Shown here: piece after piece, positions 1-18,934 of the stretch
Layout: every line of letters starts with the position of its first letter
How positions within the stretch are numbered: the stretch's first letter is position 1
Translations under genes and position numbers: made by a program
The notes under the pieces: model-generated
What the model saw: the letters and a program-made list of their open reading frames with translations, nothing else
Told to the model about the DNA's origin: nothing
The model's database searches: none
Source: a virus
Lineage: Duplodnaviria; Heunggongvirae; Uroviricota; Caudoviricetes
IMG/VR virus record: IMGVR_UViG_2675903368_000002
DNA length: 18,934 nucleotides
Strand: one strand, 5' to 3'

Positions 1-150
1 ATCTGCGAAAACTGCAAATACCTTCCAACGAAACGCTCCAGAAATAAACGCAAGCCAATCCCAAAAGAATCTGACGTAAAAACCTTCAACTACACGGCTC
101 ACCTGTGGGATATCCGGTGGCTAAGACATCGTGCGAGGAATACAAGGTGA
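1..150 (+). CDS. ninE: NinE-like small protein, 3' part (5' end lies outside the window)
   Basis: Frame 1 is open from position 1 to a TGA at 148-150 and encodes [49 protein letters not shown]. Position directly upstream of ninF/ninG fits the lambda nin order. Identity is from recollection of lambda NinE, not a search. Confidence 0.4.
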
Positions 151-317
151 TTGACCCAAATCGAAGTTACGAACAAGAAAGCGTCGAGCGGGCTTTAACG
201 TGCGCTAATTGCGGTCAGAAGCTGCATGTGCTGGAAGTTCACGTGTGTGAGCACTGCTGTGCAGAGCTGATGAGCGATTCGAATAGCTCGATGCACGAGG
301 AAGAAGATGATGGCTAA
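105..317 (+). CDS. ninF: NinF-like small Cys-rich protein
   Basis: The C-terminal ~45 aa ([45 protein letters not shown]) match lambda NinF as I recall it. There is no in-frame ATG; candidate starts are GTG at 105, 117 or 153, so the start is uncertain. Overlaps the ninE 3' end and the ninG start. Confidence 0.6.
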
Positions 318-921
318 ACCAGCGCGAAGACGATGTAAAAACGATGAATGTCGGGAATGGTTTCACCCTGCATTCGCTAATCAGTGGTGGTGCTCTCCAG
401 AGTGTGGAACCAAGATAGCACTCGAACGACGAAGTAAAGAACGCGAAAAAGCGGAAAAAGCAGCAGAGAAGAAACGACGACGAGAGGAGCAGAAACAGAA
501 AGATAAACTTAAGATTCGAAAACTCGCCTTAAAGCCCCGCAGTTACTGGATTAAACAAGCCCAACAAGCCGTAAACGCCTTCATCAGAGAAAGAGACCGC
601 GACTTACCATGTATCTCGTGCGGAACGCTCACGTCTGCTCAGTGGGATGCCGGACATTACCGGACAACTGCTGCGGCACCTCAACTCCGATTTGATGAAC
701 GCAATATTCACAAGCAATGCGTGGTGTGCAACCAGCACAAAAGCGGAAATCTCGTTCCGTATCGCGTCGAACTGATTAGCCGCATCGGGCAGGAAGCAGT
801 AGACGAAATCGAATCAAACCATAACCGCCATCGCTGGACTGTCGAAGAGTGCAGGACCATCAAGGCGGAGTATCAACAGAAACTTAAAAAACTGCGAAAC
901 AGCAGAAGTGAGGCTGCATGA
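307..921 (+). CDS. ninG: NinG (Rap) recombination-associated protein
   Basis: 204-aa product, near-identical over its length to lambda NinG as recalled ([20 protein letters not shown]...NSRSEAA). GAGGAAG Shine-Dalgarno at 295-301 precedes the tandem ATGs at 307 and 310. Confidence 0.9.
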
Positions 922-1589
922 ATATCTACGAAAGAATTGATGGCAGCAAATACCGAAATATTTGGGTAGTTGGCGATCTGCACGGATGCTACACGAACCT
1001 GATGAACAAACTGGATACGATTGGATTCGACAACAAAAAAGACCTGCTTATCTCGGTGGGCGATTTGGTTGATCGTGGTGCAGAGAACGTTGAATGCCTG
1101 GAATTAATCACATTCCCCTGGTTCAGAGCTGTACGTGGAAACCATGAGCAAATGATGATTGATGGCTTATCAGAGCGTGGAAACGTTAATCACTGGCTGC
1201 TTAATGGCGGTGGCTGGTTCTTTAATCTCGATTACGACAAAGAAATTCTGGCTAAAGCTCTTGCCCATAAAGCAGAAGAACTTCCGTTAATCATCGAACT
1301 GGTGAGCAAAGGTAAAAAATATGTCATCTGCCACGCCGATTATCCTTGTGACGAATACGAATTTGGAAAGCCAGTTGATCATCAGCAGGTAATCTGGAAC
1401 CGCGAACGAATCAGCAACTCACAAGACGGGATCGTTAAAGAAATTAAAGGCGCGGACACGTTTATCTTTGGTCATACGCCAGCAGTGAAACCACTCAAAT
1501 TTGCCAACCAGATGTATATCGATACTGGGGCAGTGTTCTGCGGAAATCTCACATTGATTCAGGTACAGGGAGAAGGCGCGTGGGCATAA
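918..1589 (+). CDS. Ser/Thr protein phosphatase (lambda ORF221-type, calcineurin-like metallophosphoesterase)
   Basis: 223 aa with metallophosphatase motifs GDLHG, GDLVDRG and GNHE. Start ATG at 918 overlaps the ninG stop (ATGA), suggesting translational coupling. No ninH-like ORF lies between ninG and this gene. Confidence 0.9.
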
Positions 1590-2098
1590 GAGAACTAAAC
1601 CTCACCAAAGAACAGCATGAGTGGCTGAATGGCTGGCTTGAACTGTGGGGCGCATGGGTTTATTCAGGTCGTTTGGAAAAGCGCATGAGCAGCGTAATAG
1701 CGAAGTTCATGGAGAGCGTAGAGCCGGGAAGAATTATGACAAGGCCAATGTGCAATGATGATGATGGAATGTTGATTTCTCAGGTCGTCGATTCCGTCAT
1801 GTGCATTGACAAGAAAGCCTTTGGCATCCTCCTCAGCTACTACGCTCATGGTTCATCTAAGCGAGCAATTGCATCCTACTATCACGCGACTGCAAAGCCA
1901 CGCAAGATGTGTGGACGTGGTGGCGAGGGATGGAGAAAACCTTCACTGGCAACCTGTAGAAACGAAATTGACGACATCCTGAAAGCGTCATTATTTGTTT
2001 TGTACCAACCAATGCAAAATGCTTTCAAAATGCGTAAACGTGTTGAGAAAGTTAAGCATGTTGCTGTTAAAAACCTTGACATGCAATTAGCCATTTAG
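1580..2098 (+). CDS. Q: Late-gene antiterminator Q (non-lambda allele; phage 21/82-like Q family)
   Basis: 172 aa with an N-terminal WGAW motif and Cys-containing central region typical of the Q-antiterminator family; no resemblance to lambda Q. GTG start at 1580 is preceded by GGGAGAAGG and overlaps the phosphatase stop. Sits immediately upstream of the late promoter and lysis genes. Confidence 0.8.
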
Positions 2099-2106
2099 CC
2101 ATAATT
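2076..2106 (+). promoter_or_regulatory. Candidate late promoter (pR'-like) with expected Q-utilisation site
   Basis: TTGACA at 2076-2081 and CATAAT/ATAATT at 2100-2106 with an 18-19 bp spacer, overlapping the 3' end of Q. Position matches the lambdoid late promoter; the qut element itself is inferred, not identified. Confidence 0.5.
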
Positions 2107-2116
2107 AGAGGGTAAG

Positions 2117-2158
2117 CTGCCGTTAGTGACTCTTAAGTTGCAACGGTGGCTTTTTTTT
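2117..2158 (+). terminator. Intrinsic terminator just downstream of the late promoter (tR'/t82-like)
   Basis: GC-rich hairpin: GCUGCCGUU (2117-2125) pairs with AACGGUGGC (2142-2150), followed by a U8 run at 2151-2158. Lies ~45 nt from the predicted start, the arrangement expected for a terminator read through by Q-modified polymerase. Confidence 0.6.
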
Positions 2159-2163
2159 GTTTG

Positions 2164-2182
2164 CACAACAGGTAAGAGCATT
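2164..2182 (+). repeat. 19-bp direct repeat copy 1 (CACAACAGGTAAGAGCATT)
   Basis: Exact 19-mer immediately after the terminator T-run; an identical copy lies at 2415-2433. Confidence 0.9.
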
Positions 2183-2222
2183 CTCCCTTATGGGGCTTGG
2201 CTTAAATGCACCGAGTGCTCTT

Positions 2223-2246
2223 ATCGTTGTGGCAGCACAACGATAG
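2223..2246 (+). other. Perfect 10-bp inverted repeat (TATCGTTGTG-gcag-CACAACGATA): RNA hairpin or protein-binding palindrome
   Basis: Left arm 2223-2232, 4-nt spacer, right arm 2237-2246, followed by GUUUUCG. Located inside the segment bounded by the 19-bp repeats. Confidence 0.5.
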
Positions 2247-2414
2247 TTTTCGTCAGAGTTGGCGACTTTGCGGTTTTTTAGAAACTGACCACAAAGATAA
2301 ATGCAAACGATGATGTTGTTCTGATGGCGGCGTAATAGCCTGTAAGTCAGCAAGGTCTTCCGACTCCTTGTAAACAAATTCGGCGCACTGGCCCGGTGTG
2401 ATTAATAATGGGCA

Positions 2415-2433
2415 CACAACAGGTAAGAGCATT
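2415..2433 (+). repeat. 19-bp direct repeat copy 2 (CACAACAGGTAAGAGCATT)
   Basis: Exact copy of 2164-2182; directly abuts the hammerhead motif. Confidence 0.9.
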
Positions 2434-2484
2434 GCGCGCCTGACGAGTCCATGAGGGACGAAACGCATTAGCGTCGCGCGGAGT
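2432..2484 (+). ncRNA. Hammerhead self-cleaving ribozyme motif (stem I open, type I topology); predicted cleavage between C2475 and G2476
   Basis: Sequence 2434-2480 reads GCGCGC-CUGACGA-GUCC-AUGAG-GGAC-GAA-ACGC-AUUA-GCGU-C^GCGCG. All invariant core positions are present: C3 U4 G5 A6 N7 G8 A9 at 2440-2446, G12 A13 A14 at 2460-2462, A15.1 (2463) paired to U16.1 (2474), H17 = C2475. Stem II is 4 bp (2447-2450 with 2456-2459) with a 5-nt loop; stem III is 4 bp with an AUUA loop; stem I is 5 bp (2435-2439 with 2476-2480) and continues after a G-G mismatch. On the strand transcribed from the late promoter. Confidence 0.6.
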
Positions 2485-2924
2485 ATCCCCAGCCGGGGAA
2501 TAACTGGATACCAGGGGAGACAACCCTAAGCGCATTTACGAGTGTGTTTAGGGCGTGGGTCGGCAATGACTCCCTGTGCAGCCGACATCTGGCCCGGCAA
2601 CATACAGTGCTCTTTCCGTTGTGCTGAATTAAGCGAATACCGGAAGCAGAACAGGATCACCAAATGCGTACAGGCGTCATCGCCGCCCAGCAACAGCACA
2701 ACCCAAACTGAGCCGTAGCCACTGGCTATCCTGAACTCATCAGTGATAGTTACGCTGCGGCCTTCTATACATGACCTTCGTGAAAGCGGGTGGCAAGAGG
2801 CTGCGCTAACAACCTCCTGCCGTTTTGCCCGTGCATATCGGTCACGAACAAATCTGATTACTAAACACAGTAGCCTGGATTTGTTCTATCAGTAATCGAC
2901 CTTATTCCTAATTAAATAGAGCAA

Positions 2925-2949
2925 ATCCCCTTATTGGGGGTAAGACATG
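2925..2949 (+). promoter_or_regulatory. sdi-like stem-loop and Shine-Dalgarno region controlling the S dual start
   Basis: CCCC (2927-2930) and GGGG(G) (2936-2940) form a hairpin directly upstream of the Met1-Lys2-Met3 dual start of S, as in lambda. Confidence 0.6.
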
Positions 2950-3270
2950 AAGATGCCAGAAAAACATGACCTGTTAGCCGCCATTCTCGCGGCAAAGGAA
3001 CAAGGCATCGGGGCAATCCTTGCGTTTGCAATGGCGTACCTTCGCGGCAGATATAATGGCGGTGCGTTTACAAAAACAGTAATCGACGCAACGATGTGCG
3101 CCATTATCGCCTGGTTCATTCGTGACCTTCTCGACTTCGCCGGACTAAGTAGCAATCTCGCTTATATAACGAGCGTGTTCATCGGCTACATCGGTACTGA
3201 CTCGATTGGTTCGCTTATCAAACGCTTCGCTGCTAAAAAAGCCGGAGTAGAAGATGGTGGAAATCAATAA
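2947..3270 (+). CDS. S: Holin/antiholin S (class I holin, dual-start S107/S105)
   Basis: 107 aa, essentially identical to lambda S as recalled ([20 protein letters not shown]...); three hydrophobic transmembrane segments; MKM dual-start motif. Confidence 0.95.
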
Positions 3271-3730
3271 TCAACGTAAGGCGTTCCTTGATATGCTGGC
3301 GTGGTCAGAGGGAACTGATAACGGACGGCAGAAAACCAGAAATCATGGTTATGACGTCATTGTAGGCGGAGAGCTATTCACTGATTACTCCGATCACCCT
3401 CGCAAACTTGTCACGCTAAATCCGAAACTCAAATCAACAGCCGCCGGACGTTACCAGCTTCTTTCCCGTTGGTGGGATGCCTATCGTAAGCAGCTTGGCT
3501 TGAAAGATTTCTCTCCGAAAAGCCAGGACGCTGTGGCACTGCAGCAGATTAAAGAGCGTGGCGCTTTACCGATGATTGATCGCGGTGATATCCGTCAGGC
3601 TATCGACCGTTGCAGCAATATCTGGGCTTCATTGCCGGGCGCTGGTTATGGTCAGTTCGAGCATAAGGCTGACAGCCTGATTGCAAAATTCAAAGAAGCG
3701 GGTGGAACGGTCAGAGAGATTGAGGTATGA
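3254..3730 (+). CDS. R: Endolysin R (lytic transglycosylase, lambda R-type)
   Basis: 158 aa, near-identical to lambda R as recalled ([35 protein letters not shown]...). Start overlaps the end of S. Confidence 0.95.
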
Positions 3731-4164
3731 GCAGAATAACCGCGATTATCTCCGCTCTGGTTATCTGCATCATCGTCTGCCTGTCATGGGCTGTTAATCA
3801 TTACCGTGATAACGCCATCGCCTACAAAGAGCAGCGCGATAAGGCCACATCCACAATCGCTGACATGCAGAAGCGTCAACGTGACGTAGCAGAACTCGAT
3901 GCCAGATATACAAAGGAGCTTGCTGATGCTAACGCGACTATCGAAAGTCTCCGTGCTGATGTTTCTGCTGGGCGTAAGCGCCTGCAAGTCGCCGCCACCT
4001 GTGCAAAGTCAACGACCGGAGCCAGCAGCATGGGCGATGGAGAAAGCCCAAGACTTACAGCAGATGCTGAACTCAATTATTACCGTCTCAGAAGTGGAAT
4101 CGACAGGATAACCGCGCAGGTTAACTACCTGCAGGAGTACATCAGGACGCAATGCCTTCGATGA
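3727..4164 (+). CDS. Rz: Rz i-spanin (inner-membrane spanin subunit)
   Basis: 145 aa. The N-terminal TM region ([31 protein letters not shown]) matches lambda Rz, with a coiled-coil-like periplasmic domain; the middle diverges from lambda. ATGA overlap with the R stop. Confidence 0.9.
3926..4111 (+). CDS. Rz1: Rz1 o-spanin lipoprotein, embedded in the +1 frame of Rz
   Basis: ATG at 3926 preceded by AAGGAG (3913-3918). Signal peptide with lipobox LLGVSAC followed by a Pro-rich mature part ([13 protein letters not shown]), the classic embedded-spanin arrangement. The listed ORF start at 3899 lacks an SD and is probably upstream read-in. Confidence 0.8.
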
Positions 4165-4338
4165 TAGCGATAATTTTACTCATCATCCTTCACATCTGGC
4201 TCTGTAGGCAGGGTGGTGAACACTTCTGGAGTGAATCCGGATTAAATATCTCATTGCTGATGCTTGATATTGAGCATCTGGCGCGCGGTAAGGGGCTGCG
4301 TTGAGATAAGGGCCAGTCATTACAAATACCAGGATTTA

Positions 4339-4362
4339 GCCTCGCATTTGCGGGGCTTTTTT
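4339..4362 (+). terminator. Candidate intrinsic terminator downstream of the lysis cassette
   Basis: GCCUCGC (2 wobble-tolerant pairs) with an AUUU loop pairs to GCGGGGC, giving a 7-bp stem (4339-4356) followed by UUUUUU (4357-4362). Confidence 0.5.
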
Positions 4363-4508
4363 ACATCTGCAGTAAACCGCGCATCGCAGCGCGTAACAAT
4401 CCCGAGTCTTTCAGAAAGCTGAGCCTGAGAACTGCCGTATATGGTGGCGACCATCTCGGGGCGGCTTTTCTGTGCGAACAGGCTCATCTTTCTAAAAGGT
4501 AAGACGCT

Positions 4509-5030
4509 ATGAATATCGTTCCACTAAATTACAAAGGCGAACCTATCCGCTTCAATACTGATGGCTGGATTAATGCCACTGATATTGCAAAACGTTTCGG
4601 GAAGCGTCTGGATCACTGGTTGTCCAACGCTGAAACTCTCGAATACGTTAGAGCTCTGGATGAGGTTTATTCAGGTGAGCCATCGAAAATTCTACATACC
4701 CGTGATTCCGGGTATGTAAAAACAAGCAAGGCACGAAAGGACAGGGGCGGCGGAACATGGCTGCATCCAAAGTTATCAGTTGCCTTTGCAAGATGGTGCG
4801 ATCCGAAATTCTCCGTATGGTGCGACCTGCACATTGATAGTCTGCTTCGCGGTGAACTGACTGAGCAGCAGAAATATGAGCAAGCATGTCGCATTCGCGA
4901 TGACCGGAAATCAAAAGCCAGCAATGGGGCAAGAGAGATGGCTCGCTGGCGATGGGATAAGCCGGTTATTGAAGCAAATGTCGAGTACTGGCGCGAGCAA
5001 CTGCAGTTGACTCTCGATATCGCGTGCTGA
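4509..5030 (+). CDS. KilA-N-like domain protein (accessory gene between lysis and packaging genes)
   Basis: 173 aa. The N-terminal segment (IRFNTDGWINATDIAKRFGKRLDHWLSNAETLEYVRAL) has the pattern of KilA-N DNA-binding domains as I recall it. SD AAAAGG lies 9 nt upstream of the ATG. Domain call is from memory. Confidence 0.55.
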   Translation: MNIVPLNYKGEPIRFNTDGWINATDIAKRFGKRLDHWLSNAETLEYVRALDEVYSGEPSKILHTRDSGYVKTSKARKDRGGGTWLHPKLSVAFARWCDPKFSVWCDLHIDSLLRGELTEQQKYEQACRIRDDRKSKASNGAREMARWRWDKPVIEANVEYWREQLQLTLDIAC

Positions 5031-5387
5031 TGGCAAACGCAAAACTGCGTTATCGGAAAAATCAAAGCATTACGAGAACTGAGCAACGGCTATCCATTAC
5101 AAAGCCCATCTACGGGTGGGCTTGATAATGAAACCGGAATTTATTCTTGGCAACCAGTTACGGCAGTACCACGAAACAACCCAAGCCAGTAAGTGGGGAA
5201 ATAACACTGGCAGCCACTGAAAGATGAACCTCCAGCCTTATGGCAAAAAAGATTCTTTGTGGTGGCGGACTGATGGAAAGACATCGGTTATTGCAGAGAC
5301 CATTCAATGAGTGGTCTCGACAATGGCTTATACCCTACACGGGATAACTTAACTGATATCCCTTTTAACGGATAAACGGAGCCAACA

Positions 5388-5630
5388 ATGGCAGAGATTA
5401 TTCCCATGACTGAAGAACAGAAATTCCAGTTAGAGATTTACAAACTGGTCATGAACCAGAACGCAGCCGCAGAGGAAGCATTTCAATTCATCGGCACTGA
5501 CGAGCTGAAGCTTGAACTATTCAAAATTCACTTCCAGTCAGGCGGCGCTAATTCAGATATCACGATCCGCACATTCGAAGCGGTGCGTAAATCGAAGGAA
5601 GCGTTAGACCTGTTCACTACCGGAGCATGA
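5388..5630 (+). CDS. Hypothetical small protein (80 aa)
   Basis: ORF with SD ACGGAG 8 nt upstream of the ATG; helical-looking acidic protein; no family recognised. Confidence 0.4.
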   Translation: MAEIIPMTEEQKFQLEIYKLVMNQNAAAEEAFQFIGTDELKLELFKIHFQSGGANSDITIRTFEAVRKSKEALDLFTTGA

Positions 5631-5631
5631 T

Positions 5632-5811
5632 GTGAGCCGCGTAATCAATTTGGGTAAGGAGAAGAAATTCCCAATTACTCAAGAGCTATACGAGCGGCTG
5701 GAAATCGTTATCCATGATTACGATGGTGAAATCAGTTTATGCGAGGCGATTGGCACACTCGAATTGCTGAAGCAGTCACTGATTGAAGGCGCGAAAGAGT
5801 CCTCAACCTGA
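5632..5811 (+). CDS. Hypothetical small protein (59 aa, GTG start)
   Basis: GTG at 5632 lies 1 nt after the stop of the preceding ORF (possible coupling). Encodes VSRVINLGKEKKFPITQELYERLEIVIHDYDGEISLCEAIGTLELLKQSLIEGAKESST. Below the ORF-track length cut-off; weak support. Confidence 0.3.
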   Translation: MSRVINLGKEKKFPITQELYERLEIVIHDYDGEISLCEAIGTLELLKQSLIEGAKESST

Positions 5812-5834
5812 AATAAAAATTAAGTGAGATGAAT

Positions 5835-6257
5835 ATGGCGACTGAACCAAAAGCTGGTCGCCCCTCTGATTATATGCCGGAGGTGGCTGACGATATCTGC
5901 TCGTTGCTTTCTTCTGGCGAGAGTTTGCTGAAAGTATGTAAGCGTCCTGGTATGCCGGATAAGTCCACTGTTTTCCGCTGGTTGGCAAAGCATGAGGATT
6001 TTCGCGACAAGTACGCGAAGGCAACTGAGGCACGAGCTGATTCTATTTTCGAAGAGATATTCGAAATTGCTGACAATGCGATTCCAGATGCTGCTGAAGT
6101 GGCAAAGGCAAGACTTCGCGTTGATACACGCAAATGGGCGTTGGCCCGAATGAATCCCCGTAAGTATGGCGACAAGGTAACTAACGAGCTTGTCGGTAAG
6201 GACGGCGGCGCAATCCAGATTGAAACATCACCGATGAGCACTCTATTCGGAAAATGA
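5835..6257 (+). CDS. Terminase small subunit (P22/Sf6-type TerS)
   Basis: About 140 aa starting MATEPKAGRPSDY..., consistent with Sf6-like small terminase by recollection. It immediately precedes TerL with a stop/start overlap. Start chosen at ATG 5835 (the SD-like AAGTGAG at 5822-5828 is better spaced for it); ATG 5829 is the alternative. Confidence 0.7.
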   Translation: MATEPKAGRPSDYMPEVADDICSLLSSGESLLKVCKRPGMPDKSTVFRWLAKHEDFRDKYAKATEARADSIFEEIFEIADNAIPDAAEVAKARLRVDTRKWALARMNPRKYGDKVTNELVGKDGGAIQIETSPMSTLFGK

Positions 6258-7669
6258 CCTCGATTAATCCTATCTTTGAACCGTTCATTGAGGCGCATCG
6301 CTACAAAGTCGCCAAAGGCGGTCGAGGTAGCGGTAAATCATGGGCAATTGCGAGGCTGCTTGTTGAGGCGGCACGTCGGCAGCCTGTGCGTATTCTTTGC
6401 GCTCGTGAACTGCAAAACAGTATCAGCGATTCGGTAATCCGGTTGCTTGAAGATACCATCGAGCGTGAAGGGTATTCGGCTGAGTTTGAAATTCAGCGTT
6501 CCATGATTCGTCATCTCGGAACGAATGCTGAGTTCATGTTCTACGGCATCAAAAACAACCCGACGAAGATTAAATCGCTAGAAGGTATTGATATCTGCTG
6601 GGTGGAGGAAGCGGAAGCGGTAACGAAGGAATCATGGGATATCCTGATACCAACCATCCGCAAGCCGTTTTCCGAAATATGGGTGAGCTTTAACCCTAAG
6701 AACATCCTCGACGATACCTATCAGCGATTCGTTGTAAATCCTCCCGATGATATTTGCCTGCTGACGGTGAACTACACCGACAACCCGCACTTTCCTGAAG
6801 TCCTCCGTCTGGAGATGGAAGAGTGTAAACGCAGAAATCCGACACTGTATCGTCACATCTGGCTTGGTGAGCCAGTGAGCGCAAGTGATATGGCAATCAT
6901 CAAACGTGAATGGCTTGAAGCTGCAACCGATGCGCACAAGAAACTCGGATGGAAAGCGAAAGGCGCTGTTGTTTCTGCACATGACCCGTCAGATACAGGG
7001 CCAGATGCTAAAGGTTACGCATCGCGCCACGGTTCGGTAGTTAAGCGCATTGCCGAAGGTCTGCTGATGGACATCAACGATGGTGCTGACTGGGCTACTT
7101 CGCTGGCGATTGAAGACGGCGCTGACCACTACCTGTGGGATGGTGATGGTGTTGGTGCCGGGCTACGCAGACAGACAACGGAAGCGTTCTCCGGTAAGAA
7201 AATCACCGCCACGATGTTCAAGGGTAGCGAATCGCCATTCGATGAAGATGCGCCTTACCAGGCCGGAGCATGGGCTGATGAAGTCGTGCAGGGCGACAAC
7301 GTTCGCACTATTGGCGATGTATTCCGCAATAAGCGAGCGCAATTCTATTACGCGCTGGCTGACAGGCTGTATCTGACATATCGGGCGGTTGTTCACGGTG
7401 AGTATGCAGACCCCGACGACATGCTGAGTTTCGACAAAGAAGCGATAGGCGAGAAGATGCTGGAGAAGCTGTTTGCAGAACTGACGCAGATCCAGCGCAA
7501 ATTCAATAACAACGGGAAGCTGGAGCTTATGACTAAGGTCGAAATGAAGCAGAAGCTCGGTATTCCATCTCCTAACCTGGCTGATGCGCTGATGATGTGT
7601 ATGCATTGCCCGGAGTCGGCTGCGCAACCCGACTATTCCAGTTACTCAATTCCTTGTGGTGTAGGTTGA
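6254..7669 (+). CDS. Terminase large subunit (TerL; ATPase plus nuclease)
   Basis: 471 aa with Walker A motif GGRGSGKS near the N-terminus, a Walker B-like CWVEEAE, and a C-terminal nuclease-fold region. ATGA overlap with the TerS stop. Confidence 0.9.
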   Translation: MTSINPIFEPFIEAHRYKVAKGGRGSGKSWAIARLLVEAARRQPVRILCARELQNSISDSVIRLLEDTIEREGYSAEFEIQRSMIRHLGTNAEFMFYGIKNNPTKIKSLEGIDICWVEEAEAVTKESWDILIPTIRKPFSEIWVSFNPKNILDDTYQRFVVNPPDDICLLTVNYTDNPHFPEVLRLEMEECKRRNPTLYRHIWLGEPVSASDMAIIKREWLEAATDAHKKLGWKAKGAVVSAHDPSDTGPDAKGYASRHGSVVKRIAEGLLMDINDGADWATSLAIEDGADHYLWDGDGVGAGLRRQTTEAFSGKKITATMFKGSESPFDEDAPYQAGAWADEVVQGDNVRTIGDVFRNKRAQFYYALADRLYLTYRAVVHGEYADPDDMLSFDKEAIGEKMLEKLFAELTQIQRKFNNNGKLELMTKVEMKQKLGIPSPNLADALMMCMHCPESAAQPDYSSYSIPCGVG

Positions 7670-7670
7670 T

Positions 7671-9869
7671 ATGGCAGAAAAAAAGATGACTGACTGGCAT
7701 CGCAAGGTGCTGTGCAACTTTGATAATGCCTGGTCAGCAACGCAGGATATGCGTGAGCAGATTATTGAGGCTCAACGTTTCGTCCGGGTATCCGGCGCAC
7801 AGTGGGAAGGCAGCACAAACGCTGGTTACTCATTTGATGAAGGCAGGTTTGAGCATTATCCGCGCTTTGAACTGAATAAGATTGCCCGTGAATGTGATCG
7901 CATCATTGGCGAGTATCGACAGAATCGCATCAGCGTTAAATTCAGGCCGAAGGACGATAAGGCATCGGAAGCGTTAGCCGAAAAGATGAATGGTAAATTC
8001 CGCGCTGACTATCAGGAAACATCCGGTGGTGAAGCGTGTGATAACGCATTTGATGATGCTGTAACGGGCGGATTCGGTTGTTTCCGCATGTGTGCCGATT
8101 ACGAAGATGAAATGGATCCGAGTAACGAGCAGCGACGCATCAGCCTTCTTCCTGTTTACGACCCAGCGACATGCGTCTTCTTCGATCAGGACAGCAAGCA
8201 ATATGACCGCTCTGATGCTATGTGGGCTATGGAAATGTTCTCCATGACGCCCAAAGCGTTCGAGGCTGAATACCCTGATTCCACCGCGGCAAGCCTTTCT
8301 CGTGATGACACTGGCACTCAATATGACTGGTCAACGCCCGATGCCATCTATGTTGGACGCTACTACGAAGTTCGCATAGAGAAGGTGAAGCTCACGGCGT
8401 GGCGCAACCCTGTTAGCGGAGAAACGGCAATCTATGATGAAGAGCAAATCAAAGATATTGTCGACGAGCTGACCGATGGCGCATTCGAACTGATTGGTGA
8501 GCGGACAGTGAAGAAACGCAGAGTTTATTGCGGTCTTCTGTCTGGCGCTGAATGGCTGGAAGAACCGAAGCGTATTCCGGGCGAACATATTCCTCTCATC
8601 CCGGTATATGGGCGTCGCTCATTTGTTGATAATCAGGAGCGAATCGAAGGCCACGCAGCAAAAGCGATGGATGCACAGCGTCTTGAGAACCTGATGGTTT
8701 CCATGATTGCAGATAACGCTACTCAGGCTGGCGGTGATGGCATTCCTATCGTGGATGTTGATTTCATTCCCGGTCCATTAATGAATCACTGGGCAGAGAG
8801 GAATAAGAAAAGACCTGCAGTTCTCCCCATGACCAGCAAGAAGGACAAAAACGGAACGGTCATTTCAGAGGCTCAGGTTGCTGGCTGGACACCTCCGACA
8901 CAAATGCCTCCTGCTCTTGCCGGGCTATTGCAGTACACCGGAACGGCTATTCAGCAAATTACAGGTGCGTCGCAGCTTGAGAACATGCCGAGCAACGTCG
9001 CCACCGATACCGTTGATAGCATTTTTAACCGGATGGATACGCAGTCCTATATCTACATGGACAACATGGCTAAATCCATGCGCCGCGCTGGCGTCGTGTG
9101 GCTTTCTATGGCGCGTGAGGTCTATGGCAGTGATACGCCGATGCGTATCGTTAATGAGGACGGCAGCGATGACGTGGCGCTGATGACTGGTGAAGTGGTT
9201 GACCGTCAGACAGGGCAGGTTATCGCGCTTAACGACCTTTCGCAGGGTAACTATGAAGTGACTGTCGATGTTGGTCAGTCGTTCGCTACTCGCCGTGATG
9301 CAACGGTTAAGTCGTTACTTTCCATGCTGGCACTTATCCCGCCCGGAACGCCGAAACACGACCTTGTATCGTCGATGATCCTCGACAATATGGACGGCGA
9401 AGGGATGGACGACCTTAAAGAATACAACCGCAATCAGTTGCTTCTGTCTGGAGTTATCAAGCCGAGAACGCCAGAAGAACAGCAGATGGTTGAGCAGGCG
9501 AAACAACAACAGGCCAGTCAGCCAGATCCGGCTATGGTTGCTGCGCAAGGTCAGCTTCTTGCTGGTCAGGCTGAATTGCAGAAAGCGCAGAACGAGCAGG
9601 CAGCCATTCAGGTTAAAGCATTCCAGGCACAGACGGATGCTCAGGTTGCTGCGGCAAATGTTGTGAAAATCCTCGCATCTGCCGATAGCCAGCAAAAATC
9701 TGATATCCGTGAGGCGCTGAAACTGCTCGGACAGTTCCAGCAACAGCAAGGAGATAATGCCCGTGCTGATGCAGAGCTTGTCCTGAAAAGTCAGGCACAG
9801 GGCCATGCGCAGCGCATGGACATCAGCAGCATCCTGCAAAAATCAACTCAGCAACAACCACAGCAGTAA
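7671..9869 (+). CDS. Portal protein (P22 gp1-type)
   Basis: 732 aa; size and position match the P22-like portal (~725 aa); long Gln/Ala-rich predicted coiled-coil C-terminus consistent with the P22-type portal barrel. Confidence 0.9.
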   Translation: MAEKKMTDWHRKVLCNFDNAWSATQDMREQIIEAQRFVRVSGAQWEGSTNAGYSFDEGRFEHYPRFELNKIARECDRIIGEYRQNRISVKFRPKDDKASEALAEKMNGKFRADYQETSGGEACDNAFDDAVTGGFGCFRMCADYEDEMDPSNEQRRISLLPVYDPATCVFFDQDSKQYDRSDAMWAMEMFSMTPKAFEAEYPDSTAASLSRDDTGTQYDWSTPDAIYVGRYYEVRIEKVKLTAWRNPVSGETAIYDEEQIKDIVDELTDGAFELIGERTVKKRRVYCGLLSGAEWLEEPKRIPGEHIPLIPVYGRRSFVDNQERIEGHAAKAMDAQRLENLMVSMIADNATQAGGDGIPIVDVDFIPGPLMNHWAERNKKRPAVLPMTSKKDKNGTVISEAQVAGWTPPTQMPPALAGLLQYTGTAIQQITGASQLENMPSNVATDTVDSIFNRMDTQSYIYMDNMAKSMRRAGVVWLSMAREVYGSDTPMRIVNEDGSDDVALMTGEVVDRQTGQVIALNDLSQGNYEVTVDVGQSFATRRDATVKSLLSMLALIPPGTPKHDLVSSMILDNMDGEGMDDLKEYNRNQLLLSGVIKPRTPEEQQMVEQAKQQQASQPDPAMVAAQGQLLAGQAELQKAQNEQAAIQVKAFQAQTDAQVAAANVVKILASADSQQKSDIREALKLLGQFQQQQGDNARADAELVLKSQAQGHAQRMDISSILQKSTQQQPQQ

Positions 9870-9959
9870 TTAACCCATAACGTGCAATGGCTGTCTTTAT
9901 GAGGCCTGGCACCCTATTGCCTTCCGATGGGCTGAACATCGAGTAAACAGGGGTAACAA

Positions 9960-10853
9960 ATGGACCAGATGGCAGAAAACACACCAGAAGTTGAAATCGA
10001 AACCGACGCGTCAGAGCAGATTCCTGATGATGTCGAACTGGCTGAAGAAGTCGAAACAGAAGATGGCAGTGAGTCCTCTGGCAATGATGCAGAGGAAGCT
10101 ACTGAAACTGATGACGACGAATCAGAACAGGAATTCTACTTTGGTGACGAAAAGCTGGATTCGCCAACCAGCGAAGATAGCGCAGAGCATGGACTGGTAA
10201 AACACCTGCGCAAGACGATTAAAGAGAAAGACCGCGAGCTGAAAGAGCTGATGCGTCAGTCTCAGAAACCCGTCGAGCAGCAGCCGGTAATCACTCAACC
10301 ACCGCGAATGCCAAAACTGGATGATGAGGACATCGGTTTCGATGAAGAAATCTACCAGCAACGCATGGCTAAGTGGGCAGAGGATAACGGCAAGTACCAG
10401 CAACAGGAGATGGCTCGCAAGCAGAAGGAGCAGGAGCTTCAGGCTGCCTATCAAGAGCGATTATCCAAATATCAGCAACGTGTTAAGGCTCTCAAAGTTC
10501 CTGGCTATCAGGAAGCTGAGCAGGCCGTACTCGAGGAAATCCCCATCGAGACACAAAACGCGATCCTGTTTGAGTCAGAGAAGCCGGAAATCGTTGTTCT
10601 GGCACTCGGTCGCAACGCTGAACTGCGCAAGCAACTGGCAGAAGCTACCAACCCCGTAGCAATTGGTCGTCTGCTGGAACGTATCGAATCGAAGGCCAGA
10701 ATCATGCCAAAAGCAAAAACCACGGCAGCCACAACCCCGACAGTTAAGGGGAGCAACGGCGCAGTAATCAATAACCTCGACAAACTGAAAGCCAAGGCGC
10801 TGGAAACTGGTGACTGGACGCCGTATTTCGCCGCTAAAAAGGCAAAAAAATAA
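9960..10853 (+). CDS. Scaffolding protein (P22 gp8-type)
   Basis: 297 aa; highly acidic N-terminus, helical charged middle and basic helix-turn-helix-like C-terminus (LKAKALETGDWTPYFAAKKAKK); sits between portal and coat. Confidence 0.8.
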   Translation: MDQMAENTPEVEIETDASEQIPDDVELAEEVETEDGSESSGNDAEEATETDDDESEQEFYFGDEKLDSPTSEDSAEHGLVKHLRKTIKEKDRELKELMRQSQKPVEQQPVITQPPRMPKLDDEDIGFDEEIYQQRMAKWAEDNGKYQQQEMARKQKEQELQAAYQERLSKYQQRVKALKVPGYQEAEQAVLEEIPIETQNAILFESEKPEIVVLALGRNAELRKQLAEATNPVAIGRLLERIESKARIMPKAKTTAATTPTVKGSNGAVINNLDKLKAKALETGDWTPYFAAKKAKK

Positions 10854-10871
10854 CCTATCGGAGCATTAAGC

Positions 10872-12125
10872 ATGGCTAACCAATTAGCAAAAGACCTTGA
10901 AATCATGTTCGAAAACTACGTTGAAGGCTTTGAGGCCGCCTGCGTAGTTTCCCGTAACGCTAAAAAATTCCGTCCCGGTGATACAGCAATGCAGCGAGCA
11001 GGTGATGTTCTGTATCGTCCGCAGCATTACCACATGAACATTGAGGAGGGCCTAGACCTCAGCGGCAAAACGCCAACAGCACTGGTTCAGCGCCTTGTTC
11101 CTTCTGTGTTCAAGGAGCCGAAAAACATTCTGTACACTCTGGATGCGCGTGAAATGCGTGACCCGGAACATAAAACTGAAGCTGGTCGCGCCGCAGGTAT
11201 GCGCCTTGCTGCACAGATTGACTCGGACCTGATTTCCATGGTCACGCAGCGTGCTACTAACGTGATCACGATGGCTGACTCAACCACAGGCACACAGGGC
11301 CGTGATTTGTGGAACTGTGCGGCAGGTATTGATGCCACCATGACGGCGATTGGTGTACCGCAGGGTATCAATCGTCGCTCTTTCTGGAACCCCTTCAACC
11401 ACAAAGACCTTGCTGGCGAGCTTGGTCACCGTGCCTATGCTCAGGGCGCAACCCTGACAGCATACGAAAAAGCGCAGATCCCTCCGGTTGCTTCCTTTGA
11501 TAGCTACAAGACCGATATTTCTGGTCGATTACCGAAAGGAAGCGCTGAATCCTTGACAGTATCAGGCCAACCTGAACACAAGGTTGAAGCGAAAGATTCA
11601 AATGGTATGCCAGTTGATAACCGACAGGGGACTATTACGGTATCTGCATCTGGCTTGCAGGTTGGTGATGCGTTCACCATTGCCGGTGTGAATTCCGTAC
11701 ACCAGATCACAAAAGATACCACCGGGCAACCGCAGGTATTCCGTGTTCTGGCTGTTAGCGGAACTACCGTAACAATCTCTCCAAAGATTCTCCCTGTTGA
11801 AAATACCGATGTTGCGAGTCGTCCATATGCAAACGTCGATGCCAAACCGGCAGAATCAGCAGCAATCACCATTCTCAACAAGAACGCAGCACCTGCTAAC
11901 CTGTTCTGGGCTGATGGTTCTGTTGAGCTGATGTACGGCAAACTGGCGTTCCCGACTGGTCAGGGTCCACAGGTAATGACGGCAACCACCGAGCAGGGCG
12001 CTACGCTGATCATGTCTTACTCCTTCGACCACATCAAAGGCGTAACCACTGCGCGTTTCACCACTCTGTACGGTTGCTCTGTACTGGTTCCTGAATATAC
12101 GGGCATCGTTATTGCCGGGCAGTAA
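10872..12125 (+). CDS. Major capsid (coat) protein, P22/Sf6-type
   Basis: 417 aa (Sf6 coat ~423 aa, P22 ~430 aa by recollection); position after scaffold; followed by a strong terminator, as expected for the most highly expressed structural gene. Confidence 0.85.
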   Translation: MANQLAKDLEIMFENYVEGFEAACVVSRNAKKFRPGDTAMQRAGDVLYRPQHYHMNIEEGLDLSGKTPTALVQRLVPSVFKEPKNILYTLDAREMRDPEHKTEAGRAAGMRLAAQIDSDLISMVTQRATNVITMADSTTGTQGRDLWNCAAGIDATMTAIGVPQGINRRSFWNPFNHKDLAGELGHRAYAQGATLTAYEKAQIPPVASFDSYKTDISGRLPKGSAESLTVSGQPEHKVEAKDSNGMPVDNRQGTITVSASGLQVGDAFTIAGVNSVHQITKDTTGQPQVFRVLAVSGTTVTISPKILPVENTDVASRPYANVDAKPAESAAITILNKNAAPANLFWADGSVELMYGKLAFPTGQGPQVMTATTEQGATLIMSYSFDHIKGVTTARFTTLYGCSVLVPEYTGIVIAGQ

Positions 12126-12131
12126 TTTAGG

Positions 12132-12155
12132 TGGGGCTTCGGCCCCATTTTTATT
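12132..12155 (+). terminator. Intrinsic terminator after the coat gene
   Basis: GGGGC-UUCG-GCCCC hairpin (UUCG tetraloop) followed by AUUUUUAUU. Confidence 0.55.
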
Positions 12156-12166
12156 GGGAGAAGACA

Positions 12167-12355
12167 ATGGCACGAACAATGCTCTATAAGCCGGGCAACA
12201 TGATCACCTGTGGTCAGTTTGCTGTCGATTACATCATTGTTGATGACGAAGAAGTTAAATCTCACCTGAAAAAAGGCTGGGTAAAAACTCCTGAAGAAAC
12301 CGCAACGAAGCATAAAGTGGCTAAGGCGGAAGAAGATGGCGAAAACGAAGGGTGA
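12167..12355 (+). CDS. Hypothetical small protein (62 aa) between coat and gp4-like gene
   Basis: ATG at 12167 with SD GGGAGAAG 5 nt upstream; the listed ORF start at 12131 lies inside the terminator hairpin and is unlikely. No family recognised. Confidence 0.35.
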   Translation: MARTMLYKPGNMITCGQFAVDYIIVDDEEVKSHLKKGWVKTPEETATKHKVAKAEEDGENEG

Positions 12356-12797
12356 TCTCGTTCTTAAGGCTTTACGAAAAGCCGGGCTGTATTCCAATGC
12401 CACGTTGACAGATGCTGACCCTCAGGCAATTGAAGATGCCATTAATGACCTCGAAGACATGATGGCAGCATGGCAGGCTAAAGGTATCGAGCTTGGATAT
12501 CAGTTTGCTGATACAGAAAACGGCATCATGCCGTTACCTGACGATGATTCAGGTATCCCTGCGTGGGCAAATGATGGCGTCGCTTTGAAGCTCGCTGTGC
12601 AAGTGTGCATGGATAACGTCATTCAGCCGTCAGATGCTCTCCTTACCGCTGCTGACAGCGCATATCAGACAATCTGCATCGCTTTAACCAAAATACCACC
12701 ACTTGAGCGGCGAAATGACATGCCTCGCGGTAGTGGTAACAAAAGCGCGTTTACGTGGAATCGGTTTTACATCGAGAAAGATGATCCAAGTACGTGA
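12336..12797 (+). CDS. Head completion / tail accessory factor (P22 gp4-type)
   Basis: 153 aa; N-terminus KTKGDLVLKALRKAGLYSNATLTDADPQAIEDAINDLEDMMAAW resembles P22 gp4 as recalled; gene order matches P22 (5-4-10-26). Confidence 0.8.
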   Translation: MAKTKGDLVLKALRKAGLYSNATLTDADPQAIEDAINDLEDMMAAWQAKGIELGYQFADTENGIMPLPDDDSGIPAWANDGVALKLAVQVCMDNVIQPSDALLTAADSAYQTICIALTKIPPLERRNDMPRGSGNKSAFTWNRFYIEKDDPST

Positions 12798-12806
12798 GGT
12801 GAATAA

Positions 12807-12911
12807 ATGCCGATTCAGCAACTTCCGCTTATGAAAGGTGTCGGCAAAGACTTTCGAAACGCCGACTATATCGACTATCTGCCAGTGAATATGCTGGCAA
12901 TTTTGATATAA
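12807..12911 (+). pseudogene. Orphaned 5' fragment of the gp10-type gene (codons 1-31, then 3 junction codons and a stop)
   Basis: Encodes [34 protein letters not shown]. The first 31 residues parallel the N-terminus of the intact gp10 at 13480 ([35 protein letters not shown]...). Similarity ends exactly where AT-rich inserted DNA begins (12900). Confidence 0.65.
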
Positions 12912-13572
12912 TAAGTACATGAAAAATCGAAACTTTAAGGAGTAGATATGCTTTCTGAGAATGCTAAAGATATACCTGGATTTGAAGGTGTTTATGCCGT
13001 AACAGAAGATGGCAGGGTATATTCTCACTCACGTGTTGTTAAGGCTGCGCATGGCAGCACGCAACTCAGAAAGGGGCGCTGGTTAAAGCCTAAAATCAAT
13101 CAGGGAAGGGTGCTTTATAATATCGGAGCAAAATGGACTTTTGCCCATCGAATCGTTGCAATGACATTCCTGCCAAATCCTGAAAACAAGCCTCAGGTAA
13201 ATCATATTGATGGCAATCCACTCAATAATAACGTCAATAATCTTGAGTGGTGCACTCAAAGCGAAAACATCAAACATGCATACGCCACCGGATTAAAGAA
13301 ACCAATCAAGTTTTTCGGAACCAAGCACCCAAAACACAAGTTGAGTGATGACGATGTTCTTGCAATCAAGTCATCAAAAGAAAGCTTGTCAGTAATTGCG
13401 GCTAAGTACGGGATATCTAAGACCTGGGCAAGTAGGCTAAAGCGTGATGCTAACTGGGTTCATATAAAGGTTGATTCCAATGGCAATACAACAACTACCA
13501 CTAATGAAGGGATTGGGGAAAAGTGCGGTTAATGCTGATTATATAGACCAACTTCCAGTCAATCTTTTAGCT
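12900..13572 (+). mobile_element. Inserted HNH-endonuclease cassette within the 5' end of gp10, carrying a recoded replacement for gp10 codons 1-31
   Basis: Boundaries inferred from the two gp10 N-terminal copies: native-like sequence stops after codon 31 at 12899 and resumes at codon 32 at 13573. The insert comprises an AT-rich leader, the HNH ORF and a codon-diverged copy of gp10 codons 1-31 (13480-13572). Confidence 0.6.
12948..13532 (+). CDS. HNH homing endonuclease (NUMOD4-like N-terminus plus HNH_3-type motif)
   Basis: 194 aa. N-terminal GFEGVYAVTEDGRVYS motif; HNH core HRIVAMTFLPNPENKPQVNHIDGNPLNNNVNNLEWCTQSENIKHA. AT-rich relative to flanking genes; own SD AAGGAG 5 nt upstream of the ATG. 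The 3' end overlaps the restored gp10 start by 53 nt. Confidence 0.8.
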   Translation: MLSENAKDIPGFEGVYAVTEDGRVYSHSRVVKAAHGSTQLRKGRWLKPKINQGRVLYNIGAKWTFAHRIVAMTFLPNPENKPQVNHIDGNPLNNNVNNLEWCTQSENIKHAYATGLKKPIKFFGTKHPKHKLSDDDVLAIKSSKESLSVIAAKYGISKTWASRLKRDANWVHIKVDSNGNTTTTTNEGIGEKCG

Positions 13573-14898
13573 ACGCCCAAGGAGGTGTTGAATTCATCGG
13601 GATATCTTCGCTCATTCCCGGGCATTGCCAAACGTTCTGATGTGAACGGCGTATCGCGAGGCGTCGAGTACAACATGGCGCAGAGTGCTGTTTATCGCGT
13701 GTGTGGTGGCAAGCTGTACAAAGGAGAAAGTGAAGTTGGTGATGTTGCCGGAAGTGGTCGCGTATCAATGGCACATGGTCGGACATCACAGGCGGTAGGC
13801 GTTAATGGTCAACTGGTCGAATACCGCTATGATGGCACGGTTAAAACCGTCTCAAACTGGCCTACGGACAGCGGATTCACGCAGTATGAGTTAGGTTCGG
13901 TCCGTGACATTACGCGTTTACGTGGGCGTTATGCGTGGTCAAAAGACGGTACTGATTCATGGTTTATCACTGACCTTGAAGACGAATCGCATCCTGACCG
14001 CTACAGCGCACAATATCGGGCAGAATCGCAGCCGGACGGTATCATCGGCATCGGAACATGGCGAGATTTCATCGTCTGCTTTGGTTCATCGACGATTGAA
14101 TATTTTTCCCTGACTGGTGCAACCACCGTTGGTGCCGCTTTGTATGTCGCACAGCCATCACTAATGGTGCAAAAAGGAATCGCCGGGACTTACTGCAAAA
14201 CGCCATTCTCTGATTCATATGCGTTCATCAGCAATCCGGCAACAGGTGCGCCGTCTGTGTACATCATCGGCTCCGGTCAGGTGTCACCAATCGCCAGTGC
14301 GAGCATTGAGAAAATCCTCCGCTCCTACACTGCTGATGAACTGGCTGATGGCGTGATGGAATCGTTGCGGTTTGATGCTCATGAGTTGCTGATTATCCAT
14401 CTTCCGCGTCACGTCCTCGTGTACGACGCATCTTCAAGCGCCAATGGTCCGCAATGGTGTGTGCTTAAAACAGGCCTGTATGACGATGTGTACCGCGCTA
14501 TCGACTTCATTTACGAAGGCAATCAGATAACGTGCGGCGATAAGCTGGAATCGGTGACCGGGAAATTGCAGTTCGATATCAGCAGTCAGTATGGGCTTCA
14601 ACAGGAACACCTTCTGTTTACTCCGTTGTTCAAAGCGGATAACGCCAGATGCTTCGATCTGGAGGTGGAATCGTCCACTGGCGTAGCTCAGTACGCCGAC
14701 CGCCTGTTCCTCTCTGCGACCACTGACGGCATAAATTACGGTCGTGAGCAGATGATTGAGCAGAATGAACCGTTCGTTTACGACAAACGCGTTTTGTGGA
14801 AGCGAGTCGGGCGCATCAGGAAAAATGTCGGCTTCAAATTGCGCGTTATCACGAAGTCACCTGTCACTCTGTCTGGCTGCCAGATAAGGATTGAGTAA
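13480..14898 (+). CDS. Tail accessory factor (P22 gp10-type), full length via replacement 5' end
   Basis: 472 aa from ATG 13480 (SD AAGG 9 nt upstream), the same length as P22 gp10 as recalled, and colinear with it along its length as recalled. The listed ORF start at 13471 is TTG and adds 3 codons. Confidence 0.85.
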
Positions 14899-15599
14899 TG
14901 GCTGATTCGAATCTCAACACCCCTGTTATTGTGCAGGCGACGCGGCTCGATACATCAATCCTTCCACGCAATATATTCAGCCAGTCTTACCTGCTGTATG
15001 TCATTAATCAGGGGGCTGATGTCGGCGCAATTGCCGGGAAGGCAAATCAGGCTGGTCAGGGCGCTTACGATGCTCAGGTGAAAAACGATGAACAGGACGT
15101 CGAACTGGCTGATCACGACGCAAGAATCACCGCAAACACAAAAGCGATAAATCTACTTGAGGTCAGGTTAACAACTGCCGAAGGGAAGATAGTCGTACTG
15201 CGTAGCGATGTTGATTACTTGCTGGATGAGGTTATCGATATTCAGGCGCATCTGGTCACTGTTGACCAAAGACTGGATGACGTAGAAAACGATGTCTCTG
15301 GCATTAAGAGTGATTACGTATCGAAAACCGTAACCGAATTGCAGTCTCTTGAGTCACCGCTGGATGTAAAAACATCATATTCAGTTGATGGAATTCAGGT
15401 TGTTGGAGCAAGAAATACCGGATGGACTGCAGCCACAGGTACGCCACTTCTTGGCTCATTCAACGCTAACCAGTCATACACTGTCGGCACTACGTACACA
15501 CAATCCGAAGTCGCAGCTCTCGCTACAGGTTTGCAGCAGGCGCGGCAGCGTATTCTGGCGCTTGAAACGGCACTTAGATTACATGGGCTGATTGACTGA
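14898..15599 (+). CDS. Tail needle / cell-puncturing protein (P22 gp26-type)
   Basis: 233 aa, the same length as P22 gp26 as recalled. Conserved N-terminus ([62 protein letters not shown]), trimeric coiled-coil heptads, C-terminal [12 protein letters not shown]. Confidence 0.85.
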
Positions 15600-16054
15600 T
15601 GATTACATTCAAACCAACGCGAAACATCGACCTGATAGAAGCAGTCGGAAATCACCCTGACATTATCGCCGGGAGCAACAACGGCGATGGATACGACTAC
15701 AAACCTGAATGCCGTTACTTTGAGGTGAGCGTGCACGGGCAGTTCGGCGGCATTGTTTACTATCAGGAGATTCAGCCGCTGACATTCGATTGCCACGCCA
15801 TGTACCTGCCAGAGGTTCGTGGATTCAGCAAGGAAATCGGTCTGGCGTTCTGGCGATACATTCTGACTAACACCACCGTTCAGTGCGTCACATCGTTCGC
15901 TGCACGCAAATTCCGCCACGGGCAGATGTACTGCGCAATGATTGGCCTTAAGCGTGTAGGAACCATCAAGAAATACTTCAAAGGCGTGGATGACGTGACT
16001 TTTTACAGTGCTACACGCGAAGAACTAATCGAATTCCTGAATCACGGGAGATAG
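15599..16054 (+). CDS. gp14-like virion/ejection-associated protein
   Basis: 151 aa; position between gp26 and gp7 homologues matches the P22 order; call is mainly by synteny. Confidence 0.55.
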   Translation: MITFKPTRNIDLIEAVGNHPDIIAGSNNGDGYDYKPECRYFEVSVHGQFGGIVYYQEIQPLTFDCHAMYLPEVRGFSKEIGLAFWRYILTNTTVQCVTSFAARKFRHGQMYCAMIGLKRVGTIKKYFKGVDDVTFYSATREELIEFLNHGR

Positions 16055-16056
16055 CC

Positions 16057-16749
16057 ATGTTATATGCATTTAAGCTGGGCAGAAAACTGCGCGGCGAGGA
16101 ACCTTATTGCCATGAAAAAGGCGGGAAAGGTGGCAGCTCTGATAAAAGCGCAAAGTATGCAGCAGAAGCTCAGAAGTATGCCGCAGACCTGCAAAATCAG
16201 CAGTTCAACACCATCATGAACAACCTGAAACCGTTTACTCCTCTGGCTGAGAAGTATGTCGGCAGCCTCGAGAACTTATCGTCTCTGGAGGGGCAAGGTC
16301 AGGCGCTTAACCAGTATTACAACTCTCAGCAGTATAAAGACCTTGCAGGTCAGGCTCGCTATCAGAGTCTGGCTGCAGCGGAAGCAACAGGTGGATTGGG
16401 TTCCACCGCAACCAGTAATCAGTTAGCAACAATCGCACCAACGCTTGGTCAGCAATGGCTATCTGGTCAGATGAACAACTACCAGAATCTGGCAAATGTT
16501 GGTCTTGGCGCACTGCAAGGTCAGGCAAACGCCGGGCAGACATATGCCAACAACATGAGTCAGATTTCTCAGCAAAGTGCGGCTCTTGCAGCGGCAAATG
16601 CCAACAGACCATCAGCAATGCAATCTGCTATTGGCGGAGGTGCGTCTGGTGCTATTGCTGGGGCTGGACTTGCGAAATTAATTGGTTCATCCACTCCGTG
16701 GGGGGCTGCGATCGGCGGCGGTCTTGGTCTGCTTGGCTCGTTGTTTTAA
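16057..16749 (+). CDS. Ejection (internal virion) protein, P22 gp7-type
   Basis: 230 aa (P22 gp7 ~229 aa by recollection); Gln/Ala-rich with a Gly-rich hydrophobic C-terminus; synteny. Confidence 0.7.
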   Translation: MLYAFKLGRKLRGEEPYCHEKGGKGGSSDKSAKYAAEAQKYAADLQNQQFNTIMNNLKPFTPLAEKYVGSLENLSSLEGQGQALNQYYNSQQYKDLAGQARYQSLAAAEATGGLGSTATSNQLATIAPTLGQQWLSGQMNNYQNLANVGLGALQGQANAGQTYANNMSQISQQSAALAAANANRPSAMQSAIGGGASGAIAGAGLAKLIGSSTPWGAAIGGGLGLLGSLF

Positions 16750-16758
16750 GGGGTAATC

Positions 16759-18170
16759 ATGGCTACGTGGCAACATGGTATTAATTCTGGTGGTTTTCTG
16801 GCTGGCATCGGTACGCAAAATGAGAATGCGCCAAAGGCAAGCGACATTAACGCAACGCTTGGTCTGATCCGCGAAAACAATGAGTTGGCTCGCTCAGGTG
16901 CAAATAACGTTGGTCTGACCGCGTTACGTGGTCTGGCTGGAGTTGCTGATATTTACAATCAGGAACAGCAACAGAAAGCGATTAGTGCGTTCAATAAGGT
17001 TCACGCTGATGCATGGGCTTCTGGTGATCCATCGGGACTATTTAAGTTTGCCCAGGAAAATCCAGCGTTTGTTGCACAGGCACAACAGGCGTTTTCTGGT
17101 CTTAATGATCAGCAACGCAACGATATGGGCGATTTAGCCATGAGGGCTAACGTCGCTCTTTCTCAGGGACCGGAAGCCTACAGTAAATTCATTACTGACA
17201 ACAAGGACAGGTTAAATCGCGTTGGTGCTAATGCTGACTGGATGATTCAGACAGGTATCCAGAATCCAGAGCAGCTATCACACATGCTGACTACTATGTC
17301 TCTCGGTGCGCTTGGACCAGAAAAGGCGTTTGCTGTTCAGGATAAGATGGCTGGTCGTGAAATTGACCGAGGCAGGCTGGCAGAGACAATCCGCAGCAAT
17401 CAGGCTGGTGAAGCACTTCAGGCGAGAGGGCAAAACCTTTCCTATCAGTCAGCAATGACTGGGCACAATATCGCAGCACAACGCTTGGCTCTGGATCAGC
17501 AAGAGTTCGGGTTTAAGATGCAGCAAGCGCAGGAAAAGGCTCAGCAGTTGATTAGTGAAGCACCTAAGCTGTCAGTAAACATGGAAAAAGGCATCGAGAC
17601 GGCTGTAAACAATGCCACAGCATCATCAAACTCAGCCAATTCTATGAGTGCGCTTGCTCAACAGTTCAGAGCAGAAAAACCAACGACAGGTTTGTTCGGT
17701 AACGCACAGAACATGTTCGCAAAACTTACCGGAAGCGATACGACATTGCGTGATTTGCGCATCCGCCAAAATGCCCTTGTTAACAGTCAGGTTCTTAAAT
17801 TCCTACCTCCCGGCCCAGCAACGGATAAAGACGTTGAGATCGTTCGGCAGGGTGCGCCAACTGACATGGATAACCCTGAGACGGTCGCAAGATGGCTTGA
17901 TGCAATGGCAAACCTTGAGCGACGAAACGCGCAGTTTAATGAGTTTAAAGCTGAGTGGATGAGCGCGAATGGCAATCCTGGACAATCGCGTAATGGCGGT
18001 CAGATATTGGGGTTGGATGTTAAAAAAGGTGAATCATTGGGGAGTGCCGTTAAGCGGTATATGTCATTGAATACTGACGCAGCGCCAGCACAAGATTCGA
18101 CACCTTCAGGAGAACCACGGAATCAGGTTGGATCATATACCTCAAAATCAGGCATTCAATTTACGGTGGA

Positions 18171-18174
<4 letters not shown>
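16759..18174 (+). CDS. Ejection (internal virion) protein, P22 gp20-type
   Basis: 471 aa, the same length as P22 gp20 as recalled; synteny; ATGA overlap with the next gene. Confidence 0.7.

Positions 18175-18934
<760 letters not shown>

Follow-up and report, generated by a model that had tools for sequence, protein, structure and literature searches.

The window analyzed here is an 18,934-nucleotide stretch of viral DNA (Caudoviricetes; IMG/VR record IMGVR_UViG_2675903368_000002), in whose late-operon leader a 19-mer occurs twice. An earlier note on this DNA had read the two copies as direct repeats at the boundaries of an insert, followed by a replaced segment that opens with a ribozyme, which raises the question of what the repeats, the insert and the replaced segment are. 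Our answer is that the 5' leader of the late operon of this P22-like prophage is built from exchangeable structured-RNA cassettes on a conserved scaffold; taking arrangement and working as a whole, we put the probability of this reading at roughly 0.6. The anatomy of the leader (Table 1) is well supported, and the function of one of its cassettes, module A, we only infer.

Table 1. Elements of the late-operon leader, in window coordinates.
Feature	Position	Strand	Evidence or remark
Late promoter pR' (context)	2076..2105	+	TTGACA-18-CATAAT, 11/12 matches; HK75 pR' annotated at homologous place
tR' terminator hairpin and T-run (context)	2118..2159	+	Tr' annotated in HK75; aligned with lambda
H1 copy 1	2164..2231	+	MFE fold, arm covariation
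H1 copy 1, 5' arm	2164-2182	+	CACAAC / AGGU / AAGAGCAU
H1 copy 1, loop "type 1"	2183-2213	+	
H1 copy 1, 3' arm	2214-2231	+	GUGCUCUU / AUC / GUUGUG
Mini-H2 hairpin	2222..2245	+	UAUCGUUGUG GCAG CACAACGAUA
Module A, putative tmRNA-like coding RNA	2242..2414	+	Sub-threshold Rfam tmRNA matches, tag variants, covariation, homologues
Module A, putative resume codon GCA	2303-2305	+	
Module A, putative tag ANDDVVLMAA	2303-2332	+	10 codons
Module A, stops TAA TAG	2333-2338	+	
Module A, helix-5-like hairpin	2321-2324/2347-2350 and 2329-2332/2337-2340	+	Covariation
Module A, pseudoknot	Stem 1 2351-2355/2366-2370, stem 2 2360-2363/2380-2383	+	Covariation
Module A, 3' hairpin	2391-2394/2410-2413	+	Conserved loop GGUGUGAUUAAUAAU
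H1 copy 2	2415..2623	+	Folds, arm covariation; 5' arm 2415-2433
H1 copy 2, loop	Module B and 2602-2605	+	
H1 copy 2, 3' arm	2606-2623	+	GUGCUCUU 2607-2614, UCC, GUUGUG 2618-2623
Module B	2434-2601	+	168 nt: hammerhead and 120-nt double-pseudoknot domain
Type I hammerhead	2434..2481	+	Sub-threshold Rfam match, intact core, covariation
Hammerhead stem I	2435-2439/2476-2480	+	Only 5 bp
Hammerhead core	CUGACGA 2440-2446; GAA 2460-2462	+	
Hammerhead stem II	2447-2450/2456-2459	+	Compensatory changes
Hammerhead stem III	2463-2466/2471-2474	+	Compensatory changes
Predicted hammerhead cleavage	C2475/G2476	+	Triplet GUC 2473-2475
Double-pseudoknot domain	2482..2601	+	Covariation, fixed length
Helix e	2483-2488/2506-2511	+	
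Helix d (pseudoknot)	2492-2497/2593-2598	+	
Helix b	2514-2521/2568-2575	+	
Helix a	2524-2534/2543-2553	+	
Helix c (pseudoknot)	2559-2564/2581-2586	+	
Lambda-type H2 cassette	2618..2702	+	GUUGUGCUG ... CAGCACAAC; alignment

The repeated 19-mer is an arm of a conserved hairpin

CACAACAGGTAAGAGCATT was found exactly twice, at 2164-2182 and 2415-2433, as previously described; a third copy is absent at up to two mismatches, and 200 shuffles give an expectation of zero. The 19-mer provides the 5' arm of H1, a hairpin conserved at the RNA level. Lambda carries one H1 in its leader, with a loop of 39 nt; the window carries two, each completed by a 3' arm of its own. In H1, CACAAC and GUUGUG pair as the lower stem, which a small internal loop separates from an upper stem of 8 bp, and the terminal loop is of free content. 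All eight pairs of the upper stem covary, strand-specific G-U pairs among them, and the covariation score of 0.294 compares with 0.065-0.134 in slid controls and was reached in none of 500 shuffles. The arm is kept, with compensatory changes, in lambda, in P1-like plasmids and in lytic phages. The entire hairpin of copy 1 is 95.6% identical in P1-like phage-plasmids, and it stands after module A in phage MK54. A conserved hairpin arm with compensatory changes contradicts the view of the repeat as an incidental product of a junction.

The repeats could instead act at the level of DNA, as a target-site duplication or as single-stranded recombinase sites resembling integron attC (AAC...GTT), which would fit the direct repeats at the boundaries of the insert, the CACAAC...GUUGUG bracketing of cassettes and the exchange of loop content between close relatives. 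We consider this very improbable. Lambda and the uninserted leaders already carry a single 19-mer, as a paired hairpin arm, and the repeat was therefore not created by the insertion, as a target-site duplication would have been. Both window copies have a pairing partner of their own, G-U pairs are tolerated on the transcribed strand only, and the H1 arms and module A always lie on the same strand. Further, no recombinase co-occurs with the cassettes, and the neighboring genes of lytic carriers are completely different; it is because of this lack of a recombinase, together with the RNA-level signal, that we reject the attC-like interpretation.

Origin of the arrangement

The layout of the lambda leader (NC_001416) given in the earlier note proved correct: a single 19-mer directly follows the T-run of tR', and 39 nt separate it from AGTGCTCTTTCCGTTGTG. 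In the window, lambda-like sequence (AGTGCTCTTTCCGTTGTGCTGAATTAAGCG) resumes at 2606 and not at ~2596, and the segment that stands in for the 39 nt of lambda is therefore 2434-2605, with a length of 172 nt instead of the ~160 nt estimated before.

The IMG/VR loci L205 and L208 share the Q/tR' region of the window, continue with one 19-mer and then the ribozyme module, and are identical to the window minus 2183-2433 in 560 of 568 positions. What had been claimed as an insert is thus a 251-bp unit (2183-2433, one repeat copy included) that these loci lack. Prophages of the E. coli 55989 and O26 types have 2160-2434 in common with the window and diverge beyond. The leader of the window is also carried by the E. 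coli lysogen EC6622 (NZ_CP096587, about 1,447,200-1,448,250). Since L205 and L208 correspond to the window without the 251-bp unit, they support the gain of a cassette by recombination in the hairpin arm, and these loci and the 55989- and O26-type prophages make recombination through a shared short sequence, already suggested for the insert, the simplest reading. The present arrangement would then stem from homologous recombination at the shared H1 arm between a leader with only the ribozyme module and one bearing module A.

A hammerhead fused to a double-pseudoknot domain

The loop of the second H1 copy is filled almost entirely by module B. That the replaced segment opens with a hammerhead, as the earlier note had it, is confirmed at 2434-2481; missed at the time was the larger unit, of fixed length (168 nt), at one end of which the ribozyme lies. 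In Rfam the hammerhead scores 24.7 bits in the window (E=0.002 in a 1-kb search; 28.7 bits in EhYP), below the gathering score of 34. The type I core is invariant in 11 homologues, with GUC or GUA as cleavage triplet, and the three helices, with stem I open, are 95-100% paired. For loop II we found no conserved loop-loop contact or pseudoknot partner; the tertiary contact between stems I and II may come from the adjoining pseudoknot domain.

An Rfam search gave no match for this second domain. Over its full 168 nt, module B has no indel in 10 homologues at 80% identity; it is 98.4% paired, and 19 of 50 pairs show compensatory changes (at most 6 in slid controls) in a small set of 11 sequences from about five lineages. 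Both pseudoknots covary. Two hairpins that had been pointed out in this region, CCCUAA...UUAGGG (2524-2553) and GUCGGC...GCCGAC, are real and covarying, the latter being one strand pair of a pseudoknot. Wherever module B occurs, it lies either inside the loop of an H1 hairpin or between genes for tRNAs.

A tmRNA-like module within the insert

The idea that the insert could encode a small RNA gains support from module A, which lies within it and appears to be an RNA derived from the coding part of tmRNA; the identity of the insert as a tmRNA-like coding module had been missed. Module A contains a tmRNA-type resume context, a short tag frame with a hydrophobic and Ala-rich C-terminus and a stop, and across these three elements it is identical in 37 of 45 positions (82%) to two-piece phage tmRNAs called by ARAGORN. 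The Rfam model tmRNA_permuted (RF04321) scores 26.3 bits in the window, 33.1 bits in L005 and 26-33 bits at independent module A loci (E=6e-5 in a 701-nt search), all below its gathering score of 47.

Module A matches 726 phage records, from Escherichia, Salmonella, Klebsiella, Shigella and Erwinia phages, and is found in 454 of 5426 E. coli genomes. Its identity is ~85-95% in temperate and lytic enterobacterial phages, including unrelated sipho-, podo- and myoviruses, and a sigma-70 promoter directly precedes it in 31 of 57 distinct copies. Pairing reaches 99.6-100%, with compensatory changes, in the outer stem of the helix-5-like hairpin and in the two stems of the pseudoknot; of 17 pairs overall, 9 covary, against no more than 3 in slid controls. 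The tag occurs in more than 15 variants of the pattern AN(D/E)xx(hydrophobic)L(M/A)(A/V)A, every one of 10 codons and some differing by synonymous changes; the 33-nt frame neither gains nor loses a base among them, and the stop is always at codon 11.

This conservation also bears on a palindrome and T-run that had been proposed as a regulatory element or backup terminator. The 10-bp inverted repeat exists, at 2222-2231/2236-2245 with loop GCAG, one base off the previously given 2223-2246 (a scan tool, which includes a G-T pair, reports 2221-2246). The T6 run is likewise present, at 2274-2279 and not at 2271-2276. The palindrome forms a hairpin, mini-H2, that borrows the GUUGUG of the H1 3' arm and is mutually exclusive with the H1 lower stem; at other loci, a GUUGUG...CACAAC stem closes cassettes of 75-130 nt. 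Since GUUGUG can pair backwards (H1) or forwards (mini-H2) in the manner of an attenuator, and since the scan lists 2221-2246 as terminator-like, the palindrome, the U-tract (~2222-2252) and T6 might be envisaged to attenuate late transcription or to terminate it as a backup. This strikes us as very improbable: the scan found 2 such sites where 1.6 are expected by chance, only 4 U follow the palindrome, in a tail that reads just UUUUCG and is the conserved 5' end of module A, and AGUUUUCG plus T6 is conserved interior of module A, also present in promoter-driven copies that have no such hairpin. In addition, RNA polymerase modified by lambda Q resists terminators.

The tRNA-like half

ARAGORN detected no tRNA or tmRNA in the window and no tmRNA in any module A locus, and a regular-expression search for a canonical T arm had no hit, whether in the window or across the complete genome of phage C1, a carrier of module A. 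In C1 and the window we found no tRNA and no Rfam family at gathering thresholds. As no tRNA-like domain was found in either, the defining half of a tmRNA is missing. For an equivalent of PK1 5' of the tag, candidate pairings showed no covariation when the variants were inspected, and the duplex energy of module A with E. coli tmRNA was equaled in 27 of 40 shuffles.

Several candidates were considered and dropped. The tRNA-like cassettes located 3' of module A (X type, type 2) are not constant partners, and in the carrier L160 module A is flanked by hairpins alone. Loop type 1 of H1, read as a miniature permuted tRNA-like domain (acceptor strands CUCC-C-UUAU-GGGGCUU, possible G3-U70), was rejected as a general answer because near-identical copies of module A precede unrelated H1 loops. 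An AUG frame overlapping the tag encodes MQTMMLF* in the window and unrelated peptides elsewhere, and minus-strand ORFs conflict with the strand-specific G-U covariation.

Module A could also be viewed as an undecoded decoy of the mRNA-like and pseudoknot part of tmRNA that dampens or redirects host trans-translation, for example by engaging ribosomal protein S1, RNase R or SmpB-tmRNA complexes. The lack of a tRNA-like domain in C1 and the window and the conserved structure of the module agree with this. A decoy has no need of an intact frame, however, and here both the frame and the chemistry of a tmRNA tag survive many substitutions, some of them synonymous, for which reason we regard an undecoded decoy as unlikely.

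Still less probable, in our judgment, is that the cassettes are functionless debris of phage tRNA/tmRNA operons, accumulated in a non-essential leader prone to recombination. Several observations would fit: tRNA-Thr and tRNA-Asn occupy the same leader slot in Sf6 and BTP1, the cassettes of P1-like plasmids lie directly 3' of tRNA-Asn and tRNA-Thr, and some H1 loops contain T-arm fragments. Moreover, the tRNA-like cassette of HK75 has a T arm and a weak Rfam tmRNA match, and the H2 cassettes of the window and of lambda align to it, minus the T arm. Yet debris would hardly be so similar in unrelated phages, with a promoter of its own, as module A is, nor would one expect every tested helix to be maintained by compensatory changes and module B to remain free of indels at 80% identity.

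Proposed working of the leader

In our preferred reading, that of exchangeable RNA cassettes on the H1 scaffold, Q-modified polymerase would pass tR' and transcribe the cassettes before reaching S, R and Rz. Cleavage by the hammerhead is predicted after C2475; it would release a free leader RNA that contains module A, and the mRNA for lysis and structural proteins would keep the pseudoknot domain as a cap at its new 5'-OH end, an arrangement expected to slow decay that depends on the 5' end. The H1 hairpins have the geometry of RNase III sites (6 bp, an internal loop of AGGU / UCC and 8 bp, about two turns of dsRNA) and may serve as processing or insulating sites, probably as RNase III substrates, after which the GUUGUG...CACAAC ends could pair and close each cassette.

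Module A would most likely act in ribosome rescue. Because its tag frame behaves like a translated frame, we favor a role as alternative template or as competitor in host trans-translation. A bolder possibility, which we advance only tentatively, is that it represents a widespread, unannotated family of "headless" tmRNAs, decoded without a conventional tRNA-like domain and released from the late leader by a hammerhead whose appended double-pseudoknot domain would itself be a new RNA fold; this family would extend over enterobacterial lambdoid and P22-like phages, Deseoctovirus-like siphoviruses, G7C-like podoviruses and others. If so, the degradation tag of the host would be replaced or rivaled during infection by one ending in LMAA or LAVA instead of ALAA.

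Should module A be decoded or interfere with trans-translation, it would be a hidden phage device aimed at the main pathway of ribosome rescue and protein tagging in the host, present in E. coli, Salmonella, Klebsiella and Shigella phages, some of them candidates for therapy, and in prophages of O26:H11 EHEC. The coding half of tmRNA would then be shown to work, or to be exploited, apart from the tRNA half. The combination of hammerhead and pseudoknot would offer a compact natural tool with which to cleave a polycistronic RNA and cap the 5' end so created, and a conserved hairpin in the late-operon leader of lambda itself would gain a concrete role. The cassette scaffold would also explain why RNA cargo, for example tRNAs, StxS and the Pas/STnc100 sRNAs, is concentrated in the gap between Q and the holin gene.

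Comparison with known systems

With the two-piece tmRNA (ssrA) of phages, module A shares an A-rich AUAAAU before the GCA resume codon, a 10-codon tag starting with AND or ANE and ending in LMAA or LAVA, a stop codon placed in a helix-5-like hairpin loop and a pseudoknot thereafter. In contrast, it lacks the acceptor stem, the T arm, the CCA end and the G3-U70 pair, it measures ~170 nt against 300-400 nt, and it either sits within H1 hairpins or has a promoter of its own. A single functional tmRNA half on a phage has a parallel in the "TLD-only" tmRNA of Mycobacteriophage DS6A (PMC4131195), but DS6A keeps the tRNA-like half, whereas the module A family keeps the coding and pseudoknot half; the same 2014 survey of phage ssrA lists no family consisting of the coding half only. 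In the literature searched, the tag strings do not occur, and no publication describing comparable tmRNA-like RNAs of phages was found.

For hammerheads in prophages, a role in cleaving long phage transcripts has been proposed (Perreault et al. 2011, PMC3088659). The one in module B resembles such phage and prophage hammerheads in its canonical core, its three stems and its intergenic location in a long phage transcript, which fits transcript processing, and is set apart by its sub-gathering score, its constant fusion to a double-pseudoknot domain that is always 120 nt long and its nesting in the loop of a conserved hairpin.

The H1 hairpins are comparable to RNase III hairpins such as those between T7 genes, with an interrupted helix of ~17 bp and a small internal loop between units of a polycistronic transcript. 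In lambda itself, where H1 stands just after tR', RNase III sites in the late transcript are the subject of Daniels et al. 1988, going by its title as cited in PMC7547250. Unlike such hairpins, H1 holds large, variable and structured cargo in its loops, and its cleavage is a prediction.

Finally, the cassettes share the slot between Q/tR' and the holin gene, and the horizontal exchange, with the other late-leader cargo of lambdoid phages: tRNA genes, StxS, the Pas sRNAs and STnc100. The last is an expressed sRNA (bioRxiv 10.64898/2026.05.13.724894, which does not mention modules A and B), and a related cassette in P1-like plasmids resembles it. Whereas this cargo consists of tRNAs or of Hfq-type sRNAs with terminators of their own, modules A and B have neither feature.

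Organization of the late leader

By its sequence, the window belongs to a P22-like phage or prophage whose relatives include Sf101, CUS-3 and Kapi1; identity to these is 96-97% over terminase and portal. Between the terminator tR' and the S holin gene it carries a long untranslated leader, the seat of repeats and RNA modules (see table). The anatomy of this leader is well supported: a scaffold hairpin (H1), a tmRNA-like module (module A), a hammerhead-pseudoknot module (module B) and a recombinational origin. The gap between Q and holin holds tRNA genes in Sf6 and BTP1, and known RNA cargo there includes StxS (PMC7547250) and the sRNAs Pas and STnc100 (bioRxiv 10.64898/2026.05.13.724894); the latter preprint mentions neither tmRNA nor hammerhead. 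An EHEC prophage of E. coli O26:H11 str. 11368 (locus L223) has a 1.07-kb unannotated gap from the Q antiterminator to a lambda-family holin (3221-4292), with module A at 3501-3767.

Features of the late leader and its flanks, in window positions
Feature	Position	Remark
Q gene	ends 2098	phage-21/HK75-type
pR'	2076-2105	late promoter
tR'	to 2159	hairpin and T-run
19-mer, copy 1	from 2164	5' arm of H1 copy 1
H1 3' arm, copy 1	2214-2231	
Inverted repeat	2222-2231 with 2236-2245	GUUGUG...CACAAC stem, 4-nt loop
Module A	2242-2414	tmRNA-like coding RNA
T6 run	2274-2279	
19-mer, copy 2	from 2415	5' arm of H1 copy 2
Module B	2434-2601	hammerhead and double pseudoknot
Predicted scission	C2475/G2476	from the cleavage triplet
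Lambda-like sequence resumes	2606	
H1 3' arm, copy 2	2606-2623	
H2 cassette	2618-2702	GUUGUG...CACAAC stem enclosing 75 nt, as in lambda
S holin gene	at 2947	lambda-type

The 19-mer CACAACAGGTAAGAGCATT occurs twice, exactly, with 0 occurrences expected by chance. An earlier note had stated that lambda has a single copy, and NC_001416 indeed reads one 19-mer directly after tR', 39 nt and then AGTGCTCTTTCCGTTGTG... The inverted repeat, the T6 run and the resumption of lambda-like sequence that it described are likewise real, but its positions for them (2223-2246, 2271-2276 and ~2596) were off and are corrected in the table. Its finding stands and is of more interest than it described.

The H1 scaffold hairpin

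Both 19-mers have a pairing partner further downstream, GUGCUCUU-(U/A)(C/U)C-GUUGUG, and the MFE fold of 2160-2720 yields both H1 hairpins (z-score −4.1). Across loci of phage and IMG/VR records, the upper stem of 8 bp takes the forms AAGAGCAU/GUGCUCUU, AAUGGCAC/GUGCCAUU, AAGGCAAU/GUUGCCUU, AAGCUGCU/GGCAGCUU, AAAUCAAU/GUUGGUUU, AAUGACAC/GUGUCAUU and others. In a set picked by flanking anchors alone, which hence includes chance pairs, compensatory changes occur at 8/8 pairs, and the covariation score of 0.294, against 0.065-0.134 with slid partners, was reached by 0 of 500 shuffles. G-U pairs are found on the transcribed strand only, so the covariation signal lies at the RNA level.

The loop is free in content. 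Lambda and the lytic phage C1 have loops of 39 nt, copies 1 and 2 of the window loops of 31 nt and ~170 nt, and the loops of otherwise near-identical phages are unrelated. Even where the module A of two phages is nearly identical, their H1 loops and X-type inserts (see below) are wholly different; several H1 loops have a short motif in common (UGGCUUAA, UUGCUUAA or UGGUUAGCC). The GUUGUG of the 3' arm has an alternative partner in a downstream CACAAC, and the resulting stem closes the next cassette, enclosing tRNA-like bodies of 100-130 nt in HK75, MK54, IME11 and P1-like plasmids.

Recombinational origin

Two IMG/VR leaders (L205 and L208) have Q and tR' as in the window, then a single 19-mer followed by the ribozyme module, and are identical to the window without 2183-2433 at 560 of 568 positions. 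The stretch 2160-2434 of the window is shared at 99.6-100% identity by prophages of E. coli 55989, O26:H11 and others, which diverge beyond it. On these comparisons we read the window as a recombinant, with the crossover within the shared H1 5' arm. The full combination is present in just 2 of 5426 complete E. coli genomes, and at least 6 distinct IMG/VR sequences have module B directly after the module A 3' end and 19-mer, as in the window.

Module A

A distant BLAST search matched the region in 726 phage records, mostly over 2242-2434. Carriers of module A include Deseoctovirus-like siphoviruses (C1, Sa179lw, Sf11, Akira), G7C-like podoviruses (IME11, EC1-UPM, St11Ph5) and Klebsiella, Erwinia and Felixounavirus records, and the matches fall in unannotated intergenic DNA. 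Non-mobilizable Klebsiella plasmids of 104-114 kb (PLSDB, H112-H117), possibly phage-plasmids, carry it at 86-91% identity.

Rfam gave sub-threshold matches only, to tmRNA families over the coding region (26.3 bits for the window; 33.1 bits, E=6e-5, for IME11). The module reads AAAGAUAAAU-GCA AAC GAU GAU GUU GUU CUG AUG GCG GCG UAA UAG, encoding ANDDVVLMAA; variants in other carriers include ANEEMYLAVA, ANDEQFLAVA, ANDDLMLMAA, ANDNVFLAVA, ANEERFLMAA, ANDNTFLAVA and ANDTQYLAVA. In all carriers the frame has 10 codons with the stop as codon 11, AN(D/E) and L-(M/A)-(A/V)-A are conserved, and synonymous changes are present. Genuine two-piece tmRNAs that ARAGORN called in the viral scan have the tags ANDERFLMAA and ANDNAFLMAA and share the resume context of module A; over the resume-context/tag stretch they are identical to module A at 37 of 45 positions. 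Module A may be related to, or derived from, genuine two-piece (permuted) tmRNA genes such as those called by ARAGORN in four IMG/VR contigs (L093, L118, L128, L180; tags ANDERFLMAA, ANDNAFLMAA, ANDEVFALAA, ANDESAYLMAA).

In an alignment of 47 distinct sequences, pairing reaches 99.6-100% in the outer helix that encloses the stop codons and in the two stems of the H-type pseudoknot 3' of it, with pseudoknot variants CCGA:UCGG, CCAG:CUGG, CCAA:UUGG and CUAG:CUAG. Overall, compensatory changes are present at 9 of 17 pairs, whereas slid controls have no more than 3. A third hairpin keeps its loop, GGUGUGAUUAAUAA, on a wholly changed stem. A promoter (TTGACA-17-TAGATT, start at ~AGAUAGUUUUCG) precedes 31 of 57 distinct copies; 14 copies lie directly 3' of the H1 3' arm, and 7 have the window's arrangement.

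ARAGORN called no tmRNA in any carrier, the complete genome of C1 has no tRNA, tmRNA, Rfam family or canonical T arm, and none of these was found in the window. As no tRNA-like domain was found in these searches, module A does not qualify as a tmRNA, although it matches the coding half of one.

In C1 (L002, 2455-2960; equal to L221, 12792-13290), module A lies in a self-contained unit of ~470 nt, from promoter to terminator and antisense to the flanking tail genes. The other parts of this unit are an H1 whose loop is of lambda type, an H2 cassette and a long hairpin (ACUUAACAUUCAGC...GCUGGAUGUUAAG); the loop of the latter (AUGUAGGGGUAUG...) is also present in other phages.

Module B

Every copy of module B either fills the loop of an H1 or stands between tRNA genes. 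Some lambdoid leaders (L205, L208, L216, L217) have it as their only H1 loop; in the T7-like phage EhYP it comes after the terminator of the capsid gene, and in phages of Pectobacterium and Dickeya, as in metagenomic contigs, it adjoins tRNA genes. All 10 distinct homologues measure exactly 168 nt, at identities down to 80%. A type I hammerhead occupies the first 47 nt. Its core is invariant, and its cleavage triplet is GUC in the window and GUA in two loci (L225, L227); the position of this triplet predicts the cut.

The other 120 nt contain five helices, of which two are pseudoknots. Across 11 sequences, 98.4% of cells are paired; compensatory changes are present at 19 of 50 pairs, whereas slid controls have no more than 6. 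None of 500 shuffles attained the observed values, and both pseudoknots covary. An Rfam search up to E = 10 gave no match for this domain, whose strand order is not known to match that of HDV-like, twister or glmS ribozymes. In Pectobacterium phage Pappous (L198, 1535-1651), a 'hypothetical protein' CDS, probably spurious, is annotated wholly within the module.

Related cassettes

H1 with the copy-1 loop recurs at 95.6% identity in ~94-kb P1-like phage-plasmids. In one of these, p12579_1 (L228), H1 hairpins and cassettes form an unannotated array of ~900 nt (1285-2190) directly 3' of tRNA-Asn and tRNA-Thr. The array ends in a terminator, and its terminal cassette is similar to STnc100 of Rfam, with 37.8 bits where the gathering score is 47. 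Of the 264 plasmid places in E. coli genomes, many match 2164-2231 only and are on ~93-120 kb plasmids like p12579_1.

X-type cassettes (L005, phage IME11, 2749-2883; L003, 2729-2868; L228, 1367-1500 and 1797-1897) have the layout GUUGUGGUG-AAU-GCGC AGGCUGAU GCGC-[hypervariable 35-100 nt]-GCCGG AGAUCAGCA CCGGC-CACCACAAC. Their outline is tRNA-like, with a D-like loop GCUGAU able to pair with a T-like loop AUCAGC, a pairing that covaries in MK54 (ACUGAU/AUCAGU); neither ARAGORN nor Rfam called them. A type 2 cassette in HK75 (L006, ~1195-1318), also found in L080 and L029, has canonical tRNA geometry (7-bp acceptor, AA, D arm GCUC/GAGC, T arm GCCGG-UUCGAUU-CCGGC), but a ~75-nt insert replaces the anticodon arm and CCA is not encoded; its Rfam tmRNA match is weak (20.2 bits). 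The H2 cassettes of lambda and the window align to type 2, but without the T arm.

In five loci (L019, L029, L051, L052, L101), module A is followed by an alternative scaffold hairpin, CCCAC-CAAU-GAGAGC ... GCUCUC-AUUC-GUGGG, of H1 architecture and unrelated sequence, and then by a conserved domain (UAACAACGGGCAUGUCGCC...CACGAAACGUGGCA). Two further loci (L160, L164) have more sequence families of this hairpin design on module A flanks.

Proposed working and comparison with known systems

Late transcription from pR', Q-dependent past tR', would copy the RNA cassettes first. The hammerhead cut would then part the leader RNA (tR' read-through, H1 copy 1, module A, H1 5' arm and ribozyme) from the lysis and morphogenesis mRNA, which would start with a 5'-OH and the pseudoknot domain. 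A 5'-OH and 5' structure should disfavour the 5'-monophosphate-dependent attack of RNase E. Pairing in H1 could hold both fragments together until H1 is cut or unwound. H1 matches the form of RNase III substrates and may be cleaved accordingly; the lambda Q-dependent late transcript was reported in 1988 to contain RNase III sites.

We infer both the function of module A and the enzymes acting on H1. The main rival account takes module A for a decoy; the behaviour of the tag frame, however, argues for translation, and we therefore favour a role in trans-translation, as template or competitor. That module A might pair directly with host tmRNA was also considered, but this idea found no support, the duplex energy being no better than for shuffled sequences.

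Prophage hammerheads were proposed as transcript processors in 2011 (PMC3088659). The tag strings of module A do not occur in the literature searched. A 2014 survey lists phage ssrA in mycobacteriophages and Bacillus phage G only, besides the 'TLD-only' case of DS6A (PMC4131195); whereas DS6A has a tmRNA consisting of the TLD only, module A, which that survey does not describe, is the reciprocal case.

What the first reader, a model, noticed from the sequence alone, without database searches (positions are those of the whole stretch)
2432..2484. Complete hammerhead ribozyme motif in the late-operon leader, upstream of the holin gene
Seen directly: 2434-2480 on the + strand satisfies every constraint of a hammerhead. 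The CUGANGA box is at 2440-2446, stem II is 4 bp with a 5-nt loop, GAA is at 2460-2462, stem III has an A15.1-U16.1 pair plus 3 bp closed by AUUA, the cleavage triplet is GUC (2473-2475), and stem I (GCGCG/CGCGC) is formed by the flanks. A chance match to all invariant nucleotides and three helices in 47 nt is very unlikely. It is on the strand transcribed from the late promoter, so Q-antiterminated late mRNA should carry it ~470 nt before the S start codon. Established knowledge: hammerheads have been reported in phage and prophage genomes, but I do not know of one described at this position in a lambdoid late leader. Inference: self-cleavage would detach the leader (promoter-proximal terminator and hairpins) from the lysis and structural mRNA and leave a 5'-OH end on the downstream message, which could alter its stability or translation. 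The helices are short and no obvious stem I/loop II tertiary contact is visible, so activity may be slow.
Basis: partly seen in the sequence, partly recalled or inferred. Interest (0 to 1): 0.88.

Follow-up and report, generated by a model that had tools for sequence, protein, structure and literature searches.

The report
Hammerhead ribozyme heading a phage RNA
The motif is a real, evolutionarily conserved hammerhead self-cleaving ribozyme, but it belongs to a small mobile RNA cassette found in many unrelated phages (often inside tRNA gene arrays), where it most likely cuts free the 5' end of a conserved, still unnamed structured RNA rather than serving the late operon as such.

Summary
Window 2435-2480 (+) is a complete type I hammerhead, expected about 0.0005 times per shuffled window. 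Rfam Hammerhead_1 matches below threshold (24.7 bits against a cut-off of 34).

The motif is conserved. In 51 distinct homologues from phage, prophage and metagenome contigs the catalytic core is essentially invariant. All three stems show compensatory changes (94% of cells paired, 86 double changes).

It is not a general feature of lambdoid late leaders: lambda, HK75 and Sf6 lack it. It always sits directly 5' of a ~125-nt pseudoknotted RNA, here called X (window 2476-2601). X has 27 tested pairs, 12 with compensatory changes, and no Rfam match.

The HH-X cassette also occurs in T7-like phages and inside large phage tRNA arrays. X comes in a linear form (34 of 34 contexts have the hammerhead) and a circularly permuted form (31 of 38 have it; 7 have none or a degenerate one).

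Best reading: the ribozyme creates X's 5'-OH end. In this window the cassette lies in the loop of the lambda-type late-leader hairpin, so it is made only late. Cutting the late mRNA is a side effect or a secondary use.

X's function is unknown. A tmRNA-like coding RNA lies just upstream (2243-2414).

The parts
1580..2098 (+). Q-family late antiterminator gene
   Evidence: Pfam Phage_antitermQ, E = 1.8e-25. Same arrangement as the RefSeq-annotated prophage in L003.
2076..2105 (+). Late promoter pR' (TTGACA-18-CATAAT)
   Evidence: Promoter scan, 11 of 12 matches. Aligns with the annotated pR' of Sf6 and HK75.
2115..2159 (+). tR' / qut-region terminator of the phage 21-type late leader
   Evidence: Placed by alignment with the annotated terminator of Sf6 and HK75.
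2165..2232 (+). First copy of the 'arms' hairpin (CACAACAGGUAAGAGCA ... UGCUCUUAUCGUUGUG), with loop CUCCCUUAUGGGGCUUGGCUUAAAUGCACCGAG
   Evidence: Seen in the sequence and folds as a hairpin. The same loop follows module A in Citrobacter phage Mijalis.
2243..2414 (+). Module A: a tmRNA-like coding RNA. The tag frame is 2303-2335 (ANDDVVLMAA, then stop) and is followed by two pseudoknot-like elements. It is a neighbouring cassette, not part of the hammerhead unit.
   Evidence: Sub-threshold Rfam tmRNA matches. 758 phage records match. The 10-codon tag frame is conserved.
2415..2431 (+). 5' arm of the second 'arms' hairpin, which encloses HH-X
   Evidence: Pairs with 2608-2623 in the MFE fold. 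Lambda has the same arms at 44787-44803 / 44847-44862, just after tR'. The arms covary in L046 and Mijalis.
2435..2480 (+). Type I hammerhead ribozyme. Stem I 2435-2439/2476-2480; core CUGACGA 2440-2446; stem II 2447-2450/2456-2459; GAA 2460-2462; stem III 2463-2466/2471-2474; C17 = 2475.
   Evidence: Conservation and covariation.
2475..2476 (+). Predicted self-cleavage site: C2475 left with a 2',3'-cyclic phosphate, G2476 with a 5'-OH
   Evidence: Follows from hammerhead chemistry (established knowledge) applied to the motif. Not tested experimentally.
2476..2601 (+). X RNA, a conserved pseudoknotted RNA. 5' GCGCGGAG; P1x 2483-2488/2506-2511; near-invariant GGGGAAUAACU 2495-2505; pseudoknot Pa 2514-2519/2570-2575; variable hairpin Pv 2524-2533/2544-2553; hairpin Ph 2560-2564/2581-2585; tail AUCUGGCCCGGCAAC.
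   Evidence: Alignment A3 and pair counts: 99.6% of cells paired, 12 of 27 pairs with compensatory change. P1x covaries in the wider family. No Rfam match.
2608..2623 (+). 3' arm of the hairpin that encloses HH-X. Lambda-like sequence runs from here to S.
2947..3270 (+). Holin S (lambda family), the first late gene downstream
   Evidence: Pfam Phage_holin_3_1, E = 2.4e-30.

Best explanation
Window 2435-2480 is a functional type I hammerhead. It is the processing module of a mobile phage RNA cassette.

Mechanism in this window:
1. During late transcription, Q-modified RNA polymerase reads from pR' through tR'.
2. The hammerhead folds and cleaves itself between C2475 and G2476.
3. This releases the exact 5'-OH end (GCGCGGAGUAUCC...) of a ~125-nt pseudoknotted RNA, X (2476-2601).
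4. Bacteria such as E. coli have no 5'-to-3' exonuclease, and X is not an RNase P substrate. A cis ribozyme is therefore a simple way to give it a defined 5' end.
5. The 3' end of X is set by whatever follows. In phage tRNA arrays that is RNase P cutting at the next tRNA. Here it is probably processing of the long 'arms' stem (2415-2431 / 2608-2623), the lambda-type late-leader hairpin and a likely RNase III site.

Because the cassette sits in the late leader, cleavage also severs the ~364-nt leader (including the tmRNA-like module A) from the lysis and structural mRNA. That is a consequence of where the cassette landed, not what the ribozyme is conserved for.

Shown: the motif, its conservation and covariation, its fixed position relative to X, the structure of X, and the genomic contexts.

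Inferred: self-cleavage in vivo, the 5'-end-maturation role, and RNase III action on the arms.

Unknown: what X does.
For: (1) The motif is complete and improbable by chance, and it is the MFE fold in context.

(2) A family-specific model finds it in 53 loci. Over 50-51 distinct sequences:
- C3, G5, A6, G8, A9, G12, A13, A14, A15.1 and U16.1 are 50/50, and U4 is 49/50.
- The free position N7 is U, C or A. H17 is C, A or U and never G.
- 94% of stem cells pair, 86 cells carry compensatory double changes, and stem III is 100% paired.
- 0 of 500 shuffles reach the covariation score, and slid controls collapse to 16-56% paired (independent MAFFT alignments).

(3) Searches that specified only X sequence, never the hammerhead, returned X with a hammerhead directly 5' of GCGCGGAG in all 37 distinct sequences of the first set. 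In the wider set all 34 linear contexts have it.

(4) X is a real structured RNA. 27 pairs are 99.6% paired and 12 carry compensatory changes, including a pseudoknot. G-U pairs make the signal strand-specific.

(5) The cassette occurs in unrelated genomic positions: E. coli late leaders, a T7-like phage between capsid and tail genes, and Pectobacterium/Dickeya phages where a tRNA-Met follows directly. Inside tRNA arrays the order is tRNA-Thr, 13 nt, HH, X, 3 nt, tRNA-Gly.

(6) Permuted X copies whose ends are set by flanking tRNAs can lack the hammerhead (L140, L148, L154). So X works without it when its ends are defined otherwise. No linear copy lacks it.

(7) Other type I hammerheads in phage tRNA arrays precede other non-tRNA conserved RNAs. 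This suggests a general hammerhead-plus-small-RNA arrangement.
Against: - There are no experimental data. Cleavage is inferred from sequence alone.
- The Rfam score is below the gathering cut-off.
- Stem I is only 5 bp, and no stem I/loop II tertiary contact is evident in the E. coli subtype. A minimal hammerhead could be slow at cellular Mg2+.
- In the circularly permuted form the hammerhead is internal to X and is retained in 31 of 38 contexts, although there it does not create a transcript end. A pure end-trimming role does not fully explain this. It suggests that a free 5' end or a nick at this junction itself matters.
- A few copies carry stem mismatches (L006 A.C in stem I, L017 C.A in stem II).
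- The function of X is unknown, so the benefit of maturing it is unproven.
- The family was collected with exact-match patterns, which biases towards conserved members.
Confidence: 0.62

Rival explanations
1. The hammerhead is there for the late operon. It detaches the terminator-bearing leader and gives the lysis and structural mRNA a 5'-OH end capped by a stable structure. This changes the mRNA's stability or translation, much as the synthetic RiboJ insulator does.
For: - In about 14 E. coli prophages the cassette lies between Q and the holin gene.
- Many other phage type I hammerheads sit 10-30 nt upstream of an RBS.
- Several permuted HH-X copies lie about 100 nt upstream of ORFs.
- Perreault et al. 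2011 proposed mRNA processing for prophage hammerheads.
Against: - Lambda, HK75 and Sf6 lack it at the homologous site.
- The cleavage site is 471 nt from S, and the conserved RNA X lies in between.
- The same cassette sits in tRNA arrays with no mRNA downstream.
- Roughly 45 invariant nucleotides and a pseudoknot in X are far more than a stabilising 5' hairpin needs.
Confidence: 0.15
2. The chemistry of the break is the point. Hammerhead cleavage leaves X either as a two-piece or nicked RNA (permuted and 'arms' forms) or with a 5'-OH end. These termini (5'-OH and 2',3'-cyclic phosphate) would engage or decoy host or phage RNA-repair and RNA-damage-sensing enzymes (RtcB/RtcR, Pnkp/Rnl) or tRNA-targeting defences.
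For: - The hammerhead is kept at exactly the same junction in both the linear and the permuted architectures. This parallels permuted two-piece tmRNA genes, where processing restores the native ends (own knowledge).
- X lives among tRNAs, a phage RNase P RNA and a Y-RNA-like sequence.
Against: - Seven permuted contexts have a short linker or a non-hammerhead insert and so no programmed break.
- No repair or defence gene is consistently linked in the loci inspected.
- The idea is purely inferential.
Confidence: 0.1
3. X is not an independent RNA. It is an accessory domain of the ribozyme, either a tertiary stabiliser or a ligand- or protein-sensing aptamer that controls hammerhead cleavage (a natural allosteric hammerhead).
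For: - In the permuted form X is topologically an extension of stem I.
- Loop II is conserved as (A/G)GU(A/C)ACGC in many permuted members and could pair with the invariant GCGU of X.
- X has riboswitch-like conservation.
Against: - X exists without any hammerhead (L140, L148, L154).
- Hammerheads with the same stems exist without X in about 80 phage contigs.
- Loop II is variable in the linear subtype.
- tRNA arrays are not a regulatory context.
Confidence: 0.08
4. The motif is a chance or decayed match with no activity.
For: The score is below the Rfam gathering cut-off, and the helices are short.
Against: - Expected 0.0005 times per window.
- The core is invariant and there are 86 compensatory cells over 51 distinct homologues from several bacterial phyla's phages.
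Confidence: 0.03

Closest known systems
Type I hammerhead ribozymes of phages and prophages (Rfam RF00163 / clan CL00010; Perreault et al. 2011, PMC3088659)
   Same: It has the same catalytic core, three-helix junction and open stem I. It lies in a phage intergenic region. The proposed role is cutting long phage transcripts into defined RNAs.
   Different: - It is below Rfam's gathering score.
- It was not found in the held supplements of that paper.
- It is obligatorily coupled to one conserved downstream RNA (X), which also exists in a circularly permuted arrangement.
- This example is in E. coli lambdoid prophages, a genetically tractable setting.
Theta (minimal HDV-like) ribozymes next to phage tRNA genes (Kienbeck et al. 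2024, PMC10879173)
   Same: A small self-cleaving ribozyme embedded in phage tRNA arrays. It is thought to replace host nucleases in defining the ends of small RNAs.
   Different: - The ribozyme class is different: HDV-like, cutting at its own 5' end to trim tRNA 3' trailers.
- Here a hammerhead cuts at its own 3' side to create the 5' end of a non-tRNA RNA.
- That paper does not mention hammerheads.
Circularly permuted, two-piece tmRNA genes (own knowledge; Rfam RF01849-RF01851, RF04321)
   Same: A structured RNA exists in both linear and permuted gene orders. In the permuted order, processing in the joining segment restores the ends of the linear form.
   Different: X has no tRNA-like domain or tag frame. 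The processing is done by an in-cis ribozyme rather than by host nucleases. This is an analogy only.
RiboJ-type synthetic insulators (hammerhead plus hairpin placed in 5' UTRs; own knowledge)
   Same: Hammerhead cleavage removes a variable leader and leaves a 5'-OH followed by a structured element.
   Different: RiboJ is engineered from the sTRSV ribozyme. Here the downstream element is a deeply conserved 125-nt pseudoknotted RNA, and it also occurs where no mRNA follows.
Lambda late-leader RNase III processing (Daniels et al. 1988, Virology 167:568, cited as ref 49 in PMC7547250)
   Same: The cassette sits inside the long hairpin that lambda carries just after tR' (lambda 44787-44862). That hairpin is a plausible site of the reported RNase III processing.
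   Different: I could not read the 1988 paper, so the identity of this hairpin with the mapped RNase III sites is an inference. Lambda's hairpin loop holds 43 nt with no complete hammerhead.

Membership tests
Hammerhead ribozyme (type I) | Conserved core C3-U4-G5-A6-N7-G8-A9 and G12-A13-A14 | tested here: met
   CUGACGA at 2440-2446 and GAA at 2460-2462. Invariant in 49-50 of 50 distinct homologues.
Hammerhead ribozyme (type I) | Three helices around the core, with an A15.1-U16.1 pair, pairs adjacent to the core, and H17 not G | tested here: met
   Stems of 5, 4 and 4 bp; A2463-U2474; C17 = C2475. H17 is C 26, A 21, U 3 and G 0 across the family.
Hammerhead ribozyme (type I) | Helices maintained by compensatory change among homologues | tested here: met
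   7 of 12 pairs have double changes, 86 cells in all, and 94% of cells pair. Shuffle and slide controls fail to match. MAFFT-based counts agree.
Hammerhead ribozyme (type I) | Stems II and III capped by loops, stem I open (type I topology) | tested here: met
   Loops AUGAG and AUUA; stem I formed by the flanks.
Hammerhead ribozyme (type I) | Score at or above the curated Rfam gathering threshold (RF00163) | tested here: not met
   24.7 bits against 34 for the window, and 28.7 for phage EhYP. This is an annotation cut-off, not a biochemical criterion. The stem I sequence differs from the seed consensus.
Hammerhead ribozyme (type I) | Stem I / loop II tertiary contact typical of fast natural hammerheads | tested here: inconclusive
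   Loop II varies in the linear subtype. In many permuted members it is conserved as (A/G)GU(A/C)ACGC. No covarying partner could be tested.
Hammerhead ribozyme (type I) | Mg2+-dependent self-cleavage 3' of position 17, giving 2',3'-cyclic phosphate and 5'-OH ends | not testable with these tools
   Requires in vitro transcription and cleavage assays, or 5'-OH / cyclic-phosphate RNA-seq.
Conserved element of lambdoid late leaders (pR'-qut-tR' region) | Present at the homologous position in related lambdoid phages | tested here: not met
   Absent from lambda, HK75, Sf6 and the other top matches, which align only to the flanks. Present in 15 of 5426 complete E. coli genomes.
Any Rfam family, for the downstream RNA X | Covariance-model match | tested here: not met
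   No plausible match to 2476-2601 at E up to 10, and none over X in other members.
tmRNA (for the neighbouring module A, 2243-2414) | tRNA-like domain with an alanine-accepting stem, plus a tag reading frame | tested here: inconclusive
   A tag-like frame is present and conserved. ARAGORN finds no tmRNA and no tRNA-like domain. Rfam tmRNA scores are 17-27 bits, below the cut-offs.

The most novel reading that the evidence does not exclude
HH-X is a two-component RNA device. X would be a new, widespread class of phage structured RNA that acts on the tRNA, translation or RNA-repair machinery. It is found in phage and prophage DNA associated with Proteobacteria, Actinobacteria, Firmicutes, Chloroflexi and Patescibacteria, and it travels with tRNAs, a phage RNase P RNA and Y-RNA-like genes. 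Its activity would require the ribozyme-made termini (5'-OH, and in permuted or 'arms' forms a 5'-OH / 2',3'-cyclic-phosphate nick), for example to engage or decoy RtcB/RtcR-type repair and sensing or tRNA-directed defences. The E. coli late-leader copy would then be a late-expressed counter-defence or translation-reprogramming RNA.
Probability: 0.12. Interest if true: 0.9.

Novelty: new variant of a known kind. Interest (0 to 1): 0.66.

Why it matters
What bacterial and phage hammerheads are for has been an open question since they were found in 2010-2011. This family offers three things.

1. A fixed partner RNA, which gives the ribozyme a concrete job: making that RNA's 5' end.
2. A natural experiment. 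Linear copies always have the ribozyme. Permuted copies mostly do, and some copies bounded by tRNAs do not.
3. Copies in E. coli lambdoid prophages, under the best-understood late-gene switch in biology. There, point mutants, RNase III mutants and 5'-OH RNA-seq are routine.

It also flags an apparently undescribed, deeply conserved phage RNA (X). And it shows that annotation based on Rfam thresholds misses this whole group of hammerheads.

Tried and rejected
- Rfam at gathering threshold on the window and on 14 homologous loci: no hammerhead reported. Only E-value mode shows it.
- I first suspected X might be the 'drum' motif, which I remembered as hammerhead-associated. The source paper describes drum as terminator-linked and associated with particular nearby protein genes (it notes a possible relationship to DUF3800 genes), and cmscan finds no match. 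Rejected.
- I considered that module A (tmRNA-like) plus HH-X might together form a two-piece tmRNA. X has no T-arm, acceptor stem or CCA features. Module A occurs without X in about 750 phage records, and X occurs without module A. Rejected as unsupported.
- Protein-coding reading of 2253-2535 (minus-strand ORFs of 62-71 aa; a 38-aa CDS annotated over X in phage Pappous): the substitution pattern is compensatory base pairing with G-U tolerance, not codon-like. Rejected.
- A DNA-level element: rejected for the same strand-specific G-U reason.
- Literature searches found nothing describing this cassette. Terms covered hammerhead with tRNA clusters, phage and permutation, tmRNA-like phage RNAs, and literal X sequence strings. 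The library lacks most subscription journals, so absence is weak evidence.
- The Daniels 1988 paper on lambda RNase III sites is not held.
- The first genome-contig scan with the 5'-domain pattern found nothing. The second, with the 3'-domain pattern, gave 27 hits. 18 of these lack the 5' domain and look like chance matches in GC-rich coding DNA.
Full report
**1. The observation**

- Stem I is CGCGC 2435-2439 paired with GCGCG 2476-2480.
- The core CUGACGA is at 2440-2446.
- Stem II is GUCC/GGAC with loop AUGAG.
- GAA is at 2460-2462.
- Stem III is ACGC/GCGU with loop AUUA.
- C17 is C2475.

The isolated segment folds into exactly this structure. So does the 231-nt native context (z = -3.0).

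I wrote a descriptor requiring the core, stems of at least 4/3/3 bp, and H17 not G. It finds this one site in the window. It finds 0.0005 sites per dinucleotide-shuffled window over 2000 shuffles.

Rfam gives no hit at gathering thresholds. In E-value mode Hammerhead_1 matches 2435-2481 at 24.7 bits, against a gathering score of 34, with E of about 0.0005-0.002. The alignment shows a perfect core, stem II and stem III. The score is lost on stem I, whose sequence differs from the seed consensus.

**2. Where it sits**

- ORF 1580-2098 is a Q-family antiterminator, and 2947-3270 is a lambda-family holin.
- pR' is at 2076-2105. By alignment with the annotated Sf6 and HK75 records, tR' is at about 2115-2159.
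- The hammerhead is therefore on the late strand.

The 850-nt leader is a mosaic.
- 2100 to about 2270 matches phage 21-, HK75- and Sf6-type leaders.
- 2605-2950 matches lambda 44844-45189.
- The stretch between consists of two inserted modules.

Lambda itself has, just after tR', a long hairpin with arms CACAACAGGUAAGAGCA and UGCUCUUUCCGUUGUG (lambda 44787-44803 and 44847-44862). It encloses a 43-nt loop.

In the window the same arms (2415-2431 and 2608-2623) enclose the hammerhead plus 126 nt of further sequence. A second copy of the arms, with a different loop, lies at 2165-2232.

The arms covary in distant homologues (L046, Mijalis), so the stem is real. RNase III processing sites have been reported in lambda late RNA (Daniels et al. 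1988, seen only as reference 49 of PMC7547250). That this hairpin is that site is my inference.

**3. Homologues**

BLAST of 2434-2606 finds the hammerhead and the sequence 3' of it as one unit in the following places.
- 15 of 5426 complete E. coli genomes.
- The T7-like Enterobacter phage SDFMU_EhYP, between the capsid and tail-tubular genes.
- Pectobacterium phages Pappous and Taid and Dickeya phage Setonix, at 80% identity, where a tRNA-Met follows directly.

Lambda, HK75, Sf6 and hundreds of other lambdoid phages match only the flanks.

Pattern scans that specified only the downstream sequence, never the hammerhead, gave these results.
- 20 IMG/VR loci and 20 metagenome loci.
- A pattern from the 3' domain alone added 37 more viral loci.
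- It also added true hits in MAGs or genomes labelled Rhizobium, Mycobacterium, Thermomicrobiales, Eubacteriales, Gammaproteobacteria and Patescibacteria.
- The other genome-contig hits lack the 5' domain and look like chance matches.

**4. The hammerhead is under selection**

In the first set of 19 distinct hammerhead variants (MAFFT alignment A4):
- 95% of stem cells pair.
- 6 of 12 pairs show compensatory change.
- 0 of 500 shuffles reach the covariation score.

A family-specific covariance model (R1) scores the window copy at 72 bits and finds 53 copies. Over 50-51 distinct rows:
- 94% of cells pair.
- 86 cells carry double changes, spread over 7 of 12 pairs.
- Stem III is 100% paired.
- Sliding the partners drops pairing to 16-56%.
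- C3, G5, A6, G8, A9, G12, A13, A14, A15.1 and U16.1 are 50/50, and U4 is 49/50.
- The free position N7 is U 28, C 15, A 7.
- H17 is C 26, A 21, U 3, never G.

The alignment behind the last counts was fitted to the model and so leans towards the structure. The MAFFT-based counts agree.

Between the window and phage EhYP there are nine differences over 195 nt. Four fall inside the hammerhead, and all four hit N7 or loop II.

**5. What lies 3' of the cleavage site**

The 126 nt from G2476 to C2601, which I call X, are more conserved than the ribozyme. On 18 linear-type sequences (A3) I proposed these helices.
- P1x: 2483-2488 / 2506-2511.
- Pseudoknot Pa: 2514-2519 / 2570-2575.
- Variable hairpin Pv: 2524-2533 / 2544-2553.
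- Hairpin Ph: 2560-2564 / 2581-2585.

These are 99.6% paired, and 12 of 27 pairs carry compensatory changes. Four of the six pseudoknot pairs are among them.

P1x is invariant in that set but covaries freely in the wider family, for example GUAUCC/GGAUAC changing to GGAGCC/GGCUCC, GUGGCC/GGCCAC and UUAGCC/GGCUAU.

About 45 nucleotides are near-invariant: GCGCGGAG, GGGGAAUAACUG, GCGUGGG, UGCAG, AUCU.GCCC and CAAC.

G-U pairs make the signal strand-specific, so this is an RNA and not a DNA site or a protein gene. No Rfam family matches it. Text searches for its sequence found nothing relevant.

**6. Three architectures**

(a) Linear: HH, then the X 5' domain, Pa, Pv, and the X 3' domain. The window has this form.

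(b) Circularly permuted: X 3' domain, a short linker, HH, then the X 5' domain. Here the transcript ends close the Pv helix. In L034, for example, 5' UUGGCUGUAAGC pairs with 3' GCUUUCAGCCAA.

(c) Permuted without a hammerhead: a 6-19-nt linker (L140, L148, L154), a 41-nt unrelated insert (L139/L165), or a degenerate core (L144, L195).

The tally over 72 distinct contexts:
- Linear: 34 of 34 have a canonical hammerhead.
- Permuted: 28 canonical, 3 with a U4C core, 7 with none or a degenerate one.

Whenever a hammerhead is present, it sits directly 5' of GCGCGGAG.

**7. Genomic company**

HH-X lies inside large tRNA arrays of 80-165-kb phage contigs.
- In L014 it lies between tRNA-Thr and tRNA-Gly.
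- In L029, L035 and L022 the order is tRNA-Thr (ending ACCA), 13 nt, HH, X, 3 nt, tRNA-Gly.
- Other examples are L043, L037, L040 and L046.

Permuted copies often start right after the 3' end of an upstream tRNA (L153, L163, L140). One such array also encodes a complete class A RNase P RNA. Another has a sub-threshold Y-RNA-like match next to X.

A scan for hammerheads with the same stems II and III found 98 phage contigs, about 80 of them without X.
- Many sit 10-30 nt upstream of an RBS.
- Several sit in tRNA arrays in front of other conserved non-tRNA RNAs.

**8. Mechanism**

The simplest account of these facts is that the hammerhead is the cis-acting 5'-end maturation device of X.
- tRNAs get their 5' ends from RNase P.
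- A non-tRNA RNA embedded in the same transcripts has no such enzyme.
- E. coli-type hosts lack 5'-to-3' exonucleases.
- A ribozyme that cuts at its own 3' edge solves the problem.

This explains three things: the absolute linkage in the linear form, the loss of the ribozyme in some permuted copies whose ends are set by flanking tRNAs, and the independence of the cassette from any particular neighbouring gene.

In the window the cassette has landed in the loop of the late-leader hairpin. X is therefore produced only from Q-antiterminated transcripts. Processing of the arms, probably by RNase III, would separate X from the rest of the late mRNA.

I regard that as a by-product or secondary use.

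One weak point remains. Most permuted copies keep an intact hammerhead that does not create a transcript end. So a free 5' end or a nick at that junction may itself matter. Permuted two-piece tmRNA genes offer a parallel (own knowledge). I carry this as a rival reading and as the novel case.

**9. Comparison with known systems**

The ribozyme meets every sequence and structure criterion of a type I hammerhead that I could test, apart from the Rfam annotation cut-off. Its catalysis is untested.

Hammerheads in phage and prophage intergenic regions, with a proposed transcript-processing role, are known (PMC3088659).

The closest functional parallel is the theta (HDV-like) ribozymes that trim tRNA 3' trailers in phage arrays (PMC10879173).

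What is new here:
- The obligate coupling to one deeply conserved RNA.
- The natural circular permutation of that RNA around the ribozyme.
- The presence of the cassette in E. coli lambdoid late leaders.

I found no description of X or of this cassette. The searchable library is incomplete, so that is weak evidence.

**10. Noticed alongside**

Immediately upstream, 2243-2414 is a second cassette with tmRNA-like features. It has an invariant AUAAAU followed by GCA AAC GA.., opening a 10-codon frame that ends in UAA.

The peptide is conserved in character rather than in nucleotide sequence.
- Window and phage C1: ANDDVVLMAA.
- P1: ANDDLMMVAA.
- Kuttervirus SenASZ3: ANDNTFLAVA.
- Mijalis: ANDNVFLAVA.
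- A Klebsiella phage: ANEEMYLAVA.
- For comparison, the E. coli SsrA tag is ANDENYALAA.

The frame is followed by pseudoknot-like elements. No tRNA-like domain is detectable. The module occurs in 758 phage records. These include P1's ban leader, next to its annotated 'dicF-like region', and a position between tRNAs in Mijalis. I did not resolve what it is.

**11. Limits**

- Everything about activity is inferred from sequence.
- Homologues were gathered by exact-pattern scans, which favour conserved members and fix some columns. GCGUGGG, for example, was part of a search pattern.
- The function of X and the role of RNase III are hypotheses.

Noticed in passing
window 2243-2414 (+); tag frame 2303-2335: A tmRNA-like coding RNA with no detectable tRNA-like domain. 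An invariant AUAAAU precedes GCA AAC GA.., opening a 10-codon frame that ends in UAA. The peptide is conserved in character across phages (ANDDVVLMAA, ANDDLMMVAA, ANDNTFLAVA, ANDNVFLAVA, ANEEMYLAVA; compare E. coli SsrA ANDENYALAA). Two pseudoknot-like elements follow. It occurs in 758 phage records, unannotated apart from occasional 'hypothetical protein' calls, including virulent sipho-, podo- and myophages and P1. It may be an undescribed phage RNA class.
   Followed up: partly
window 2165-2232 and 2415-2431/2608-2623; lambda J02459 44787-44862: A long hairpin with conserved arms (CACAACAGGUAAGAGCA / UGCUCUUUCCGUUGUG) is native to the lambda late leader just after tR'. It recurs in many phages as a slot that holds different loop inserts: 43 nt in lambda and 42 nt in phage C1; a GGGGCUUGGCUUAAAUGCA loop in window copy 1 and in Mijalis; and HH-X in window copy 2. 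The arms covary. It is a likely RNase III site and recombination hotspot, but this is unverified.
   Followed up: partly
L059 585-621, L077 5357-5393, L104 7457-7493, L119; L094/L117/L055/L115; L113/L128/L061: Other type I hammerheads with the same stems II and III sit inside phage tRNA arrays. They lie in front of other conserved non-tRNA sequences, for example AGACAGC..ACCUUGUGGUGUA..GCAA and GCUUAGGCC..GUGAGUGGACAAGGCC. About 80 such hammerheads in IMG/VR lack X, and many lie 10-30 nt upstream of an RBS.
   Followed up: partly
L140 2968-3382 (-); L148 1982-2122 (+): One X-bearing viral contig encodes a complete bacterial class A RNase P RNA (266 bits) within an array of roughly 28 tRNAs. 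Another has a sub-threshold Y-RNA-like (YrlA) match (45 bits against a cut-off of 69) directly upstream of its hammerhead-less X.
   Followed up: no
L135 (phage P1 NC_005856 68791-69501): P1's ban-operon leader strings together an annotated 'dicF-like region', a partial module A homologue, and then tRNA-Asn and tRNA-Thr. These are the same two tRNAs that phage 21 and Sf6 carry in their late leaders. Small-RNA cassettes appear to be shuffled between phage leaders and tRNA arrays.
   Followed up: no
lambda J02459 ~44804-44846; L002 1675-1716: The loop of the lambda and phage C1 hairpin contains CGUGAAGAGUCGG, which resembles the CUGANGAGUCC segment of the hammerhead. It has no GAAA or stem III after it. 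It could be a decayed remnant or a coincidence.
   Followed up: no
L006 ~1199-1250; L017 59-110; L158/L167/L171: Some copies carry changes likely to weaken the ribozyme: an A.C mismatch in stem I (E. coli 2017.17.01CC), a C.A mismatch in stem II (L017), and a U4C core (CCGAUGA) in three gut-virome contigs.
   Followed up: no
L051 (E. coli EC6622, NZ_CP096587 1447560-1447910): The 351-nt block of module A plus HH-X is 100% identical in a prophage with a different Q gene (lambda-type, 624 nt) and a different holin. The block has therefore moved between late leaders as a unit.
   Followed up: no

Follow-up and report, generated by a model that had tools for sequence, protein, structure and literature searches.

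The locus considered here raises the question of how an endonuclease gene can lie within gp10, an essential tail gene of P22-like phages, and gp10 nevertheless be present as an intact reading frame. The window, meaning the whole stretch of DNA analysed, comprises 18,934 nucleotides of a tailed virus (Caudoviricetes; IMG/VR record IMGVR_UViG_2675903368_000002). A reading made from the sequence alone had placed a gp10-type start at 12807, with divergence after 31 codons, and a second start at 13480 heading an intact gp10 of 472 aa, with seven amino-acid differences between the two copies of the gene start; on re-check all of these coordinates were confirmed, the second ORF was found to match the Phage_stabilise profile nearly end to end, and the same number of differences was counted. 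The features of the locus are the following:

12336 to 12797, plus strand: gp4 (P22 tail accessory factor; Pfam P22_Tail-4, E 7e-41), the upstream neighbour, outside the element
12807 to 12911, plus strand: orphan 5′ fragment of the resident gp10 (copy 1), with codons 1–31 at 12807–12899, then ILI and a stop codon at 12909–12911
12900 to 13599, plus strand: element-linked block, always co-inherited, made of the promoter-like motif, the HNH gene and the element's gp10 codons 1–40
12904 to 12912, plus strand: extended –10 promoter-like motif TGATATAAT (TGnTATAAT), read from the sequence, at the left end of the insert
12937 to 12942, plus strand: AAGGAG, ribosome-binding site of the HNH gene, read from the sequence, 5 nt upstream of the ATG
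12948 to 13532, plus strand: HNH homing endonuclease gene, 194 aa, I-HmuI-like (Pfam NUMOD4 and HNH_3)
13467 to 13470, plus strand: AAGG, weak ribosome-binding site of the functional gp10, read from the sequence, with the start 9 nt downstream
13480 to 13572, plus strand: copy 2, the element's own gp10 codons 1–31 and functional gp10 start (the RefSeq start of gp10)
13573 to 13599, plus strand: diverged codons 32–40, directly 3′ of the insertion point, with fixed differences between carriers and HNH-free alleles
13480 to 14898, plus strand: intact hybrid gp10, 472 aa (Pfam Phage_stabilise, E 1.4e-296, positions 1–469)

The insertion proper is therefore the 673 bp at 12900–13572, while 13573–13599 substitutes for the resident codons 32–40. 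The HNH ORF fills the insert except for 48 nt to its left and 40 nt to its right, and its frame overlaps that of gp10 by 53 nt. Chance is excluded as the origin of this arrangement, since identical junctions and the same order of parts recur across dozens of independent records. The answer that we consider likely is that the insert is a mobile homing-endonuclease cassette that lives in the essential gp10 and has no need to be spliced out.

The insertion of the HNH gene within gp10 after codon 31, with the native start left as an orphan, is demonstrated by the comparison of phage P22, which has the empty site, with UPF_BP1, which has the filled site between identical flanks. UPF_BP1 is a Salmonella phage with a complete genome and the same gp10 arrangement. 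The two are 100% identical over gp4 and the preceding 800 nt, and the alignment continues at 100% through gp10 codon 31, so that copy 1 of UPF_BP1 is of the P22 type. Past the 673-bp insert, UPF_BP1 shows 39 differences from P22 between 13575 and 13746 and is again identical to it from 13747 to 14087; the resulting co-conversion tract of 174 nt lies on the 3′ side only and begins exactly at the insertion point. P22 and UPF_BP1, both phages of Salmonella, thus show the locus before and after insertion, as a clean pair supplied by nature within a classic genetic system.

The same reading had regarded the locus as a rare footprint, whereas the search of other genomes revealed a recurrent family of elements. 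Among 915 E. coli genomes in which a P22-like gp4–gp10 region is present, 18 (2%) carry the cassette; it also occurs in 28 IMG/VR contigs and in about 8 of 120 sampled IMG/VR gp10 loci, and many of its copies sit in prophages. The contig L148 is an HNH-free relative. The junctions are identical in 32/32 loci examined, and the neighbours of the cassette fall into four gp4 types (clusters below 90% identity) and nine downstream types. Among 31 loci, nucleotide diversity is 0.006 in 12900–13599, compared with 0.045 in copy 1 and 0.063 downstream. Both the presence/absence polymorphism at one fixed site among homologous genomes and the co-conversion accompanied by spread into unrelated backgrounds are features of homing elements; the former, together with a diversity trough restricted to the insert, bears out the proposed mobility of the HNH insertion. 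Because the junctions are the same, the inner diversity is low and the neighbour types are many, the cassette appears to have a single origin and to have spread recently.

Copy 2 had been described as a recoded version of the resident sequence that joins the rest of gp10 seamlessly at codon 32. Neither point holds. Copy 2 is identical to copy 1 at 59/93 nt, and the longest uninterrupted in-register match between them measures 5 nt; 8 codons are identical, 16 carry synonymous changes and 7 change the amino acid. It is a separate, diverged allele of the gp10 5′ end that travels and co-diverges with the HNH gene over five lineages, and between lineages it varies as a coding sequence (of the codon changes that separate the E. 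coli version from that of locus L235, for example, 15 are synonymous and 4 non-synonymous). The ribosome-binding site that precedes it is GAGG or GGAG at the same position in other lineages. As to the join, 12 fixed differences at 13581–13599 separate 27 HNH-carrying from 96 HNH-free alleles, including two AGC-to-TCN serine codon switches, and polymorphism shared by carriers and HNH-free alleles resumes only from 13620 on. Since the fixed differences reach 13599, the duplication covers codons 1–31 and the foreign tract codons 1–40; GC3 over codons 1–40 is 0.375 in this tract and 0.60 in the native gene. The gp10 of the window is accordingly a hybrid, with codons 1–40 from the allele of the element and the remainder from the resident allele. 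Residues like those of copy 2 (GKSA, NIL/NLL, KEVLN) are present in natural, distant gp10 homologues recovered by an exhaustive search, and none of these homologues is the donor of the copy-2 N-terminus. A tblastn search against phages for a natural gp10 allele with this N-terminus returned only UPF_BP1 at 100%, all other matches being at most 84% identical, and short fragments of the native type were all that a 61-aa query recovered in a word-indexed protein search.

The orphan start, labelled a partial pseudogene in RefSeq, has a different character. Copy 1 of the window shares 91/93 nt with the start of the native gp10 in phage CUS-3. Since 21 of 22 polymorphic sites of the orphan are also found in functional HNH-free alleles and the changes are mostly synonymous, it is the recipient's own sequence, renewed by recombination, and no decaying relic. 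Near the junction, a polymorphism at 12894 is common to carriers and HNH-free alleles, and position 12899 is A in 31/31 copies and fixed in carriers. The ILI residues and the stop codon that close the orphan are supplied by the insert, the stop codon falling within the TGATATAAT motif.

The HNH ORF matches the Pfam profiles NUMOD4 (1.3e-8) and HNH_3 (1.9e-10, above the curated cutoff), and its product consists of an N-terminal NUMOD4 beta region, the HNH motif, a C-terminal three-helix DNA-binding region and a disordered tail that is encoded across the gp10 start. The sole match in a sequence search of the PDB is I-HmuI (1U3E, E 1e-8), at an identity of only ~25%, and the protein aligns to the I-HmuI motif. 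In the AlphaFold model (pLDDT 87.7), strands occupy residues 16–65 and helices residues 134–165; Foldseek matched this model to 1U3E (E 1e-6, 189 alignment columns), the sole match below 0.001. Residues N85, H86, N98, N107 and H110 are invariant among 53 homologues. Both the beta-beta-alpha-metal motif with its conserved His and Asn and the elongated build of NUMOD4, catalytic motif and helical C-terminal domain are thus present. In GTDB species representatives, the search for close relatives gave a best match of 49% identity, in unrelated bacteria. The ORF is intact in 31/32 copies; of its polymorphisms, 12 are synonymous and 8 non-synonymous, the tail accounting for 3 of these 8. In the frame overlap a variant at 13515 is silent in gp10 and alters the HNH tail. 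Purifying selection is shown on both the nuclease and copy 2. A role of the HNH protein as a terminase-associated packaging factor was rejected, the gene not being adjacent to the terminase and P22-like phages packaging their DNA by a headful mechanism.

The putative promoter at the left end of the insert was spotted by eye and by conservation. All five diverged lineages keep the motif, either as TGATATAAT or as TGCTATAAT, though the neighbouring bases vary, and it is missing from the related HNH2 elements. A sigma-70 scan that also required a –35 match found no standard promoter in the insert and did not list the extended –10 motif. The conservation of TGATATAAT could instead reflect the stop codons that overlap it. 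The leader of the HNH gene, AATCGAAAC..GGAGTAGATATG, is common to the cassette and the HNH2 elements.

The products of decay and loss of the cassette were also found. In a copy from E. coli ES5 the HNH gene is frameshifted, and in AVS0578 it has been lost through a crossover that joined copy 1 to copy 2, leaving a hybrid gp10, annotated as an intact ORF in RefSeq, with copy-2-type codons 22–40 and with the diverged codons 32–40 retained. Furthermore, diverged versions of the cassette occur in four further P22-like lineages: the layout of orphan, HNH gene and gp10 is found at the same site in loci L231–L236, with HNH proteins 69–83% identical. The left junction varies by lineage, lying after codon 31, 30 or about 26, which reflects either several founding events or a later remodelling of the junction. 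A search of IMG/VR with the diverged patch, aimed at an orphan-less ancestor or further HNH-less hybrids, returned only the same 28 cassette contigs. The founding event is a matter of conjecture, since the searches recovered no orphan-less ancestor in which the HNH gene is free-standing.

From these observations a cycle of homing can be proposed. In a mixed infection, or when a phage enters a cell carrying a prophage, the nuclease would nick or cut the HNH-free gp10 at, or just 3′ of, codons 31/32. Repair of the break would be templated by the genome with the cassette, with the recipient's codons 1–31 as left arm and gp10 from about codon 41 as right arm; the recipient start would then stay behind as the 34-codon orphan, in which we infer the left homology arm of homing, and translation of gp10 would begin at copy 2. 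The native codons 32–40 and the 31/32 junction are the only native gp10 sequence absent from carriers, and codons 32–40 (13573–13599) are predicted to be both the core of the nuclease target and the immunity determinant; carriers would be protected by the splitting of the junction and the divergence of these codons. For enzymes of the I-HmuI type, the nick is known to fall in exon 2, at a distance of 3 nt downstream from the insertion site, and the targets contacted by such phage homing enzymes can extend to 30 bp (PMC3428280, PMC3943268). The 27-nt diverged tract 3′ of the junction matches this nick position and target length, and we count it in favour of homing, although the linkage of 13581–13599 to the HNH gene may be due only to a lack of homology for crossover, with no selection for immunity. 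The identity of ~63% between the two copies would keep deletion between direct repeats rare.

A fuller version of this proposal can be put forward only tentatively. The cassette would be the splicing-free equivalent of a mobile intron, with a replacement first exon, its own constitutive extended –10 promoter and a nuclease expressed from the prophage, so that lysogens attack and convert incoming HNH-free P22-like phages; the element would then combine a gene drive with a weapon against superinfection. The homology arm provided by the orphan would be indispensable and would renew itself, making the element independent of the upstream gp4 modules, which lack homology.

Other explanations have to be weighed against homing. 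Ordinary homologous recombination among very mosaic phages could move the block, and the locus might be the passive scar of a single illegitimate recombination event in which two gp10 alleles took part, the HNH gene lying upstream in one of them, followed by ordinary shuffling, the nuclease being inactive or otherwise employed. The high mosaicism of P22-like phages, with four gp4 and nine downstream types round the same block, would suit such a history, as would the low frequency of 18/915, but we consider it unlikely in view of the tenfold diversity trough, which is limited to the block and implies that one copy recently spread into many old backgrounds. Moreover, the nuclease ORF is intact in 31/32 copies with mainly synonymous changes, the co-conversion in UPF_BP1 is confined to one side, beginning right at the insertion point, and the architecture is kept in five lineages with HNH down to 69% identity, a persistence not expected of a neutral scar. 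Less probable still is that the nuclease serves mainly as a weapon or exclusion factor between phages, expressed by the prophage from the promoter of the element to damage superinfecting HNH-free relatives, with homing as a by-product. It would account for TGnTATAAT being kept at the left end in five lineages and missing in the sister HNH2 elements of the same late operon, and for the many cassette copies in prophages; however, the motif overlaps stop codons, such a role is compatible with homing, and homing alone accounts for the signature of the sweep.

The idea that 12900–13572 is a self-splicing intron, removed from the mRNA to join copy 1 to codon 32 and make copy 2 irrelevant, derives its appeal from the position of the insert within a coding sequence and from the fact that HNH genes of the I-HmuI family are often intron-encoded (PMC3428280). 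We hold it to be extremely improbable. No Rfam intron family was found at E <= 10 in 12600–13800, nor any at gathering score in the whole window, and the 48 nt and 40 nt outside the HNH ORF leave no room for a group I core. Position 12899, just before the junction, is A and the insert ends in T (13572), compared with the usual U and G of group I introns. With neither a catalytic RNA core nor the splice-site bases of group I present, a group I or group II intron was rejected. Copy 2, in turn, still has a ribosome-binding site in front of an ATG and evolves the way coding sequences do, the 13515 variant is silent in gp10 yet changes the HNH tail, and the HNH-less AVS0578 uses copy-2-type codons 22–40 in a gp10 that RefSeq treats as intact.

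The preferred reading, a homing cassette, also has consequences for annotation. It accounts for the recurrent 'partial gp10 pseudogene' in the RefSeq annotation of prophages and for the N-terminally truncated gp10 in the GenBank record of UPF_BP1. The gp10 5′ sequences of carriers are chimeric, and their naive use in phylogenies should be avoided.

Among known systems, the enzymes of the I-HmuI type share the protein architecture of the cassette HNH, I-HmuI being its only solved relative by both sequence and fold; they place their nick 3 nt inside the downstream exon, where they also bind an extended site (PMC3428280), in agreement with the diverged 3′ tract. The identity is ~25% and the cassette locus has no intron. 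The T-even nucleases SegF, SegG and MobE, as portrayed in PMC2790892 and in references cited in PMC8351571, resemble the cassette as free-standing nuclease genes without intron or intein, with presence/absence between related phages and co-conversion of flanking markers. Their carriers are described there as immune through differences in the target sequence, which for the cassette is predicted. These accounts place them between genes, from where they cut a neighbouring gene, whereas the cassette lies inside its target, duplicates its start and leaves an orphan; free-standing Seg/Mob genes are intergenic and without target duplication, and the cassette, within gp10 and with a 93-nt duplication, falls outside this type. 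The HNH2 sister element between gp10 and gp26 fits it. In Aeromonas phage Aeh1, the splitting of nrdA by mobE similarly places a free-standing nuclease gene in an essential gene that is functional without splicing; there, reportedly (Friedrich et al. 2007), neither half is dispensable and the protein is assembled from two polypeptides, while the cassette yields one complete gp10 and an orphan that duplicates part of it.

No description of an endonuclease cassette that replaces a gene start was found for phages in the literature, but the design is known from fungal mitochondria. In the mORFs of Allomyces macrogynus atp6 and Glomus atp6, atp9, cox2 and nad3 (PMC3630166), as in the cassette, an endonuclease ORF lies within a conserved gene, the frame is restored by a diverged second version of the gene end that was displaced, and the native end is orphaned. 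The nucleotide identity of the duplicates is 64–81% in the mORFs and 63% in the gp10 cassette and, in both, the native copy resembles close relatives and the inserted copy looks foreign (PMC3630166). The cassette is, however, their mirror image, replacing the 5′ end where the mORFs replace the 3′ end, so that its orphan lies upstream; it must supply a start codon and a ribosome-binding site, while the mORFs make an in-frame fusion, and it carries an HNH nuclease in a bacteriophage in place of a LAGLIDADG or GIY-YIG nuclease in a mitochondrion (PMC3630166). The gp10 cassette works in the manner of the mORF family and shares its defining layout, yet it is not a member by descent, and the likeness suggests convergent solutions. 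Beside the intron or intein and the gene split into two working pieces, the cassette represents a third arrangement in which a homing endonuclease gene can live inside an essential phage gene, namely by bringing its own replacement gene start.

The window is part of a P22-like (Sf6/CUS-3-type) phage, in which the genes follow the order NinG, phosphatase, Q-type antiterminator, lysis genes, KilA-N protein, small terminase, large terminase, portal, scaffold, coat, gp4, gp10, gp26 and further ORFs with counterparts at related loci that carry the annotations DUF2824 and DNA-transfer (injection) protein; the IMG/VR contig UViG_2695420532_000002 matches it at 100% over 13.8 kb. The sequence-only reading had described an HNH nuclease gene between two starts of gp10, and this description holds:

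12336-12797, gp4, directly upstream of the first gp10 start
12807, first gp10 start (copy 1), directly after gp4
12948-13532, HNH ORF with NUMOD4 and HNH_3 domains
13480, second gp10 start (copy 2), within the end of the HNH ORF and in another frame

Copy 1 and the native gp10 of CUS-3 are identical at 91/93 nt across the first 31 codons; past codon 31 the frame of copy 1 diverges and stops three codons later, and the resulting orphan carries the RefSeq label 'partial pseudogene'. Copy 2 keeps 24/31 residues of copy 1 at 59/93 identical nt, 16 of its codons differing synonymously and 7 by an amino-acid change, and opens a complete gp10 of 472 aa (Pfam Phage_stabilise, E 1e-296). In the GenBank record of Salmonella phage UPF_BP1 (KX776161), the gp10 CDS (L001 2283-3593) begins at an internal ATG and encodes 436 aa; the actual start, within the HNH gene, is missed and the orphan is left unannotated. 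Many gp10 homologues (P0027, P0030, P0031, P0034-P0036 and others, including gp10 of loci L231 and L239, 597 aa) measure 590-995 aa; their match is split in two by 120-500 additional residues inserted near gp10 residue 130, perhaps an intein or an inserted domain.

The feature is a real, well supported and recurrent mobile element. UPF_BP1 has the cassette, 99% identical. Compared with P22, whose gp4 and gp10 are contiguous, this phage shows 100% identity over gp4 and the 800 nt of the coat region before it. Over gp10 codons 1-31 its copy 1 is of the P22 type, a 673-bp insert follows codon 31, confirming the proposed insertion point, 39 differences from P22 lie between 13575 and 13746, and identity to P22 returns at 13747-14087. 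Co-conversion thus affects only DNA 3' of the insertion point, and the pattern is the footprint that would be expected of homing into a P22-type allele; the two phages offer a directly testable system.

Uninterrupted alleles are the majority class in E. coli: the locus was matched in 915/5426 complete genomes, and only 18 of these 915 have the cassette. It is also found in 28 IMG/VR contigs and in about 8 of 120 sampled IMG/VR gp10 loci, so that the "rare visible footprint" of the sequence-only reading gives way to an element that recurs. The junctions are the same in 32/32 loci that could be examined, adjoined by four gp4 types (<90% identical to each other) and by nine types of gp10 3' end and gp26 start. 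Among carriers, nucleotide diversity is 0.006 in the element (12900-13599), compared with 0.045 in the orphan and 0.063 in the next 300 nt of gp10, so a single young copy has spread to numerous old backgrounds. In E. coli STEC308 (L230, 1.597 Mb), the remnant of a P22-like prophage is badly decayed, with truncated gp4, gp26 and injection genes, yet the cassette and gp10 are both still intact.

The foreign tract was delimited on the right by comparing 27 cassette-carrying with 96 cassette-free alleles. Twelve fixed differences lie at 13581-13599 and polymorphisms common to both classes occur from 13620 onward; in the alignment with native alleles codons 34-40 are all recoded, two serine codons changing from AGC to TCA and TCG. 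On the left, position 12899 is A in all carriers, versus 13/115 non-carriers, and 12894, five bases away, is polymorphic in both alike. The block always co-inherited is therefore 12900-13599: the duplication comprises gp10 codons 1-31 and the foreign allele codons 1-40, and the join is not, as had been read, seamless at codon 32.

The orphan comes from the recipient itself and is no rotting relic. In 31 carriers it has 22 polymorphic sites in 93 nt, with mostly synonymous changes; 21 of these sites recur, with the same variants and comparable frequencies, in functional gp10 from 115 non-carriers. Such variation is of the kind that arises in a translated gene, so functional resident alleles must have given rise to orphans repeatedly, through new insertions or recombination left of the junction. 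The orphan may act as the left homology arm in repair, and the element would then be independent of the upstream gp4 modules, which are too diverged for recombination.

The nuclease is under purifying selection. Its ORF is intact in 31/32 copies, E. coli ES5 having a 1-nt deletion at 13183 that truncates it, and variation in the gene amounts to 12 synonymous versus 8 non-synonymous changes, 3 of these 8 lying in the disordered tail encoded over the gp10 start. A common variant in the overlap (13515) is silent in gp10 and alters the tail of the nuclease, so that the frame under constraint there is gp10. I-HmuI (1U3E) is the only solved structure related by sequence (E 1e-8) and also, over the whole length, the only significant fold match of the AlphaFold model (53 homologues, pLDDT 87.7), which has an N-terminal beta region, the HNH motif and a C-terminal three-helix domain. 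Phage enzymes of I-HmuI-type build contact targets up to 30 bp (PMC3428280, PMC3943268). A predicted target made up of the 31/32 junction and 27 nt beyond it would suit such an enzyme, and this is exactly the native sequence absent from carrier genomes.

The element family is old and widespread. Nuclease homologues at 83%, 82%, 72% and 69% identity occur in more distant P22-like phages, all between gp4 and gp10, each with an orphan gp10 start (ending after codon 31, 31, about 26 and 30) and a gp10 start overlapping the nuclease stop. The orphans look like the local lineage, and copy 2 groups with the nuclease phylogeny, one group beginning M[AP] followed by 12 residues not shown, the other having MTAIKLPLVRGVGKD or MAIVKLPLARGLGKD. 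Differences between lineages, in copy 2 and in orphans, are mostly synonymous in the closer pairs; within each lineage orphan and copy 2 share only 53-63% identity. The unusual residues of copy 2 (GKSA, NLL, KEVLN) are found in natural distant gp10 homologues, and its third-position GC (0.375) is near that of the nuclease gene (0.40), with 0.60 in native alleles. It is therefore best to regard copy 2 as a truly divergent allele of gp10 and a long-standing companion of the nuclease, and not, as first proposed, as a recoded resident sequence.

At the left end of the insert, TGnTATAAT (12904-12912), a perfect extended -10 promoter consensus, is kept in five diverged lineages while adjoining bases vary; here and at the same place in the distant loci L231-L236 it reads TGATATAAT or TGCTATAAT. 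It could be a promoter expressing the nuclease outside late transcription, a function that is only hypothetical since the motif also overlaps stop codons, including that of the orphan. The junction creates a terminator-like site (12880-12909), a native gp10 hairpin TGCCAG..CTGGCA followed by ATTTTGATAT from the insert; it is probably incidental, because the inverted repeat is missing in lineage L232.

E. coli AVS0578 (L229 2441-3859) has neither HNH gene nor orphan and encodes a hybrid gp10: some 20 initial codons are native-type, and from TATATAGACCAA the sequence is copy-2-type, diverged patch included. This is the product that would be expected of recombination between copies 1 and 2 around the shared GAYTATAT, and the allele should be a candidate for nuclease resistance. 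It is the sole HNH-less hybrid among the E. coli genomes, and none was found in IMG/VR; deletions between the two copies are rare because their longest in-register identical run is only 5 nt.

The cassette might alternatively be a passive recombination scar, but that reading does not easily account for the diversity trough, the constraint on the nuclease, a conversion tract on one side only and the survival of the layout in five lineages. A self-splicing intron is rejected: no covariance-model match was obtained, the non-coding sequence is too short, the boundary bases are wrong and copy 2 is kept as a translated start. A putative exclusion or weapon role, expressed from the prophage, would be compatible with homing. 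For the founding event we conjecture that a free-standing nuclease gene upstream of a diverged gp10 encoded an enzyme that cleaved a foreign gp10 at about codon 31; copying from the right end of the break would have run leftward through the donor gp10 start and nuclease gene, and the left end, as gp4 offers no homology, would have been joined illegitimately, duplicating codons 1-31. A search for an orphan-less ancestor of the cassette found none.

Related HNH genes occur elsewhere in P22-like genomes. HNH2, a second NUMOD4-HNH gene, lies between gp10 and gp26 (L002 2946-3491, HZ41; L085 5124-5657, E. coli K56-43-un; L092, L112, L237, L239), and three loci have both it and the cassette. It shares the leader AAATCGAAACTnAAGGAGTAGATATG with the window HNH gene and, beyond the leader, about the first 47 residues in HZ41 and a shorter N-terminal stretch in K56-43-un; its C-terminal half differs. 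In these two, where the gp10 3' end was compared, HNH2 accompanies alternative diverged last ~100 gp10 codons, without an orphan. A third gene (P0206, 172 aa; L241 and L242, 3001-3519, Salmonella P22-like prophages; listed in >4000 blocks of the collection) sits between antiterminator region and holin, where the window (2098-2947) has no ORF of 90 aa or more.

In the literature searched, no account of such an arrangement turned up for any phage, P22-like or otherwise, which is absence of evidence only. T-even intronless homing differs in being intergenic and without duplication, and in the Aeh1 genes-in-pieces nrdA both pieces are required, unlike in the cassette. The closest architecture is that of fungal mitochondrial mobile ORF elements (Allomyces atp6; Glomus atp6, atp9, cox2 and nad3), in which an endonuclease ORF brings a 3' gene end of foreign origin, the native one is left as an orphan downstream and the duplicates are 64-81% identical (PMC3630166); the cassette differs in being their 5' mirror image, with an HNH enzyme and a phage host.
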